From an uncultured bacterium (GTDB taxonomy: Bacteria; Patescibacteriota; Minisyncoccia; Phycocordibacterales; UBA918): a stretch of DNA of 64,000 nt. Numbering within the stretch: the stretch's first letter is position 1; every line of letters begins with the position of its first letter. The notes below the pieces were generated by a model that was not told where the DNA came from, made no database searches, and was given only the letters and a program-made list of their open reading frames with translations. The stretch lies in contig CBFGXL010000004.1 of the NCBI GenBank assembly GCA_965652925.1, forward strand, positions 358-64,357, in the 5' to 3' direction. Both the position numbers and the translations under genes were made by a program. Positions 1 to 64,000 of the stretch are shown one piece after another.

Positions 1-203
1 GGTGCGCCCATAGGGCGCACCCCCACCCCAAGCACACGCTTGGGGTTTTAATGTGGCGACTTTACAAAGCAGATTTTCCATAGTACACTCGCCGCACCTT
101 TCATAAGGTTTATTAATTCTCCCGATATACGGCCTAACCCTGGCGATACGGACACGGCACACGAGAAACTGCTCGCCAAACACCGTAGATCGGCATAGAC
201 ACA

Positions 204-1316
204 ATGTCAGACACAACAATGGCAACCCCAGAGGTTGCAGCAGGTGTAATGAACACCTTCATTACCAAGACCCCGACACCACCTCAAGCTGGTGATCTTG
301 TTGATGGTACCGTCTCAGCTATCGGCCGAGCACGTGTATACATCGACATCCATCCATTTGGATCAGGACTGATCTACGGACGTGAGTACATGAATGCCCG
401 CGACATCCTTCGCAAGGTGCGTGTGGGTGACGCTATCGCAGCGAAAGTAGTTGATACCAACAATGAGGACGGCTACATCGAGCTTTCGCTCAAAGAAGCA
501 CGGCAGGCGCTTATCTGGGCTGACGCTGAAACAGCAGCCAAGAACCAGACGATCCTTTCACTTGAAGTAAAAGAAGCAAACAAAGGTGGGCTCATTATCG
601 AGTGGCAGGGCATTCAGGGATTCTTACCTGCTTCACAGCTTTCAGCTGAACACTATCCGCGTGTTGCAGACGGTGACAAAGATAAGATCCTTACGGCGCT
701 TAATGACCTCGTCGGCAAGCACCTCAATGTGATCGTGATCACTGCAGACCAAAAGGAAGGAAAGCTCATCTTCTCTGAGAAAGGACCTCAAGAGAAAGAG
801 GTGAAGGAAGAAAAAGTGAGCAAGTACGAAGTTGGTGACGTACTCAATGGAGAAGTTACCGGCGCAGTAGACTTCGGCGTATTCGTGAAGATCGAAGACG
901 GACTTGAAGGACTCGTCCACATCTCTGAACTCGACTGGGGCTTGGTTGAGGACACACGTTCTCTCTACAAGGTAGGCGACAAGGTACAGGTGAAGGTCAT
1001 TGAAGTGAAAGACGACAAGATCTCACTTTCTATCAAGCAGCTGAAAGAAAACCCTTGGAACGAGGCAGCAAACAAGTACAAGAAGGACGACATCGTCAAT
1101 GGTGTGGTCATCAAGTACAACAAGCATGGCGCCCTTGCTTCTATCGAAGAAGGAGTTGCGGGACTCGTCCACATCTCTGAGTTCGAGAACGAGGAAGAAT
1201 TGAAGAACACGCTTCCACTTGGAGGTGTCCAGAAGTTCAAAATCTCACTCTTTGAGCCAAAAGAACAGCGCATGACACTCACCTACAAGGAAGTGAATCA
1301 GGCTGAGGTGAAATAA
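204..1316 (+). CDS. rpsA: 30S ribosomal protein S1 (short form, four S1 domains)
   Basis: Repeated S1 RNA-binding domain signatures (GDxVxGxV...G.V...GLVHISE repeated). 370 aa. Followed by a bidirectional hairpin terminator. Confidence 0.8.
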   Translation: MSDTTMATPEVAAGVMNTFITKTPTPPQAGDLVDGTVSAIGRARVYIDIHPFGSGLIYGREYMNARDILRKVRVGDAIAAKVVDTNNEDGYIELSLKEARQALIWADAETAAKNQTILSLEVKEANKGGLIIEWQGIQGFLPASQLSAEHYPRVADGDKDKILTALNDLVGKHLNVIVITADQKEGKLIFSEKGPQEKEVKEEKVSKYEVGDVLNGEVTGAVDFGVFVKIEDGLEGLVHISELDWGLVEDTRSLYKVGDKVQVKVIEVKDDKISLSIKQLKENPWNEAANKYKKDDIVNGVVIKYNKHGALASIEEGVAGLVHISEFENEEELKNTLPLGGVQKFKISLFEPKEQRMTLTYKEVNQAEVK

Positions 1317-1352
1317 ATACTCAGCTATTGCGTAGCACTCTATAGAACAGCA

Positions 1353-1387
1353 CAAAAAAGCTCGCCGCATGCGGCGAGCTTTTTTGT
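1353..1387. terminator. Bidirectional rho-independent terminator between rpsA (+) and pth (-)
   Basis: Perfect hairpin gctcgccgcatgcggcgagc flanked by A-run and T-run. Confidence 0.75.
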
Positions 1388-1398
1388 GCATCATAATA

Positions 1399-1983
1399 TT
1401 AATTAAATGTATTCATGACCTCCTGCGGTCCCTGTTGCACAAAAACACCGATCAGTGAAGCAATCATATCCTGCACAGGCGCCAGCTCCTGCAGTTCCCT
1501 TTTAGAAAAAGTACCCAATACATATGAGGAGAGTTTCTCGCCTTTTGGCCGGACGAGTTTGCCTGTCCATAGACTCTTTTTGCCGATGCCGATGCGCAGC
1601 CGTGCAAAATCCCTGCTGTGGAGACTTTCAATCACTGACTTGACGCCATTGTGTCCGCCATCCCCTCTGCCAAAAGAGGCTTTCATCTCCCCAAGAGGTA
1701 TGTCAATTTCGTCATACACGAGCATGAGCTTCTCAACAGCATCTTTGGGAACCAATTTTTTAACAGCGCTCCCTGAAGCGTTCATAAATGTCGATGGCAG
1801 TAGCACCGTTATCTCCTTGCCCTCGTATACGCCTTCTGAGATCAACCCGCTGAAAGTGCTCGACTGCCGTAGCTGCGGCAAACCTGCTGTTTCCACAAAA
1901 TTCCGCAGCAGCATGAAACCAATGTTATGCCGGGTGTTCTCATACTCCTTTCCTGGGTTGCCCAATCCGACTATGTAATGCAT
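1399..1983 (-). CDS. pth: Peptidyl-tRNA hydrolase
   Basis: Motif IVGLGNPGKEYENTRHNIGF is classic Pth. I place the start at the internal MHYIVGLGNPG; the track ORF runs upstream to 2079. Confidence 0.85.
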   Translation of the reverse strand: MHYIVGLGNPGKEYENTRHNIGFMLLRNFVETAGLPQLRQSSTFSGLISEGVYEGKEITVLLPSTFMNASGSAVKKLVPKDAVEKLMLVYDEIDIPLGEMKASFGRGDGGHNGVKSVIESLHSRDFARLRIGIGKKSLWTGKLVRPKGEKLSSYVLGTFSKRELQELAPVQDMIASLIGVFVQQGPQEVMNTFN

Positions 1984-2117
1984 GAGATGAGTATACCAGG
2001 TAGCATTTATTTTTTCCGTAGTCACTTCTGATGTGGTGTTGTGCCAAAGTAGATGCGAATTTTTGCTTAATTCCTCCATTGAACTATAATAGGGAGCGAT
2101 AGATTCCTAACCACATT

Positions 2118-2735
2118 ATGAGCACCTTACAAACACCACAACCTATGCAAGAAGAGCATACTGCAACAGAACAAAACCTTGAAAAAAAGAAGCATCCGTT
2201 TGCTGAAATCGTGGAGTTTGCGCTCATTGCCCTCCTGATCGTTGTCCCGGTTCGCATGTTCATTGCCCAGCCGTTTATTGTGTCTGGCGCCTCAATGGAG
2301 GACACATTCCATAGCGGTGAATATCTCATCATCGACCAGGTCACATATCGTCTTCAGGACCCGAAACGCGGAGATGTCATCGTGTTCCGCTATCCGCAAG
2401 ACCCCTCAAAATACTTCATAAAGCGTATTATTGGCATTCCTGGCGATATCATTGATATACAAGGAGACGTAGTAAACGTCACTACCAAAGAGGGTGAAAC
2501 ACTCGTACTTGACGAGCCCTATATAAAATCGATGGCTGAGAATACCACTCTTACCGAAACCCTCGGCGACCGCGAATACTTCGTCATGGGAGACAACCGC
2601 GACGCAAGCTCTGACTCTCGCGTGTGGGGAGTACTTCAGAAGGAAAAAATAATCGGCAAGGCCTTCGTTCGACTGTTCCCGTTCAGCGAGGCTGGAGTAC
2701 TTCCTGGAGAGTACAACATTACCAATAACAATTAA
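2118..2735 (+). CDS. lepB: Signal peptidase I
   Basis: N-terminal TM helix, catalytic SGASME region, and GDNRDASSDSRVWG box typical of the SPase I S26 family. Confidence 0.85.
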   Translation: MSTLQTPQPMQEEHTATEQNLEKKKHPFAEIVEFALIALLIVVPVRMFIAQPFIVSGASMEDTFHSGEYLIIDQVTYRLQDPKRGDVIVFRYPQDPSKYFIKRIIGIPGDIIDIQGDVVNVTTKEGETLVLDEPYIKSMAENTTLTETLGDREYFVMGDNRDASSDSRVWGVLQKEKIIGKAFVRLFPFSEAGVLPGEYNITNNN

Positions 2736-2741
2736 ATACGT

Positions 2742-3920
2742 ATGGAGGTCACCGCAACAGATTTTTTGAAGCACGCATCAAGCACTGCTGAGCATTTTGG
2801 TTTCAAGAATATTGAAGCCCTAAAAAAACACCCAGCCTGCAAAAGTTGCGCAAAAAAACTGGAACACACCGCAAGCGCACAAGACCGGCGCATCGACGCC
2901 TTGCACGGCATGCTCACTTCAGGTATGCACACCTTCTGTGACGCGAAACTCCACGCCATACCTGAACCCGTCCTTTTCTATACTATTGAACAGGTGCCTC
3001 GCTCAGGCGAGGCTGCGGTCACCTTCCAGGTGTTTAATGTCGAGAAGAGCATTGCTGAAGCAATTCTCATTCAAGCTACGCGGGCACTCACCCGTGATCT
3101 GGGGTTTTTGAATCACAGTGTGCGCATCAATTCGCTCGGCGATCGGGATTCTTCGACGCGATACATCCGGGAACTCACCAATTATCTCCGAAAGCGTCTG
3201 GACGATATGCCTGAAGCTGCTCGCGAGCTCATGAAGGAGCATGCACTCTCAGCTCTTACTCATCTCATAGAGAAGGAACACGAACTCGCCTATAAATCAC
3301 CCAACCCTCTGGAATATCTCTCCGACCAGAGCCGCAAGCACTTCAGAGAAATTGTCGAGTATTTGGATATGACTGATACACCGTATGAGATAGATCCAAA
3401 GCTCATCGGCCATCACGAGTGCTATTCTGACGCGCTGTTTGCCATTGACCTCCTCAACGACGAAGGTTCTCGAATACAGCACGCGCCACTCTATATACGA
3501 GGCGGACGATACAATGAATTCGTATACCGCAACACCAAACAGCAGATCCCTGCAGCGGGGGCAGTTGTTGTACTCCGTGACAAGAAGGCACCGGCACGAA
3601 CGCCTCGCACTCGTCTATCAACCCCGTCAGTATATGTGGTGCAGCTTGGATTCGGACCAAAGGTGACAAGTCTGGTTCTTATAGATGAACTGCGCAAAGC
3701 GGGTATCAGCGTCCACCAGAATCTTGCAAGTGATTCCCTCTCAACACAGCTACGCGATGCGGAGTCACGCAATGTGAAATATACGATCATCATAGGACAA
3801 AAAGAGTTTGTTGATGGCACAGTGATTCTTCGAGACATGGAGGGTCGCAATCAGGAGTACGTACCTATACAGGCTCTGGCTGGACGCTTGAAGCGTTCAG
3901 CACGGCAATCGACCCTGTAA
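2742..3920 (+). CDS. hisS: Histidyl-tRNA synthetase-like class II aaRS (divergent)
   Basis: GGRYNEF resembles the HisRS GGRYD motif. The C-terminal ~90 aa look like a class II anticodon-binding domain (VYVVQLG...TIIIGQKEFVDGTVILRDMEG). The N-terminal catalytic motifs are weakly conserved. Confidence 0.5.
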   Translation: MEVTATDFLKHASSTAEHFGFKNIEALKKHPACKSCAKKLEHTASAQDRRIDALHGMLTSGMHTFCDAKLHAIPEPVLFYTIEQVPRSGEAAVTFQVFNVEKSIAEAILIQATRALTRDLGFLNHSVRINSLGDRDSSTRYIRELTNYLRKRLDDMPEAARELMKEHALSALTHLIEKEHELAYKSPNPLEYLSDQSRKHFREIVEYLDMTDTPYEIDPKLIGHHECYSDALFAIDLLNDEGSRIQHAPLYIRGGRYNEFVYRNTKQQIPAAGAVVVLRDKKAPARTPRTRLSTPSVYVVQLGFGPKVTSLVLIDELRKAGISVHQNLASDSLSTQLRDAESRNVKYTIIIGQKEFVDGTVILRDMEGRNQEYVPIQALAGRLKRSARQSTL

Positions 3921-3978
3921 TAGAGGCCAGAAATTCACTTGCGTTGTTGGCGAGGGAATGGTATTCTTTCGCCCACAT

Positions 3979-4224
3979 ATGGCAACAAACGTTCAAGTAG
4001 AAAAGAATCAAAACGAGAGCAGCGCAAACGTCATTCGACGGTTCACTAAGCGCATGCAGGGATCGGGTGTACTTCAGCGCGTCCGCAAGAATCGCTACTA
4101 TTCTCGAACCAAGAGCGAGAACGTCCGCAAGGAGGCTCGGCTCAAGAAACTTACAAAGATGGTAGAGTACGAGAAGCAACTGAAACTCGGCAAGATCCAG
4201 GAAAAAGCTCCACGTCGACGATAA
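3979..4224 (+). CDS. rpsU: 30S ribosomal protein S21
   Basis: Basic 81-aa protein with an IRRFTKRMQGSGVLQRVRKNRYYSRTKSE pattern like S21. Start taken at internal MATNVQV. Terminator hairpin at 4229-4256. Confidence 0.7.
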   Translation: MATNVQVEKNQNESSANVIRRFTKRMQGSGVLQRVRKNRYYSRTKSENVRKEARLKKLTKMVEYEKQLKLGKIQEKAPRRR

Positions 4225-4279
4225 TACCCAAAGCCCAGCGTTCAGCTGGGCTTTGTTGTAATGCTATACTTAAGAACGC

Positions 4280-4663
4280 ATGCATATTACTTTCTCCCTC
4301 AGCGCGACAAGCAAAACCTATCCGAACTTCCCCTATCAGAAGATGAAAGATGATATCCTCGGAAAACAGTATGCCCTCTCACTTGCGTTCATTGGTGCTA
4401 CCCGTGCACAAAGGCTTAACCAAGAACACCGGGGCAAAACATATGTGCCAAACGTGCTTTCGTTTCCACTCGACGATACTGCGGGCGAGATTTATATCGC
4501 TCCCTCTGTTGCCAAAAAGCAGGCGCACAAGTACAACATGAGTGTTGATGGCTATATTGGCTTCTTATTTATCCACGCATTGCTCCATTTGAAAGGGTAC
4601 GACCATGGCGCTACAATGGACAAAGCAGAAAAGAGGTATTGTAATAAATACCATCTGCGCTAA
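4280..4663 (+). CDS. ybeY: rRNA maturation endoribonuclease YbeY
   Basis: HALLHLKGYDH zinc-binding motif (HxxxHxxGYDH), the YbeY signature. Confidence 0.8.
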   Translation: MHITFSLSATSKTYPNFPYQKMKDDILGKQYALSLAFIGATRAQRLNQEHRGKTYVPNVLSFPLDDTAGEIYIAPSVAKKQAHKYNMSVDGYIGFLFIHALLHLKGYDHGATMDKAEKRYCNKYHLR

Positions 4664-4694
4664 TAGACGCATTACGCGTACTTTTTTATAGATA

Positions 4695-5867
4695 ATGACT
4701 GACCGCATCATAACTGGCATAGACGTAGGAACCTATCAGGTGAAGGTCGTTATTGTTCGTGTACCTATGAAAAAACAAGGAGAGCATACTCTCCCCCAAA
4801 TTATCGGTACCGGATACGCGGAAAGTCGCGGACTACGCAACGGATACATCATCAATGAAACTGACGTGGTGCGTAGCGTACGCAGTGCTGTTGCACAGGC
4901 AGAAAAAGCCGCGGGTGTGGAAGTAAAAAAAGCTTATGTGGCAATAGGAGGCATCGGTATAGATGAAATTACCTCAAAGGGGGAAATCATCACTTCTCGA
5001 GCGGATTCAGAGATCACACAGATCGACATCGACAAAGCCATGCAAGACAGCGAGGAACGGATCCAGGAACACATACCTAATCGAAAGATCCTCCACGCAA
5101 TTCCGCTGTCATACCGTGTTGACAATGAGCTCGTGCTCGGAAAGGCAATTGGCATGCGTGGGACAAAACTGGAGGTGGAGACACTTTTCATAACCACATT
5201 CGAACAACACCTCAACGACTTGGTAACTGCCATCGAAAACACAGGCATCGCTGTTGAGGATGTCATGGCTTCACCTCTTGCTGCTTCCTTTGTCATGCTC
5301 ACCAAAGCGCAGAAACGAGCCGGCTGTGTTTTGGCCAACATCGGAGCAGAAACGGTTTCCATAGTTGTGTTCGAGAACAGCACTCCTATTTCTATAAAAA
5401 TATTCCCTATCGGATCAAACGACATCACCAATGACATTGCTCTTGGCCTGAAGATCACTCTCGAAGAAGCTGAGAAGATCAAGCGCGGAGGGATGAGCAC
5501 AACCAATTACTCGAAGCGAAAACTTGACGAGATCATTGCTGCACGCCTCACCGACATCTTTGAACTCATCGACATGCATCTGAAGAAAATCAGGAAGGAT
5601 GGTCTCCTCCCCGCGGGAATCGTGATCACCGGTGGAGGTTCTGGTGTTGCAAGCATTCAGGACCTCGCCCGTGCTTCCCTTAAACTCCCTTCCCGCATCG
5701 CTACACTTGATCCAGGCCAGAACGGCAAAGTACGGGATGCTTCATGGGCAGTCTCCTATGGTCTGTGCATGTGGGGCGCAAGCGACAGCGAAGACAGCTC
5801 AACCATTGGAATCGCAAAGAAGACCAAGAACACACTTGTTAATTGGCTCAGTCAATTCCTCCCCTAA
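4695..5867 (+). CDS. ftsA: Cell division protein FtsA
   Basis: Actin-like ATPase motifs (ITGIDVGT..., IGGIGIDE, VITGGGSGV) at FtsA-like length. Confidence 0.85.
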   Translation: MTDRIITGIDVGTYQVKVVIVRVPMKKQGEHTLPQIIGTGYAESRGLRNGYIINETDVVRSVRSAVAQAEKAAGVEVKKAYVAIGGIGIDEITSKGEIITSRADSEITQIDIDKAMQDSEERIQEHIPNRKILHAIPLSYRVDNELVLGKAIGMRGTKLEVETLFITTFEQHLNDLVTAIENTGIAVEDVMASPLAASFVMLTKAQKRAGCVLANIGAETVSIVVFENSTPISIKIFPIGSNDITNDIALGLKITLEEAEKIKRGGMSTTNYSKRKLDEIIAARLTDIFELIDMHLKKIRKDGLLPAGIVITGGGSGVASIQDLARASLKLPSRIATLDPGQNGKVRDASWAVSYGLCMWGASDSEDSSTIGIAKKTKNTLVNWLSQFLP

Positions 5868-5868
5868 T

Positions 5869-6504
5869 TTAGTATTTAAGCCACTCTCCTTCAGACACGA
5901 CCTGTATAAGGTCGTTTTCTATTTTGATACCCGACTGATCATCTATCGCATAGAGTTCGTTGGAAATACCCTCTAAATATTTTCTGTTGCCCTGGTGACT
6001 CACCTGTTCAGGAGTATGCGGCGAGATCTCAAAATTGATAAAACCTAAACCAGAGAAGTCAGTAAGATCAGACAGATTCTTGTCTCCATCATCAATGCTT
6101 GCAATAGCAATACTTGGCGTCATTACAATTGTCCCAGCACTAATGCCAACTACAACTTTTTCGTCTCTATGAGAGTAAAGCCACTCCCCAAAGCCCGCCT
6201 TCCGTATCTGATCAATAAGGTGAAACGTATTACCTCCTGAGATCACTACACAGTCCACACTCTCGAACCGCCCTTTCCAGTCCACACCTTCGGCAGATAT
6301 GTCGATTATGTCTATCCACTGAAATCCAAATCCCTGAAGGTTTGAGAGCTGACGCAAAAACCATTCCTTATTGCCCGGTTCCACATTTGCAGCGGTGGGA
6401 ATGAATCCTATCTTTGTCTGACCATTAGGCTTCCCAAGAAGATCAGAAAGAGCGTCGGCAAGAGACCTATTAGTAATACCTGCGGAGGTAAGAAGCATTT
6501 TCAC
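5869..6504 (-). CDS. Peptidase S51 family (dipeptidase E-like)
   Basis: MKMLLTSAGI start and the VISGGNTFHLIDQIRKAGF segment match the S51 / class I glutamine amidotransferase-like fold. It lies between ftsA and ftsZ on the opposite strand. Confidence 0.6.
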   Translation of the reverse strand: MKMLLTSAGITNRSLADALSDLLGKPNGQTKIGFIPTAANVEPGNKEWFLRQLSNLQGFGFQWIDIIDISAEGVDWKGRFESVDCVVISGGNTFHLIDQIRKAGFGEWLYSHRDEKVVVGISAGTIVMTPSIAIASIDDGDKNLSDLTDFSGLGFINFEISPHTPEQVSHQGNRKYLEGISNELYAIDDQSGIKIENDLIQVVSEGEWLKY

Positions 6505-6680
6505 ATAATGATTATAACAGTTTTTGAGTGATTAATTGTAACAAAAAAGTGTTTAGGTCAATCACACGAAAGAGAAAAGTGTCAATATAGTGACAGGCTT
6601 ACATCAGCACTGTATGATTGTGCTACTTATCAGTTCAGGACCTAGGGATGGGTTTCTGGGGTATTACATATTAAAGTGTT

Positions 6681-7931
6681 ATGGAACAAATAAAGTCAGA
6701 TGTTGAATCGTTTGCACGTATACGCGTTATTGGTGTTGGTGGTTCGGGAAACAATGCGGTCAACCACATGGTGGCCTCAAAGATCAAAGGAGTTGAGTTC
6801 ATTGCCATCAACAGCGATGCGCAGGACCTCCATCACTCTCTTGCAAAGAAGAAGATCCACATCGGAAAGAACCTTACTCGAGGGCTTGGTGCAGGAGGAA
6901 ACCCTGACATGGGAAAGCGTGCTGCTGAAGAGACACGTGAGGAGATCGCAAATTCTTTGAAAGGTTCAGACATGATCTTCATTACCGGAGGTATGGGTGG
7001 AGGAACCGGAACAGGAGCTGCTCCCGTAGTGGCAAAGATCGCTCGGGAAAGCGGAGCGCTGACTGTAGGTGTAGTGACCAAGCCGTTCTTGTTCGAAGGA
7101 CAGGAACGTATGCGCTTGGCACTGCAGGGTATTGAAGAACTCAAGCGCGAAGTTGATGCACTCATCACCATCCCTAACGACCGACTGCTCGCTATTGTAG
7201 ACAAAGACACAACGGTAAAGACCGCGTTCGCCATGTGTGACGACATCCTTAAGCAGGCTGTTGAGGGAATTTCTGACCTCATCACGATGCCAGGTATCAT
7301 CAACGTTGACTTTGCTGACATTCGTTCTGTCATGGAAAATGCAGGAAGTGCACTTATGGGTATCGGTATGTCTACCGGCGAGAAGCGTGCTGAGGAAGCT
7401 GCACGGGCTTCGATCAATTCTCCCCTTCTTGAAGTATCAATCACTGGAGCGAAAGGTGTACTCTTCGCTATTGCAGGAGGCGATGACCTCGGAATGCTTG
7501 AGATCCAGGACGCTGCACGAGTGATCACTGAATCGATTGATCCACATGCAAAGGTCATCTTTGGAGCTATCCGCGACGAGAAGCTTAAGAAGAATGAGAT
7601 CAAGGTTACTGTTATCGCAACCGGGTTCCCTGAGCCTGAAAGCAATCACATCAGCTCATCAACTATTGTTCGTACGCCAATCCAGACGCGCGTACCTGAG
7701 GAAGCTGTTGCTCAAGAAGACACTCGTGGAAGGATATTCAATTCGCTTGGCACGCCACGACGCCGCGAGATGACCGAGGAAGTGGCTGAACAGGAAGCAG
7801 AACGCCCCGTTATTGCGCAGCCCAAATCAGACATCAAAGCTGAACCTCGACCAGTTGATCCAATCGATGAGGAGGACGACGAGGACTGGGGGGCAGTACC
7901 TGCATTTTTGAGGAGATCAAAGTTAAAGTAA
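6681..7931 (+). CDS. ftsZ: Cell division protein FtsZ
   Basis: [13 protein letters not shown] and the tubulin signature [13 protein letters not shown]. Acidic C-terminal tail. Terminator hairpin at 7944-7982. Confidence 0.95.
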
Positions 7932-8066
7932 GACATAGGCCAGAACAACAAAACACACGCGTCTGCGTGTGTTTTGTTGTTTATGCATGTTTGGGTATAA
8001 TAGGCCAACATTACAAATCAATAGAGGCAGACGGGGTGTTTGTCTCAGCTATTCTTACTTCATCAC

Positions 8067-8987
8067 ATGTACGACTTGATCATCATTGGCGGCGGACCGG
8101 CAGGTGTCGCAGCTGGAGTCTATGCGTCTCGCAAGCAGCTACGCACACTTTTTGTCACTAAAGAATGGGGTGGGCAAAGTACTGTATCTGTTGAGATCCA
8201 GAACTGGATAGGTACCCCAGCAATATCAGGCTCCGAGCTCGCGAAGAATCTCCAGAATCATCTACAGACCTATGCGGGTGAATTTGTTGAGATCAAGCCC
8301 AACATGCTCGTGACCGCTCTCACGAAGGAAGACAATGTGTTTACAGTAACCCTCGGCTCCGGCGAGACTGTTCAAGCACTTTCAGTCTTGATCGCAAGTG
8401 GATCACAACGCAGACGTTTGCAAGCCCCAGGAGCAGATGAGTTTGAGCACAAAGGCCTCACTTACTGTGCTTCGTGTGATGGGCCACTCTTTGCCGGACA
8501 GGATGTTGCTGTTGTCGGAGCGGGCAATGCCGGTTTCGAGACCGCCGCGCAGCTGCTTGCGTACGCGAAGAGCGTTACCCTCTTCCAGCGAAGTGCCGTT
8601 CCAAAAGCTGACCCAGTTACGGTTGAGCGTGTTCTCTCGCACCCCAACATGCGAAGCATCGCAAATTCAACCATCACTGGTGTATATGGCGAGAAATTTG
8701 TGTCGAGCATTGGCTACAGCGTAGATGGCGCCGAGGAACAGAAGCTCCCGGTTGCAGGAGTGTTCGTGGAGATCGGTATGGTACCAAACACTGACTTTGC
8801 AGCAGGTGCTGTCGAGCTCGATGAGTACAACCGCATCAAGATAGACCCATGGACGCAGAAGACCTCTACCCCAGGCATATGGGCTGCTGGCGATTGCACG
8901 AACATTAAGTACCACCAGAACAATATTTCAGCTGGAGACGCAGTGCGTGCGCTTGAGGACATCTACGTACACCTCAAGACCAAATAG
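8067..8987 (+). CDS. trxB: Thioredoxin-disulfide reductase
   Basis: FAD Rossmann motif IIGGGPAG, redox-active CASCDG (CxxC), and NAD(P) motif VVGAGNAG. Start taken at MYDLIIIGG. Confidence 0.85.
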   Translation: MYDLIIIGGGPAGVAAGVYASRKQLRTLFVTKEWGGQSTVSVEIQNWIGTPAISGSELAKNLQNHLQTYAGEFVEIKPNMLVTALTKEDNVFTVTLGSGETVQALSVLIASGSQRRRLQAPGADEFEHKGLTYCASCDGPLFAGQDVAVVGAGNAGFETAAQLLAYAKSVTLFQRSAVPKADPVTVERVLSHPNMRSIANSTITGVYGEKFVSSIGYSVDGAEEQKLPVAGVFVEIGMVPNTDFAAGAVELDEYNRIKIDPWTQKTSTPGIWAAGDCTNIKYHQNNISAGDAVRALEDIYVHLKTK

Positions 8988-9266
8988 CAACCACCTGCCG
9001 GTTGAATCTGAATATTAAAAAACAAAAGGCCGCCTTATTTAAGGGCGCCTTTTGTTGTACAACGTAGAGCTTTGGCCTGCACGCCTGTGTTGCGTAGCCT
9101 CGCAACAGAGTATGAAGATTCACCACCGCGCAAACCTTCAATAATGTTCTCACATGAAAATGAAGCGTCAATGAATCGTGAAAAACGTTATTTTAAGGCG
9201 TTGCTGTGCATAACCTGTGCATATGTGGGTGCATAACAGAGAGGAGAAGTGAGTGCAGAACTATGT

Positions 9267-9698
9267 CTACAACTCACTTGCACAATCTAACAGCGAAAGC
9301 CCGGTCTCTTCGTCATATTCCCGCTCAACGGTGGTCGGTAGAGTCCGCAGGACAACCTCGAGCACGATACCCGCGCTCATCTTTTCAATATGTCCACCAA
9401 AAGCCTTATTGTCTCTTCCTGTGAATACCCCGTGCACATGCACAAAGGGCTTGCCGTCTTTAAGCGCTACATTTCCCGTGAGACTCACCACCTCCACGAT
9501 CTCTGGGTATTGCGTGAAATAATATTTCTTTTCATCAAGAGCATAGTAGCCGCACGAGATATCCTTTGCCGCACCGATGCCGGTGAACGAAGCATTGTTG
9601 ATGCCCTCCTCAACGCAAAACTCAGTGAGCGAGGTAATGAACTCCTCGCCTTTATCGATCCGTAAGATATACGTTGCATCAGTTTTGGTGTACCGCAT
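9267..9698 (-). CDS. PPC/DUF296 domain protein (PD1-like DNA-binding fold)
   Basis: 143 aa with a HVHGVFTG...GGHIEKMSAGIVLEVVL pattern typical of the PPC (plants and prokaryotes conserved, COG1661) domain. Confidence 0.55.
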   Translation of the reverse strand: MRYTKTDATYILRIDKGEEFITSLTEFCVEEGINNASFTGIGAAKDISCGYYALDEKKYYFTQYPEIVEVVSLTGNVALKDGKPFVHVHGVFTGRDNKAFGGHIEKMSAGIVLEVVLRTLPTTVEREYDEETGLSLLDCASEL

Positions 9699-9707
9699 GG
9701 ATAAGTA

Positions 9708-10472
9708 CTATACCTCAAAAAGTGAACCGACAAGAAACGCAACCGTTGCAGCAGCGCCACCCACGAGCACAACCTCAATAAGCGATGAGCGCAAAGACGA
9801 TCCGACGATCTTCCATTTCAGAAGCCCGAGCAGCAAGAGCGCAACACCAGTGCCTACCACTGAATAGACGAACACCGTGCTTGCTGGCGCAGTAGTAGCA
9901 AACATAAATGGCAAAAGCGGAATGACCCCGAAAATAAGGAAAGAGAAAAACGTCGCCAAGCCCGTACGAACAGGGTTATCTCCTCGAGGATCAGGCATCT
10001 CAAGCTCATGATTCATCATGAAGTCTACCCAATACTCCTCATTCTTCCGGTAGAGCGCAGCCATAGTACGCGCATCAGTTTCCTCGTACCCTTTTTTCAT
10101 AAGGATGGTCACGGTCTCCTCAAATTCCATTTCAGTGTGTTGCTTCACCTCATTTGTCTCTTTGCGCCGTGCTGCTTTGTAGAGGTCTTGGTCAGACTTC
10201 ACTGATAAAAAGTTGCCGAGACCCATTGAGACACCATCGGCAAAGAGGTTTGCAAGCCCGAACAAGAGCACTACCAAAAACGACAACTGCGTTGTCGTTT
10301 CATTGGAAAGTGCAGCGCCTGAAAACCCGGCCACAACAGCAAACGTGGTGATAATGCCGTCGATACCGCCGTAAATCACTTCCTTGAAATAACTTTCAAA
10401 AGCTGACTGTTTGTGTTCATTATGAAGATGCTGCTCCAATACTTCCTCCCTTTTTTCAAGTGTGGAGTTCAT
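9708..10472 (-). CDS. VIT1/CCC1 family iron/manganese transporter-like membrane protein
   Basis: GGIDGIITTFAVVAGFSGA motif of the VIT family. Cytoplasmic helical insert, then C-terminal TM helices. Confidence 0.7.
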   Translation of the reverse strand: MNSTLEKREEVLEQHLHNEHKQSAFESYFKEVIYGGIDGIITTFAVVAGFSGAALSNETTTQLSFLVVLLFGLANLFADGVSMGLGNFLSVKSDQDLYKAARRKETNEVKQHTEMEFEETVTILMKKGYEETDARTMAALYRKNEEYWVDFMMNHELEMPDPRGDNPVRTGLATFFSFLIFGVIPLLPFMFATTAPASTVFVYSVVGTGVALLLLGLLKWKIVGSSLRSSLIEVVLVGGAAATVAFLVGSLFEV

Positions 10473-10502
10473 AATTGTATGGTAGCACAGCAGAGCTTCC
10501 GC

Positions 10503-11006
10503 CTATAATTTTCGGGCATCATATGCCCAGTGCAGGAGTGATTGCCGCTGTTTCGGACGGCACAGATGATCGCCCGCCTCACAGTTCTTTCTCACCTGCA
10601 CTCCGTGTCTCCGGTAAGCTCTCCAGCGTTTGATCTGACGTTCGTCGTCCTCATGTCTTCTCCCCATATAGTACCTGCAGTACCACTGAAACCAACCACG
10701 TGGGTCATCTGCATGTATCCATTTCTTTTTCTCCCACTCTGTTCGTGACTGACTGGCCATTACTCTAAAATAATTTAATTCCTTGTGTGGCTTTTGATCA
10801 AATGAAAGTTTTGCATTCTTAAACCATGCCCGAGGAAATTCAGATGGGACTTCTCCAAAATATAAACCTCCAAACACCCCAAGTGACAGCATCTCCTGTG
10901 GCATTAATTCGGGAATAAACTCAGGGTCAAAATTCTTCCCGACCGGTTCAGTAAGATAATATTCGTAGTGCTGATATCGATCGTGACACGTTACTTTCTT
11001 TTTCAT
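10503..11006 (-). CDS. Conserved hypothetical protein (W/Y-rich basic C-terminal region)
   Basis: 167-aa ORF with a GWFQWYCRYYMGRR...RQIKRWRAYRRHG motif. I do not recognise a family with confidence. Confidence 0.4.
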   Translation of the reverse strand: MKKKVTCHDRYQHYEYYLTEPVGKNFDPEFIPELMPQEMLSLGVFGGLYFGEVPSEFPRAWFKNAKLSFDQKPHKELNYFRVMASQSRTEWEKKKWIHADDPRGWFQWYCRYYMGRRHEDDERQIKRWRAYRRHGVQVRKNCEAGDHLCRPKQRQSLLHWAYDARKL

Positions 11007-11011
11007 TTCAC

Positions 11012-11410
11012 TTACACAAACAGCTTCTGCGCGATGAAGTAGGTAATGGTAGATACTGAAGAGGCAAGCACCGCTCCCCAGAGAATATCAACGCCAGTGA
11101 CAAGCAGTGGCCAGTTTTTTAACGTAGCAAGATTGGTGAGATCATAGGTCGCATAGGCAATGCCTCCAAATAGTGCGCCAAACAAAAGCGCATGCGCCCA
11201 CTCCCCTTTCTCAATGGCAGGAACAATCACAAACACGATCAATCCAACAATAAAAATGAGATAGAAGAGTATCGCAGCAGTCCAGTTAATTGACGGAGCC
11301 ATCAAAAACCCGATCTGCTCACGATAAAAATTTCGAGCGATGAACCCAAGCCAAACAAGGTCGATGAGAAAAAAGATCGGCAGTGCAATAAGAAAGAGCT
11401 TTAGAAGCAT
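11012..11410 (-). CDS. Small integral membrane protein (DUF2177-like)
   Basis: 132 aa with four predicted TM helices. The pattern resembles COG4852/DUF2177. Confidence 0.45.
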   Translation of the reverse strand: MLLKLFLIALPIFFLIDLVWLGFIARNFYREQIGFLMAPSINWTAAILFYLIFIVGLIVFVIVPAIEKGEWAHALLFGALFGGIAYATYDLTNLATLKNWPLLVTGVDILWGAVLASSVSTITYFIAQKLFV

Positions 11411-11573
11411 ACGTAATTGGTTATCATTACAGTGTATGACGCATTGGCTTTTTTAGCTAGAGTCGCCTTTTTTATGATTCTTGCTACGCACATACTTGTA
11501 CAACAGTGGTTACGAGTTATTGTAACGAAGAATCGAAGCTTACAGCTTCAGTACACCTTTTTGTATGCTCTGT

Positions 11574-11640
11574 GGTCACGAATTACTAAGGATTATTCGT
11601 CGTAAACTCCTCAAATCCTAAGTACTCTCGACCCCGCCTC
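11574..11640. repeat. tRNA-associated intergenic repeat, copy A
   Basis: Sequence is GGTCACGAATTACTAAG-N-CTAAGTACTCTCGACCCCGCCTC. It is homologous to the copies at 29261/29313, 53423 and 60350. Confidence 0.8.
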
Positions 11641-11966
11641 ACTTGTTCGCAGGCTCACAGCGCTCCGGCTATCACAACGGCACGCAAGCGACGCAGGTCG
11701 CTTGCTAGAACAAAAAAGACCCCAGCTCTTGCTGAGGTCTTTTTTGTTCTGCCGTTGTGAACATCATCGAGCCAATTCTCGAATGCCAAAACGGCAAATT
11801 AGGCAGCCTTTTCAGGACGACGATGATGAGGTGAAGCACCCTGAGCTACACGCATACATACGATTTTGCCATCAGAGCTACATGCGGATGAAGCGTGAAG
11901 GCTCGTGGCCATGGACCAGAAATAAATCTGATTGTGACGAGTGGTGAGGAGCTGCGTAGAGAGAAC

Positions 11967-12494
11967 TTATTTCTTAAGACTATCAAATAGACGAATAAGC
12001 TCCTTTGAGAACTTATTCAATTCTTTAGTACTTATCAATGGTCTAACATACGGAAGAGGCTTATTAAACTTGGGTGGTATCTTAAATCCGAGTAATCGGA
12101 GGATTTTTTTCGATAGAGCTACACCGTCCTTGTATGTTGCTTGAGCCTCTTTCATCAATGCTTCTATTGATTCATAGTGAAGAGTATTGTGGATAATTTT
12201 ATTGCGTCGTGCGTTATAGGTTACCAACTCAGCAACAATAGATGGCTTTCCCCCCAACAGTTCATAAAATGAAATCAGCTGCGAGAATTTGGCATCGCCG
12301 TCCCAGTATTTCTTATGGGTTTTCTTCCGCTTACCTACAAAGGTGGTAATTAGCAATCTCAACATCATCTCGAGGGATGCCGTCTGCAGAACTAGGGCTT
12401 CAATATGGTCACCATTCACTTCGCTAGCCATTCTGGCCTTTAATCTAACGAGGCTAATAGTGTCCTTGCTGAGTTTGTTCCAGTAATTGGCCAT
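11967..12494 (-). CDS. Hypothetical protein with HEPN-like Rx4-6H motif
   Basis: ORF starts ~50 nt after the tRNA-Glu 3' end with no terminator between. Contains NARRNKIIHNTLHY, which fits the Rx4-6H HEPN signature. Start taken at MANYWNKL. Confidence 0.4.
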   Translation of the reverse strand: MANYWNKLSKDTISLVRLKARMASEVNGDHIEALVLQTASLEMMLRLLITTFVGKRKKTHKKYWDGDAKFSQLISFYELLGGKPSIVAELVTYNARRNKIIHNTLHYESIEALMKEAQATYKDGVALSKKILRLLGFKIPPKFNKPLPYVRPLISTKELNKFSKELIRLFDSLKK

Positions 12495-12541
12495 AAAGAT
12501 TGGCAGACAGCTAGGCTGCCCGAGTTGCCAGACTGGCAAGT

Positions 12542-12613
12542 GTGATCCCACGGAGAATCGAACTCCGGTTTCCAGGATGAAAACCTGGCGTCCTAGCCGC
12601 TAGACGATGGGAC
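12542..12613 (-). tRNA. tRNA-Glu (anticodon TTC)
   Basis: Manual fold: GGTCCCA acceptor stem, D-arm GTCTAGCGGCTAGGAC, anticodon stem CCAGG/CCTGG with loop TTTTCAT, T-arm CGGAG TTCGATT CTCCG. Close to a canonical bacterial tRNA-Glu. Confidence 0.85.
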
Positions 12614-12690
12614 CGCATATACGCTGAAGGTGTATTCAAACGTGCGCCATATAGTAACAAAAAAACTGGAAAATGCTAGGGTATATTTCC

Positions 12691-14586
12691 CTACGGCTGG
12701 GCCATTATTTTCTCCGATTTGACGAACTCTATAACGTTCTGGTTGTGGTCTATGGTAAACAATACCCCTTTGGTGGTGCCGTTTTTGAGCATCAGCTCGC
12801 TTGCCTCTTCCACGGTCGTATACAACGCGACATTCCGATGAGCGCAGAGGATGACTACCGACGATATGATGTCATTGAAACGGTCCGGGTCAGCGGGGAT
12901 AAGGAATGCAACCTCATCATCTGCAGTGCGCTCCCGAATGACATCCCCCAAATTGCAATATTCAAAACGGTCGGCAGTCACACGTGTTCGGAGGTCGAGG
13001 GCATAGATAGTGAGTGACCCTGCAATAATGACAAAAAACAGAAACGCTGACGTTATACGTATGAGCGTCTGTTTAGGGGTCTTAAGAAGCCACAGCTTGT
13101 ATAAGCATAGTGGGATAATAATGCAGAACAGAGGAACTGTTTTGAGTACAGAATAGAAGTGTATCTCAAACGCAGACCAATCAAGAAACACCAGGTGATG
13201 GAGCACTACCGGCAATGCAAAGAAATAGAGCACCGGATACGCGAAGCGCAATGACGTGATAGAATCCTCTTTTGCCTTTCTCCCGCCAAACCAAAGCAGT
13301 GCGGCAAACAGAACAAGGGACATCAGCAACGGACTGAACCATTTAAGGTAATTTTTTCCGAGTGCAATGAGCAATTGCGAAACACTTCCCGCTTCGCTTT
13401 CTTCAGGCACATACCCGTTTAGATAACGATCGGTCATCACCGATAAAAATGAACCAGTATCCGAAACCGACGCATACTGGAGGACTGTTGCAGTGAGCAC
13501 CACTATAGGAATAATTATGCTCATGAGCAAAAGCGGCAATGCGAATCGCTCTCTTCTGCGAATGAACGCATAGAAAAAAAGAGCTGCACATATGAACAGG
13601 CCAATCCACTCACTGTATACGGTCAGCGCAAGTGTAAGCGCAAGTGCAATATATTCTCTATGCAAAACTTCTTTTCTAGAAGTAATGATCGTATAGAAAA
13701 GATACCCGGCAAGAACAAACAATACTTGAACAAACATATCCGACATGTAGTTCACCGTATGCATATAGAGAGATATGCCCGTAAACAAATATAAACAAAA
13801 GCCGATCAGCCCTACATACACATTCTTGGTCATCCTATACAAGAGGAGCAAGAGGATGCTGGCAGTTGCTATCTGAACAAGGACGTTAAAGATGCGTAAC
13901 CCGACAACATTTGGCTCAAATCCAGACGCAGCAAAAAGTGCATATGGAGCAATGTATGCAAAGGGCGGGTAGGAAACATAGTAATAGTCGCCTGCATCAT
14001 TGCTGTATCCCATCCTATCCACTTCGATCGAAGAATGGTTGTTTATGTGCTTATTGCTTTCTCCAGGATACGTCACTGGAGGTACAAAGTGATGTGTCAA
14101 TCCTCCATCCTCGTGCCATATTTCCAGATGCCGAAGCACGGTTGCGGTGTGCCATTCATAATCGAACGCACGAGGTGTCACAATTGATTCCCACCTGATG
14201 CCCAGAGAAAAAAGCGTCACCACGACGCCAGACGCAGCAAAAAGTGCATATGGAGCAATGTATGCAAAGGGCGGGTAGGAAACATAGTAATAGTCGCCTG
14301 CATCATTGCTGTATCCCATCCTATCCACTTCGATCGAAGAATGGTTGTTTATGTGCTTATTGCTTTCTCCAGGATACGTCACTGGAGGTACAAAGTGATG
14401 TGTCAATCCTCCATCCTCGTGCCATATTTCCAGATGCCGAAGCACGGTTGCGGTGTGCCATTCATAATCGAACGCACGAGGTGTCACAATTGATTCCCAC
14501 CTGATGCCCAGAGAAAAAAGCGTCACCACGACGCAAATGCCCAACACAATCGCATTATTTCTCTTCATGATAGTCCTCTTCTGCAT
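12691..14586 (-). CDS. Polytopic membrane glycosyltransferase (GT-C fold, ArnT/PMT-like) with an internal 102-aa perfect tandem duplication
   Basis: About 14 predicted TM helices. The N-terminal loop [15 protein letters not shown] resembles the GT39/GT83 loop motif. Residues 19-120 are repeated exactly as 121-222. Confidence 0.5.
13917..14533. repeat. Perfect 306-bp direct tandem duplication (2 units) inside the glycosyltransferase CDS
   Basis: Unit 13922-14227 is identical to 14228-14533, with a CAAAT microhomology at the junctions. The two antisense track ORFs 13911-14198 and 14244-14504 encode identical peptides because of it. Confidence 0.95.
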
Positions 14587-16120
14587 TTATATCCCAGACT
14601 TTTTCCTTCGGATAGTTTCCCAAGATTGATTCCACCGAAGCCATTGCAGTCAGCATGGAATGATCCTGATTATTGTAACGGTGCATACCGTTTCGACCAA
14701 TGGGATAGAGGTTGGCAATGCCGTTGAGGTACCGCTTCACAATATCAAAATCCTTATATACGCCCGAATACACCGGGTAGGCTTTCGGTACTTTTTCAAC
14801 ATGATAGGCCAGGGCCTGATGCTTCGAGAGACCTATGTGCTCAAGCTCTTTCGATGCAAGTGCACCGAGGTCCTCCTCTGACATCCTCCAGAGCGGATCG
14901 GTATCATTGCAAAAATATTCCATACCAAGCACCTGGGCATTGGGTGACTGCACCATATATGGGCTCCAGTTACGAAACAGCTGGATGCGCCCTACCTGTA
15001 CTTCAGGATCATGGATGTAAATCCAGTTGTCCGTGAGTTTGAGTAGCTCTGCATCCTCCACGAGCACACCTATGGTGACAAAATCCCGAAATGTGAGGTG
15101 TTGCGCAACAGCAGAGACCTCTTGTGGTGGTGCCTGCGTGAACGCTGCAAACAGTTCAGTAATGGGCATTGTTGAAAAAAAATAGTCTGCCTCCAGCATG
15201 TGTTCTTCTCCCGTTTCAGTATCCCGATACGTTACTGCACGAACCCGCTCGTTGTTATTCTCAATTTTTATCACTTCAGCATTTGTTACGATCGATCCAC
15301 CTTTCTCTTCTATGGTACGAGCAACCACCTCCCACAGATGTCCAGGGCCGTATTTAGGATAAAGAAAATATTCGATAAGTGACGTTTCGACATTCTTCTG
15401 ACTGATGTTCGCTTTACGAAACAAACGCAGTATGCTGTTCTGAACAGCTTTCCATACGGAAAGACTCTTTACACGCTGCCTTCCCCAGTCAGCTCCCAAA
15501 TCTGTACAACGCAGTCCCCACACTTTTTCAGTGTATGTCTTAAAAAACGTCAGATACAGTTCATACCCAAAACGATTGATGAAAAAATCCTCCAAATTCT
15601 TCTCTTCTCTAGGAAAAAGAAGAGAATGTACATAACTCGTTCCTATTTTGAGCATCTTCACCACACCCAGATTCGAGAGTGTCTTCCATGAAAGCTCAAC
15701 AGGATATTCATAGAATTTCCCGCCATAGAATATGCGTGATCTCCTTTTGCGCACAAGCATGACATCTTCATCATTGTCATGGATTGCAGAGGATGGGCGC
15801 TCAAGAACATGCGTTCTGTTTTGATATGAGAGTGCTATATGCTCATCACTTCCTTTTTCAAGTGGCAGCACATCAAGCCACCATGAGACAACCTTGTCAG
15901 ACTTTGAGAAAAAACGATGCCCTCCAATATCCATTCTGTTTTCCCCAAACTGCACTGTCCGAGAAATACCGCCAAGATGCCGGCTTTTCTCAAGGATAAT
16001 GGGTTGAATATCCGTGTGACGGAGAAGTTCTAGCGCCGCAGTGAGTCCCGCGGGTCCAGCCCCGATGATCACTGCCTTTTTTGTTTTCGGTGTTTGTTCA
16101 GTCATTGGCTGTGGAGACAT
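14555..16120 (-). CDS. FAD/NAD(P)-binding oxidoreductase (amine-oxidase/UDP-galactopyranose-mutase-like Rossmann fold)
   Basis: [17 protein letters not shown]...[13 protein letters not shown] dinucleotide-binding motif. About 520 aa. Start uncertain (MSPQP at 16120 or MTEQ at 16105). It overlaps the GT-C gene start by ~30 nt. Confidence 0.6.
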
Positions 16121-16154
16121 GCGTGCATTGTATGCTCTAGTATATACTATCTGC

Positions 16155-16547
16155 ATGACCAGAATGTTGCGCTCGTTTATCGTCTTTTGCTTTGTCGGCG
16201 CCATTAGTTCCCTCATAGATCTCGGCATTTTGTATATGCTTGTTGAATACTTCGAGTTTTCTGTATATCTAGCAGCCACGCTCTCTTTTACCCTTTCATC
16301 GCTCAATGGCTACACCCTCAATAAACTCATCACTTTCAGAGACACTTCTCTGAGCGTCAAACGCCAATATATCTCTTATGTGTTAGTCAATCTCATTGGA
16401 CTCGGGCTTACGCTTATGCTCCTCTTCCTCTTTATAAATACTTTTGGGCTCTACTATATGCATGCTAAGATACTCACCCTTGCTATCGTCGTCCTTTGGA
16501 ATTTCGGAGGCAGCAGGACTTTTGTATTCAAAAATAGAACACACTGA
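16155..16547 (+). CDS. GtrA-family membrane protein (polyprenyl-linked sugar translocation-associated)
   Basis: About 130 aa with four TM helices and a [21 protein letters not shown]...[11 protein letters not shown] pattern typical of GtrA. Start taken at MTRML. Confidence 0.6.
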
Positions 16548-16550
16548 CAT

Positions 16551-17300
16551 ATGAAAATCGTATCGCTCAATATCGAGGGATCAAAGCATGTAAACCGGGT
16601 TATCCCTTTTCTTGAAGCTGAACAAGCTGATGTTATATGCCTTCAGGAAGCACAGCTCGATCTCCATCCTTATCTTGAAAAAGCTGGATACACATTTCAT
16701 GTGCTTCCCATGACTTTGCGCACTGACGATTCACATTTGAATGAACCAGAAGGACTCCTTTTGGCAACTCGTCATGAGACAACGTTTGATTCCTTCTATT
16801 ATCATATGCCCGAAGAAGGCATCCAGCCATTTATCAAAGCCGCATGGAGAGACACCTGCGCTTATGGAGTGTTGTTTGCGGATGTAACCTTTCAAGGAAA
16901 GCTATTCAGGATCGGAACTACGCATTTTACCTGGACCCCAGACGGTATGCCCAATAGCGAACAGGACGCTGACGCAGATGCGCTTTTCTCGTTTCTCCGC
17001 ACACAAAAGCCGCATGTGATCTGTGGGGATTTCAACATACCTCGTCTGCACAATTATAATTATAAGCGCCTTACAGAACTGTACACCGATGCTATTCCCA
17101 CGAACTATACAAGCAGTCTTGACCGCACACTCCATCGATGCGGGAAGGATGCACAACGGTCTATTATGTTTGACGAATACATGGTGGATTACCTCTGCAC
17201 CCAGACACCATACACAGCCTCAGATGTGCGTTTACAGTTTGGCATCAGCGACCACGCAGGCATTGTCGCAACCCTTCACTCCGACCTCACTCGACCGTAA
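16551..17300 (+). CDS. Endonuclease/exonuclease/phosphatase (EEP) family protein
   Basis: MKIVSLNIEG...DVICLQEA N-terminal motif and C-terminal SDHAGI motif of the EEP fold. Confidence 0.7.
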   Translation: MKIVSLNIEGSKHVNRVIPFLEAEQADVICLQEAQLDLHPYLEKAGYTFHVLPMTLRTDDSHLNEPEGLLLATRHETTFDSFYYHMPEEGIQPFIKAAWRDTCAYGVLFADVTFQGKLFRIGTTHFTWTPDGMPNSEQDADADALFSFLRTQKPHVICGDFNIPRLHNYNYKRLTELYTDAIPTNYTSSLDRTLHRCGKDAQRSIMFDEYMVDYLCTQTPYTASDVRLQFGISDHAGIVATLHSDLTRP

Positions 17301-19101
17301 CAGATTTTGCCAGATTACGCGGGCGGTCTACATTTAAACCGCGTGCAATGCCTACGTAATATGCAAATAGGTGCAATGGTACTGTCGAGACAATCGGCTG
17401 AATGATCGGATGTACTTTTGGCATATAAATGATATCTGTTGCAAGTGACGCCAGGTGGGAATCACCAAGTGTGCCGAAAGCAAGAACCGGCGCTTTTCTA
17501 GCTCTGACCTCTTCAATGTTTGAAATCATCTTTTCATAGACATCATCCTGCGGACAAAGAGCAACAACAGGAAAATCAGCATCAAGCATGGCAATCGGCC
17601 CATGTTTAAGCTCGCCGCCGGCATACGCTTCTGCATGAATATATGCAACCTCTTTCAGTTTAAGAGATCCCTCATAAGCAATTGGCGTATGGAATTTTCT
17701 TCCAATGAAAATCATATCCCGCGACGAAGCGTACTTCTGGGCAATGCGTTTTATCTCTTCAGACTGTTTGAGTACACTGCGAAGAACTTCAGGCAAGCTC
17801 TGAAGCGCCTCTGCGATCTCTATTCCTTCTTCTTGCCTCATGCCTCGCTCACGTCCAATAAGAAGCGTCAAAAGCGCGAAGACAGCAAGCTGCGAGATGA
17901 ATGCCTTGGTTGAGGCAACAGCAACCTCGGGACCAGCGTGGTTATATACTCCAGCATGTGTCTCACGTGCGATGGTCGACCCGACAGAGTTTATGATGCC
18001 GAGGGTTAACAAACCTTGTTTCTGTGCAGACCGGATCGAAGCAAGCGTGTCAGCGGTCTCACCAGACTGCGAGACAGCAAGAACTGCGCTTTTTTTATCT
18101 GGCAAATTGCGTTTGTAACGGTACTCACTTGCCAACTCAACCTCTGTGGGCAGACCAGCATACTCTTCAAGAAGATATCGGCCTACAAGTCCTGCATAAT
18201 AGGCAGAACCGCAGCCCACGATCTGCAGGCGATTGAGCACAGAAAGCTTATCAAGTACCGTTTCAAGACCGCCAAGCTTCGCCCTCCCTTTATCCATAAG
18301 AAGCCTGCCTCGGATCGTATTTTCAATAACCTCAGGTGCCTCAAAAATCTCTTTGATCATGAAGTGGTCATACCCCTCTTTCTGTGCCGCCTCAAAATCC
18401 CACGCAACCTTTTGCGGAGTTTTTTGTCGTGCCTCCCCCGAAAGCGAACTGATGCTGTACGAGTCTTTGGTAATGACCGCAACTTCTCCGTCATCTAGGT
18501 ACACAACATCCTTCGTGTGGGACACCAGAGCTGATGGATCAGATGAAACAAAATGTCCATCCGTGCCGATGCCGAGCACAATAGGGCTACCCATGCGCCC
18601 AATAACAATCACTCCCGGCTCATGCTCGCTCATTACGGCAAGACCATACGTACCGCGGACCATGCGCAACGCTTCCAAGACCGCACTCTTGAGATCGCCC
18701 TTATAGAGGGTGCCTATGAGTTTAGCGAGCACCTCGGTGTCGGTATCAGACTCAAACGAAATGCCCTGCGCAAGAAGTCCTTCCTTCAATGCGCGGTAGT
18801 TTTCTATGATTCCATTGTGGACGATCCATATCTGTCCGCTGGCATCATGATGCGGGTGTGCATTCTTTTCAGTCGGTTCTCCGTGTGTTGCCCAACGCGT
18901 GTGCGCAATACCAGAAGTGCCGCCGATGGTTTCAGTGATGCTTGCCACAAGATTGTCTATAGGACCAACTGACTTCACCACACCATATCCCGGAACAAAT
19001 ATCCCCGCAGAGTCGTATCCGCGATATTCGAGTGTCCGCAATCCTTCAATTAAAAGAGGTTCTGCTGTCCGCTGTCCCACATATCCGAAAATACCACACA
19101 T
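17287..19101 (-). CDS. glmS: Glutamine--fructose-6-phosphate aminotransferase
   Basis: N-terminal MCGIFGY Ntn amidotransferase, two SIS domains, and the conserved C-terminus ...NVDRPRNLAKSVTVE. Confidence 0.95.
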   Translation of the reverse strand: MCGIFGYVGQRTAEPLLIEGLRTLEYRGYDSAGIFVPGYGVVKSVGPIDNLVASITETIGGTSGIAHTRWATHGEPTEKNAHPHHDASGQIWIVHNGIIENYRALKEGLLAQGISFESDTDTEVLAKLIGTLYKGDLKSAVLEALRMVRGTYGLAVMSEHEPGVIVIGRMGSPIVLGIGTDGHFVSSDPSALVSHTKDVVYLDDGEVAVITKDSYSISSLSGEARQKTPQKVAWDFEAAQKEGYDHFMIKEIFEAPEVIENTIRGRLLMDKGRAKLGGLETVLDKLSVLNRLQIVGCGSAYYAGLVGRYLLEEYAGLPTEVELASEYRYKRNLPDKKSAVLAVSQSGETADTLASIRSAQKQGLLTLGIINSVGSTIARETHAGVYNHAGPEVAVASTKAFISQLAVFALLTLLIGRERGMRQEEGIEIAEALQSLPEVLRSVLKQSEEIKRIAQKYASSRDMIFIGRKFHTPIAYEGSLKLKEVAYIHAEAYAGGELKHGPIAMLDADFPVVALCPQDDVYEKMISNIEEVRARKAPVLAFGTLGDSHLASLATDIIYMPKVHPIIQPIVSTVPLHLFAYYVGIARGLNVDRPRNLAKSVTVE

Positions 19102-19163
19102 ATTTTTTTCTATTATCTGTTTCTTTATGATACTACGGCAACCTGAGATTGGTTACTTATAGA

Positions 19164-20951
19164 TTATTCCTGCAAAAATCCCCCTGCCTGGTGCTTCCAG
19201 AGCCGAGCATAGGTTCCGCCGCGGTTAACAAGTTCAGTGTGACTGCCGCTTTCAGTAATAACTCCTTCCTCAAGAACAATGATACGATCCATTTCACGCA
19301 ATGTCGAAAGGCGGTGAGCGATCGCTATCACTGTTTTGCCCTCCATGAGTACCCGCAGTGCTTTCTGTATTTCCACTTCGCTCTCAGAGTCGAGTGCAGA
19401 AGTCGCCTCATCGAGAATGAGTATAGGAGCATCCTTGAGCATGGCGCGGGCAATTGCTATACGTTGTTTCTGTCCTCCTGAGAGCTTAATGCCGCGCTCG
19501 CCGACGATAGTGTCGTAGCCGTTCTCAAGTTTTATGATGAAATCATGCGCCTGCGCCTTCTGTGCGGCTGCAATCACCTCCTCATCGGTTGCGTCAAGCT
19601 TGCCATACATAATATTCTCTTTGACTGTACGGTGGAACAAAAGCGGCTCCTGCGGCACAACAGCAATATGCTCACGCAATGAATCCTGCGTGACATCACG
19701 TATATCTTGTCCATCAATTGCGATACTACCATCGGTGACATCGTGCTGCCGAAGCAAGAGCGAGACGAACGTGGTCTTACCAGCACCCGAAGGCCCAACC
19801 AAGCCAATGCGCTCACCCCCTTGTATGCTGAGATCAAACGCATTGAAGACACGATGTGCGCCATAGTCAAAGGTTACATTCTTCCACGCGATCTCTCCTG
19901 CTGTTGCTGTAAGCGGTTGCGCGTTTTGCTTGTCTTCAATCTCATAGGACGATAAAAGTTCACTTAACCCTTCTTCCATTTCGCCGTATGCAGCAGACGT
20001 ATCATTGAAAGCTCGGCCAATGAATACGAGCCGATCAGTAAAAGTACTAAAAATGACCAGAACAAGGAGTAGATCCCCCGTCGATATTTCTCCGAGCCTC
20101 CATCGAGCCAACAGCATATACATAATGAGTGCCGCAAACACAAAGAGAACCAGGCTGTTGAGAAACATGGTGATCTCCGAATACCGCCAGCTTGCTTTAT
20201 GTGCAGATCTGTTGAGTCCTGATAGTTCTTTAAGTTTTTTGTTTTCAAAATGCGAGAGCGCGTATTGCCGTACCGCAGCGATGTTCGTGAAGGTATCGAC
20301 AATATAACCGCGCAGTTTTGTTGCACTCTCAGCACTTTCTCTGGAAAGCTGCCGTTTACGCGGCGTGAGCCTCCAGTTAATGCCAATCACGATAAAAATA
20401 AGGACAAAGTATGCAATGGCAGAGTAAATATCAACTGACGCAATAAGGAAGAGAGAAACAATGATACCGACAACAGTCGGAAGATGCGTCCAGAGAAAAT
20501 CGGCAATAATACGTTCTGCTGCATGGACGACATTGCTGACCTTACTCAAAAGCGACCCTGCGAATCTGTTGCTGAAGTATGCGTGGCTATGCTTATTAGC
20601 GTATGAAACGAGCTCATCATATATGTCCTTAAGCATGCCCGTTATCCAGTACATACCGCTGAATCCACTCCCGCGCCACACGAGGCTGATCACAAAATCA
20701 GCAAGCGGATAGGCAATTGCAAGAAGAAATACAAAATCATAACGCTCTCCCTCGATGGCCTCGACTATGTATTTGAATATAAGTGCCAAAAGCCGTGAGC
20801 TGATAGCGCCCACGAGCACGCAGCCGATTGCAATAAAAACCCACACCGCATGCTTCCGCGACATGTGCCACACAAAAGCAAGCGGTGTTTTTGGCAAAAC
20901 GCCATTTTGCTGCGGTATGTATTCTTGTGGCCGCTCCATAGGCATACACAA
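19164..20951 (-). CDS. ABC transporter, fused permease/ATP-binding (type I exporter, MsbA-like)
   Basis: Six N-terminal TM helices, Walker A GPSGAGKTT, signature LSGGQKQRIAIARAML, Walker B ILILDEATSALD. Confidence 0.9.
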   Translation of the reverse strand: MCMPMERPQEYIPQQNGVLPKTPLAFVWHMSRKHAVWVFIAIGCVLVGAISSRLLALIFKYIVEAIEGERYDFVFLLAIAYPLADFVISLVWRGSGFSGMYWITGMLKDIYDELVSYANKHSHAYFSNRFAGSLLSKVSNVVHAAERIIADFLWTHLPTVVGIIVSLFLIASVDIYSAIAYFVLIFIVIGINWRLTPRKRQLSRESAESATKLRGYIVDTFTNIAAVRQYALSHFENKKLKELSGLNRSAHKASWRYSEITMFLNSLVLFVFAALIMYMLLARWRLGEISTGDLLLVLVIFSTFTDRLVFIGRAFNDTSAAYGEMEEGLSELLSSYEIEDKQNAQPLTATAGEIAWKNVTFDYGAHRVFNAFDLSIQGGERIGLVGPSGAGKTTFVSLLLRQHDVTDGSIAIDGQDIRDVTQDSLREHIAVVPQEPLLFHRTVKENIMYGKLDATDEEVIAAAQKAQAHDFIIKLENGYDTIVGERGIKLSGGQKQRIAIARAMLKDAPILILDEATSALDSESEVEIQKALRVLMEGKTVIAIAHRLSTLREMDRIIVLEEGVITESGSHTELVNRGGTYARLWKHQAGGFLQE

Positions 20952-20983
20952 TACACCAAGCTGAATAATTTGCGATGAAAACG

Positions 20984-21547
20984 TTATGTGAGCGCCTTTC
21001 TGAGATCAGACTCAGTTATCTCTCCCTCGCGCAATATGGTGAACTCTTCATCAACAACTCGCACGATAGTTGAAGCCAATCCTTTGCGCGGACCATCATC
21101 GATCACTTTACTAATGAGATGCGCCCGAGAGCCAAATTGTTGCAGTATCTCACCAACTGTTGGGAGCGTGGGGGCGCCGCTTACGTTTGCGCTGGTACAA
21201 GTAAGCGGCGCATCATACTCATCCATGAACGATGTAATGAGTGTTTGAGCGTGTGGATCGCTTGATATGCGGAAGCCGATGGTGCGGTCCTTAGCAACAA
21301 ATTCGTCCGATATGTGAAGTTTTGCTTTCAAAACAAGCGTGAGCGACCCTGGCAGAAAATGCTCCGCGATGCGCACAGCATAGGGCGGTAGTTCAGCATA
21401 GCGGGCGATATCATCGAGACTACGGACGAGCCAGCTTGCTGCCTTGTTTCTGTCCCGCTCTTTGAGCGTGAAAAGCACATTAAGTTCCTGCGTATCTAAC
21501 GCATTCGCACCAAGCGCATACAGCGTTTCAGTGGGATAGAGAATCAT
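20984..21547 (-). CDS. tsaC: L-threonylcarbamoyladenylate synthase (YrdC/TsaC family)
   Basis: YrdC-domain N-terminus MILYPTETLYALGANALD. About 187 aa. Confidence 0.8.
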   Translation of the reverse strand: MILYPTETLYALGANALDTQELNVLFTLKERDRNKAASWLVRSLDDIARYAELPPYAVRIAEHFLPGSLTLVLKAKLHISDEFVAKDRTIGFRISSDPHAQTLITSFMDEYDAPLTCTSANVSGAPTLPTVGEILQQFGSRAHLISKVIDDGPRKGLASTIVRVVDEEFTILREGEITESDLRKALT

Positions 21548-21559
21548 CTGAGTACTGTA

Positions 21560-21626
21560 CTCCTCCCTCCCGCAATTTCAAGAAAAAGAAAATGCCAGCG
21601 TCCTTCCGAAGAAATACGCTGGCACG
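21560..21626 (-). terminator. Rho-independent terminator after the kinase-like/small-protein operon
   Basis: The gccagcg...cgctggc hairpin is followed by a T-rich run on the minus strand. Confidence 0.5.
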
Positions 21627-21848
21627 TCAGTAGCCGCTGAGGCGGCTGAAGAAATAGAACTTTTTGCCGTCGATGATCAGTGAGTACATGTAGGTGTACT
21701 CATGATGACGCTTATCGACGTCGCGCGTAAGCGAGACGTAGAGTTCGCCCATCCCTTCGATCCGACGGATCTCTCCATCGGTAAGCGGAAACGCAGTCAT
21801 CTGGTTCTTGATGAGCTGCTGCATAGGCTGAGTCGGGATCATGTTCAT
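21627..21848 (-). CDS. Small hypothetical protein (73 aa), translationally coupled to the upstream kinase-like gene
   Basis: Its start overlaps the kinase stop (ATGA), and a terminator hairpin follows it. No recognisable family. Confidence 0.4.
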   Translation of the reverse strand: MNMIPTQPMQQLIKNQMTAFPLTDGEIRRIEGMGELYVSLTRDVDKRHHEYTYMYSLIIDGKKFYFFSRLSGY

Positions 21849-22753
21849 ACGCCCCTGTTTGACGCTATTCGTGCTTTAAGTGCACGATTTACCTCACTAA
21901 TAGTACCATAATCATCGGAATATGTAAAGGTGTCTCCCGCCATCTCTTTCCGGTACGCAAATTCCTCGATTTCCGCCCGTCCTGAAAGTCCAAAATCAAT
22001 GATATAGCCTTGTTTATCGCCCTCTTGTAGCTCCATTTTTTGGGTGATCATAATATTTCCGAAGTGCATATCCCGGTGATAGAGATGATTCTCATGGAAC
22101 TGGTCAATGAGCGTGCACAGTTCTCTGCAAAATACATCGGGGTCAAGCCAAGGCGGCACAAATCCTTTGCTGTGGAGTATGTCATCGAGGCTCGCTGCAG
22201 GAAGCTTTTCCATCGCAATAAGCTTCTTGTCCCCAATCTCAAGACTATAGAATGGGATCGGCACGCCGATCTTGCTTTCACTTTGAGTAGCCACGTCGTA
22301 AAACTGTTCGTGCAATTCCGCTTCTTCTTGTATAGGGTTGCGACCTCGAGGCGTTTTTTCCGCCGTGGCAAATTTATAGCATATCTCAGGAGGGATGTTA
22401 CGTATTTCGTTCTTGAATATGACAACCACTGCATCACCCCCCTGCCCGATCTTCTGCTGATTCTGCCACACGGTCTCAACAGTGGACTGAAGACCCTCAG
22501 GACTGAGCTCGCTCATTTCTATGCCTTCTATAGTCTTCAGTCCCTTAAATGATGTACTCGCTTCAATACGCTTCCGTATGCGCTCTTGTACAAAGGCAAG
22601 TGCCTCCTTTGCTGATTCAGCATTTTCAATACGTTCCCGATTTGCGGAATTTTCAATAAGAAATTTGTTGGCAGGATCTTCAAGAAGTGTATCGAGCTTA
22701 TCCTGTGCCTGAGATTCGGTAAGTGCGGGGTTTCCGGGTAGTGCTTCTTTCAT
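21845..22753 (-). CDS. Protein kinase-like fold protein (atypical Ser/Thr kinase-like)
   Basis: Gly-rich loop IGQGGDAVVV, a candidate VAIK-type lysine (CYKFA), catalytic loop HRDMHFGNIMI, and DFG (IIDFGLS). Confidence 0.6.
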   Translation of the reverse strand: MKEALPGNPALTESQAQDKLDTLLEDPANKFLIENSANRERIENAESAKEALAFVQERIRKRIEASTSFKGLKTIEGIEMSELSPEGLQSTVETVWQNQQKIGQGGDAVVVIFKNEIRNIPPEICYKFATAEKTPRGRNPIQEEAELHEQFYDVATQSESKIGVPIPFYSLEIGDKKLIAMEKLPAASLDDILHSKGFVPPWLDPDVFCRELCTLIDQFHENHLYHRDMHFGNIMITQKMELQEGDKQGYIIDFGLSGRAEIEEFAYRKEMAGDTFTYSDDYGTISEVNRALKARIASNRGV

Positions 22754-22797
22754 GTATTTAACATCATCGATGGATATGCTACTATCCTATCACTTTT

Positions 22798-22870
22798 GCG
22801 CGGTTAGCTCAGCTGGTAGAGCATCACATTGACATTGTGGGGGTCACAGGTTCAAGTCCTGTATCGCGCA
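22798..22870 (+). tRNA. tRNA-Val (anticodon GAC)
   Basis: Manual cloverleaf: acceptor GCGCGGT/ATCGCGC, D-arm GCTCAGCTGGTAGAGC, anticodon loop TTGACAT, T-arm ACAGG TTCAAGT CCTGT. CCA not encoded. Confidence 0.85.
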
Positions 22871-22931
22871 CAAACGGGGCACCCTAATGGGTGCCTTTGC
22901 CGTTTGTGCGCGATACAGGACTTGAACGGCG
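22871..22931 (+). terminator. tRNA-Val trailer: hairpin terminator plus inverted copy of the tRNA 3' end
   Basis: Hairpin caaacggggcaccc taat gggtgcctttgccgtttg, then tgcgcgatacaggacttgaacgg. The latter is a perfect ~28-nt inverted repeat of the tRNA 3' end gttcaagtcctgtatcgcgca. Confidence 0.6.
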
Positions 22932-23074
22932 GAGCGATGTGAGTGAAGCGAACCAGCGAGCCGTGTCCCGCGGCACTTATGAACGGATGCGAATTAGTGA
23001 CCATCAGGACAAGTCCTAGAGAAGACTTATATGAATCAAGTCCATTCTTTTCTTTAAATGCTATACTTCCCCAC

Positions 23075-23929
23075 ATGGAAAACCTTAAGAAAATAGTGGT
23101 CATCTACCATGACCAATGCCGCGACGGTTTTGGCGCGGCATACGCAGCCTGGAAGAAGTTCGGTGATGACGCAAGCTACATCCCTCGCAAGACACAGGAC
23201 CCTGCCCCAGAAGGACTGCAAGACAAGGATATTTTCATTGTCGACTACAGCTACAAGAAACCTGTACTTGAGGATCTACAAAAGAACAACAGATCAGTTG
23301 TCGTCATTGATCACCATGAAACTGCAAAAGAAGCGGTACAGTCATTTAAAGAAAATGTCTTCGACATGGGACACTCTGGTGCAGTGCTTGCCTGGAAGTA
23401 TTTCCATCCAAAAACCGAAGTGCCAAAACTCCTCCTTTATATTGAGGACCATGATCTCTGGAAATTTGAAATGGAGTTCAACCGCGAATTCGGCGCAGCG
23501 CTTGGAGAGTACAACCAGGACTTTGAGACATGGGATCAGCTGAATAAAAATCTCGAAGACAGAGAACACTTCAACAAGTTCATATCGCACGGAGCAACCA
23601 TTGCCGGATTTGAAGATAAGCTGGTGCAAAAACTCGTTTCATTCAAGGAGAAAGTGCTTTTTGAAGGACATGAGATCTTCGCCGTGAACTGTTCCCGAAT
23701 ATATCGATCAATTGTTGCACACGAGCTTTCCAACCTCAACGGAAAAGAAGGCGGCCTAGAAATGGCGATCGTCTACTACCGGTACGATGGACAAGTACAC
23801 TGTTCACTTCGCAGCAATGGAGACGTCGACGTGCGGGCAATGGCAGAGAAATACGGCGGAGGAGGACACAAAAACGCTGCAAGCATTCGCGTTGCCTCAT
23901 TTGAGGAACTGCCATTCACTTTTCTTTAA
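23075..23929 (+). CDS. DHH/DHHA1 family phosphoesterase (NrnA-like)
   Basis: DHH motif region (HDQCRDGFGAAYA, DHHE) and C-terminal DHHA1 GGGH motif (GGGGHKNAASIRV). Start taken at MENLKK. Confidence 0.7.
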   Translation: MENLKKIVVIYHDQCRDGFGAAYAAWKKFGDDASYIPRKTQDPAPEGLQDKDIFIVDYSYKKPVLEDLQKNNRSVVVIDHHETAKEAVQSFKENVFDMGHSGAVLAWKYFHPKTEVPKLLLYIEDHDLWKFEMEFNREFGAALGEYNQDFETWDQLNKNLEDREHFNKFISHGATIAGFEDKLVQKLVSFKEKVLFEGHEIFAVNCSRIYRSIVAHELSNLNGKEGGLEMAIVYYRYDGQVHCSLRSNGDVDVRAMAEKYGGGGHKNAASIRVASFEELPFTFL

Positions 23930-23948
23930 AATGCGGTAAAGTGCTCTG

Positions 23949-25121
23949 ATGCGTATTTTGAGCATCGAAACCTCGTGTGACGAAACAGCCATAAGCATCG
24001 TTGAAGCAACGGGCGAATTTCCTGATGCGACCTATGAAATCCTCGGGAATGCACTTTATTCCCAAGTAGAGATACACCAAGAGTATGGTGGAGTCTTCCC
24101 TGCGCTCGCTAAACGTGAGCATATCAAGACAGTTCTGCCCATGTTGCAGAAAGCACTTGCGGAGGCAGAATTACTTCACCAAACGCAGCAGTCACTGGAG
24201 GAAACTACCAAAGAAAAGCTCGTGAAACTCCTGGAGCGTGAGGAAGGGCTTGCAACTGAACTCATCACATTCTTTGAGCAGTATGAGATACCGCAGATTG
24301 ATCTCATTGCGGTGACCTCAGGCCCTGGGCTTGAGCCAGCATTATGGGTTGGTGTGAACTTTGCAAAGGCACTCAGCGCAGTGCTTGAAGCGCCGGTTAT
24401 GCCGATCAACCATATGGAAGGACATATCCTCGCCTCTCTATTTGATGTGGTTGAGGACGATAAACTTGCACACGTGCAGTTTCCAGCAATCGCACTATTG
24501 ATCTCTGGAGGACACACAGAACTGGTGCTCATGAAAAACTGGGTCACCTACGAAAAAATAGGAGCAACTAAAGACGATGCGGTTGGTGAAGCGTTCGATA
24601 AGGTGGCACGGATGATGGGTCTTCCCTACCCAGGTGGGCCAGAGATAAGCATCAGAGCAAAAGAAGCGCGTGAGCGTATGCTTCCTCCGTATAAAGCGGA
24701 TCTGCCGCGCCCGATGCTCCATTCAAATGATCTCTCCTTCTCTTTCTCAGGACTAAAGACATCAGTGCGCTACGCTATTGAAGGCAAGAGTCTTACTGAA
24801 GACGAAGCAAAGGCGCTGTGCCGGGACTTTGAAGATGCAGTCACACAGGTATTACTTAAGAAGACACAAGATGCGCTGACACAGTACGGTGCACACACCC
24901 TCATCATCGGCGGCGGAGTAAGCGCCAATGAACACATCAGACGGACTTTCCAGATAGAACTTCTTTCTTCTCATCCTGATGTTGAGGTCTACATTCCGCA
25001 GCCGAAGCTTTCAACCGACAACAGCATCATGATCGCTCTCTCTGGACATGCACACAAAGAACACGCGAGCAGCGCCGGAGCGATCGCTCTGATTAAAGCT
25101 GATGGAAATAAGTCGCTCTAA
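23949..25121 (+). CDS. tsaD: tRNA N6-adenosine threonylcarbamoyltransferase
   Basis: MRILSIETSCDETAISIV N-terminus and HMEGH metal-binding motif, Kae1/TsaD family. Terminator at 25122-25150. Confidence 0.9.
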   Translation: MRILSIETSCDETAISIVEATGEFPDATYEILGNALYSQVEIHQEYGGVFPALAKREHIKTVLPMLQKALAEAELLHQTQQSLEETTKEKLVKLLEREEGLATELITFFEQYEIPQIDLIAVTSGPGLEPALWVGVNFAKALSAVLEAPVMPINHMEGHILASLFDVVEDDKLAHVQFPAIALLISGGHTELVLMKNWVTYEKIGATKDDAVGEAFDKVARMMGLPYPGGPEISIRAKEARERMLPPYKADLPRPMLHSNDLSFSFSGLKTSVRYAIEGKSLTEDEAKALCRDFEDAVTQVLLKKTQDALTQYGAHTLIIGGGVSANEHIRRTFQIELLSSHPDVEVYIPQPKLSTDNSIMIALSGHAHKEHASSAGAIALIKADGNKSL

Positions 25122-25164
25122 AGCCCTTCAATAAGGGCTTTTTTCGTGCTACTATCGCCCTTAT

Positions 25165-27327
25165 ATGAGCGAAGAAAAAAGCACTATTCCTGAGGTTTTT
25201 CTTAAGCCTTACGAACCAACTGACCACGAAAGACGCATCTACGCGCTCTGGGAGGAATCAGGTTATTTCAATCCTGATAACCTGCCTGGAGATCGCACTA
25301 CCCCGTTTTCTATCGTGATGCCCCCGCCAAACGCTAATGGCTCACTTCATGCAGGCCACGCCCTCTTTGTGACCATCCAAGACATCATGATGCGTTTTAA
25401 GCGCATGCAAGGGTATAAAGCGCTCTGGCTTCCCGGAGCCGACCACGCGGGCTTTGAGACACAGGTAGTATACGAAAAGAAGCTTGAGAAAGAGGGTCGT
25501 TCACGTTTTTCTATGGATCCGCAGGATCTCTACAAGGAGATCATGGATTTTACACTCTCCAACAAATCGTTCATGGAGAATCAAATACGTGAGCTTGGCG
25601 CTTCGTGCGACTGGAGCCGTGAACTCTTCACACTTGATGATTCAGTCATCAAGATCGTGTACGACACCTTCAAGAAACTCGATGAGGATGGCCTCCTTTA
25701 CCGTGGGGCTCGGAGCGTAAACTGGTGCCCAAAGCACCAGACCTCTCTCTCGAACCTTGAGACGGTGCACAACGAACGCACTGACAAGTTCTACTACTTC
25801 CAATACGGACCATTTGTGATCGGTACTGCGCGTCCTGAAACAAAATTCGGCGACAAGTATGTTGTCATGCATCCAGATGATGCTCGATATAAAGACTTTG
25901 CTCACGGGCAAAAGATTGAGCTTGAGTGGATTAATGGCCCTATTACCGCAACGGTCATCAAGGATGAAGCAGGCGATCCTGAGATGGGTACTGGTGTGAT
26001 GACCATTACCCCGTGGCATTCAGGCATTGACTTTGAGATCGCAAAACGTCACAACCTCGACTACGAGCAGATCATCGATTGGCGCGGGAAGCTCCTCCCT
26101 ATTGCGGGAGAATTTGCTGGCATGAGCATCACTGAAGCTCGGGAGAAGATCGTTGAGAAACTGAAGGAGAAAGGGCTTTTGGTGAAGATCGATGAGAACT
26201 ACAGCCATGCTGTCCCTTGCTGTTACAAATGCGAGCGGGAGATCGAGCCGCAGATCAGGGAGCAGTGGTTCGTAAGAATGGAACCGCTAGCACAGAAAGC
26301 GCTCGAAGCTGCTGATCGGAAGGAAGTTACATTCGTTACCGACCGTGACGAACGCGTCTTCCGCGACTGGATGGAAAAGATCGAAGATTGGAATATCTCC
26401 CGCCAGATCGTCTGGGGAATCAAGATCCCCGCAAAGATCTGTACTGCATGCGATCATGGCATGGTAGATCTCGACGATACGGTGACTGTATGCACCAAGT
26501 GCGGAGGTGAGGTCGTGCCTGACCCTGACACGTTTGATACCTGGTTCTCAAGCGGACAGTGGCCGCTTGCGACCACCCGCTTCCCAGAGAGCGACGATTT
26601 CAAAACTTACTACCCTACGTCTGTGATGGAAACAGGAAAAGATATCCTCTTCTTCTGGGTATCCCGCATGATCATGTTGGGGATCTACCGCACAGGTAAG
26701 GTGCCGTTTAAGAAGGTGTACCTGCACGGCATGGTGCGCGACAAACATGGCAAAAAGATGAGTAAGTCGAAGGGCAATGTGATCGCACCGAGCGAGATAC
26801 AGGAGAAGTACGGCACTGATGCGCTCCGCATGGGACTGGTTGTCAACAACGCTCCAGGCACCGACATGAACCTCGACCCAGACAAGGTCAATGCGTACAA
26901 GAAATTTGGCAACAAGCTCTGGAACATCACACGTTTCGTCCTCGATGCCACAAGTGATTTTACTCATGATCGCAATACAGAATTGTCTGAAACAGAAATC
27001 CAAATCAGAAACCGTCTCAATGAAGTTGTTGGGGAGATAACTGAGTATATGAATAAGGATCGGTTCGATCTTGCAAGTGAAAAGATATATCAGTACGTCT
27101 GGACAGAACTTGCTGACAAGATACTCGAAGAATCAAAACCACTACTTTCTGGCGAGGACCAGAATGCAAGAAAGGCACGTCAATATGTTCTTTCTGAGTG
27201 TCTTACCACATCACTAAAGATGCTTCACCCATATATGCCGTTCATCACAGAGACCATCTGGCAGCAACTTCCAAAAGACATGAAGGATAGTGAACTGCTC
27301 ATGGTGGCAACCTGGCCAAAGCTCTAA
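25165..27327 (+). CDS. valS: Valyl-tRNA synthetase (short form lacking C-terminal coiled coil)
   Basis: HIGH motif (PPPNANGSLHAGHAL), KMSKS (KMSKSKGN), and the ValRS-type editing-domain motif VNWCPKHQTSLSNLET. 720 aa. Strong terminator at 27337-27380. Confidence 0.85.
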   Translation: MSEEKSTIPEVFLKPYEPTDHERRIYALWEESGYFNPDNLPGDRTTPFSIVMPPPNANGSLHAGHALFVTIQDIMMRFKRMQGYKALWLPGADHAGFETQVVYEKKLEKEGRSRFSMDPQDLYKEIMDFTLSNKSFMENQIRELGASCDWSRELFTLDDSVIKIVYDTFKKLDEDGLLYRGARSVNWCPKHQTSLSNLETVHNERTDKFYYFQYGPFVIGTARPETKFGDKYVVMHPDDARYKDFAHGQKIELEWINGPITATVIKDEAGDPEMGTGVMTITPWHSGIDFEIAKRHNLDYEQIIDWRGKLLPIAGEFAGMSITEAREKIVEKLKEKGLLVKIDENYSHAVPCCYKCEREIEPQIREQWFVRMEPLAQKALEAADRKEVTFVTDRDERVFRDWMEKIEDWNISRQIVWGIKIPAKICTACDHGMVDLDDTVTVCTKCGGEVVPDPDTFDTWFSSGQWPLATTRFPESDDFKTYYPTSVMETGKDILFFWVSRMIMLGIYRTGKVPFKKVYLHGMVRDKHGKKMSKSKGNVIAPSEIQEKYGTDALRMGLVVNNAPGTDMNLDPDKVNAYKKFGNKLWNITRFVLDATSDFTHDRNTELSETEIQIRNRLNEVVGEITEYMNKDRFDLASEKIYQYVWTELADKILEESKPLLSGEDQNARKARQYVLSECLTTSLKMLHPYMPFITETIWQQLPKDMKDSELLMVATWPKL

Positions 27328-27390
27328 AAACAACCCACAGCAAGACGGTGCGGACAAAAGTCCGCACCGTCTTGCTGTTACAATAGAAGT

Positions 27391-28095
27391 ATGGAGTCGA
27401 CAAATTTCGCCATCGCATTTTTAGGCGGCTTAATACCCGCTCTTTTCTGGCTCTGGTTCTGGCTGCGCGAAGACAAGGAACGGCCTGAACCATACTTGTT
27501 GGTTGCAATCGCGTTCATCGGCGGCATGATGGTCGTGCCTTTGGCACTACCGCTTCAAAAACTTGCCCTCGACACCTATACAGGCGACAATCTCATCTTC
27601 GTTTGGGTCATTATCGAAGAAGTACTTAAGTATGCCGCCGCACTTTTGATGATCCTTTGGAACAAGGCAGTTGATGAGCCTATTGATGTCATCATCTACA
27701 TGATCACTATTGCGCTTGGATTCGCGGCGCTTGAGAACGCTCTGTTCATCTTTAATCCCCTTACTACTGGGGATTTTGCAGGTTCGGCACTCACCGGATT
27801 CTTCCGATTTGTAGGTGCAACACTGCTCCACGTACTCGCGTCGGGAACTGTTGGCGCATTTTTGGCTCTTGCCTTCTTCAAAAGCAGCGCGGCTAAACTT
27901 GCTCTGGGTTCTCTTGGGTTGTTCATCGGCATTGTATTGCATGCCCTATTCAACTTTTTTATAATGGATGCAAGCGGAGAAACCATTTTAGGCGTGTTTC
28001 TCTTCGTATGGATGGGCATTATCGTCCTCTTCCTCATCTTTGAGAAAGTGAAGATCCTTGAAGCGCGGCATAATGCGCAACAAATCATTAAATAA
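27391..28095 (+). CDS. PrsW-family intramembrane metalloprotease
   Basis: Polytopic membrane protein with an IIEEVLKYAAA (EExxK) motif and downstream His-containing helix typical of PrsW/YpdC. Confidence 0.6.
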   Translation: MESTNFAIAFLGGLIPALFWLWFWLREDKERPEPYLLVAIAFIGGMMVVPLALPLQKLALDTYTGDNLIFVWVIIEEVLKYAAALLMILWNKAVDEPIDVIIYMITIALGFAALENALFIFNPLTTGDFAGSALTGFFRFVGATLLHVLASGTVGAFLALAFFKSSAAKLALGSLGLFIGIVLHALFNFFIMDASGETILGVFLFVWMGIIVLFLIFEKVKILEARHNAQQIIK

Positions 28096-28096
28096 C

Positions 28097-28600
28097 ATGA
28101 AAAAACCATCATTTTTAGAGCGACTCACCGGTTCAGTCAAAACCGACAAATACGATGACGTCCTTGATGATGATCATGAGTTCGGTTCTGAAGAGACCCC
28201 ATCCCAATACGAAGAGGAATCTGATTGGCATGGACAGGAAGGACCTGATGATGAGGAGCAAGACGGCGAATTGCCAGTAGATATGTATCAGACAGGTGAT
28301 GCTATTGTCATACGCGCACTCGTTGCCGGAGTTTCTCCTGACGACCTTGATATTGCAATAACACGCGATATGGTCACCATCAAAGGATCACGTGAAGAAT
28401 ATAAAGAAGCAGCAAATGATGACTACTACCATCGTGAACTGTTCTGGGGCTCATTTTCACGAACCCTCCTTCTTCCTGAGGAAGTTGTCATAGACGAGGC
28501 GGAAGCACAGGAAAAACACGGACTCCTTGAGATACGATTGCCAAAGGTTGATAAAGGGCGAAGTACACGATTGAAGGTAAAGCCGCATGCTCCTAAATAA
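28097..28600 (+). CDS. Hsp20/alpha-crystallin family small heat-shock protein
   Basis: Alpha-crystallin domain (DMYQTGDAIVIRALVAGVSPDDLDIAIT...LLEIRLPK). Starts 2 nt after the PrsW stop. Bidirectional terminator at 28601-28636. Confidence 0.8.
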   Translation: MKKPSFLERLTGSVKTDKYDDVLDDDHEFGSEETPSQYEEESDWHGQEGPDDEEQDGELPVDMYQTGDAIVIRALVAGVSPDDLDIAITRDMVTIKGSREEYKEAANDDYYHRELFWGSFSRTLLLPEEVVIDEAEAQEKHGLLEIRLPKVDKGRSTRLKVKPHAPK

Positions 28601-28630
28601 AAGAAAGGCCGCCTCTGTGTGGCCTTTCTT

Positions 28631-29221
28631 TTATTTGTTTCTGTTTACCCACCAACTATCTTGCTTCTCTTTGAACCACCAGCGGTCTGAGTCAATGGTA
28701 AGCATGACCTCTGCGATCTTCTTTGCTTCTTCAGTCTTCAAGCGCTGTGCTGCAGGTTCGATCCACGTTTTTGCACGCTCGTTGCCTATATCGTACTGTT
28801 CTTTCAAGCAGAAGATGAATTCAAGATTATCTGCATCTTTTACCAAAGTTGATTCAACCGATTCTCGTTCTTCATACTCATCGATAAGCGCCTTCATGTC
28901 ATCTCCAAAAGGAAGCGGTGCAACAACATCCGCATGCGCTTTTTCTTCCAGACGCTCTGTATACTTTTGATGTACGTAGTTGAGGTCAGAGATACGGGAT
29001 TCTGAGATGTCGTGGAAAAGACATAATTGTACAACTTTCCCCACATCGACTCCGCCATGCATCTTGGCCAGACAGTAACCTATGTAGCAGACACGGTTTA
29101 TATGTTCAGCAACGCTCTGTTCGCCGGAGCCCAAAAAGAAAAAACCGCTTCGTGGCGTTTTTGAAAGCATGCCTACCTCATAGAGAAAATCTGCAACACT
29201 CTCAATGTCATCTTTGTTCAT
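28631..29221 (-). CDS. HD-domain phosphohydrolase (YfbR-like)
   Basis: HD motif region (EHINRVCYIGYCL...LFHDISESRISD). Confidence 0.7.
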   Translation of the reverse strand: MNKDDIESVADFLYEVGMLSKTPRSGFFFLGSGEQSVAEHINRVCYIGYCLAKMHGGVDVGKVVQLCLFHDISESRISDLNYVHQKYTERLEEKAHADVVAPLPFGDDMKALIDEYEERESVESTLVKDADNLEFIFCLKEQYDIGNERAKTWIEPAAQRLKTEEAKKIAEVMLTIDSDRWWFKEKQDSWWVNRNK

Positions 29222-29260
29222 GAGAAGTAGGATAGCACAAACTATTGCCGAGGTCAGGTT

Positions 29261-29400
29261 CGGTCACAAGTTACTAAATCAAGACCAGGCTCGTCCTGAC
29301 GGTCTTTACTTATGGTCACGAATCACTAAGTATATTTGTTCGCATTCGCTCCAAATCTACTAAGTCAGGCTCGTCCTGACGGTCTCTAAGCTCGCAAGCT
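29261..29400. repeat. tRNA-associated intergenic repeat, copies D' and D (tandem, with degenerate tRNA-Phe T-arm copies)
   Basis: GGTCACAAGTTACTAA... at 29261 and GGTCACGAATCACTAAG... at 29313. Each is followed by CAGGCTCGTCCTGACGGTCT, which is similar to the tRNA-Phe 3' end GTCAGGCTCGAACTGACGACC. Confidence 0.75.
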
Positions 29401-29491
29401 CGCTAAGAGCCGCGGGACACGCCTCACTCGCCTAGCGGCATCGTTCCGGCGTTCGAGCCTGACCTCACTGTGCGCAGGCACAGTGCTCTCT

Positions 29492-29537
29492 GAGCACAAA
29501 TGAAAACAGCCCCTCGGGGCTGTTTTCATTTGTGCTC
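29492..29537 (-). terminator. tRNA-Phe trailer hairpin (22-bp stem) incorporating the tRNA 3' acceptor nucleotides
   Basis: Perfect palindrome gagcacaaatgaaaacagcccc-tcg-gggctgttttcatttgtgctc. It overlaps the 3' end of tRNA-Phe. Confidence 0.6.
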
Positions 29538-29605
29538 AGAGTCAGGCTCGAACTGACGACCCTTCCCTCTTCAGGGGAATGCTCTACCAACTGAGCTATC
29601 TGAGC
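29531..29605 (-). tRNA. tRNA-Phe (anticodon GAA)
   Basis: Manual fold: acceptor GCTCAGA/TCTGAGC, D-arm GCTCAGTTGGTAGAGC, anticodon stem-loop TTCCC CTGAAGA GGGAA, T-arm GTCAG TTCGAGC CTGAC. Confidence 0.85.
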
Positions 29606-29662
29606 GGCGTACTGTTTTTCAACAGTCGTGCCATTGTACCGGTTTTTAAGGTTTTTTCAATC

Positions 29663-29971
29663 CTATTCTTTCCCCGCTTTTATGGCTTCAACAGTCTCCG
29701 TAAATTGCTTCCACCCAGGGATTTCCTGCATGCCGGCGCTGAACGTCTCATACGAAGAACCCATGGCAGTGAAGTACGGTTCGAGGACATAAAAGTATAG
29801 TGCGAACGGCAATCCAATGAGCAAAATGTACCATGCTACACGCGTCCAAAACTCTATGAGTCCGTTTCGATGAATCTTATGCAAAAGTCTGTTGTTTTCC
29901 TTAAGGATTGCGGTGTTTTCCAAGATCAGCCGTTTAAGCTCCGCGTGATCGTTTTCATGTTCCATGCGCAT
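29663..29971 (-). CDS. Hypothetical small membrane protein
   Basis: 102-aa ORF with one or two TM helices, between tRNA-Phe and tRNA-Arg. No family recognised. Confidence 0.35.
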   Translation of the reverse strand: MRMEHENDHAELKRLILENTAILKENNRLLHKIHRNGLIEFWTRVAWYILLIGLPFALYFYVLEPYFTAMGSSYETFSAGMQEIPGWKQFTETVEAIKAGKE

Positions 29972-30032
29972 TATTATAGCAGAGCACTCTGAATGCTTAT
30001 CTCTTATTCTGTGGTAGAGTATCCCTGCTTAT

Positions 30033-30104
30033 GCCTTCATAGCTCAATGGATAGAGCAGTCCCGTCCTAAGGGAAAGATGTAGGTTCGATTCCTGCTGAG
30101 GGCA
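30033..30104 (+). tRNA. tRNA-Arg (anticodon CCT)
   Basis: Manual fold: acceptor GCCTTCA/TGAGGGC, D-arm GCTCAATGGATAGAGC, anticodon loop GTCCTAA, T-arm GTAGG TTCGATT CCTGC. Terminator hairpin at 30112-30150. Confidence 0.8.
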
Positions 30105-30235
30105 CCCGTATAAAAAGGACCAGTTTCACACTGGTCTTTTTTATATGGGCTTAAGGAATCGAAGAGGCTGACTAGTCTCTTACAAATGAAAATGACCCTT
30201 AGGTGGGTCATTTTCAATGCCAAACAATGTCTTGC

Positions 30236-30472
30236 TTATACAGCAAGCAGCTCTCTAACTTTATCTTCGTCAAATCCCACCACCACATCATTATCGATGC
30301 GGATGACGGGCACACCCATTTGTCCGGTCATTTCGATCATTTCCTGACGTTTCACCTGATCAGAAGCAACATCGAATTCAGTATATGCAACATTGTGCTC
30401 CTTAAAGAACTCCTTCGCAGCCTGACAAAAATGGCACACGGGAGTGCTGTAAATTGTTACTGTTTTTTCCAT
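30236..30472 (-). CDS. Glutaredoxin/NrdH-like thiol-disulfide protein
   Basis: TIYSTPVCHFCQAAKEFF has a CxxC active site in a thioredoxin-fold context. About 78 aa from MEKTVTIY. Confidence 0.75.
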   Translation of the reverse strand: MEKTVTIYSTPVCHFCQAAKEFFKEHNVAYTEFDVASDQVKRQEMIEMTGQMGVPVIRIDNDVVVGFDEDKVRELLAV

Positions 30473-30511
30473 AGGTATGTAGTATATCACACGTGCTATG
30501 TCCACACCTAA

Positions 30512-30877
30512 TCACCAGAACTGATACCATGGTTTTTTTGGCTCAATAGGTACCACCGGCTCGACTTTCTCCTCCTCCCCCACAATGATGATTACTTGTT
30601 CGCCTTCTTTTGCTACATCAAAATGCTTGCGGATTTCTTCTTCGATGCCCCGCTCTCCAGAAAGGTACTCCACCCGCTGCTCAAGCTGATTCTTCCGTTC
30701 CATGAGCTGGGCTTTTTTCTGTTCTGTCTCATGTTTCCGTTGTGCCATTTCCCGTTCAACTGTAAAACGCGCATACACCGCCACGCTTAAAAAGACTACC
30801 AAAATTCCCAAAATCACGAGCACTGGCCGTGAGTAGAGGTAGTCGGTAATTCTTCTCTTCTTGCCGAAGCTTGCCAT
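30512..30877 (-). CDS. Septum formation initiator-like protein (FtsB/DivIC-like)
   Basis: Single N-terminal TM helix followed by a coiled-coil (QKKAQLMERKNQLEQRVEYL). 121 aa. Confidence 0.45.
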   Translation of the reverse strand: MASFGKKRRITDYLYSRPVLVILGILVVFLSVAVYARFTVEREMAQRKHETEQKKAQLMERKNQLEQRVEYLSGERGIEEEIRKHFDVAKEGEQVIIIVGEEEKVEPVVPIEPKKPWYQFW

Positions 30878-30926
30878 GTGGTATCATTCTAGCATTCTTT
30901 AAAGACACGTTAACATACAGAGCTAC

Positions 30927-31052
30927 ATGAGTTTTCTTTTCCACAAACGAACCAAATCAGCCATTAAATGGATATGGATAGTGATCGCCATTCTTATCAT
31001 ACTCAGCATGGTATTCGCATACTCAGGAGGAAGCGGTGGTCTATTCTAAAAA
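30927..31052 (+). CDS. Small membrane protein (41 aa)
   Basis: ATG at 30927 encodes MSFLFHKRTKSAIKWIWIVIAILIILSMVFAYSGGSGGLF, which has one TM helix. A strong terminator hairpin follows at 31049-31083. It is below the track's length cut-off. Confidence 0.4.
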
Positions 31053-31109
31053 AGACCGGACAGTCGTCCGGTCTTTTTTATTCTTATTTTTTGAGAGTAT
31101 ACTGTCTTT

Positions 31110-31742
31110 ATGCGTATCACAAAACTAGGCCATTGTTGCCTCATATTAGAAGAAAAAGGTGTGAAAATCCTTACAGATCCAGGTGCTTTCACCACTGCAC
31201 AGGATGAAGTGAGTGGTATAGATATCATTTTGATAACTCATGAACATTTTGATCACTACCATGTGCCATCGCTCACAAAAGTTTTGAAGAACAACCCTGA
31301 AGCGGTTGTGGTCACAAACAAGGCGGTGGGCTCACTCTTAGAGAAAGAAGGAATTTTATACACAGTAGTCGGAGACGGGGACTCCACAGAAATAAAAGGC
31401 CTCACTATCGAGGGCTTCGGAACAGAACATGGAAAAGTATACGGCAACTTGCCTGCGGTTGAGAACACGGGATATCTTGTATCAAGCAGATTCTACTTTC
31501 CTGGCGATGCGCTTCACAACCCACAAAGACAAATTGATATTCTCGCCCTTCCGGTTGCTGGACCTTGGCTCAAGATGTCTGAAGTGATCGCCTACGCACA
31601 AGAGGTCGCACCTCGAGTTGCTTTCCCCGTACATGATGGTTGGAAACCTCAGGAAGTATGGCAAAAATTCCCCTCTCAGATCTTACCTGAGATGGGTATT
31701 GATTTCGTCATTCTCAAAGACGGAGAAACTCAAGAGTTTTAA
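31110..31742 (+). CDS. MBL-fold metallo-hydrolase
   Basis: THEHFDHY (HxHxDH) metallo-beta-lactamase motif. Confidence 0.75.
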   Translation: MRITKLGHCCLILEEKGVKILTDPGAFTTAQDEVSGIDIILITHEHFDHYHVPSLTKVLKNNPEAVVVTNKAVGSLLEKEGILYTVVGDGDSTEIKGLTIEGFGTEHGKVYGNLPAVENTGYLVSSRFYFPGDALHNPQRQIDILALPVAGPWLKMSEVIAYAQEVAPRVAFPVHDGWKPQEVWQKFPSQILPEMGIDFVILKDGETQEF

Positions 31743-31799
31743 AAAGTCTTATTATCTGGTTTAGAATTCAAAAATACCAGTCAAAGTCTAAAGAGCTAC

Positions 31800-33590
31800 C
31801 TATTCGTCGCTCTTTACCATTTTCATGAAGACCTCTGGTGGTATATTTACCTTTCCATAGGCAAGCATTCGTTTCTTTCCCTTCTTCTGCTTCTCGCGCA
31901 GTTTCATCTTTCGGGTTATGTCTCCGCCGTAGAGATAACCTGTTACGTCTTTCTTCATTGCAGAAAGCGAACGTGAGGCGATGATGCGTCCCATGGTCTT
32001 TGCCTGTATTTTAACAACGAACATCTGACGTGGAAGTGTGGTATAGAGTTTTTCAACAACTGCTTTTGCCTCGGTCTCAGCCCGGCGGATACCGATCACG
32101 CGGGAGAACGCAGGCACAATCTCCTCAGCAACGAGAACATCAAGCCGTGCAACTGACGCAGGGCGAACCTCGACAATCTCGTATGAAAGCGAGGCATAGC
32201 CACTTGATGCATTTTTGAGCTTATCGAAAAAACCGCGCATAAGCTCACGCAATGGCATCTCAACAGTCAAAAGCGTACGGCCATCACCAAACACCTCCGT
32301 TTCAAGCACCGTTCCCTCATGGTCATACAGAAGCGTCATAACATTTCCCATGTAATCGGGGGGCATAATGATCGAGGCCAAGATCCACGGTTCCCGGACG
32401 GTTACTTTATCGTGAAAATCTGGAAACCGTGACGCAGCGTAAATTTCTTCGCTATGACCATCTTCATGTGTAACCTCGTATGAAATTGAAGGTGAGGTAA
32501 TGATAAGCTCGACATTGAACTCCCGCTTAAGGCGCTCAGTTATGATCTCCAGGTGAAGCATTCCCAAAAAACCGCAACGGAAACCCCGGCCTAAAACACC
32601 GGATGATTCCTCTTCATAAGAGAGAGAAGAGTCTGAAAGCTTCAAACGGTCAAGCGCTTGGCGGAGTATCGTGAAATCATCCTGGCTTTCAGGAAAGACC
32701 GACGCCCACACCACTGGTTTTGCCTCTTGGTAGCCGGGAAGCGGCTCTGAGACACTTTTCTCAAATACGATAGTGTCTCCTACAGAGGCAACGCCTGGCT
32801 CCTTAATGCCAGTTACAATATAGCCGATCTCCCCAGAAGAGAGCGAAGGTACAGGCACTTCACTTGGTGCAAGCATGCCAACTTCCAGAGCCTGAAACGT
32901 CTTTCCGCTTATTGCAAACTTCAGCTGATCCCCTTTTTTGACGGTACCGTCAAAAACGCGCAAATATACAATGATACCTCTGTGATTTGAGTACTGAAAA
33001 TCAAAGATAAGACCGCGTAAATTTGTTCCTTCTGTTGCACGCGGCGCAGGAATGCGTTCGCAAATCGCATCAAGAAGATCAGTAACTCCCTCCCCGGTCT
33101 TTCCTGACACTCGAAGAATGGAATCAGCATCACAGTCAAGCAGCTTTACAATTTCCTCGCCAACTTCAGCAATACGCGCGTGCGGCACATCCACTTTTGT
33201 TAAAACAGGAATGATCGTAAGGTTCTGCTCCTTCGCCATCTGCAAAACGCTCAGTGTCTGTGCCTGTACTCCCTGCGTGCTGTCAACAAGAAGAAGTACG
33301 CCTTCAACGGCATTGAGCGCACGCGACACTTCATAAGAAAAATCTATGTGCCCAGGCGTGTCGATGAGGTTAAGCTCAAACGGCACACCGTTGTGAGTAT
33401 ATGACATCCGTACCGGCTGCATCTTGATGGTAATGCCACGCTCGCGCTCAAGATCCATCGAATCAAGCACCTGCTCTTTCATCAGGCGTGCTTCAACCGT
33501 TTTTGTCTCTTCAAGCATGCGGTCAGCAAGGGTCGATTTGCCGTGGTCGATATGTGCAATAATGCTGAAGTTTCTGATCTGCGGCTTCAT
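31800..33590 (-). CDS. lepA: Elongation factor 4 (LepA)
   Basis: GTPase G1 motif AHIDHGKSTL, EF-G-like domains and the LepA-specific C-terminal domain. 596 aa. Confidence 0.95.
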   Translation of the reverse strand: MKPQIRNFSIIAHIDHGKSTLADRMLEETKTVEARLMKEQVLDSMDLERERGITIKMQPVRMSYTHNGVPFELNLIDTPGHIDFSYEVSRALNAVEGVLLLVDSTQGVQAQTLSVLQMAKEQNLTIIPVLTKVDVPHARIAEVGEEIVKLLDCDADSILRVSGKTGEGVTDLLDAICERIPAPRATEGTNLRGLIFDFQYSNHRGIIVYLRVFDGTVKKGDQLKFAISGKTFQALEVGMLAPSEVPVPSLSSGEIGYIVTGIKEPGVASVGDTIVFEKSVSEPLPGYQEAKPVVWASVFPESQDDFTILRQALDRLKLSDSSLSYEEESSGVLGRGFRCGFLGMLHLEIITERLKREFNVELIITSPSISYEVTHEDGHSEEIYAASRFPDFHDKVTVREPWILASIIMPPDYMGNVMTLLYDHEGTVLETEVFGDGRTLLTVEMPLRELMRGFFDKLKNASSGYASLSYEIVEVRPASVARLDVLVAEEIVPAFSRVIGIRRAETEAKAVVEKLYTTLPRQMFVVKIQAKTMGRIIASRSLSAMKKDVTGYLYGGDITRKMKLREKQKKGKKRMLAYGKVNIPPEVFMKMVKSDE

Positions 33591-33605
33591 AATGGTCCGC
33601 GTACT

Positions 33606-35282
33606 TTACAGTACATCCTCTTGCGGCGCAACGACATCAGTCTTGAATATACGTCGATGGAATGCCTTATATATCTCCTGAAGCTCAGGCGAGCGGAGCA
33701 TGTGATAAGTCAAAATCACTCCGACAATGCCTACCCCGCCGCCAAGCATTCCCTGGATGAGAATACCGAGGAAAGAAGCCTCGTTGATACCTCCAACAAA
33801 GAAGTTGAGAGTGGCATACGCACACAAAGAGCCCACCAAAGTTGCCAAAAAAGCTCTGCCGAGGTTTGAGGAAAGCCATACAAGAGGTATCGAGAAACTT
33901 CGCACAGCACAAAAGAACAACACCAACGTCTGTGCGCAGATTGCAATGCTGTAGGAGAGCGCCACAATGACCACTTCAGAGCCGGACACTCCTTCAATGC
34001 GAAGCAAGGATCCGAGCACAGAGACAAAGCCGGGGTAGTTGACATACATGCCGTACATGAAGAATGTCAGAGCAACAGCGAACAGCGAACCGACAAACGT
34101 GACGACAAATGGCGTTTTAGTATTACCGCCTGCATAGAATGCACGAACAATGAGGAGGTTGATCGCCTGGGCAAAAAGAGACAGGCAGAGAAGTGCGAGT
34201 GTTGCTGCTGTCAGACGTGTATCTCCCCAATCAAATGCGCCGCTTCCAAGTACCACACGGACCAATTGTGCACGAAGGACTATAACAAGTCCTATTGCCG
34301 GCACCGACCAGAAAATAATATGGCGCAGGGCTGTGACAATGTGAAGCCGGAATGCATCCATTTTCTTCTGCGCAAACAGATCAGCCAAAAAAGGAAACGC
34401 GGCAATAGAGTAACTCGCTCCAATGACGGCAAGCGGCACCGACTGTAGATTGTATGCTAACTGAAACACCGCAACGGAACCCACGGTCATGAGACTAGTG
34501 ATACCGATCAATACCAAAAGAACTATCTGATGCATGGCAAGCGTTATAGCGCGCGGAACCGAAACGCCGAGCACTTGTTTGATGAGCGGAAAAGAAACTG
34601 TTGTGGTGAAACCGAACGAGAGATTACTCTTCTGAACCAAGGGAAGTTGGACGAGCATATGTCCTAACGCGCCCAACACTACGCCAAGTGCCAATCCGGA
34701 AAGTCCCATGTATGGATACAAAAAAACAATGCCGGCGATGATACCGATATTATAAATAAGCGGACTTACTGCATAGAGCACAAATCGGTGTCCGAGCTGC
34801 GTAACCACACCGAACAAGCTCGAGATACCAAGCAGCATTGGCTGCAAAAGCAGGATACGCGTAAGTGTTACAAGCTCCTCCTGATGCTCCACCATGCCAG
34901 GAAAAAGCAAAGGGAGAATGAAGGGTGCACACACAGCGATGAAAAGCGCCAGAACTGTGTACACTGCAAGGAACACGCTAAACACCTGACTTAAAAGTTG
35001 TCGTGCTGAGGACGCATCGTCACCTTTAATGCGGCTCGCAACAAAAGGAATGAGCACATACACTGACAAAGTTGAGGCGAACAGCACATACAAGAGATCG
35101 GGTATTCGGAACGCAGCATAGTACAGGTCAAGCTCAACACCAGCACCGAATTCGTGAGCAAGCATGCGGTCCCGCACAAGTGCAAGAAGTTGTGAACCGA
35201 AAGTGAAAAGCCCAAGAACGTACGCGGCCTGATGCAGGCCGCGTACTTCTTTGTATACTATCTCGAACACCTTCTTTACCAT
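33606..35282 (-). CDS. murJ: Lipid II flippase MurJ (MviN)
   Basis: 558-aa protein with about 14 TM helices. N-terminal region ...GSQLLALVRDRMLAHEFGAG...DLYYAAFRIPDLLY is typical of MurJ/MOP. Confidence 0.85.
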   Translation of the reverse strand: MVKKVFEIVYKEVRGLHQAAYVLGLFTFGSQLLALVRDRMLAHEFGAGVELDLYYAAFRIPDLLYVLFASTLSVYVLIPFVASRIKGDDASSARQLLSQVFSVFLAVYTVLALFIAVCAPFILPLLFPGMVEHQEELVTLTRILLLQPMLLGISSLFGVVTQLGHRFVLYAVSPLIYNIGIIAGIVFLYPYMGLSGLALGVVLGALGHMLVQLPLVQKSNLSFGFTTTVSFPLIKQVLGVSVPRAITLAMHQIVLLVLIGITSLMTVGSVAVFQLAYNLQSVPLAVIGASYSIAAFPFLADLFAQKKMDAFRLHIVTALRHIIFWSVPAIGLVIVLRAQLVRVVLGSGAFDWGDTRLTAATLALLCLSLFAQAINLLIVRAFYAGGNTKTPFVVTFVGSLFAVALTFFMYGMYVNYPGFVSVLGSLLRIEGVSGSEVVIVALSYSIAICAQTLVLFFCAVRSFSIPLVWLSSNLGRAFLATLVGSLCAYATLNFFVGGINEASFLGILIQGMLGGGVGIVGVILTYHMLRSPELQEIYKAFHRRIFKTDVVAPQEDVL

Positions 35283-35290
35283 GTGCTTCT

Positions 35291-37780
35291 TTATTGCTGC
35301 TGTGTTTCTACATCGGCATCTTCCTCGCTATCAATGATATTCACGGGGGAAACAAGCGACGTGTCAGGAGTTTCGGTGGTTGTTATCGCATCATCTTCAG
35401 CACTCACCGTCTGAGGTTCATCAACCTGTCCAGTCGTCTCAGGAGCAAGGATAAGCGGCTGCCCAGACTGCAGCTGAGCAATAAGTGTCTCCACTTCGAC
35501 ATTGCCAGGGTTTAGCGCCAAGACTGCCTGCAGTTGAGCAATCGCCCCTTTTGTGTCACCTTTTTGAGCGAGAGAAAGTGCGAGGAAATAGCGAGCATTG
35601 GCATAATTGGTATCAAGTTCTATTGCTTTATTAAAAGCCACAATCGAACCATCAATATCACCGCTTGCGGCAAGCAATACGCCAAGCTGATAGTGCCGGG
35701 CAGGGTTGTTCGGTTCAAGAGAAGTGATCGCTCGGGTTGTTGCAACAGCGTTATCGGTTTTTCCTTCGGCAATATCTATCTGCGTAAGAAAGAACAATGC
35801 ATCAGTGTAATTACGTTTAAGTGTAGCTGCCTCTTGCGCTTTTGTGCGCGCATTTTCAAGATCACCTGTTCGTGAAGCAAGCTGAGCTTCAAGAAGAGCA
35901 TAGAGAGGGTTCGCCGGATCAAATGACCTCGCTTTTGTGAAAGCTTCACCTGCCTTGTCTTGTGCACCTTCTACAGAAGCGGCCGCCAGAACACTGTAAA
36001 TGCTGCCGAGCATAGACCAGTTAAGTGAATCAGTCGGATCCTGATTTGTAGCAAGCATTGCTGCATCAATACCTGTCTGCACACTTGCCTGAAACTCAGC
36101 CTGCTGTTCCTCAGAAAGTTCAGGCAGTGATACAAGGGCATTGATCTTAGCAAGCTGATACGATGCAAGTTGGAGCGCATACGCCTCATTTTGAGAAAGT
36201 CGGTATGCTTCCACAATATCCTCTTCAATCTGTGCAATGTCCGCACCAACAACCTGTGCTGAAGACAGCGCTTTACCATACGTATGCACACCCGAATAAT
36301 GTCGAATGGTGTAGTACAGTGCGCTTGATGACCCGACAATGACGATCATGACAAAACCCACAAGCAGGATACCGGCTCGCTTATTTGAGGCGATAGAGAA
36401 CGAAAAGACTCTTGAGGGCACTGACACGCTGTATGCCGCAAATGTAACACTGGTAAGAATGCCAGCCAGGAGGATGATAGTTGCGCCCGGTACATACACA
36501 AAGGACATGACCCACAGATACGTCGATGCAACGAATGAAGAACTGCCTATGAAGTACCAGAAAGTATCTTCCCGTGTCGCTCTGAAAAGCATGCGGAAGC
36601 CTGCGTAGAAAAACAGGGAGAAAAAGACCAACCACGCAGCGATGCCAAGAATACCTGTAGTTGCGAAGAATGTTGTCAGATAGCCACTGGCACCCTTGAA
36701 ATCCGTTGCCCAAAATACCGTCTCATTGATCGCCGGGTCTTTGTAGAGACGCCAGGCATCAACGAATTTATTCGGTCCGATCCCAACAAACGCATTCTCC
36801 TTGAAAACATTCCGTGTTATTTCCATAGTTGAAGAGAATGATGGCCTCACCTCAATATATGAGATACCTGTCGCCTTTGAGATCATCCCTCCAATAGGAC
36901 CACTTCCGATAATAAAAAGAAGAGAAACAATAAAAACGAGTGTGGTAAGTACGATAGAAGGTATTGATATGCTTGTCTTTTTCCCTTCCAGAGTCATGGT
37001 CTTCTCAGCAAACCGATCCTTGGTGAGACTGTACATCAAGAGGACAAGGCTCACGAGCCCGAGAACGATCCAGACGGCATAGAAGTTGACCACCCCAAGC
37101 ATGATAAGCGCAAAAACGATAACTGTGGCAAACAGAGTTTTGCCTGAACGAGTAAGCGGTAGTTGTTCAAATGCAACTAGCGCTACAAGAATTGAGAGGC
37201 CGAAAAACAAAGCCAAGTCATTCCATCCCCCAATCGGCGTGGACACAAGATCACGCAAGAGTCCCAACGATAGCATTTCCGGCCCAAAAAACAGCCGCAG
37301 CAGGTGGAATACGCCGAGGACAACCGCACTTCCGGTTAACAGTACGTATAAGCGCATGATGCTTCCTTTGGTCTGACCAATAAGAAGCGTGACAGTTGCA
37401 ATGCCTGCTAGTAACACAAGAAACAAACTTGTATGCACGCCGATGTCATCTCCAATGAAGGCATCGCGCATATCTCCCGATAAGACAGCCGACACCACTG
37501 TTGCAAGGGCAACCCCCCATAAGCCCCACAAAGCAAGCGGGGCAGCAAGAGACACCTTGCCTGAGCGCAGGACCGACAAACTGAAAAAAATAACAGAGAG
37601 CAGTACGCCGACTATGACAAAAATGGTCTTTGCATAATCAAATGGTATGTACGAAACGGGAATAAAAAAAAGCGGAAGGACTCCAAACACAACCGCAATA
37701 ATGTTCTGTGCTATTTCTAACAATGTTTGTTCGATCGGATCCTTCGAGTCATTCTGCTTGAGCAATATTGTTTCCTGCAT
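35291..37780 (-). CDS. Large polytopic membrane protein (O-antigen ligase/Wzy_C-like) with C-terminal TPR repeats
   Basis: N-terminal ~500 aa contain 10 or more TM helices. C-terminal ~300 aa contain multiple TPR-like repeats (…NARYFLALSLAQKGDTKGAIAQLQAVLALNPGN…). Confidence 0.45.
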   Translation of the reverse strand: MQETILLKQNDSKDPIEQTLLEIAQNIIAVVFGVLPLFFIPVSYIPFDYAKTIFVIVGVLLSVIFFSLSVLRSGKVSLAAPLALWGLWGVALATVVSAVLSGDMRDAFIGDDIGVHTSLFLVLLAGIATVTLLIGQTKGSIMRLYVLLTGSAVVLGVFHLLRLFFGPEMLSLGLLRDLVSTPIGGWNDLALFFGLSILVALVAFEQLPLTRSGKTLFATVIVFALIMLGVVNFYAVWIVLGLVSLVLLMYSLTKDRFAEKTMTLEGKKTSISIPSIVLTTLVFIVSLLFIIGSGPIGGMISKATGISYIEVRPSFSSTMEITRNVFKENAFVGIGPNKFVDAWRLYKDPAINETVFWATDFKGASGYLTTFFATTGILGIAAWLVFFSLFFYAGFRMLFRATREDTFWYFIGSSSFVASTYLWVMSFVYVPGATIILLAGILTSVTFAAYSVSVPSRVFSFSIASNKRAGILLVGFVMIVIVGSSSALYYTIRHYSGVHTYGKALSSAQVVGADIAQIEEDIVEAYRLSQNEAYALQLASYQLAKINALVSLPELSEEQQAEFQASVQTGIDAAMLATNQDPTDSLNWSMLGSIYSVLAAASVEGAQDKAGEAFTKARSFDPANPLYALLEAQLASRTGDLENARTKAQEAATLKRNYTDALFFLTQIDIAEGKTDNAVATTRAITSLEPNNPARHYQLGVLLAASGDIDGSIVAFNKAIELDTNYANARYFLALSLAQKGDTKGAIAQLQAVLALNPGNVEVETLIAQLQSGQPLILAPETTGQVDEPQTVSAEDDAITTTETPDTSLVSPVNIIDSEEDADVETQQQ

Positions 37781-37867
37781 GGTTAAACACGGGCTTACCT
37801 CCTTTATAATACTTATAGGATAGCACGTATATCTCGCCTTGAATCACTCCGCAGGCGCTACCCGTGT

Positions 37868-38272
37868 AAAAGAAAAGCCCCATAAAATGGGGCACTTCTT
37901 CACGCTATAAGCCGGATTCTGTCTAGAATCAAAAGATTTCTAGGATGACCATATACCTGGGCTGCCTGTTGCCAGACAGCTCTTGCGGCTCTCCTGGCCG
38001 CATTTTTGGTTGGACATGCATCATATCTCCCCAAAAATGCGGCCAGGCGCGGCCTTGCACGCGAGTAAGGATTTAGCCGTTTCACCTCCCCTGTTGCCAG
38101 GAAAGCTCATCCCAAGGGGATGCCCGAGGCTTTCGCTTTGGGCGTCTCTGCTCGCACCTCGCTTTAAGAATGCATGAAGCCTCTTAAAGGACGGGAATTA
38201 CCCGCTACCCTGTTTGACGTACTTTCGCACGAAAGCGTGTCCGGACTTTCCTCCCCGATCATGTAGACCAGG
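37868..38272 (-). ncRNA. rnpB: RNase P RNA (bacterial type)
   Basis: On the minus strand: the P4 5' strand GGAGGAAAGTCCGGAC near the 5' end, ACAGAATCCGGCTTA near the 3' end, and a GGTGAAACGG module. A terminator gccccattttatggggc + T-run follows. No credible ORF. Confidence 0.75.
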
Positions 38273-38312
38273 GCGATCATCTGCGCGGGGACATTATGCA
38301 ACATAAATAGTG

Positions 38313-38819
38313 TTATTGCAAATTTCTCTTTATATCTTCAGGAATGAGCGACGGGGGTAGTGTGAGCGTGTCTCCAACTTTTATCTTCAACGAGGAAACA
38401 AAAAATGCATTCATCTCAAGCACAAACCGCGCATCCAGGGGTGGCGAAAAGACCGTATGAGGATACGAGTCGGGTGAAGCATTCTCCACGATATGGATCA
38501 CTTTGAGATTCTTATCTATCCAAAGAATATCAATAGGAATGAGCATGTCCTTCATCCAAATACCGTGCTTTCCATCAGCGTCGAAAATGAACAGTTTCCC
38601 TTCCAGATCACGCAGACCTGATACTCCGCTCAGCCCAGCAATACGTTCATCGGTTTCGTCGGCAACAGTCACATCAATCGCGACAGAGGCGAGGTATATA
38701 GTATGCACCGGTTCATCACTGAACAATGCGTAACGAAGATCATCCCAGTAATTCTGGTACAAGTAGAGTGCCATGACTACACATATGACCATTATTGCTG
38801 TTTCAAAGAAAAATCGCAT
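38313..38819 (-). CDS. DUF192 (COG1430) domain protein
   Basis: LFIFDADGKHGIWMKDMLIPIDILWID motif typical of DUF192. N-terminal TM anchor. Confidence 0.6.
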   Translation of the reverse strand: MRFFFETAIMVICVVMALYLYQNYWDDLRYALFSDEPVHTIYLASVAIDVTVADETDERIAGLSGVSGLRDLEGKLFIFDADGKHGIWMKDMLIPIDILWIDKNLKVIHIVENASPDSYPHTVFSPPLDARFVLEMNAFFVSSLKIKVGDTLTLPPSLIPEDIKRNLQ

Positions 38820-38825
38820 ATCTCT

Positions 38826-39233
38826 TTACCAAGGCCAATACTGGATAACAAATGCTCCCCCAACTACAAAAATGAAAAAGAAGCTTGCGTGTAAAAGAAA
38901 ATAGATAAGCGTTCTGCCTTCCTTCAGACACAGCGATGCGAGGAATGCACATACAAACAAAAATACATAGAGCGAGACATAAAATGGTGAAAGTGCAAGC
39001 AATGGTGAAAGCGCAAGCAGATATGAAAGCAAAGACAATAGTATGGCGTACGTTACTCCCATAAATAGGAGCTGCAGTGCTTCACTGTATTCTTTTTTCT
39101 GCGCCGAAGTGAGGGCGTGTTTCTCCCACACACCGCCAAATAAATAAGACGAATACCAGATAGTACTGATAGCAAGCATCAGGAAAGTACTCCCGATAAC
39201 TGCGATTTCATTTATGATCGTGAAAGGTGGCAT
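38826..39233 (-). CDS. Hypothetical polytopic membrane protein (135 aa)
   Basis: Start taken at internal MPPFTIIN. The longer track ORF would overlap the upstream methyltransferase gene. Four TM helices. Confidence 0.4.
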   Translation of the reverse strand: MPPFTIINEIAVIGSTFLMLAISTIWYSSYLFGGVWEKHALTSAQKKEYSEALQLLFMGVTYAILLSLLSYLLALSPLLALSPFYVSLYVFLFVCAFLASLCLKEGRTLIYFLLHASFFFIFVVGGAFVIQYWPW

Positions 39234-39282
39234 GGGTACTTTCAGTATACCAGAGCACCAGAGGCGATGACACGGCGCGTGT

Positions 39283-40029
39283 TTAGGAAAGAGCGGTAGG
39301 GTGCGCGACACTCCATGCATAAAAAGCCACTGCTGCTGACGCTGATGCGTTGAGCGACTCTGTTCGTTTGTGCATCGGGATGCTGAGTATGACATCACAG
39401 TGCTCGCGCGTCTTCTGTCGTATGCCCTCCCCTTCATTGCCAAGCACAAAGACAGTTGGCTTGCGGAAATCCTCGTCAGGGAGTGCTGTATCCCCATGTG
39501 CATCAAGTCCGTAGACGAAGAAACCATCCTTCTTCAAGTGCTCGATTGCACGGTTCACATTGGGCACCTCAACGAGCGGCACCTTAAACGCCATCCCTGC
39601 CGAAACCTTCACCACCGTACCGGTGACGCCCGCTTGCCGATGTTTAGGTATGAGTACGCCAGAAAGGCCAAATGCTGCCGCTGATCGCACGATCGCTCCC
39701 ACATTATGTGGATCCTGTACTTCACCCAGAAGCGCCAGAGCAGTATCATCCTGCACAGACAGTGTTGCCCTGAAGTCATCAAATGACAGCACGAGCCGTT
39801 CCTTATCTATCTTGGCAATCATGCCCTGGTGCACGGCATGCTTATCAACCCCCCGCGGAACCGCATCGCCTTTGAAGTACTGCACCTTCTTAACTGAAGA
39901 GAGGAGCTTACTGCGCACCTCTTCCTTTACATCCTCCCGCAAAAAAACCTCAGCGATCACATCGCTTCGAAAAGTAAGCGCCTCGATCACCGCGTGCTTG
40001 CCGTAGATATATATGTATCGGTCATCCAT
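39283..40029 (-). CDS. TrmH/SpoU-family RNA 2'-O-methyltransferase (RlmB-like)
   Basis: SPOUT motifs (LGEVQDPHNVGAIVRSAAAFG, VFVLGNEGEGI, LNASASAAVAFY) and an N-terminal substrate-binding domain. Start taken at MDDRYIYIYG. Confidence 0.8.
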   Translation of the reverse strand: MDDRYIYIYGKHAVIEALTFRSDVIAEVFLREDVKEEVRSKLLSSVKKVQYFKGDAVPRGVDKHAVHQGMIAKIDKERLVLSFDDFRATLSVQDDTALALLGEVQDPHNVGAIVRSAAAFGLSGVLIPKHRQAGVTGTVVKVSAGMAFKVPLVEVPNVNRAIEHLKKDGFFVYGLDAHGDTALPDEDFRKPTVFVLGNEGEGIRQKTREHCDVILSIPMHKRTESLNASASAAVAFYAWSVAHPTALS

Positions 40030-40089
40030 GTCACTGTGAGCATACGGCAATTTGCAAAACACGCAAGATGTGTGCTCTAATGCGAGTCT

Positions 40090-40818
40090 ATGGCACGTCA
40101 TGTCAAAAACACCAAACGCAATCGCCACGGCACTGCGTTCTGGGATCAGGAATACACAAAGGCTGAGCACTTGGCGCTTTCAACGGATGCTAGTGACGAC
40201 CTGGAGAAATTCACCCGATGGCTACAGCGCCAGACGAAGCTATCAATCCTTAATCCGCTCTCGTCGGCGGTTGATTTCGGGTGCGGCAATGGGCGCAACC
40301 TTGTATATTTAGCGCGGAATTTCGGTATGCGCGGAGTCGGCTACGATTCTTCAGCCGCAGCGATCAAGGAGGCAGAACGTCTTTCACAGGGACTCAATCT
40401 TTCATATGAGGTGCGATCGATCGCTGGGACATTCGATCTTGCCGAAGAATCCCAGATGCTTGCCCTTGATATGATGAGTTCCCATTTCCTCAAGAAAGAT
40501 GAACGCGCGCTTTTGCGTGATGAAGCATATCGCATCTTGAAACCGGGCGGATACTTGTTCATGAAGACATTTCTGCGAGACAAAGACCTGCACACCAAGC
40601 GCCTGATTGCTGAGAATCCGGCTGAGGAAGAACATGCGTACATTCACCCAGTTATCGGCGTACAAGAATATGTCTATAGTGAGGAGGAGCTCGTTGCATT
40701 TCTTGAAGAGAAATTCATCGTGCACAAGACCTACCCTTCGCATAAACATGTATCCAGAGGCAAAGCACGGAAGCGGCGCACTATTGCCGTCTATGCACAG
40801 AAAGATCCCTACAAATAA
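40090..40818 (+). CDS. Class I SAM-dependent methyltransferase
   Basis: Motif I VDFGCGNGRN and acidic motif II. Bidirectional terminator at 40829-40858. Confidence 0.75.
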   Translation: MARHVKNTKRNRHGTAFWDQEYTKAEHLALSTDASDDLEKFTRWLQRQTKLSILNPLSSAVDFGCGNGRNLVYLARNFGMRGVGYDSSAAAIKEAERLSQGLNLSYEVRSIAGTFDLAEESQMLALDMMSSHFLKKDERALLRDEAYRILKPGGYLFMKTFLRDKDLHTKRLIAENPAEEEHAYIHPVIGVQEYVYSEEELVAFLEEKFIVHKTYPSHKHVSRGKARKRRTIAVYAQKDPYK

Positions 40819-40866
40819 CAAAAAACACCCGGGCGAGCGCCCGGGTGTTTTTTGTGTGTCTTAAGC

Positions 40867-41064
40867 TTACGCTCGAGATACATTTGCCGCAGCTGGTCCT
40901 TTAGGGCCATCTACAATCTCAAATGTTACAGCCTCTCCTTCCTTAAGGTCGTTGAACTCAACGCCGTTAAGATCCTTAGCGTGGAAGAATACATCCTTCT
41001 CGCCATTATCTGGAGTAATGAAACCGAAACCTCGGTCTGTAACACGTGCAATTTTACCTGTCAT
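40867..41064 (-). CDS. cspA: Cold-shock protein (CspA family)
   Basis: MTGKIARVTDRGFGFITPDNGEKDVFFH has the RNP1 (GFGFI) and RNP2 (VFFH) motifs. Confidence 0.9.
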   Translation of the reverse strand: MTGKIARVTDRGFGFITPDNGEKDVFFHAKDLNGVEFNDLKEGEAVTFEIVDGPKGPAAANVSRA

Positions 41065-41345
41065 CTTTTTTTGTTTACTTATTATCACAAAACTTCGCTG
41101 TGCCTATGATCCACTTCTTTTTGAGAAAGATTCTCAAGAGGAGCTTTGCTTTGTTTGCCGCTATTAAAGCACATCTATAAATATATACAAGGGTTGCAGG
41201 CCTGTGTGCTACCCCATGTCCACACAGCCAGCCACTTGCTACCGATGAGCTTTGGGGGTATATTCAGAAAGTCGCCCACCCCATCGGGGATCGGGGCGAT
41301 TCGCACGCAGCCCCATGGCTGCTTTTCAGGAAAGGACTTTTCGAA

Positions 41346-41513
41346 ATGAAACGTTCCACCACGTCGTATGCCGGCCGTCTGACCGCGCTCATTACCGCCA
41401 ATGCGCAGAGCTTCGCCGGCTTCCAGGACCTCGACCGTGATCCGTCGACCGCCGCCGCTGCTGCCCCCAACGAGACCGGGCTGGCCATCGTTTCGGTGAA
41501 CACGGCGATCTGA
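41346..41513 (+). CDS. GC-rich 55-aa ORF of unknown function within a compositional island
   Basis: ATG...TGA encodes MKRSTTSYAGRLTALITANAQSFAGFQDLDRDPSTAAAAAPNETGLAIVSVNTAI. Local GC is about 60% versus about 48% for the window. Terminator-like hairpin at ~41545-41590. Very uncertain. Confidence 0.25.
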   Translation: MKRSTTSYAGRLTALITANAQSFAGFQDLDRDPSTAAAAAPNETGLAIVSVNTAI

Positions 41514-41600
41514 CCCGTCTACGCGCGCTGCACGCTATGCAGCATTCCATCCAACGCCGCCTGCGCTTGCATCAGCAAGCCAGGCGGTTTCTTTTTTATC

Positions 41601-42059
41601 TTAAGCAACAGTGACCCGCTCTATCTCTTGAGCTATCTTCTCAAGGATGATCAGCGGATGACGATAGTAATAATTGCCAACAATAGTCGCGCGCACCTTC
41701 TCTTTCCAACTATTTTGGAGTGCTGCAGCTATCCGGTTCTTCGTATCCGCAGGTGCAAACAAATAAATATGCTCGAATGATGGCGCAGACTTCAAACGCA
41801 CTTTAAGCTCTTTGATGAAATCACGGATGATATCCTCATCACGCAACTCAAGCACGCCACCGGTGACATTCCCACCACCTTTCCCTCGCACCCCGAACCT
41901 CCCCTCCTTGTCTGAATATCGAGGCCGGGGAATTTTAAAAGCATCAAGACGTTCGATGATACCATCAGAAGCACTGTAGAAAGCAGCGTCCTGTTTGCCT
42001 GCAACAATAATATATGCGGTGGTGCGTGAGAACTGGGGCAATTTTCGTGGAATTTTCAT
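41601..42059 (-). CDS. Host-attachment-protein/baeRF-like (bacterial eRF1-fold) family protein
   Basis: The N-terminal pattern TAYIIVAGKQDAAFY resembles the W-[IV]L[IV]AD...ARIF start of PF10116-like proteins. About 150 aa. Low-confidence family assignment. Confidence 0.35.
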   Translation of the reverse strand: MKIPRKLPQFSRTTAYIIVAGKQDAAFYSASDGIIERLDAFKIPRPRYSDKEGRFGVRGKGGGNVTGGVLELRDEDIIRDFIKELKVRLKSAPSFEHIYLFAPADTKNRIAAALQNSWKEKVRATIVGNYYYRHPLIILEKIAQEIERVTVA

Positions 42060-42071
42060 AGGTGCATATAT

Positions 42072-42275
42072 TTATTCGTTTAGAGATACCAGGGAGAGAA
42101 CCTCTTCTTCATGGGCATATGATTTTTTTGGCAGATTTTCCAATGCATGGATGACACCGTTGCTGCCTCCTTTATTCCGTGCGTAGGCAACGATTTCTTG
42201 CTGTGTTGTGGGGTACGGGATGCCGCTTATATAACTGCGCAGATGCGGAATGGAAAGTGTATCTTTTGCACTCAT
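42072..42275 (-). CDS. DUF2795 domain protein
   Basis: 67 aa with LRSYISGIPYPTTQQEIVAYARNKGGSNGVIHALENLPKKSY, matching the DUF2795 consensus (L.GV.YPA.K.DL...A...GA...V...L..LP...Y). Confidence 0.55.
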   Translation of the reverse strand: MSAKDTLSIPHLRSYISGIPYPTTQQEIVAYARNKGGSNGVIHALENLPKKSYAHEEEVLSLVSLNE

Positions 42276-42386
42276 ACAATATTCATTACGCTGATAAATG
42301 AGATGTACTCCGATAGTACTGTATTTTCATGAGTCTGAAGTGAAGACAAAAAAACCGGAGCGTGCTCCGGTTTTTTATGGTTGAGG

Positions 42387-43127
42387 TTAGAGTTCAAAGG
42401 TTGCGCGGACCGTCACCATCACTTCTTTGTTCAAGCTCTGCGTGTCATACATGCCATAGTCGCTGATATCAATTCCTCCCTGCGGCAAAACCTGCACAAC
42501 GCCGCTTGAAGCATTGCGCAAAACGCCGATCGAACGTCCTGACTCACTTGCAATTGCCTGCGCACGTGCCTTTGCATCCTTGATTGCCTCACTTAAGAGG
42601 GTCACCCTCATCTCATCGAGCTTGCTGTATGTGAGTTCAAGCGAGTAGGTAGAGACGTTGTAGTTTGCCCCTGTAAATGGCTCGATATTGTTGGCGAGCT
42701 CGCTGATCTTTGCCACATCGCTGCTGCGAACTATAACCTGTCTACTGACAGAATACCCGGTCATGGTCGGCTCTCCGTACTGTGGATACACGTAGTTAGG
42801 GTAGCTCGTTACTGCAGGAGTTTCGAAATCAGTGAATCCTTGTTCCGTCAAATACTCCGTTATTCTCCCCACAGCCTCTTCCAGGCGCGTGTAACCGGTC
42901 TGTTGATCCTGCACTCCAGTGCGCGTTTCAAGGTTAAGCACCCACCGTGCGGTGTCAGCAACTACCGCCTCACGCGCTGAGCCAGTTACTTCAACACTGT
43001 CGCGGGAAAGCTTTATGTCGTATGCAGTGTAAGCGGCAATACCGGCAATAATGATCCCGCCAACAACCAGGATGGTCGCTGCTGCAACCAGAGGGACTGA
43101 GTAGTCAAACAATTTTTTTGCATTCAT
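42387..43127 (-). CDS. SIMPL/DUF541 domain protein (BP26-like periplasmic protein)
   Basis: N-terminal TM anchor, about 246 aa, mixed alpha/beta pattern and ...VTVRATFEL C-terminus as in SIMPL proteins. Moderate confidence. Confidence 0.45.
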   Translation of the reverse strand: MNAKKLFDYSVPLVAAATILVVGGIIIAGIAAYTAYDIKLSRDSVEVTGSAREAVVADTARWVLNLETRTGVQDQQTGYTRLEEAVGRITEYLTEQGFTDFETPAVTSYPNYVYPQYGEPTMTGYSVSRQVIVRSSDVAKISELANNIEPFTGANYNVSTYSLELTYSKLDEMRVTLLSEAIKDAKARAQAIASESGRSIGVLRNASSGVVQVLPQGGIDISDYGMYDTQSLNKEVMVTVRATFEL

Positions 43128-43265
43128 ATGCCTACAGTATATACCTCAGTTAGAGGAGTGAAAAATGTTTGACTTTTAAGCTGTATTTGCCATGATACGA
43201 GCCTCCCAATTGGACACTCGTCCTATGGGCGAGCTGTTCTTTTCACCGCTTTTCGGAGGTCTTGA

Positions 43266-44612
43266 ATGCGGCAAGCAATATATAGTGTCTGGAGTTTCAT
43301 TATCGAAAACTCCTTTCTTCTGGTTATCGGCGCGGCGGCGGCCCTCATCTGGGCCAATACCGACCCGAGTACCTACCATGCGCTCCAGGAGATGGTGCTC
43401 ATCGAGCACTTCTTCATCGGCCACGCGCATGTCAATGAAGCGGGCGAGACGATCCGCACACTGACACTGCACTACCTGGTCAATGACGTTCTCATGGCCC
43501 TCTTCTTTGCCCTTGCAGGCAAAGAGATATGGGAAGCTGTCGCGCTGAAGCCCGAGGATCACAACGGCATCAAGCGCGACAAGGGCGGACAACTGCGCGG
43601 CAAGACCGCGCTTACTCCGCTTATTGCAACCCTTGGCGGCATGGCTGGTCCCGCACTGGTATACCTCGGGGTCATCAGCATGCTTGGCCCTGACGGGTTT
43701 GCCACGCTCGTGCGCGGCACCGCGATCCCCACTGCAACCGACATTGCGTTCAGCTATTTCGTTGGCCGCATCGTGTTCGGGGCGAAGCACCCAGCAGTAA
43801 GCTTTCTGCTCTTGCTTGCAGTTGCAGATGATGCCGGCGGATTGATGATCCTCGCGATCTTCTATCCGTCCGCACAGATGCAGCCGATGTGGCTTCTGCT
43901 GTCGCTTGCGGTTGCTGTCGCTGCGGGTCTTTCCTGCAACTACCTACCGCGTGCACTTGATGCGAAAGACAACGGAGGCCGCTTCCGCTTCATGCGCACG
44001 GTATTGGGTCCATGGCCGTACGTCGTAGCCGGATGTATCTCCTGGTACGCTTTCCAGGAGAGCGGAATTCATCCTGCGCTTGGGCTTTTGCCGATCATTC
44101 CGGCGATTCCCCATGCCGACCACGACGCCGGCATCTTCGCTCAGGAGGAGCGCTCTGCACACGACCTTCTGAATGTCATGGAACACGCGATCAAGCTGCC
44201 AGTACAGTTCGTACTGTTTGCGTTTGCGTTTCTCAACGCCGGCATCACGATTACCATGCCTGGAGAGGCGACGTATCCGGTACTGCTCGGACTGCTCTTG
44301 GGCAAGCCGTTGGGAATCTTCCTCTTCGGCATGTTCGCAGCATACGTGCTTCGCCTAGACCTTCCTGAGAGCATGCGTCCTCGAGACCTCTGGGTATTGG
44401 GGTGGGTTGCCGGAATAGGCTTCACTGTCGCACTCTTCGTCTCGGTTGTTGCCTTTGCTCCTGGAGCAATCCAAGACCAGGCAAAGATGGGTGCGCTCTT
44501 GAGCATCCTCGCTGCTCTCCCCGCTGTCTTCTTCGGAATCGTCTTGCGAGTCAAGCAGTCTGTGAGAAGACCAGAGACCATGACCGAACAAGCAGAACGT
44601 GCCGTTGCGTAA
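43266..44612 (+). CDS. nhaA: Na+/H+ antiporter NhaA
   Basis: Matches conserved NhaA segments: VNDVLMALFFALAGKEI, GTAIPTATDIAFSYFV, AVADDAGGLMILAIFY. Terminator at 44636-44670. Confidence 0.9.
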   Translation: MRQAIYSVWSFIIENSFLLVIGAAAALIWANTDPSTYHALQEMVLIEHFFIGHAHVNEAGETIRTLTLHYLVNDVLMALFFALAGKEIWEAVALKPEDHNGIKRDKGGQLRGKTALTPLIATLGGMAGPALVYLGVISMLGPDGFATLVRGTAIPTATDIAFSYFVGRIVFGAKHPAVSFLLLLAVADDAGGLMILAIFYPSAQMQPMWLLLSLAVAVAAGLSCNYLPRALDAKDNGGRFRFMRTVLGPWPYVVAGCISWYAFQESGIHPALGLLPIIPAIPHADHDAGIFAQEERSAHDLLNVMEHAIKLPVQFVLFAFAFLNAGITITMPGEATYPVLLGLLLGKPLGIFLFGMFAAYVLRLDLPESMRPRDLWVLGWVAGIGFTVALFVSVVAFAPGAIQDQAKMGALLSILAALPAVFFGIVLRVKQSVRRPETMTEQAERAVA

Positions 44613-44678
44613 GCAACGGCACCCACAAACAAATCGCCCGGCGTGCAAGCATGCCGGGCGTTTTTTCTTTTAATGTAG

Positions 44679-45608
44679 TTAAATACCAACAATAAACTCA
44701 ACAAGGACAAAGGTGATCCAAAAGACAATAAGCGAGAGTGCCTCCTTCTTCGTGACCATCTTTCCCGAGCGCATGAAGTTGAAAAGGATGAATGATGCAG
44801 CCACCATAAATACACCGCCGATATAGATGGTAGTCTTCGGAAAATCAAACGGATTGAGAAGCGCAATGAGACCAATGACGATGGTTGCGTCCGCGAGCAC
44901 CACTCCAAGCAAGTCGCCAACCGCAAGCGAATCGCTATGCTGTTTCACTGAGGTCACTGCAAAGAAAAGCTCTGGCATAGTGGTGCCGAGCGCCACAACG
45001 AGCAGGCCAATGAGCGCGGGACTAATACCCCAGGCCAAGCCAAGGGCTGAACCGGAGGAAACAATGAAATAAGATCCAGCAAGAAGAGCACCGAGCCCGA
45101 GGCACAACATGAGTATATTCATGAACCTATCTTTTTTGCGCAGTTCCAGTTCTTCGGAGCGCTCCTCGCTCTTAAGCGCCAGATAATAAAAGATGAATCC
45201 GAGCAGGATAAGCGCCGCACCTTCGAAGCGAGAGAAATGCCCATCAAGTCCGAGCACAATAGGAACAAGCAGAATGAGCGGGTAAAGCAAATGCTGTTTA
45301 AGTATCTTCTGTTCAACCCGAAGGCTTCTTCCTGTGAGCAATACTACAAGCGCAAAAATGAGGGTGAGGTCTGCAACATTGGACCCTAAAAGCATACCGA
45401 GCCCAAGTTCAGGGACGTCCCGCAAGGCGGCATTGATCGCTACAAATGTCTCCGGAAGAATTGAAATAACCGCAATAATGAGAAAGCCTACCGTGTATTT
45501 TGAAAGCCGAAGACCCTGTGCGATCCTTCCAGCATACTGTGTGGCAAGGGTAGCACCGCGTGCGATCATCAGAAGCGCAACAAGAAAGATAAAAAGATTC
45601 GTAAGCAT
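44679..45608 (-). CDS. Sodium/calcium exchanger (CaCA family, YrbG-like) membrane protein
   Basis: Two alpha-repeat regions (GxSxPE-like: ...ALGTTMPELFFAVTSV...; ...ISILPETFVAINAAL...). About 10 TM helices. Confidence 0.75.
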   Translation of the reverse strand: MLTNLFIFLVALLMIARGATLATQYAGRIAQGLRLSKYTVGFLIIAVISILPETFVAINAALRDVPELGLGMLLGSNVADLTLIFALVVLLTGRSLRVEQKILKQHLLYPLILLVPIVLGLDGHFSRFEGAALILLGFIFYYLALKSEERSEELELRKKDRFMNILMLCLGLGALLAGSYFIVSSGSALGLAWGISPALIGLLVVALGTTMPELFFAVTSVKQHSDSLAVGDLLGVVLADATIVIGLIALLNPFDFPKTTIYIGGVFMVAASFILFNFMRSGKMVTKKEALSLIVFWITFVLVEFIVGI

Positions 45609-45684
45609 GACTTAAGTATAGTACATACGAGCGCAACACGTGCACAAACGAAAACAGCTGCACGCGTGCGTGCAGCTGCAGAAC

Positions 45685-46053
45685 TCATGGCCCAGCCCAG
45701 GGTGCCAATTGGAAGACAGGGTGTATCCAAGTGGGACAAGGGCCACGCGCGAAAAGGACTATTCCCTGCGATGGCTCACCGATGAGTCTCCGTGCCTCCT
45801 CCATGGACGTGCCGGTAGTAAGCACATCATCAACAATAAGTGTCTGGCCGTAACTCAGACAATGTTTCTGGAGTGCTGCAGCAAGCCGTAACCCGCCGCG
45901 GGGAACACCGTACACTTTCCCGAAGAGGTGTGTACGGCCGATGATGCCTGCGATGGTTTCTAGGTCCTGATCAGAGAGAGCGTCGCATTCTATCTTGAAA
46001 GAAAGACGCCCGCCTGCATGACCGACAAACGACTGATCTGCAAAGAGCGGCAA
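45685..46053 (-). CDS. Phosphoribosyltransferase-domain protein (ComF C-terminal-like)
   Basis: PRPP-binding motif LIVDDVLTTGTS. 122 aa. Confidence 0.6.
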   Translation of the reverse strand: MPLFADQSFVGHAGGRLSFKIECDALSDQDLETIAGIIGRTHLFGKVYGVPRGGLRLAAALQKHCLSYGQTLIVDDVLTTGTSMEEARRLIGEPSQGIVLFARGPCPTWIHPVFQLAPWAGP

Positions 46054-46107
46054 GAAAACCTCCTGTGAGAGAGCGTATACCTGGTCAATACTAGCACACT
46101 ATTCTCT

Positions 46108-47523
46108 TTAGTTGATTCCCGCTTCGGCATGCACTGGAGCATCACCTGCATCGAATTGCTTCAGTGTCTTACTGATCCAGATAAAGCCAATAAGCGACGC
46201 CACCACGTTCCCTGCAACAATCGCAAGCCACACACCCCATAGCGGCAAGGGGAAAACCTGCGTGAGCACATACGCAAGCGGAAGTGAGACAACCATAAAA
46301 CGGATGAAGAAGATCCAAAAGCCCGGCCAAGAGCGTCCGATCGCCTGAAAAGCGCTTGCCTCGATCATCGTGGCCGACATGAACGCATAGCTGAGGGCGA
46401 CAATCCAGATATACGAAAGTGAATACTCGGTCACGAGCGGGTCAGTAGTAAAGATACGAGTAATTGGCACAGCCAAGAGCATACAGAGCACACCAAATCC
46501 GGCAGATGCACCAGCACCATACAACAGTGACTTGTTGAATGCTTCACGTGCACGAGCAATGTTGCCCGCCCCGATGTTCTGCCCGATAAGTGACATCGCT
46601 CCAAACCCAAAACCAATTGCAGGCAAGAATGCGAAGAACTCGACACGTGAACCAATACTGAATGCAATGGTACCCGCCTCTTTAAACCCTAGCGCCACAA
46701 TGAACATAAGGGCGGCAACACCCAAGGGGTTGATCACTTGCGTCAGTGACGCAGGGATACCGATGTTCAACACTTTTTTGACTGATTCCCAAACCAAGGT
46801 GAGATTGCGGAAACTGAAGCGGACCATCATTGCGGGACTCGCAAGCTTGTGGAGCGCCATCACCAAGAAGACAGCCTGTGAGATGAGCGTTGCGTACGCT
46901 GCACCTTCGATACCGAGCGCCGGAAACCCGAGCCATCCGAAGATCATTATTGGATCAAGAACAGCATTCACTGCCGTCGAGACCGCAAAGAGTTTTGTGA
47001 GACTAAACGTGTCCCCTTGTGCGTTAAACGCAAAGTTCACCGTCATCATAAGGAACAAAAGCATTGAACCAGCAGCAGTGATGGTGAAGTATTGGACTGC
47101 CGGCTCAAAGATCGTCCCCGTTGCACCTGAAAGCACAAGAAGCTCATTCCGAAACATAAGCGCAATGATGGTAAAGCCCAACCCCACAAGCGCCGAGAGA
47201 AGAAACGACTGCCCCAAAACCCGCTCAGCCTCCTTTTTTTCCTTTGCCCCGATATGCATGGCCATAAGCACCCCGCTTCCTGCAGTGATACCCATACTCA
47301 AGGACACCATGATGAAGAGCGAGATCTGTGAGATGCTCACCGCGGCAATTGCGTCAGGCGAAAGCTTGCTCACCCAAAATGCATCGACGATGTTGTAGAG
47401 CGTATAAAAAAAGATCGAAAGCATGATCGGCCATGCAACCGACCACAGCTGTTTTCGTAAATTCCCTTGCGTAAGGTCGTGTCCAAAATGTTCCTGTTCT
47501 GTTTGCTGTGTTTCTTCATTCAT
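46108..47523 (-). CDS. MATE family efflux transporter
   Basis: 12-TM protein whose N-terminus LWSVAWPIMLSIFFYTLYNIVDAFWVSKL is typical of MATE/NorM. Confidence 0.85.
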   Translation of the reverse strand: MNEETQQTEQEHFGHDLTQGNLRKQLWSVAWPIMLSIFFYTLYNIVDAFWVSKLSPDAIAAVSISQISLFIMVSLSMGITAGSGVLMAMHIGAKEKKEAERVLGQSFLLSALVGLGFTIIALMFRNELLVLSGATGTIFEPAVQYFTITAAGSMLLFLMMTVNFAFNAQGDTFSLTKLFAVSTAVNAVLDPIMIFGWLGFPALGIEGAAYATLISQAVFLVMALHKLASPAMMVRFSFRNLTLVWESVKKVLNIGIPASLTQVINPLGVAALMFIVALGFKEAGTIAFSIGSRVEFFAFLPAIGFGFGAMSLIGQNIGAGNIARAREAFNKSLLYGAGASAGFGVLCMLLAVPITRIFTTDPLVTEYSLSYIWIVALSYAFMSATMIEASAFQAIGRSWPGFWIFFIRFMVVSLPLAYVLTQVFPLPLWGVWLAIVAGNVVASLIGFIWISKTLKQFDAGDAPVHAEAGIN

Positions 47524-47641
47524 ATGTACAGCAGGCTATCATATCGTCTCTTTCTCACCAATTGTTCATTCGGGATGAAAAAACTGCATACAAAAACAGG
47601 AAGCTTCCGCTTCCTGTTTTTGTATGTGACTTAAGAGTCAA

Positions 47642-48997
47642 CTATGCATCCGTGTCTGTCTCTTCCACCACAACCGATGCTCCTACCGAAGCGGTGTGTC
47701 CCTCCTCGTCAGTGACCGTAAACGTAGGGTAGTAGGTTCCCTCGTTATTGTAGGTATGCGTGAAGGTTGCAGATGCCTGTGTCATGCTGTCGTCTGACAT
47801 CATCAGTCTCGCCATTGAACTTTCACCCCAGTCTACTGAGTAGGTGAGGTTGCCGGAGGAATTGGTTGCTGCCTGAACAGTCCATGTTCCTTCTTCCCCC
47901 ACTTGAAGCTTCACTGGTGCGCTCACGCCTGAGATCGTAACCTTTCCATTGTCCACGATTTCTAGGTCAACAGCGTTGCTGGTACCGTCGTTGTCAGTAA
48001 CAGTCACTGCATAGGTTGCGAGTGTGAGATCCGGCGCTTCAAACGTGATCGACGTACTGCTTACGACGTCAACATTCAAAGCCGATGTTGTTCCTACAGC
48101 GACTGTACTGTCCTCATCAAACCCATGACCCGTGATGGTCACAGTAGCACCTGCTTCAACTGACAGCGGAGCAAGTGCAGTGATGTGTGGGACTTCATTG
48201 TCCTCACCATCGCCAACCACCACCGTGGTTGTTGATGAGACTTCATTGCCTTCCTCGTCCATCACCTTGAACTCAGGATAGTAGGTTCCCTCGTTTGTAT
48301 AGGTGTGGGTGAAGGTAGCAGAAGACTGAACGGTCTCATCGGCGCTGAAGAGTCGGAGCGGGCTCCAGCCTTCGTCTCCCCATTTCACGGAGTACTGAAG
48401 ATTGCTTTCTCCATCACTCTCAACATGTACACTCCAAGTTCCCTCTTCTCCCGTTTCAAGATTTGCTGGTCCATCAATTGCACTGATGAAAAGGGGCTCT
48501 TCCGGAGTGGTCGTCTCTTCGGTTACCTCAAACTGGACCGCATTGCTTGTTCTGAACCCGTCTTGAACTCGGACGTTATACTTACCCGGCTCTACATCGT
48601 AGGCTATTGCCGTACACATGCGCCACGGTGGACAGTATCGGCCCATTTCGTCGGGGATGACAAACGTGAGTGTTTCCCCATCGTCGGAGACAACCGGGTC
48701 GTGTATCGCTCCCTTGCCGAACCGGACGATGTTATCTTCATCGAACCGCATACCCGTAAGAGTAACCGTTGTACCGGTCGGACCTTCTTCAGGACTAATA
48801 TCTTCTATAACTGCTTTGGTGCCTCTCCAATAATCATTCCATGAGGCTCGGTCACGTTTCAGTTCCACATTCGCGGACTGTTCTACCTGTGCTGACGCAC
48901 GCGGTATCGCAGACTTGATTGAGTCAACAGTGCCGCCAAATGATGTCAATGCAAGCACTGATGCAAGCAGAGATGATGCTATATTCTCTAAGATCAT
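47642..48997 (-). CDS. Secreted repeat protein with PKD and IPT/TIG-like Ig-fold domains
   Basis: Signal peptide. Two PKD-like repeats (SVKWGDEGWSP...TFTHTYTNEGTYYPEFKVMDEEGN and SVDWGESSMA...TFTHTYNNEGTYYPTFTVTDEEGH) plus IPT-like segments (TVTLTGMRFDEDNIV). Confidence 0.6.
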   Translation of the reverse strand: MILENIASSLLASVLALTSFGGTVDSIKSAIPRASAQVEQSANVELKRDRASWNDYWRGTKAVIEDISPEEGPTGTTVTLTGMRFDEDNIVRFGKGAIHDPVVSDDGETLTFVIPDEMGRYCPPWRMCTAIAYDVEPGKYNVRVQDGFRTSNAVQFEVTEETTTPEEPLFISAIDGPANLETGEEGTWSVHVESDGESNLQYSVKWGDEGWSPLRLFSADETVQSSATFTHTYTNEGTYYPEFKVMDEEGNEVSSTTTVVVGDGEDNEVPHITALAPLSVEAGATVTITGHGFDEDSTVAVGTTSALNVDVVSSTSITFEAPDLTLATYAVTVTDNDGTSNAVDLEIVDNGKVTISGVSAPVKLQVGEEGTWTVQAATNSSGNLTYSVDWGESSMARLMMSDDSMTQASATFTHTYNNEGTYYPTFTVTDEEGHTASVGASVVVEETDTDA

Positions 48998-49253
48998 AAT
49001 GTATTTTTTAGTTGTTAAGCTTGTAAGTTTAACTTCTAATCATGTCGACCTGCATTGAGTAGTGACGTATGGGGGCGATGACTCTTACTTCATGAAAAAC
49101 TCATAATAGCCATATTTTAAGCCCTAGAATAGATTTTTTACAGCCGAAAAAACTATGGTACTTGCGGATCCCTTTGCTCTTCCAAGGCACACTGCACACA
49201 GCAAAAATGCCTGCCGATACAGCAGCGGTTAGATCATCGTCTGGAGAGCAAGA

Positions 49254-49811
49254 TCAGCTTATAAGCTTGGCTGAGCGGCGCATGTTGAGATAGAGAGCAA
49301 TCAGAAGAGCAAACGTGATCGCAGACAAAAGCGGAAATGTCATAAACCCAAACTCATCTATCACCTTTGTGGCACAGTCAGCGGTACCGTCGGCAAGACA
49401 CGGCATGATCCCCGAAGTTGCAATTTCCTGAGGGATCATCTGGTATGCGTATTGATAGAGAGCAACACAAAGTCCGAACAGTGAAAGGGCAATACCGTAC
49501 AGCGGGAAATAAACTACATCTTTTATCTTCCATGCGATCACAGACATAAGTGCCTGCGGATATATAGCAATACGCTGCAGCCAGCACAGTGAACAAGGTA
49601 CAAATCCATAGTATTCAGAATACAAAAGCGATATCGCAACGCTCCCCGTTGTCAGAAGCATGACTGCAATTACTGCATATGGTGAAAACCACCGCTTGTA
49701 GTAGACACTTTTGAAAAGAAAATAGTCTACAAAAAGGAAAAGTGTGACTGGGATCAAAGCCAGTCCGCCAAGCGCAAAGAGGAAATTGAGGGTGTCGATC
49801 CAGAAATACAT
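49254..49811 (-). CDS. Disulfide bond formation protein B (DsbB/BdbC family)
   Basis: Four TM helices with a PCSLCWLQR CxxC motif in the first periplasmic loop. Confidence 0.7.
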   Translation of the reverse strand: MYFWIDTLNFLFALGGLALIPVTLFLFVDYFLFKSVYYKRWFSPYAVIAVMLLTTGSVAISLLYSEYYGFVPCSLCWLQRIAIYPQALMSVIAWKIKDVVYFPLYGIALSLFGLCVALYQYAYQMIPQEIATSGIMPCLADGTADCATKVIDEFGFMTFPLLSAITFALLIALYLNMRRSAKLIS

Positions 49812-49871
49812 AGCTTGTCTATTTACAAAAGCAGTATACCACGATGAGCCTTCACCTTACACGGCCAGTTT

Positions 49872-50408
49872 TTACCCAAAGAAGCGTGAACGGGTTCTCT
49901 GTTCCCACGAAGAAATGATCAGAGCCACATTCTCTTCCGGGGACTGTGTGCCGTCGATTTCCAGATCATATTTATTGAAAGTATGGATCGTCTCAAAGTC
50001 TTTACGCGCAGTTCCAAGCGGACGGTCACCTCTCTCTTTTTCCCGCCGCTCAAGTTCCTCAACAGGACAGTGTACGCCCACAAAAAAGAGATCGGTATCC
50101 TTGAGTATCTCAGACAGAAAGCTCTTCCATTCTTGATTTTCAATGATGTGTTCAACAATAAGATTATTGCCACTCTCAGCGTATGCTCGAAGCGAAAGAT
50201 GGAACCCCTTAAAAAATACCTCCCGGTGCTCTCCCCACTTGAATTCCCCTTGGGCAAATCTTTGGAGCGGCAAAACGCCCGCGTCACGAAGATGATCGAT
50301 TGAAATATGCCAAAAAGGCTCATCAATTTTAGATTGCAACAACTTTGCGATAGTTGACTTGCCTGAGCTCGTTGCTCCATGAAGCAAGATGATCTTTCCC
50401 GGCAACAT
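49872..50408 (-). CDS. Chloramphenicol phosphotransferase-like (CPT family) P-loop kinase
   Basis: Walker A ILLHGATSSGKSTIAK. The overall motif order (…HISIDHL…IVEHII…FFVGVHCPVEELERREKERGDRPLGTARKDF…) mirrors the Streptomyces Cpt/PF07931 architecture. Confidence 0.6.
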   Translation of the reverse strand: MLPGKIILLHGATSSGKSTIAKLLQSKIDEPFWHISIDHLRDAGVLPLQRFAQGEFKWGEHREVFFKGFHLSLRAYAESGNNLIVEHIIENQEWKSFLSEILKDTDLFFVGVHCPVEELERREKERGDRPLGTARKDFETIHTFNKYDLEIDGTQSPEENVALIISSWEQRTRSRFFG

Positions 50409-50461
50409 CCCGAAAGTATAACAAAAGTGGAGGCAAATCCGCTTACGGCGGACTCACCCCG

Positions 50462-51016
50462 TTAAGCTTCAGCGGGTCTCACCATTTCAATAACTGGCAT
50501 GCCTTTAAAAAGAGGCATTTCTGCATCAGTCTTTTCAAATCCGTACTTGGTATAGAATCCGATCGCCGAAGTGTTAAAAGCAAATGCCTCTAAACGAGCA
50601 GGCTTATCTTTGTCGGCCCATGATAAAAATGTTTCCATGAGTTTGCCTCCCACCCCCGAGGCCTTGGCCTCATTCAGCAAATAAACAGCATCGAGCTCGG
50701 TATAGTCATCATGTTTAGACCCATGTAGAAAACCCACGATGTTCCCATCTTTATTTTTAACAACCCTGTAGAGAACTTTGTCTGGATCTGCCAAAGCTTC
50801 TTTGATCGTGTTTTTTCGGAAATCGGTATTGATCAGCAGATGCTTAAGCAGCTCATCAACCTTTTCTTCTGTGAGGCCGGATTCCTGGAGCACATATGTT
50901 TCTTTCCAAGCTTGTATATGCATGGGCGCCAAGGCAAGTTCATCTCCCACTTTTGGTAGTTCAATTTTGAATGTCGGTTCAGTTTCTACTGACATAGATT
51001 TTTCTAGCTCTTCCAT
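50462..51016 (-). CDS. GNAT family N-acetyltransferase
   Basis: Acetyl-CoA binding motif region ...ASGVGGKLMETFLSWA. 184 aa. Confidence 0.7.
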   Translation of the reverse strand: MEELEKSMSVETEPTFKIELPKVGDELALAPMHIQAWKETYVLQESGLTEEKVDELLKHLLINTDFRKNTIKEALADPDKVLYRVVKNKDGNIVGFLHGSKHDDYTELDAVYLLNEAKASGVGGKLMETFLSWADKDKPARLEAFAFNTSAIGFYTKYGFEKTDAEMPLFKGMPVIEMVRPAEA

Positions 51017-51137
51017 AGATTTATTACATCACCGTGACAAAGAAATGTCGAGCCAATGCTCTGGTAGGAAATTGCCGCTGCACAAAAACAAATGCCGCCC
51101 AGTAGTGCCGGGGCGGCTTCGGTTTGTTCGTATTCAT

Positions 51138-51500
51138 TCAGGTCTCGCACAGTGCGTCGATCTCTTCAGATGGCGGGGGTTCAGGTGAAAGAACCGATTC
51201 GCCGAACCGAAGCTCAATGTTTGTGAGAATGCGCCTGATAATCTCCTCCGCCAGTTCAGCGTTCACGTCCTCGACTTTCTCGCCGCGGGCGTTCGCAAAC
51301 ATCTCGCAGAGGGTTCTGATGGCCTCTTTCTGCCCTTCTCTGTTACTCATTTCGTGGGCGAACGTAATGAGCTCTTCTTTTTGCCTATCTTTGACAAAAA
51401 GAGCAGCGGTTAACACCGCTGTGTTAATATCCCTCTGCAGCAGCGTCATGACGCTCTCCTGTGAGTTTGAGATGAAAAAGCCGCAATGCGGTCTGGCCAA
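51138..51500 (-). CDS. Hypothetical protein
   Basis: 120-aa ORF, acidic and helical. No family recognised. The start could be the internal MTLLQRD. Confidence 0.3.
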   Translation of the reverse strand: MARPHCGFFISNSQESVMTLLQRDINTAVLTAALFVKDRQKEELITFAHEMSNREGQKEAIRTLCEMFANARGEKVEDVNAELAEEIIRRILTNIELRFGESVLSPEPPPSEEIDALCET

Positions 51501-51618
51501 TTTATACCATGTTATTTATAAAAGTCGAGCTAGCGTTCTGGGCGAGATTGGAACTTTTTAATACAAAAAGAACCCTTTGTTTAGACTCGCGGGTTCAAAC
51601 GAGTTATACATTTGCAGG

Positions 51619-52026
51619 TTAGTCGCGCAAGCGGAATCTCCGTTGCCGTTCAACACTGCGGAATTTGATGGCAACCTTCTTTTCCTCGGGTCTTGTCAGA
51701 GTAAGCACCCCCGCAGCTTTTCCGCACGAAAACGGAATGCCCCGCGATTGGTTCACCAGCAGACGAAACTCCGCTTTGAGTTCGCGATAAGGTGCAGGAG
51801 TCATTCGGTCTTTCACCCTAACACTGCAGGCGCCCTCGACAGTAATCTCATAGTCCTCATAGGCTGTGTCGAGCCGAATCCAAGAGATCTTCCTGTGCGA
51901 CCACCGCGGAGAGGTCGAGGCATCCGCCTCCTCTCCAGTGTCTCTGAGAAAGAACTCACGAATGAGCGCGTCGACCTTGCGAAGCGCTTCTTCTGTGTAG
52001 CGAGTCGTCTCAAAAGAATTTCCCAT
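51619..52026 (-). CDS. Hypothetical protein
   Basis: 135-aa ORF with no recognised family. The region upstream of it (52030-52200) is AT-rich and promoter-like. Confidence 0.3.
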   Translation of the reverse strand: MGNSFETTRYTEEALRKVDALIREFFLRDTGEEADASTSPRWSHRKISWIRLDTAYEDYEITVEGACSVRVKDRMTPAPYRELKAEFRLLVNQSRGIPFSCGKAAGVLTLTRPEEKKVAIKFRSVERQRRFRLRD

Positions 52027-52199
52027 TCACATTCTCCATCGCGGAAATGAGTGATATCAACCGACATCGCATCGGCACAATATTTATATCATAAATATTG
52101 AAAAAGTCAATATATTGCTGTCCATTGTCCATATGGGATGAAGTCGGGACTTTTGTAAAATTGACAAATTGATATTCCGCATAGATACTTCTTCTAAGT

Positions 52200-52592
52200 C
52201 TGAAGAGATAGGAAATCAAACGAGACTCCGGGAAGTAGGTGCCGTACCAAAAACCGGATCAGGCCAATTAGGAACCAGGTCTGCGCGAGAAGCTCCTCAT
52301 ACGTGAGTATTGGAGCACCATAGAGGGTACACAGTCCCGTATTGTGAGCAGGAAAGTTCAAACTGAGTAGGGGTAAGTTGCGGACAGACCCAACCCGAAA
52401 ATGGGGGCACGGTTTGCCTCCAAGCCTCAGGTCTCTTCAGACGGGGAGAAATTACACGTGCAAGCTTAAGCCGTTAGGTGTAGGCGCAGCGCAAGCGAGT
52501 TCCAACGCGGAGCGAACAAGTACGTTTCTCCCCTCAAACAAGCCGTGGTGGTCACTGATCACCACGGTTTTTCTTTTCTGTGGCGCTCTGGG
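52200..52592 (+). ncRNA. Candidate structured ncRNA of unknown class (promoter-to-terminator unit lacking an ORF)
   Basis: A sigma70-like promoter TTGACA-17nt-GATACT at 52163-52196. Strong intrinsic terminator ccgtggtggtcactgatcaccacgg + T-run at ~52552-52590. No ORF longer than 70 aa in sense. Long-range complementary segments (ggtctgcgc...gcggacagacc; acggggagaaa...tttctccccuc). Confidence 0.35.
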
Positions 52593-52700
52593 ACGAAGCT
52601 TGAAATGTATGGGTATACATTTCAAGGAGGTTACCTGCTCTTTTGTTTAAAAAGAGCGATAACCTGTACTGAACATGTAATGTTGGAACTTTTTTTATCT

Positions 52701-53267
52701 TTATTGTGACTCACCGTCAGAATAAACAGCAATTCTGTCATCAATATATTTGCTTTGTCTTTTATAGGAAACAAGTAAGAAGATGAGCGCGAAAATAAAT
52801 ATCAATTCAGGGTTAATATTTGCAAAACTTTGGGACTCTGTATAAAGCTTCATAAAAAGCCAAACAGCTGGTGTTAGCACCACAACCGCTATAAGGGTTT
52901 TGTAGAGCTCCTTCATCATAACTAGTTTTTCAATAGTGATGTCCTTTTTAGAAGCAATGACATAGTCTCGGTACCAATTACTTTTCTTATTAGGATCCTG
53001 ATTTTTCTCCTTTTTTGATGAAGAAGAAAAGGTCTTGGAAAAATACATCATGATAAATGTCCCTACTCGGTTCGCAAACACACCCGCAATGAAATACAAG
53101 ACGAGTAGATTCACGATATCAAGCGTTTGAGGTGAATCGGGAGTAACATCAACCCCAGCAAAAGTTTCCAAGAGGAAAACAAAAAACACTCCAGGTATGA
53201 AGTGACATATCAAATTGTAGGATGAAACTGTTGAAAAATTGGCTGTGACCGACTCGGGAATATTCAT
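52701..53267 (-). CDS. Hypothetical membrane protein
   Basis: 188 aa with about four TM helices. It lies immediately downstream (minus sense) of repeat copy B. No family recognised. Confidence 0.35.
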   Translation of the reverse strand: MNIPESVTANFSTVSSYNLICHFIPGVFFVFLLETFAGVDVTPDSPQTLDIVNLLVLYFIAGVFANRVGTFIMMYFSKTFSSSSKKEKNQDPNKKSNWYRDYVIASKKDITIEKLVMMKELYKTLIAVVVLTPAVWLFMKLYTESQSFANINPELIFIFALIFLLVSYKRQSKYIDDRIAVYSDGESQ

Positions 53268-53422
53268 AATTTTCTTGATTTAATTGAAGCTTTTACTCAG
53301 CCTCCTTACTGAGCAATATATACCCGAATAAAGCTTAACTATTTCCAAGCAACGAATTTGGGTTTTCGTCAAAAATTTGTACCCTGAGCTTCGAGTGCTT
53401 GGTGCAAAGCCTCCCAGGATTC

Positions 53423-53489
53423 GGTCACGAGTTACTAAGCCTTTTGCTCCAAGCGTTCACAAAAGTCTAAGTACTCTCGACCCCGGCTC
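53423..53489. repeat. tRNA-associated intergenic repeat, copy B
   Basis: GGTCACGAGTTACTAAG-N26-CTAAGTACTCTCGACCCCGGCTC. It is followed at 53527-53541 by an inverted copy (ttcgagtccttgtac) of the tRNA-Gln 3' end. Confidence 0.8.
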
Positions 53490-53549
53490 GCAGGCCCAGA
53501 GGGTTCCCTGCTCCGCCTTTCGAGTCCTTGTACTCCGAGCAACGGCAAA

Positions 53550-53577
53550 GGCCGCAAACACTCACGTGTTTGCGGCC
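53550..53577 (-). terminator. Hairpin terminator downstream of tRNA-Gln
   Basis: ggccgcaaacac-tcac-gtgtttgcggcc, a 12-bp stem. Confidence 0.55.
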
Positions 53578-53586
53578 TGCCGATTG

Positions 53587-53657
53587 CTGGGGTACAAGGA
53601 CTCGAACCTCGATACTCAGGACCAAAACCTGATGTCCTACCATTAGACGATACCCCA
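53587..53657 (-). tRNA. tRNA-Gln (anticodon TTG)
   Basis: Sense strand TGGGGTATCGTCTAATGGTAGGACATCAGGTTTTGGTCCTGAGTATCGAGGTTCGAGTCCTTGTACCCCAG. U1-A72 and the TGGGGTA...TACCCCAG ends match bacterial tRNA-Gln. Confidence 0.85.
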
Positions 53658-53675
53658 ATATGCATCTGTACTGCA

Positions 53676-53810
53676 GCGTCAATACTCAGGACCATTTCAT
53701 TACATGAACGGTTCAGGTTGTCGCTCTTTCTTCCAAAAAGAGCTGGCAACCTCCTTCAAGACTCCCCCGGACTCTTGAAGCCTGATGTCCTGCCATGAGA
53801 CGATACCCCA
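53676..53810 (-). pseudogene. Degenerate tRNA-Gln-like fragments (pseudo-tRNA / possible integration-site remnant)
   Basis: On the minus strand, GGGGTATCGTCTCATGGCAGGACATCAGG (near-copy of the tRNA-Gln 5' half) is followed by a ~60-nt insert containing a hairpin, and then GGTCCTGAGTATTGACG (copy of the anticodon 3' stem/variable region). There is no intact T-arm. Confidence 0.5.
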
Positions 53811-53918
53811 AGTGCAAGCGCAATACTAACGCACTGACACCACTATTTCAACCGGACTTCATGCGTTCTTCGGGGTCTGTCTGGTACACTATTTTCATTA
53901 ACATTAAGCACGAGCACT

Positions 53919-54281
53919 ATGGCTTACGTAGATGGTTTTGTATTGGTGGTCCCCAAAGAGAACAAGGCAGCATATAAGAAGATGGCAAAAGAAGGAGCAA
54001 AAGCCTGGAAGGAATTTGGCGCCCTTGAGTACAAGGAATGCCGGGCTGACGATATGACCCCCAACAATGTATTCTTCACTTTTCCCAAGATGGCCAAGGC
54101 AAAAGAAGGAGAAGAGGTGTGGTTCTCTTTTATTGTATTCAAGAATAAAGCTGAACGAAATGCGATCAACAAGAAAGTAATGGCGTATTTTGACAAGAAG
54201 TATGCAGGCAAAGACATGCCAATGCCATTTGACATGAAGCGCTTTGCATACGGCGGGTTCACTGTTGAAATCGAGGCATAG
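53919..54281 (+). CDS. DUF1428 domain protein
   Basis: MAYVDGFVLVVPKENKAAYKKMA... matches the DUF1428 consensus. 120 aa. Bidirectional terminator at 54296-54335. Confidence 0.65.
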   Translation: MAYVDGFVLVVPKENKAAYKKMAKEGAKAWKEFGALEYKECRADDMTPNNVFFTFPKMAKAKEGEEVWFSFIVFKNKAERNAINKKVMAYFDKKYAGKDMPMPFDMKRFAYGGFTVEIEA

Positions 54282-54334
54282 CTCCATGGCCTCAACAAAA
54301 ATGCCGGCACAGCGCCGGCATTTTTTGTTTTTCT

Positions 54335-54622
54335 TTACCCACCCTTGCTTCTTTTGTAGCAGTCCAAGCACAGAAGGTTGCTCGTATCGCGCGGCGTAAA
54401 AGGAAGGCTTGTTATCGCTGTTCCGCAATTACTGCACTTCCAATCCCCCTCAACACGCGGGCGATCGCTTGTTGGAGTGGCGGCTCCTCCGCTCCCTTCC
54501 GCTCGCTTCTTTGCATGACACTCCCTGCACGTAAGTCCAGCAGTTGAGCGCGGTTCAAATGGCAGTTCGGTTATCGCCTTTCCGCACGTGCTGCACGTCC
54601 AATTTCCTTGAAATGTATTCAT
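54335..54622 (-). CDS. Tandem zinc-ribbon protein (two CxxC-X17-CxxC modules)
   Basis: Internal duplication: W(T/K)CS(T/N)CG(K/T)AIT(E/S)LPF(E/T)PR...L(T/L)C(R/L)(E/D)C appears twice. Eight Cys in four CxxC pairs. Confidence 0.45.
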   Translation of the reverse strand: MNTFQGNWTCSTCGKAITELPFEPRSTAGLTCRECHAKKRAEGSGGAATPTSDRPRVEGDWKCSNCGTAITSLPFTPRDTSNLLCLDCYKRSKGG

Positions 54623-54682
54623 AAATTTCTAGTATACACCGCTGCTGTACAATTGCCTCCATTTTTGGAGTAAAATTACAGG

Positions 54683-55567
54683 GTGAGTTTGCTCAATCAG
54701 ACCAACCTCGAATTTATAAGGGAAAAGCTTTTCTCCTTCCCTATTGCCCTTTCGATTCTTTTACTGCTGCCGCCATTGGGCGTTGGGGACGCATACCTTA
54801 TTCTCGGGCACGCGCATTTTATGATGACTGCCTTGTACCAATACAAGATGGGCAGAATCACAAAATGGAGTATCGTTGCATATATCGGGCTTTTTGCACT
54901 CTTGTTCTTTATCGCTTACGAGATACCACAGGCTTTTACGCTCTTTGTTGCGATATCACTCTTGTTCCATGTATACCGAGGCGAGGCGCGGCACATTAAA
55001 AAGCCTTTTAGTCTGCCTTATCTTTTCATGACCTTGGGCATAGGCGCTCTTATTGGGACATGGCTCTCAGTTGAACTCTGGCAATTGGCCATCAACCCGC
55101 TGATCCCGCTTGTCTCTTCTGCGCTTTTGGTATTACTTGCGATCTATTTTTTCATACGCGAGCAAGGCAAGCAGGTAGAGCTTTTGTTTTACACCCTCGT
55201 TGTACTCTATCTCGTGTTCGTCTCTCTGGAATTTCTCGGCCTGCGGCCTTCTGGACTCCAAAGTTTCGGCTTTATTGTTATTGGTCATTATATGGCGACG
55301 TATTTCAACGTCTACCATAGCTTCACCCGCAAAGGTGAGGGCCGGCAGTGGATCTTTGTTTTAGAAAGTTTTGCTATGAATCTTCTCTTTCTGGCGGGCT
55401 ACCTATTTGTCTTCAATTTCCTTGGTACCGATAACGCCCTTTATGACTATGTCTACAACCCTATCTCATTCTATGTATGGACGCTCATGCACTTCATCAC
55501 GACCATGGATTTCAAAAAGTACAAAGAGCAAGTACTTGCGTATGCCCATGCGCGAAAAGGAGCGTGA
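54683..55567 (+). CDS. Hypothetical polytopic membrane protein
   Basis: 294 aa with 8 or more predicted TM helices. No family recognised. Confidence 0.4.
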   Translation: MSLLNQTNLEFIREKLFSFPIALSILLLLPPLGVGDAYLILGHAHFMMTALYQYKMGRITKWSIVAYIGLFALLFFIAYEIPQAFTLFVAISLLFHVYRGEARHIKKPFSLPYLFMTLGIGALIGTWLSVELWQLAINPLIPLVSSALLVLLAIYFFIREQGKQVELLFYTLVVLYLVFVSLEFLGLRPSGLQSFGFIVIGHYMATYFNVYHSFTRKGEGRQWIFVLESFAMNLLFLAGYLFVFNFLGTDNALYDYVYNPISFYVWTLMHFITTMDFKKYKEQVLAYAHARKGA

Positions 55568-55568
55568 A

Positions 55569-57230
55569 CTATTTTGATTCGTAAGCTGCCTTCACAAATG
55601 CAGTAAACAGCGGATGTGGGTCCAACGGACGCGCGTGAAACTCTGGATGGAACTGCACACCCACGAAAAACGGATGCACATCCTTCGGAAGCTCCGAGAT
55701 CTCCATCAGGCGGTTGTCAGGAGACTTCCCTGAGAACACCCAGCCGGAGGCTTCAAGCTGGTCAATATACGCTGGGTTAACTTCATAGCGGTGGCGGTGG
55801 CGCTCACTGATCTCCTCTTTGCCGTACGCTTTTGCTGCGATTGAGCCTTTCTTCAAAAGCGCAGGGTATTCCCCGAGTCGCATGGTGCCGCCCATCTGCG
55901 ACTTCGCAATCTTCTCCTTCTGGTCAGGCATGACGTCGATAACCAAATGCTGTGCAGATGGCTCTATCTCGGCAGTTGAGACACTCTTGAGCTTAAGGAC
56001 GTTCTTTGCGTATTCCAAAACTGCAAGCTGCATGCCGTAGCAGATGCCGAAGTATGGGATCTTGTTCTTGCGGATGTACTCGATGACATTGAGCTTGCCG
56101 TCAATGCCAGTTGAACCAAAGCCTCCAGGAATAAGGATGCCGTCGAACGCCTTAAGCTCTTTGAGGTTCTTCTTGTCTGCAAAGCGCTGTGCGGGCAGAT
56201 AGGTGATAACCGGCTTCAAGCCAAGCTTGTACGTAGAGTACTTGATCGCCTCAAGGACCGAGATGTATACGTCCGAAAGGATGAAATCTCCTGAGTTGAA
56301 ATATTTGCCTACAACGGCGATCTTCACGGTGTCCTTGCCGTTCTTGGACTTTGCCACAAACTTCTTCCACTCCTCGAGGTTGGACTTCTTCTTCGGAAGA
56401 CCAAGGAGATCGCATAAACGGGCTGAGAGATCGTCTTTCTCGAAATTGACCGGCACGTCATACACGCTCGCAACGTCAGGAGCGGAGATAACGTGCTCAG
56501 GCTTCACGTTGCAGAACTGCGCGATCTTCTCTTTGCGCTTCTGATCAATAGGTACCGGAGCGCGTGCAAGGATGAAATCAGCGAAAACGCCGGCGCTATT
56601 AAGCGTACGTGATGCGTGCTGGGTGGGCTTGGTCTTCATCTCACCGATAGAGCCGGGGACCGGCAAGTAGCTTACCATCACAACAGCAACACCATTTGGA
56701 GTCTGTGACTTCATCATACGTACTGCCTCAAGGAAGAGGATGTTCTCGTATTCACCAATAGTGCCGCCTATCTCCACAATGACCACGTCCGCATGCGCGT
56801 GCTCCCCCGCTTTCTTGATGCGGGAAATGACCTCAAGCGGCACGTCCGGCACCACCTGCACATTCTTGCCTTTGTATTCAAGGTTGCGTTCTTTTTTGAT
56901 GACAGAGCTGTATACGCTTCCGGTGGTCATGTAGTTGATGTCCGGGATATCAACATTGAGGAAACGCTCATAGTTTCCCATATCCTGATCGGTCTCAAGG
57001 CCACCCTGCAAAACAAAAACCTCGCCGTGCTCGGTGGGGTTCATGGTGCCTGCGTCGACGTTGATGTAGGGGTCGATCTTCATGGCGGTTACGATGAGTC
57101 CCCGCGCCTGCAGTATCTTTGCAATTGATGATGATGCAACACCCTTTCCCACTCCCGACATAACACCGCCGACGACAAAGATGTATTTAGTTGTACTGGA
57201 TTTCTTTGATGCTGATTTCTTGCTTGCCAT
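55569..57230 (-). CDS. pyrG: CTP synthase
   Basis: N-terminal synthetase domain KYIFVVGGVMSGVGKG and C-terminal GATase with catalytic Cys in GICYGMQ. Confidence 0.95.
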   Translation of the reverse strand: MASKKSASKKSSTTKYIFVVGGVMSGVGKGVASSSIAKILQARGLIVTAMKIDPYINVDAGTMNPTEHGEVFVLQGGLETDQDMGNYERFLNVDIPDINYMTTGSVYSSVIKKERNLEYKGKNVQVVPDVPLEVISRIKKAGEHAHADVVIVEIGGTIGEYENILFLEAVRMMKSQTPNGVAVVMVSYLPVPGSIGEMKTKPTQHASRTLNSAGVFADFILARAPVPIDQKRKEKIAQFCNVKPEHVISAPDVASVYDVPVNFEKDDLSARLCDLLGLPKKKSNLEEWKKFVAKSKNGKDTVKIAVVGKYFNSGDFILSDVYISVLEAIKYSTYKLGLKPVITYLPAQRFADKKNLKELKAFDGILIPGGFGSTGIDGKLNVIEYIRKNKIPYFGICYGMQLAVLEYAKNVLKLKSVSTAEIEPSAQHLVIDVMPDQKEKIAKSQMGGTMRLGEYPALLKKGSIAAKAYGKEEISERHRHRYEVNPAYIDQLEASGWVFSGKSPDNRLMEISELPKDVHPFFVGVQFHPEFHARPLDPHPLFTAFVKAAYESK

Positions 57231-57250
57231 TGATTACAAATTACTATTTC

Positions 57251-58171
57251 CTAAACGTGCAGATACCTCGCGACGGCAAGTATGCTCGATGCCATGCCGA
57301 GCACAATGCCTGACCCCACGATAATGCCGAATATCCGTGCAAAATCTGAGACGAAATATTCAAAGAGATTGAACTGGAAGAAGGCCTGTGTCTCTGGTCC
57401 GATCCATAACACAAGCGGGTACAAGATAAGGAGCGCCAGCACGCCTGCTACCACGCCATACATGATCCCCTGCAGCATAAATGGCCCACGGATGAAGGTG
57501 TTGCTCGCTCCCACAAGACGCATAACCGCAATTTCTTCGCGGGAAGTGTAGATTGCCAGCCGGATAGTATTGAACGTGATCAGCACTGACGCAGAGACAA
57601 GTACGATCATCGTCACCCATGTCGAGCGCTCAACAGCACTGATGATGCTCGTGAGCTTATCAATCGCCTCCTTATTCTTCACGAAGTTGACTTCATCGAT
57701 AATCGGCTTCTGCGGATCCTCCGATGCCTGCTGATCACTTAAGAACTGAGCGATGCCCTCGTACTGCGAAGTCTCTTTTGCGCGGATAGACAGTGACGCA
57801 CCGAGCGGGTTGTCGCCAAGCTCCTCAAGTCCCTGCATGATTGTTTCATCGTTTTGATGACGCTCACTAAACTGTGCGAGTGCTTCTTCACGCGAGGTGA
57901 ATGTCACTTCTGCCACGTCCGGCAGCGCCTCAAGCGAAGATCGAAGCGCGTCTATGTCCGATTGCTCAGCGGTAGTAACAAAATAAACATTGATATCAAC
58001 TTTGCTTTGAATATTCTCAAGTGAAACAGCAAGCAGTTTATCAATCATCATTGTGGAACCGACCACAAACAGAGCGACAGTCATCACAAAAATGGCGGCA
58101 ATGGAAACAAACGCATTGCGCCAGAACCCCACAAAACCTGATCGTATTACGCGCTTGGTAGCTGTCCACAT
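57251..58171 (-). CDS. ftsX: Cell division permease-like protein FtsX
   Basis: Topology of N-terminal TM, large periplasmic loop and three C-terminal TM helices. It lies directly downstream of ftsE. Confidence 0.85.
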   Translation of the reverse strand: MWTATKRVIRSGFVGFWRNAFVSIAAIFVMTVALFVVGSTMMIDKLLAVSLENIQSKVDINVYFVTTAEQSDIDALRSSLEALPDVAEVTFTSREEALAQFSERHQNDETIMQGLEELGDNPLGASLSIRAKETSQYEGIAQFLSDQQASEDPQKPIIDEVNFVKNKEAIDKLTSIISAVERSTWVTMIVLVSASVLITFNTIRLAIYTSREEIAVMRLVGASNTFIRGPFMLQGIMYGVVAGVLALLILYPLVLWIGPETQAFFQFNLFEYFVSDFARIFGIIVGSGIVLGMASSILAVARYLHV

Positions 58172-58200
58172 AAAAAATAAATACTTGAAATTATCCCCTT

Positions 58201-58881
58201 TTACAAAACATATTTCCCTTCCTGGTCGTCGCGCACGATGCGTCCCTCATCCATGGTAATGACGCGTCGGCCGAGCTCATCAATGACCCCTTTGTTGTGC
58301 GTGGTCATAATGACTGTCGTGCCGAGGTCATTGATCTTTCTGAGGATCTGTACGACTTCGTAGGTAGCAATCGGGTCAAGATTGCCCGTAGGTTCATCGG
58401 CAATGATAATGTCCGGCTGGTTCACAATAGCCCGCGCGATCGCTACACGCTGTTTCTCTCCTCCTGAGAGCTCTCCAGGGAAATTCCAGATCTTATCCTC
58501 AAGATCAACCAGTGCCAAAGCCTGGGGCACATTCTCGCGAATCTCCTCGTCGCTACGGCCATTGGCTTCCATGGCGAACGCAATATTCTCATAAGCAGTC
58601 ATATGCGGGAGCAGCTTGAAATCCTGAAAGACGGTCCCGATCTTGCGGCGATATTTGGGAAGCTTTGTGCGAGGTATCTTGTGTATATCAAGCGACTCAA
58701 AAAAGACCTGCCCCTCTGTTGGCCTGTCTTCAGCAATAAGCATCTTCAGAAGCGTGGTCTTTCCTGCTCCTGAATGTCCCACAATAGAGACGAATTCTTT
58801 CGGGGCAACCTGAAACGATACACCTTGAAGTGCTATTGAACCTCCGTTGTACAGTTTCGATACATTATCGAAGTAGATCAT
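58201..58881 (-). CDS. ftsE: Cell division ATP-binding protein FtsE
   Basis: ABC ATPase motifs: Walker [10 protein letters not shown], signature [15 protein letters not shown], Walker [13 protein letters not shown]. 226 aa. Confidence 0.9.
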
Positions 58882-58972
58882 AAAAACAAAATGTTATGTA
58901 TTACCACCTTCCGTCCTTCCTGTACACGCAAAGATCCCTTGTGGTACTGCATCATAACTAACGCTTCCCATT

Positions 58973-59848
58973 TTACTTTAGTTCCGCACTCGCGTCTAGA
59001 AATAGCTGTATATCGCCATTCAAAACCGCGTCAATCTTTGCAGTTTCGGTGTTAGTTCGGTGGTCTTTTACCATCTGGTATGGATGGAGTACATAAGAGC
59101 GTATTTGGCTTCCCCACTCGATCTTGAGCGTTTTCTCAACAGAAAGTCCTTGCAGTTCCCGCTTGCGCTGTTCCTCATTGAACGCGAAGACCTTGCCGGC
59201 AAGAAGCGCCAGACCGCGCTCTTTGTTCTGCAACTGGCTGCGCTCGCTGGAGACATTGACGCTGATGTTTGTCGGTTTGTGCACAATACGCACTGCGGTT
59301 TCCCGCTTGTTGACGTTCTGTCCGCCGGCTCCGCCGGAGCGCGCAAAGCTCACCTCAATATCTTCTTCTGCAATGCCGATCTCGCCTGCGTTCGCCACTT
59401 TTGGCGACACTTCAACAAGTACAAATGAGGTCTGGCGTTTGCCATTGCTGTTAAATGGCGATATACGGACCAAACGGTGCACTCCTGATTCGTGCTGCAG
59501 CGTGCCGTACGCTTCACGGCCACCTATCTCAAAAGTGATATTGCGATAGCCGTTGTGGTCGTTCTGGTTGGAATCGATCTCCGACACACCCCATCCACGT
59601 TTTTCAGCGTATCTCTGATACATCTGAGTGAGCATGCGTGCGAAGTCTTCTGCGTCATCCCCTCCAGCTCCTGCAACAATAGTGACAATAGCATCATTGC
59701 GGTCGTACTTGCCCTTTCCTTCTTTGGCATCCTTCAGCTCCTCAAGCTCCTTGAACATAGCCTGTGCTTTCTGTGGGTCACTCCAAAAATCATTCTGCAG
59801 CATTGCATGTTCGATCTCGTCAATGCGTTTTTGAATATCTTCTTGCAT
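58973..59848 (-). CDS. prfB: Peptide chain release factor 2 (N-terminally short)
   Basis: SPF tripeptide ([15 protein letters not shown]) and GGQ motif ([11 protein letters not shown]). At 291 aa it is about 40 aa shorter at the N-terminus than the E. coli protein. Confidence 0.85.
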
Positions 59849-59850
59849 GA

Positions 59851-60273
59851 CTAAATCATTTTTCGATAATACTTCGTATCTCGTTCTTCATATCCTCTTT
59901 TTATATAGAGTGGCTGCACCGTAGGACGTGAGCATGTAAGTGCTATCTCATCTGCCCCCCACTGCCGTGCCTTCTTTTCGAGGGCCTCCATGATGGTCGT
60001 AAAATACCCACGACCGCGATACGATTCATCCACGACAATGTTGTTGATATAAGCGGTAATGTGTACCGGGTGCGTGAGGTAGCCAACCACCCCCAACCCT
60101 CGTAGGTGTCCGGCCTCAACAAGCCCAAGCATGTACGTCTGTTCGTCAGTGGCGGTGCGGCGCAAGAGATCCTCGTTCGGTGCTTCCCCTAGCTTTATGA
60201 GTTGCTTCTGCAAAGAAAGGCAGTCTTGCATTACGGAGTCGATATTTGTCTCAGTTATCTCAATGAGTTCCAT
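59851..60273 (-). CDS. GNAT family N-acetyltransferase
   Basis: Motif A region [22 protein letters not shown]. Start taken at MELIEITE. The longer track ORF runs into repeat copy C. Confidence 0.7.
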
Positions 60274-60349
60274 GCACAGTAGTCTAACAAAGCCGCCATG
60301 ATTGCGGAAGCAATCATGGCGGCTTTCAATCACAGGATTGGTCACGAGT

Positions 60350-60403
60350 TACTAAGCAAATTGTCGCAAGCTCCATTTTGCTAAGTACTCGCGACCCCGC
60401 CTC
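60350..60403. repeat. tRNA-associated intergenic repeat, copy C
   Basis: GGTCACGAGTTACTAAG-N23-CTAAGTACTCGCGACCCCGCCTC. It is followed by partial copies of the tRNA-Thr 3' end: ttcaatcctg at 60425 and 60601, and gagccaatgatcaggattgaa at 60506-60526. Confidence 0.8.
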
Positions 60404-60633
60404 GCTCGTAAACATCGCTTCGGCCTTCAATCCTGAACAGAAGCGAATCAGTTCGCTTCTTTCATTGTCTTGCAGCAAAATTGCCCAGCACTATGCTGGG
60501 CAATTTTGCTGCTGAGCCAATGATCAGGATTGAAACTTACAGTTTCTGTATACCTTTTGGCTATTTCTGTTCGCTAGCTCCAGAAATAGCACAAAAGCTT
60601 TTCAATCCTGCTCCTTTTACTGCGTAAAAGTTG

Positions 60634-60691
60634 CGCACATTGGCTCATATACAAAAGACCCCGAAAAGGGGTCCTTGGATATGAGCCAATG
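60634..60691 (-). terminator. tRNA-Thr(GGT) trailer: hairpin plus inverted copy of the tRNA acceptor 3' end
   Basis: cattggctcatat-acaaaa-gacccc-gaaaa-ggggtc-cttgg-atatgagccaatg. The outer arms pair the tRNA 3' end with a downstream inverted copy. Confidence 0.6.
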
Positions 60692-60756
60692 ATCAGGATT
60701 GAACTGATGACCTCGCCCTTACCATGGGCGTGCTCTACCAACTGAGCTACATTGGC
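60684..60756 (-). tRNA. tRNA-Thr (anticodon GGT)
   Basis: Sense strand GCCAATGTAGCTCAGTTGGTAGAGCACGCCCATGGTAAGGGCGAGGTCATCAGTTCAATCCTGATCATTGGCT. Anticodon loop ATGGTAA. Confidence 0.85.
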
Positions 60757-60957
60757 AAATGAGGTCACCCCAGGGGAGAGCGGTCGCAAGACCACGATGA
60801 TCCTGGCTCATTTCCGAACAAAATCGCATTGTCGGGTTACCTGGGGTGACCATTGCCGGCATGTGGGAGGTGGAACTCCACAACAACGAAGCCGGCGCAA
60901 GCAGAATACCAAATAATGGATTGAAAACAAAGTACTCATGTACTAGGATAGAGGCCA

Positions 60958-61031
60958 CGCCACCTTAGCTCAGTTGGTAGAGCATTGCATTCGTAACGCA
61001 AAGGTCCGCAGTTCGATCCTGCGAGGTGGCT
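60958..61031 (+). tRNA. tRNA-Thr (anticodon CGT)
   Basis: GCCACCTTAGCTCAGTTGGTAGAGCATTGCATTCGTAACGCAAAGGTCCGCAGTTCGATCCTGCGAGGTGGCT. Anticodon loop TTCGTAA. It is divergent from tRNA-Thr(GGT). Confidence 0.8.
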
Positions 61032-61036
61032 CCGTT

Positions 61037-61330
61037 ATGAAAAAATTTGCTATTGCCACACTCATACTAAGTATCATCGTTGCTATTCTTCCTCTTGTAA
61101 GCATGTTCGTTGCAGGTTTTTTTGCACACATATTCGGATGTACCCTCAATGAGGCTGATGTCTCTGTTTGCCCAACGGTGTTTGGCGATATTGGCGGGAT
61201 GCTATCGCTAATGGCTCTTTTTGGATGGCTTGTTTTTTACACAGTACCGCTCGGATGCGCCGGCATACTCATAAGTATTCTCTTCTTCACCATCAGCGCT
61301 TTCAAAGCAAAGAAAGACCCCACTGTATAA
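61037..61330 (+). CDS. Small hypothetical membrane protein (98 aa)
   Basis: Its ATG lies 5 nt after the tRNA-Thr(CGT) 3' end. Three TM helices (MKKFAIATLILSIIVAILPLV...). The track ORF from 60974 overlaps the tRNA, so the start was trimmed. Confidence 0.45.
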   Translation: MKKFAIATLILSIIVAILPLVSMFVAGFFAHIFGCTLNEADVSVCPTVFGDIGGMLSLMALFGWLVFYTVPLGCAGILISILFFTISAFKAKKDPTV

Positions 61331-61331
61331 A

Positions 61332-61715
61332 CTAGAGTAATTTCCCCCGTTTAAATTCTTCCTGCGCGACCTCATCCTCATCCATGCCGAAGTGATGAGC
61401 AACTTCGTGCCACACAGTGTTCTCCACGCACTGCCGTATATCCTCCGGGTCGCTGTAGGTATCGAGTATGGCTTTTTTGAAGATGGTGATCTTATCTGGG
61501 AGCATCGGGAAATCTTCTAATCCCCGCTCCGTTTGCGGCACGCCCTCGTAGAGTCCGAACAATACCTCTCCCCTTTTTATATTGTTCTCCCTCCTTTGTA
61601 TTGGAGTCGGTTTATCCGCTATGACTATAGCGACATTACGCATCTGCCTTTTTATACCCTCGCGCAATGCATCAATACCTCCATCAACAAGTTTTAGAAA
61701 GTCTTCGTCACTCAT
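61332..61715 (-). CDS. Zinc metallopeptidase-like protein (HExxH; COG3824/DUF1025-like)
   Basis: WHEVAHHFG HExxH motif near the C-terminus. About 128 aa from MSDEDFLK. The start overlaps the upstream gene stop by 8 nt (ATGAGTGA). Confidence 0.55.
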   Translation of the reverse strand: MSDEDFLKLVDGGIDALREGIKRQMRNVAIVIADKPTPIQRRENNIKRGEVLFGLYEGVPQTERGLEDFPMLPDKITIFKKAILDTYSDPEDIRQCVENTVWHEVAHHFGMDEDEVAQEEFKRGKLL

Positions 61716-62316
61716 GTTTTTTGCTGCGATTAAACAGGTACAGAAAAGCGATTCCGAGCAGTGCGCCGCTGAAGTTGAAAATAAGGTCGAGCATTGCATT
61801 CTCGTAGCCGCCAACGCCATTACGCTCAAGGGAGATTGCGATGAGGAATTCCATGATCTCATTCATAGCAGAAACTCCCATTGATGCCATCAGTGCAATA
61901 AGTATGATGATCCACGAAGGGCCCGAGACTTTAAGCGTGGAGCGCAGCACGTGATGAAAGACAACTGCCATCACTCCATAGAGGTACGCATGCACAATTT
62001 GATCATATTTAAGGATATAGAATTCACCACCATAGTCTATAAACGGATAGATCCGATACGCGAAAAGGACGCCATCTTGGGTCTGCACTGAACCGCCAAG
62101 TATGTGCAAAAGTCCCCAGAAACTCACGAGCCACAGGATGAAGACAGGAAATTTGGTTATACGGAGCGTACCAAACAAAAGCGTGAATGCTGCCGCGATA
62201 ACAACCACATAGATAACAAACTCGAAGTTAAAGTCTTGGAGGAAATATATGCCGCCAAGCAAAAGATACGCCAGACTGAAAGCCAAAACGCCCCGCGGGG
62301 AATTGATGAATTGCAT
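61708..62316 (-). CDS. Hypothetical polytopic membrane protein
   Basis: About 200 aa with 6 or more TM helices. Translationally coupled to the downstream metallopeptidase-like gene. Start taken at MQFINSPRG. Confidence 0.4.
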   Translation of the reverse strand: MQFINSPRGVLAFSLAYLLLGGIYFLQDFNFEFVIYVVVIAAAFTLLFGTLRITKFPVFILWLVSFWGLLHILGGSVQTQDGVLFAYRIYPFIDYGGEFYILKYDQIVHAYLYGVMAVVFHHVLRSTLKVSGPSWIIILIALMASMGVSAMNEIMEFLIAISLERNGVGGYENAMLDLIFNFSGALLGIAFLYLFNRSKKHE

Positions 62317-62470
62317 ACCCCACCATTGTAGCAAAGGACAATTGCAAATATTGAGCAAAACCGCTATACTCTGCGCACTCGCAAGTAAAGCGATTCTGCG
62401 GTGGTAAGCAAAGCTTGCCCCTGCTGCGTTCGGACAAAATATGAGCTAGCTCCTATTTTGCTCCTCACTT

Positions 62471-62544
62471 GCGGTGGTAGCTCAACTGGTTAGAGCACCC
62501 GCCTGTCACGCGGGAGGTTGCGGGTTCAAGTCCCGTCTACCGCG
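62471..62544 (+). tRNA. tRNA-Asp (anticodon GTC)
   Basis: GCGGTGGTAGCTCAACTGGTTAGAGCACCCGCCTGTCACGCGGGAGGTTGCGGGTTCAAGTCCCGTCTACCGCG. Anticodon loop CTGTCAC. Palindromic terminator at 62546-62585. Confidence 0.85.
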
Positions 62545-62724
62545 CAGTATACATAAAGGCCGGCTTTATAGCCGGTCTTTATGTATACTACACCTGAGGG
62601 ACTTGAAGAGGTTGCCTGCAATTTTGAAGCATGAAAAATTGCGACAACCTGTACCGATCCTGTAAGGATCAAGTCCCTTTTTCCATTTGAAAGAAAGTGC
62701 CAAATATAGTAGTCTGTTGCTCAC

Positions 62725-62801
62725 GTCGATGTAGCTCAGTTGGTTAGAGCATCTCACTCATAAAGAGAAGGTCGCAGGTTCAATTCCCGCCATCGACACC
62801 A
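62725..62801 (+). tRNA. tRNA-Met (anticodon CAT; elongator-type or possibly Ile2/lysidine), CCA encoded
   Basis: GTCGATGTAGCTCAGTTGGTTAGAGCATCTCACTCATAAAGAGAAGGTCGCAGGTTCAATTCCCGCCATCGACACCA. G1-C72 is paired, so it is not an initiator. Terminator at 62803-62830. Confidence 0.8.
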
Positions 62802-62828
62802 ATACAAAAAGCCCCGCGAGGGCTTTTT

Positions 62829-63524
62829 TTAATCAATCTGTGTAGGACACAGTACCGCCTCTGCCTCAGTGATATGTTCCGGGTAGCCGATGGGGAGCCA
62901 CTGCGTCTGTTCGACGATCTCAACCTTGTGATCCTGTGCATACGCATTGAGCATATCAGTTACATAGAGCTCCCCGCTTGGTGAAACCGGCACCTTATAC
63001 TGGAAAATAGATGTGTCGATGACAAACCCGCCGATATTAACGAGATCGGACTTCGGGTGTTCAGGCTTCTCAACAATTTCCCGAAGCGAACCGTCCTCAT
63101 TCTGCTCAAGCACGCCAAAGCGTTCTGGTGTCTTCGAACGCATACCGAGCATGGCATGATCTTTCTTCACCACATCCTCAAGCGCATCCTTGCCATGGAT
63201 ATCATCGGCGTACATAAAGAGGAACTTTCCGCGGAGAATGTTTTTTGCGCACAAAAGCGCGTCGCCGGTTCCGCCGGCAAAATCCTCCTGAAAGACATAG
63301 CTCACTTTTCGGCCAGCATACTCTTCCTTGCAGAAGTCCATGATCTGCTCTTTGAGGTATCCGACCACAAGAACAAGCTCATCGACCTCTGGTGGTAGCG
63401 CCTCGATGATGTGCTGCAAGATCGGCTTTCCGCATACTTTGATCAAAGGTTTTGGTGTAGTCTCAGTCAGCGGCCGCATCCTCGTCCCCTTCCCTGCGCA
63501 AATGATGACGCATTGCATAGGCAC
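62829..63524 (-). CDS. Sugar-phosphate nucleotidyltransferase (NTP-transferase family)
   Basis: N-terminal CVIICAGKGTRMRPLTETTPKPL signature (GxGTRxxPxT) of RmlA/GlmU-type nucleotidyltransferases. Confidence 0.8.
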   Translation of the reverse strand: MPMQCVIICAGKGTRMRPLTETTPKPLIKVCGKPILQHIIEALPPEVDELVLVVGYLKEQIMDFCKEEYAGRKVSYVFQEDFAGGTGDALLCAKNILRGKFLFMYADDIHGKDALEDVVKKDHAMLGMRSKTPERFGVLEQNEDGSLREIVEKPEHPKSDLVNIGGFVIDTSIFQYKVPVSPSGELYVTDMLNAYAQDHKVEIVEQTQWLPIGYPEHITEAEAVLCPTQID

Positions 63525-63531
63525 AGTCTAT

Positions 63532-64000
63532 TTAGACCTCCATCTGAGGTACCGTATCAATATTAAAAAGCGCGTTGGCTTTCTCAACGTCCTCAGGAGT
63601 TGCAATTGGTATCCACTTACTCTGCTCAACAACCGCAATTGGGTATTCCTGCGCATAGCGCTCAATAACCTCAGTGAGATAGTATTCCTCTTTTACTGGT
63701 GTTTGCGGCTCAAACTTGAAAATATGTTCATCAAGCACCATAGCGCCTGTTGATGCACAGTTGCTTGGCGCATGTTCTGGCTTCTCGATCATAAGGCCGA
63801 GCGTCCCGTCAGGGTTGCGGACTACAATCCCAAATTTCTCTGGATTAGCAACTGAAGCAACCAAAAGAGATCGTGTAAAAGAAGTCGCGCGCGCGAGGTC
63901 TTCTTTGCCATGGATATCATCGGCAAACAAAAACAGAAAACGGCCTTTGATAAGGTCCTTGCACAGCCAGAGCGCTTTAGCAGTACCATTCTGCTCCTCC
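63532..64000 (-). CDS. Second sugar-phosphate nucleotidyltransferase paralog (5' end beyond window)
   Basis: The C-terminal 130 aa align with the C-terminal part of the adjacent gene (ADDIHGK...EKPEH...EIVEQ..W.PIG.PE). The reading frame stays open to the window edge. Confidence 0.6.
   Translation of the reverse strand, partial: EEQNGTAKALWLCKDLIKGRFLFLFADDIHGKEDLARATSFTRSLLVASVANPEKFGIVVRNPDGTLGLMIEKPEHAPSNCASTGAMVLDEHIFKFEPQTPVKEEYYLTEVIERYAQEYPIAVVEQSKWIPIATPEDVEKANALFNIDTVPQMEV

Follow-up and report, generated by a model that had tools for sequence, protein, structure and literature searches.

A tRNA-Gln gene of a Patescibacteria genome is probably flanked on both sides by small, protein-less modular cassettes

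Introduction

Several described systems resemble in part the locus reported here. REP/BIME and MITE-like repeats, such as the BIMEs of Escherichia coli and the Correia elements of Neisseria, are short, non-coding, multi-copy, and strain-variable, and have no transposase in cis. They lie at gene 3' ends, are co-transcribed, and consist of palindromic units that alternate in orientation with distinct linkers. Islands and prophages inserted by integrases use the T-loop or anticodon loop of tRNA genes as targets, duplicate part of the tRNA, keep an intact gene, and can be stacked. Bacterial group I introns and archaeal non-canonical tRNA introns are precise, structured inserts in the anticodon loop (34/35) or T-loop (53/54), and related inserts occur at varied positions in varied tRNAs. 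The group I intron of cyanobacterial tRNA-Leu sits at anticodon-loop position 34/35. In tRNA-linked RNAs, a non-tRNA RNA is joined to a tRNA or tRNA-like helix, as in plant tRNA-snoRNA genes cut by RNase Z, the mascRNA of MALAT1, 3'ETS-leuZ of E. coli, bacterial YrlA Y RNAs, and engineered tRNA scaffolds. This helix can recruit RNase P or RNase Z and stabilize the product.

Patescibacteria (CPR) constitute a large share of bacterial diversity and have tiny genomes with mostly single-copy tRNA genes. To our knowledge, their non-coding RNA content is almost uncharted. Here we analyzed a 64,000-nt stretch of DNA (the window) from an uncultured member of this phylum, in which partial copies of a tRNA-Gln gene lie on both sides of the intact gene. 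An earlier note had taken the locus for a scar of repeated integration and excision or for a decaying second tRNA-Gln gene. We consider it rather probable that the gene is instead flanked on both sides by uncatalogued, small, protein-less, polymorphic modular cassettes that belong to a system of Patescibacteria.

Results

The tRNA-Gln gene and its native flanks

The tRNA-Gln of the window differed by 1 nt from its orthologue in L085, the closest relative (PyrG 94% identical). The promoter-like site was the only sigma-70-like match within 53200-54000 (Table 1), and TTGAAATAGTG..TAGTAT was also kept upstream of tRNA-Gln in L087. Judging from the sequence, this site is probably the native promoter of tRNA-Gln. 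The 24 nt before the gene, which have 11/24 identity to the tRNA in register (manual count), were considered as a decayed T-arm; however, L085 has the same leader, CGCTGCAG..GCATAT, directly before tRNA-Gln. Because L085 shares the leader without having the pseudo-copy, these 24 nt represent the native leader and not a decayed T-arm.

Table 1 Features of the tRNA-Gln locus and related units in the window.
Feature	Position	Strand	Evidence or remark
Promoter-like site TTGAAA-17-TAGTAT	53823-53851	-	Pseudo-tRNA 5' end 12 nt downstream
Copy of tRNA-Gln nt -1 to 33	53778-53811	-	31/34 identical; A14 to C
hp1 hairpin CTTCAAGAG-TCC-GGG-GGA-G-TCTTGAAG	53754-53780	-	Inverted-repeat search, fold, homologues
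F1 core module	53695-53756	-	Covariance model R1, 71.3 bits, E=2.9e-18
F1 parts: P2; linker GAACCG; P3 with GUA loop	53715-53752; 53709-53714; 53696-53708	-	
Exact copy of tRNA-Gln nt 34-46	53682-53694	-	Rest of anticodon loop, anticodon-stem 3' strand, variable loop
Native 5' leader of tRNA-Gln	53658-53681	-	24 nt between GTAT and intact tRNA
Intact tRNA-Gln(UUG)	53587-53657	-	ARAGORN (53586/7-53657) and Rfam
Terminator-like hairpin, 12-13 bp stem	53550-53577	-	Inverted-repeat search; compensatory stem changes in L009
Inverted copy of trailer and tRNA 3' end	53519-53549	-	Stops at complement of T54
F2 cargo module AGGCGGAGC...GAGCCGGGGTCGAGAGTACTTAG...CTTAGTAACTCGTGACC	53423-53518	-	Four more copies in window; metagenome copies
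Putative degenerate direct copy of T-loop/T-stem 3' strand, GAATCCTGG vs GAGTCCTTG	53414-53422	-	Closes F2 unit
Sister unit B after tRNA-Asp	62596-62677	+	Inverted T-loop copy GAGGGACTTGAAG, F1, direct copy TCAAGTCCC
F1 of unit B	62605-62670	+	77.6 bits
Sister unit C, hp1 and F1	52599-52685	+	74.3 bits; no adjoining tRNA
Stacked units after tRNA-Thr(GGT)	60340-60646	-	Begins with inverted 3'-end copy, F1 variant, direct copy
F1 variant at tRNA-Thr(GGT)	60532-60603	-	35 bits
Direct 22-nt copy of tRNA-Thr(GGT) 3' end	60514-60535	-	
F2 at tRNA-Thr(GGT)	60340-60424	-	
Unit after tRNA-Val	22907-23002	+	21-nt inverted 3'-end copy (22907-22927), then F2 (22928-23002)
Unit after tRNA-Phe	29381-29497	-	Inverted acceptor strand, 24-nt hairpin, inverted T-stem/loop, F2

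The upstream unit

The near-copy of the tRNA-Gln 5' half that had been described upstream of the gene was found (53778-53811 vs 53625-53658, 91% identity). It spans the acceptor 5' strand, D-arm, anticodon-stem 5' strand, and first anticodon-loop bases, and its best segment in a BLAST search within the window was 53781-53811 (31 nt, 93.5%, E=5e-7). The described copy of the anticodon 3' stem and variable region, TGGTCCTGAGTAT, also held, matching the tRNA at 13/13 positions. As had been stated, the T-arm is missing; the acceptor 3' strand is missing as well, and nothing matches nt 47-72. The hairpin-containing insert between the two parts was present, although not at the proposed length of about 60 nt: it comprises 83 nt (53695-53777) with three hairpins rather than one. 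The insert lies exactly between nt 34 and 35, the first and second nucleotides of the anticodon, and no tRNA base is lost. In the predicted fold (z = -3.3), 53682-53694 and 53781-53785 form a 5-bp helix that closes the junction of hp1, P2, and P3. The anticodon stem-loop, AGG/UUUUGGU/CCU, resembles the common T-arm docking site, AGG/UUCGAGU/CCU.

A precise insert at 34/35 of the anticodon loop with all tRNA bases kept would fit a functional intron-containing tRNA, from which self-splicing, or an endonuclease together with a ligase, removes the insert. We regard this as hardly credible. The T-arm and acceptor 3' strand are absent after nt 46, and 53682-53811 shows no cloverleaf, T-arm, or paired acceptor stem. 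ARAGORN and the Rfam tRNA model (RF00005), even at E<=10, found no intron-containing tRNA and nothing tRNA-like upstream of the intact gene, their only hit being the gene itself. The group I intron model RF00028 gave no match at E<=10 in 53250-53950, yet a genuine intron, in a tRNA of L076, was recovered with 78 bits. Insertion in the anticodon loop is thus shared with group I introns, but the catalytic core (P3-P9) and complete exons are not, the 3' exon being incomplete; the insert has 83 nt, whereas tRNA introns with a core have at least 200 nt. An archaeal-type intron would call for a bulge-helix-bulge motif at its junctions and for a splicing endonuclease; in the predicted fold, the copied anticodon stem closes a multi-helix junction, and no EndA-like Pfam match was found among the window genes. 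Since interrupted copies lack part of the tRNA and never occur without an intact gene, here and in the other genomes, splicing is neither needed nor possible.

F1 is a conserved, covarying module

The core of the insert belongs to a family that we named F1, composed of a long hairpin P2, a CUGUACUG linker, and a hairpin P3 with a GUA loop. We defined F1 by P2 (GGUUGCC...GACAACC), which encloses a covarying stem, a conserved C.A, and a bulged A/U, followed by the linker CUGWACYG and a 5-bp P3 with the GUA loop. The window has four copies, of which three are strict and one is the variant at tRNA-Thr(GGT). The strict pattern matched 74 stretches of the GTDB species set, ca. 69 of them real and nearly all from Patescibacteria; at least 78 copies were found in ca. 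69 loci, and covariance model R1 gave 113 matches in 535 kb. In the F1 alignment, 97.2% of pair cells were paired, 14 of the 20 pairs changed on both sides, and 209 cells were compensatory, a level of covariation reached by none of 500 shuffles; because the pattern used in the search derives from the copies of the window, with the outer P2 helix and the linker kept constant, the conservation of these two parts is partly circular. The ratio of G.U to A.C was 27:9 on the tRNA-sense strand, and the junction nucleotides were invariant across genera. Covariation among the copies of a repeat can also arise from selection while it propagates, with no function for the host. In many family members hp1 is an accessory hairpin ahead of F1, and L045 and L089 have a homologous hp1.

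A tRNA gene lies within 200 nt upstream in 35 of 78 F1 copies and within 200 nt downstream in 10 of 78, in all cases co-oriented. Most copies with an upstream tRNA are followed by an exact copy of 12-34 nt of the tRNA 3' end, and copies of tRNA 5' parts reach 51 nt. Partial-copy units like the upstream unit were also seen in eight other genomes, ahead of tRNA-Arg and tRNA-Gln genes. Not every F1 copy adjoins a tRNA, as the module is also part of multi-module RNAs of intergenic or 5' regions and of unit C, which sits in a variable region 3' of tRNA-Gln; therefore, docking at a tRNA is not obligatory.

These results bear on the proposal that the upstream copy is a decaying tandem duplicate of tRNA-Gln that received a random insertion. 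The change of the invariant A14 to C in the 5' copy and the missing T-arm would agree with decay. In contrast, the insert, with a score of 71 bits, falls into a conserved, covarying family present in many Patescibacteria, the stretch read as a decayed T-arm is the native leader, and the same type of unit recurs before tRNA genes of the eight genomes. We therefore dropped the proposal of a decaying second gene as very improbable.

The downstream unit and other units in the window

The earlier note had placed a 15-nt inverted copy of the tRNA 3' end after the terminator, and this copy was exact (53519-53533 vs 53592-53606). The inverted copy covers the acceptor 3' strand, T-stem 3' strand, and T-loop. 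Its arms extend to 29 nt at 79% identity, take in the trailer, and flank the 13-bp terminator stem; the extended hairpin had a fold z of -9.2. The tRNA-Val, tRNA-Phe, tRNA-Thr(GGT), and tRNA-Asp genes share this architecture, with a remnant at tRNA-Arg, and each uses its own 3' end. Chance is excluded for the inverted copy because the architecture recurs at these genes. At tRNA-Thr(GGT), the stack continues after the direct copy with a further terminator, another inverted T-loop copy, and F2.

Template switching at quasipalindromes would explain a terminator hairpin extended by the complement of the trailer and tRNA 3' end, as well as 5' arms that complement the 3' strand instead of retaining the tRNA 5' strand. 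However, it leaves unexplained the cargo modules, the fixed stop at T54, and the direct copy after the cargo.

The "repeat copy B" that had been noted after the terminator proved to be a module of a second family, F2. We defined F2 by the blocks GSCGGAGC... / GAGSCGGGGTCGMGAGTACTTA / ...TTAGTAACTCGTGACC located after an inverted T-loop copy of the upstream tRNA; the module of the downstream unit has all three blocks directly after ..GGACTCGAA. The closing direct copy is a call made from L087, L060, L026, and L046, where a clear tRNA 3'-end copy follows F2. F2 was found in more than 120 metagenome stretches, and wherever context was available (61 of 61 copies), a co-oriented tRNA was located 67-248 nt upstream, with 29 anticodon types represented.

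Typically, F1 or F2 has an inverted copy of the T-loop-to-3'-end part of the adjoining tRNA on one side and a direct copy on the other. The predicted fold of such units comprises an acceptor-like stem, hp1, and a T-like stem with the cargo at its tip (z = -10.5 and -6.1). That the 5' arms represent the tRNA 3' strand as its reverse complement, and are not retained tRNA 5' strands, is seen from A3, in comparison with G3.U70 of tRNA-Ala (L041 and the second unit of L026), from A6 in the Val unit, and from CAAGG in the unit at tRNA-Gln. A separate terminator hairpin belongs to each unit, and stacking of units was seen in L060, in L026, and at tRNA-Thr of the window.

Presence, absence, and exchange among relatives

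Orthologous loci did not carry the same arrangement, as L085, L087, and L089 all differed from the window. L085 has the same tRNA-Gln without the upstream pseudo-copy or insert, and thus provides an empty upstream site, although the upstream regions of orthologues are too diverged to align for exact insertion boundaries. L087 has an unrelated leader at tRNA-Gln. In L089, the junction of the anticodon-stem 5' strand with CTTCAAGAG is the same as in the window but lies downstream of the tRNA. The cargo downstream of the orthologous tRNA-Gln is F1 in L085 and in the strain variant L009, and F2 in the window and L087; in L009, F1 follows the inverted copy in place of the F2 of the window. The inverted copy of L009 is perfect over 18 nt, and its terminator stem differs by compensatory changes.

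These differences bear on the claim of an integration scar. The part of the claim that foreign DNA was inserted or exchanged at the tRNA is borne out by the empty site of L085, the leader of L087, the position of the junction in L089, and the different cargo of L009. The footprint of a classical integrase was not recovered: a tRNA 5' part is repeated, the downstream copy is inverted, only 83-150 nt lie between repeats, and no integrase, transposase, or reverse transcriptase domain was found on the called genes of the window. Repeated integration and excision by a tyrosine integrase at tRNA-Gln, leaving att-type partial copies, would nevertheless account for some features. The T-loop and anticodon loop, where the insertion points lie, are reportedly the two sublocations preferred by tRNA-targeting integrases; direct 3'-end repeats flank the downstream units; and the gene content 3' of tRNA-Gln differs between the window and L085. 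On the other side, no integrase was found on the called genes of the window (ca. 2-64 kb), and none recurs near the 69 loci. The spacing of the repeats is far from that of a kb-scale element, the upstream repeat is the tRNA 5' part (nt 1-33 and 34-46), and the inverted copy is separated from the direct copy by the cargo, an arrangement that is not an att core. The same cargo occurs at no fewer than 29 tRNA species with arms matching each host tRNA, and, unlike in integrase islands, the identity block ends at the mature tRNA ends. We thus judge an origin by integrase to be improbable.

Searches for mobility genes and known RNA families

No integrase, transposase, or reverse transcriptase Pfam domain, and no tyrosine or serine recombinase adjoining a repeat, was found on the called genes of the window (loci covering ca. 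2-64 kb). No protein family recurred next to F1 among the 69 loci, and no related transposase-encoding element was found in the window or near these loci. The F1 pattern had no match in IMG/VR, where a phage origin would be sought, and the hp1 junction of the window type had none in JGI metagenomes.

With Rfam 15 at the gathering threshold, F1 and F2 in the window and 18 loci matched no family; the families that passed were tRNAs and, in other loci, also rRNA and one group I intron. At permissive E-values, F1 and F2 gave only chance-level matches in four regions. In L076, F1 lies next to the group I intron but is unrelated to it: the intron belongs to the intact tRNA downstream, and F1 is located upstream together with a partial copy of the tRNA 5' part. 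Small ribozymes (hammerhead, hairpin, twister, pistol, and hatchet) were also rejected after manual comparison of the junctions and Rfam scans. The TIGR arrays described in the TIGR-Tas paper consist of 36-nt box C/D-type guide units, which are unlike F1 and F2. In the full-text literature searched, we found no description of F1 or F2 elements.

Discussion

We favor, as rather probable, the reading that the locus belongs to a cassette system. The cassettes are members of families with conserved structures, adjoin tRNA genes in the same orientation, are polymorphic, and have no mobility gene in cis. In the mechanism that we propose, a cassette of ca. 85-150 nt would consist of a structured cargo, F1 or F2, often with hp1, set in a tRNA-derived stem-loop. 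The cargo would usually be placed between inverted and direct T-loop-to-3'-end copies and at times after a copy of a tRNA 5' part, always in the orientation of the tRNA and with an intact tRNA copy kept. The upstream unit is composed of tRNA-Gln nt 1-33, hp1, F1, and nt 34-46, as if the cargo had landed in an anticodon stem-loop whose copied stem now serves as the predicted helix closing a four-way junction. The downstream unit is composed of the terminator, inverted 3'-end copy, F2, and putative degenerate 3'-end copy. Both may share with the tRNA a transcript that starts from the promoter at 53823-53851, and RNase P and RNase Z may cut the tRNA and tRNA-like ends and free the cargo RNAs, so that the tRNA-derived helices would act as scaffold and processing signal. 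Spread and exchange might involve an enzyme supplied in trans, or else recombination or template switching at the T-loop, whose sequence is near-palindromic.

The cassettes differ from REP/BIME elements in that their arms copy the 3' end of the adjoining tRNA and are thus locus-specific, their linkers are the conserved, covarying modules F1 and F2, and they dock at tRNA stem-loops in strict co-orientation; no RAYT or transposase partner was identified. As with MITEs, F1 and F2 units are numerous, non-coding, and of similar size. However, family-wide terminal inverted repeats and short target-site duplications of fixed length are lacking: the inverted arms copy each host tRNA, and the direct repeats are the 12-34 nt copies of its 3' end. 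Because a simple transposon cannot carry host-specific arms between tRNAs, the inverted arms must be made locally. Integrase islands differ from the cassettes in having an integrase and in lacking such short inserts, paired inverted and direct copies, and 5'-part duplications. Described tRNA-linked RNAs are single conserved loci, whereas the cassettes form a multi-copy, polymorphic family; moreover, none of those RNAs has an inverted copy of the adjoining tRNA 3' end, and processing of the cassettes is putative.

One tentative extension is that F1 and F2 are RNA parts of a genetic element acting at the RNA level, either a natural tRNA-scaffold system or an RNA-mediated mobile element. This is suggested by breakpoints at tRNA loops and mature ends, 5' arms that are exact complements of the tRNA 3' end, and junction nucleotides that are invariant across the phylum. 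In the scaffold form, the units may be tRNA-mimicking RNAs with a functional cargo. In the mobile form, a ribozyme- or guide-like module may recognize T-arm-like stem-loops (..GG/UU..) and copy tRNA fragments. The upstream unit has no acceptor 3' strand, and therefore the scaffold idea does not hold for it in the way proposed for the downstream units.

It is also conceivable, though doubtful, that F1 and F2 are host-beneficial sRNAs or aptamers on a natural tRNA scaffold, which are matured and stabilized by RNase P, RNase Z, and the CCA-adding enzyme and were spread by duplication and selection. The predicted folds of the units are cloverleaf-like (the acceptor-like stem is flush and the discriminator unpaired), and about a dozen loci have a 3'-end copy that ends at the discriminator. 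The separate terminator of each unit, the invariance of the junction nucleotides across genera, and the strict co-orientation with tRNAs point in the same direction. Against a host benefit, units are present or absent and cargos are swapped between near-identical strains and close species, and tandem or stacked copies, degenerate remnants, and units in variable regions resemble a selfish repeat. In addition, the upstream unit of the window cannot form an acceptor stem.

Two conserved structured modules absent from Rfam adjoin dozens of different tRNA genes in many genera, are set in copies of the 3' end of the host tRNA, and vary between strains. Provided that they are processed RNAs, CPR would possess a new class of abundant small RNAs that parallels, in nature, the engineered tRNA scaffold; if they are mobile, they would constitute a protein-less element with unexplained target copying. 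A partial tRNA copy in a CPR genome should thus not be annotated by default as an integrase scar or a pseudogene. The units probably also break assemblies, as hinted by the contig of L009, which ends inside F1.

The tRNA-Gln locus and its two modules

The earlier note described partial tRNA-Gln copies upstream of the intact gene and an inverted copy of its 3' end downstream, and this layout was confirmed by coordinates and sequence matches. The 83-nt insert of the upstream copy lies exactly between anticodon nt 34 and 35, with no tRNA bases lost. Comparison of the window with itself revealed two more copies of the insert core, whose hairpin stems differ through compensatory changes. We call this structured module F1, and the second module, downstream of tRNA-Gln, F2.

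Coordinates of the tRNA-Gln locus, F1 copies and other tRNA-linked units in the window (R1, covariance model of F1)
Feature	Position	Strand	Remark
Intergenic region holding the tRNA-Gln locus	53268-53918	read on minus	
Sigma-70-like site TTGAAA-17-TAGTAT	53851-53823	minus	
Copy of tRNA-Gln nt -1..33	53811-53778	minus	31/34 identical; invariant A14 is C
Insert	53777-53695	minus	83 nt
Exact copy of tRNA-Gln nt 34-46, TGGTCCTGAGTAT	53694-53682	minus	
Leader	53681-53658	minus	24 nt
Intact tRNA-Gln(UUG)	53657-53587	minus	
Terminator-like hairpin	53577-53550	minus	12-13 bp
Inverted copy, trailer and tRNA-Gln 3' end	53549-53519	minus	15 nt exact; 29-nt arms, 79%
F2 (the earlier note's repeat copy B)	53518-53423	minus	
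F1 in the tRNA-Gln upstream insert	53695-53756	minus	R1 71 bits
F1 between tRNA-Asp and tRNA-Met	62605-62670	+	R1 78 bits
F1	52624-52685	+	R1 74 bits
Diverged fourth F1, 3' of tRNA-Thr(GGT)	60532-60603		R1 35 bits
Unit after tRNA-Val: inverted 3'-end copy, F2	22907-23002	+	
Unit after tRNA-Phe: hairpin, inverted 3'-end copy, F2	29381-29497	minus	continues to about 29220
Two stacked units after tRNA-Thr(GGT)	60340-60646	minus	22-nt direct 3'-end copy between
Unit after tRNA-Asp: inverted T-loop copy, F1, direct copy	62596-62677	+	
Remnant unit at tRNA-Arg	about 30150-30175	+	

Structure and distribution of F1

The pattern GAGGTTRCC-N14-34-GAYAACCTGWACYG was run on GTDB species-representative genomes and matched 74 stretches. 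Five of the fetched loci (L030, L033, L059, L061, and L084) lacked the hairpins and were treated as chance matches; the remainder came almost throughout from Patescibacteria MAGs (Kaiserbacteria, Paceibacteria/Parcubacteria, Nomurabacteria, and 'Saccharibacteria'-labelled bins). In the proposed structure, hairpin P2 has a GGUUGCC/GACAACC helix on the outside and a variable stem within; six linker bases join it to hairpin P3 (5 bp with a GUA triloop). In an alignment of 74 distinct copies, 97.2% of cells were paired and both sides changed in 14 of 20 pairs (compensatory cells, n = 209); because the search pattern presets the linker and the outer helix of P2, conservation there is partly circular, and it is inner P2 and P3 that carry the evidence for covariation. 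None of 500 shuffles paired as well, and every slid control dropped to 36-54% paired. On the tRNA-sense strand, G.U outnumbered A.C (27 vs 9), indicating that the folded strand is the one transcribed with the tRNA. R1 gave 113 matches at E<=1e-3 in 535 kb of fetched loci, and Rfam 15 held no family matching F1 at either gathering or permissive thresholds.

An optional P2-tip extension (alignment A5, columns 22-37; e.g. L052, L072, L077, and L080) is present in approximately 40% of F1 copies and has a tandem G.A motif (UGAsn..nsGAA) resembling a k-turn or k-loop, which hints at a protein partner of L7Ae/Nop type.

Both modules are framed by tRNA copies

All nine window tRNAs were inspected, and tRNA-Gln proved not to be alone in having an inverted copy behind its terminator: at tRNA-Val, Phe, Thr(GGT), and Asp, a hairpin is followed by the reverse complement of the gene's own 3' end, up to the complement of T54. 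The body behind the inverted copy is F1 for Asp and Thr; Val, Phe, Gln, and the second Thr unit have F2. Where units are clearest, a direct copy of the T-loop-to-3'-end follows the body. We refer to such a body (cargo) with its frame of tRNA pieces as a cassette or unit.

Two conserved structured modules are tightly and directionally tied to tRNA genes. In the fetched genomes, a co-oriented tRNA lies within 200 nt upstream of 35 of 78 F1 copies; in most of these, 12-34 nt of the tRNA's 3' end are repeated exactly behind F1. For 10 copies the co-oriented tRNA is downstream (no more than 200 nt away), with up to 51 nt of its 5' part copied ahead of it, and none of the 78 is opposite in orientation to a neighbouring tRNA. 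More than 120 metagenome stretches contain the conserved F2 22-mer GAGSCGGGGTCGMGAGTACTTA. Where the context was long enough to judge (61 copies), F2 always lay 67-248 nt 3' of a co-oriented tRNA (29 anticodon types), with an inverted T-loop copy on one side and a direct 3'-end copy on the other. Stacked units (L060, L026, and window tRNA-Thr) run in the order tRNA, terminator, inverted copy, F1, 3'-end copy, second terminator, inverted copy with hp1 (an accessory hairpin preceding many F1 copies), F2, and 3'-end copy.

The predicted fold of whole units has three parts: an acceptor-like stem, hp1, and a long T-like stem with the cargo at its tip (one F1 unit, z = -10.5; one F2 unit, z = -6.1). 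In about a dozen loci, the direct 3'-end copy ends on the discriminator base. The 5' arms match the complement of the 3' strand exactly and differ from the tRNA's own 5' strand: A6 in the Val unit, CAAGG instead of CGAGG in the Gln unit, and A3 in place of the G3.U70 wobble in tRNA-Ala-derived units (L041, about 3715-3760 (-); second L026 unit). G3.U70 is the identity pair of tRNA-Ala; if made as RNA, the latter units would not be expected to be charged by AlaRS. Exact-complement arms and long terminator-centred palindromes are consistent with hairpin-templated copying, which alone accounts for neither the fixed T54 stop nor the conserved cargo.

Upstream units and the putative docking site

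A partial 5' copy, hp1, F1, and an intact tRNA of matching identity recur for tRNA-Arg(UCU) (L020, L027, L046, and L064), tRNA-Arg(CCU) (L034), tRNA-Gln(CUG) (L024 and L057), and an intron-bearing tRNA (L076). In L045, two tRNA-Gln(UUG) 5' copy-hp1-F1 units stand in tandem and the contig ends before an intact gene. Breakpoints usually fall at 53/54, directly behind the GG closing the 5' strand of the T-stem; the cargo of the window upstream unit instead follows the GG closing the anticodon-stem 5' strand. Since the anticodon arm of tRNA-Gln(UUG) (AGG UUUUGGU CCU) resembles its T-arm (AGG UUCGAGU CCU), the cargo appears to have docked at a T-arm look-alike. In the predicted fold, hp1, P2, and P3 meet in a four-way junction closed by the copied anticodon stem (z = -3.3).

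In L076 (43-330 (-)), the tRNA is interrupted by a genuine group I intron (RF00028, 78 bits); directly upstream of this tRNA lies the F1 unit, which includes 24 nt copied from the tRNA 5' end.

Polymorphism among orthologous tRNA-Gln loci

Orthologous loci were fetched from relatives through PyrG homologues and did not share the window arrangement. L085 (PyrG 94%), whose tRNA-Gln differs by 1 nt, lacks the upstream pseudo-copy and F1 and has a short leader as in the window (CGCTGCAG..GCATAT); downstream it carries a terminator, a degenerate inverted copy, F1 (74 bits), a direct 3'-end copy, and a second terminator. L087/L088 (89%) conserve the window promoter followed by an unrelated 110-nt leader, and carry F2 and a 3'-end copy downstream. 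L089 (87%) has a 21-nt 5' copy upstream and, downstream, a window-type junction (GACACCAGG/CTTCAAGAGTC..) into an F1 variant with a 3'-end copy. L009, from the same species as the window, is identical upstream and carries F1 in place of F2 downstream, with compensatory changes in the terminator stem. The distribution of F1 and F2 is not in step with relatedness. From these differences, the locus is a hotspot of presence/absence and cargo-swap polymorphism. Nor did tRNA scanners fold the upstream copy as an intron-containing tRNA, so neither outcome named in the earlier note as a refutation was seen. We give little weight to a spliced tRNA or to the earlier note's alternative of a decaying tRNA-Gln duplicate.

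The L009 contig ends 21 nt into the F1 cargo (1-22); F1/F2 repeats probably cause breaks at tRNA loci in short-read Patescibacteria assemblies. Between tRNA-Gln and a conserved PKD/TIG protein on its 3' side, gene content differs (window about 49254-53267, with three hypotheticals, GNAT, a CPT-like kinase, and DsbB; L085 7535-10067, with an 87-aa hypothetical, VanZ, and DUF4256). This variable region lacks an integrase and holds F1 copy C on the opposite strand.

Probable nature of the cassettes

The modules are framed by host-tRNA copies, vary between close relatives, and have no mobility gene in cis. No integrase, transposase, reverse transcriptase, or homing-endonuclease domain was recorded on called genes in about 2-64 kb of the window, and clustering of all ORFs >=90 aa from 69 F1-bearing loci yielded no protein family in >6 loci; the few recurrent families near F1 look like ordinary cellular genes, judged by leading residues. 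IMG/VR held no match to the strict F1 pattern. Classical integrase scars, which the earlier note had proposed, seem improbable.

We consider it reasonably probable that these are polymorphic tRNA-docking cassettes of structured RNA modules. They would be co-transcribed with the tRNA and released by RNase P and RNase Z cutting the tRNA and tRNA-like helices; the near-palindromic T-loop sequence could mediate exchange and propagation through recombination, template switching, or a trans-supplied factor. Purely host-functional tRNA-scaffolded sRNAs, which overlap mechanistically with the cassettes, appear unlikely beside the cargo swaps between close relatives. The more radical reading, an RNA-level element or natural tRNA-scaffold system, has a similarly low probability.

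Among known systems, REP/BIME-type mosaic repeats and MITE-like elements come nearest in organisation, tRNA-targeting integrative elements in target choice and gene-preserving duplication, tRNA introns in insertion geometry, and tRNA-linked or tRNA-scaffolded RNAs in possible expression logic. Tested against their defining features, all of these comparisons break down on at least one; therefore, we file the cassettes as a new variety of small repetitive element outside every named family. A full-text literature search found no description of such elements.

Units at other sites

Intergenic and 5' regions of L012, L044, L066, L043, L031, L042, and L025 carry F1 apart from tRNAs, within longer multi-hairpin RNAs (GGUGAGAAAUGGGA..hp..GCAA-F1-P3-CCCAUUUCGCAAGAC-CUUGCC[hp]GACAAGG..) that may represent a larger structured RNA built from shared modules. 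In L031, a 5S rRNA gene is followed ~90 nt later by an F1 copy of like orientation (3757-3816 (-) and 3905-4012 (-)), so stable-RNA genes besides tRNAs may also host units. In L083 (minus, about 5160-6050), three diverged partial copies of a GH1 beta-glucosidase 5' end (M..FPxxFxWG) are each followed by F1-type units, the last running into the intact ORF; this is the logic of partial copy, element, and intact gene at a protein-coding gene. In the window, at about 900 nt from tRNA-Glu, an isolated F1 P3 fragment (11535-11560, 20.9 bits) adjoins an F2 copy (11574-11636 (-)) and is probably a unit that has decayed or been displaced.
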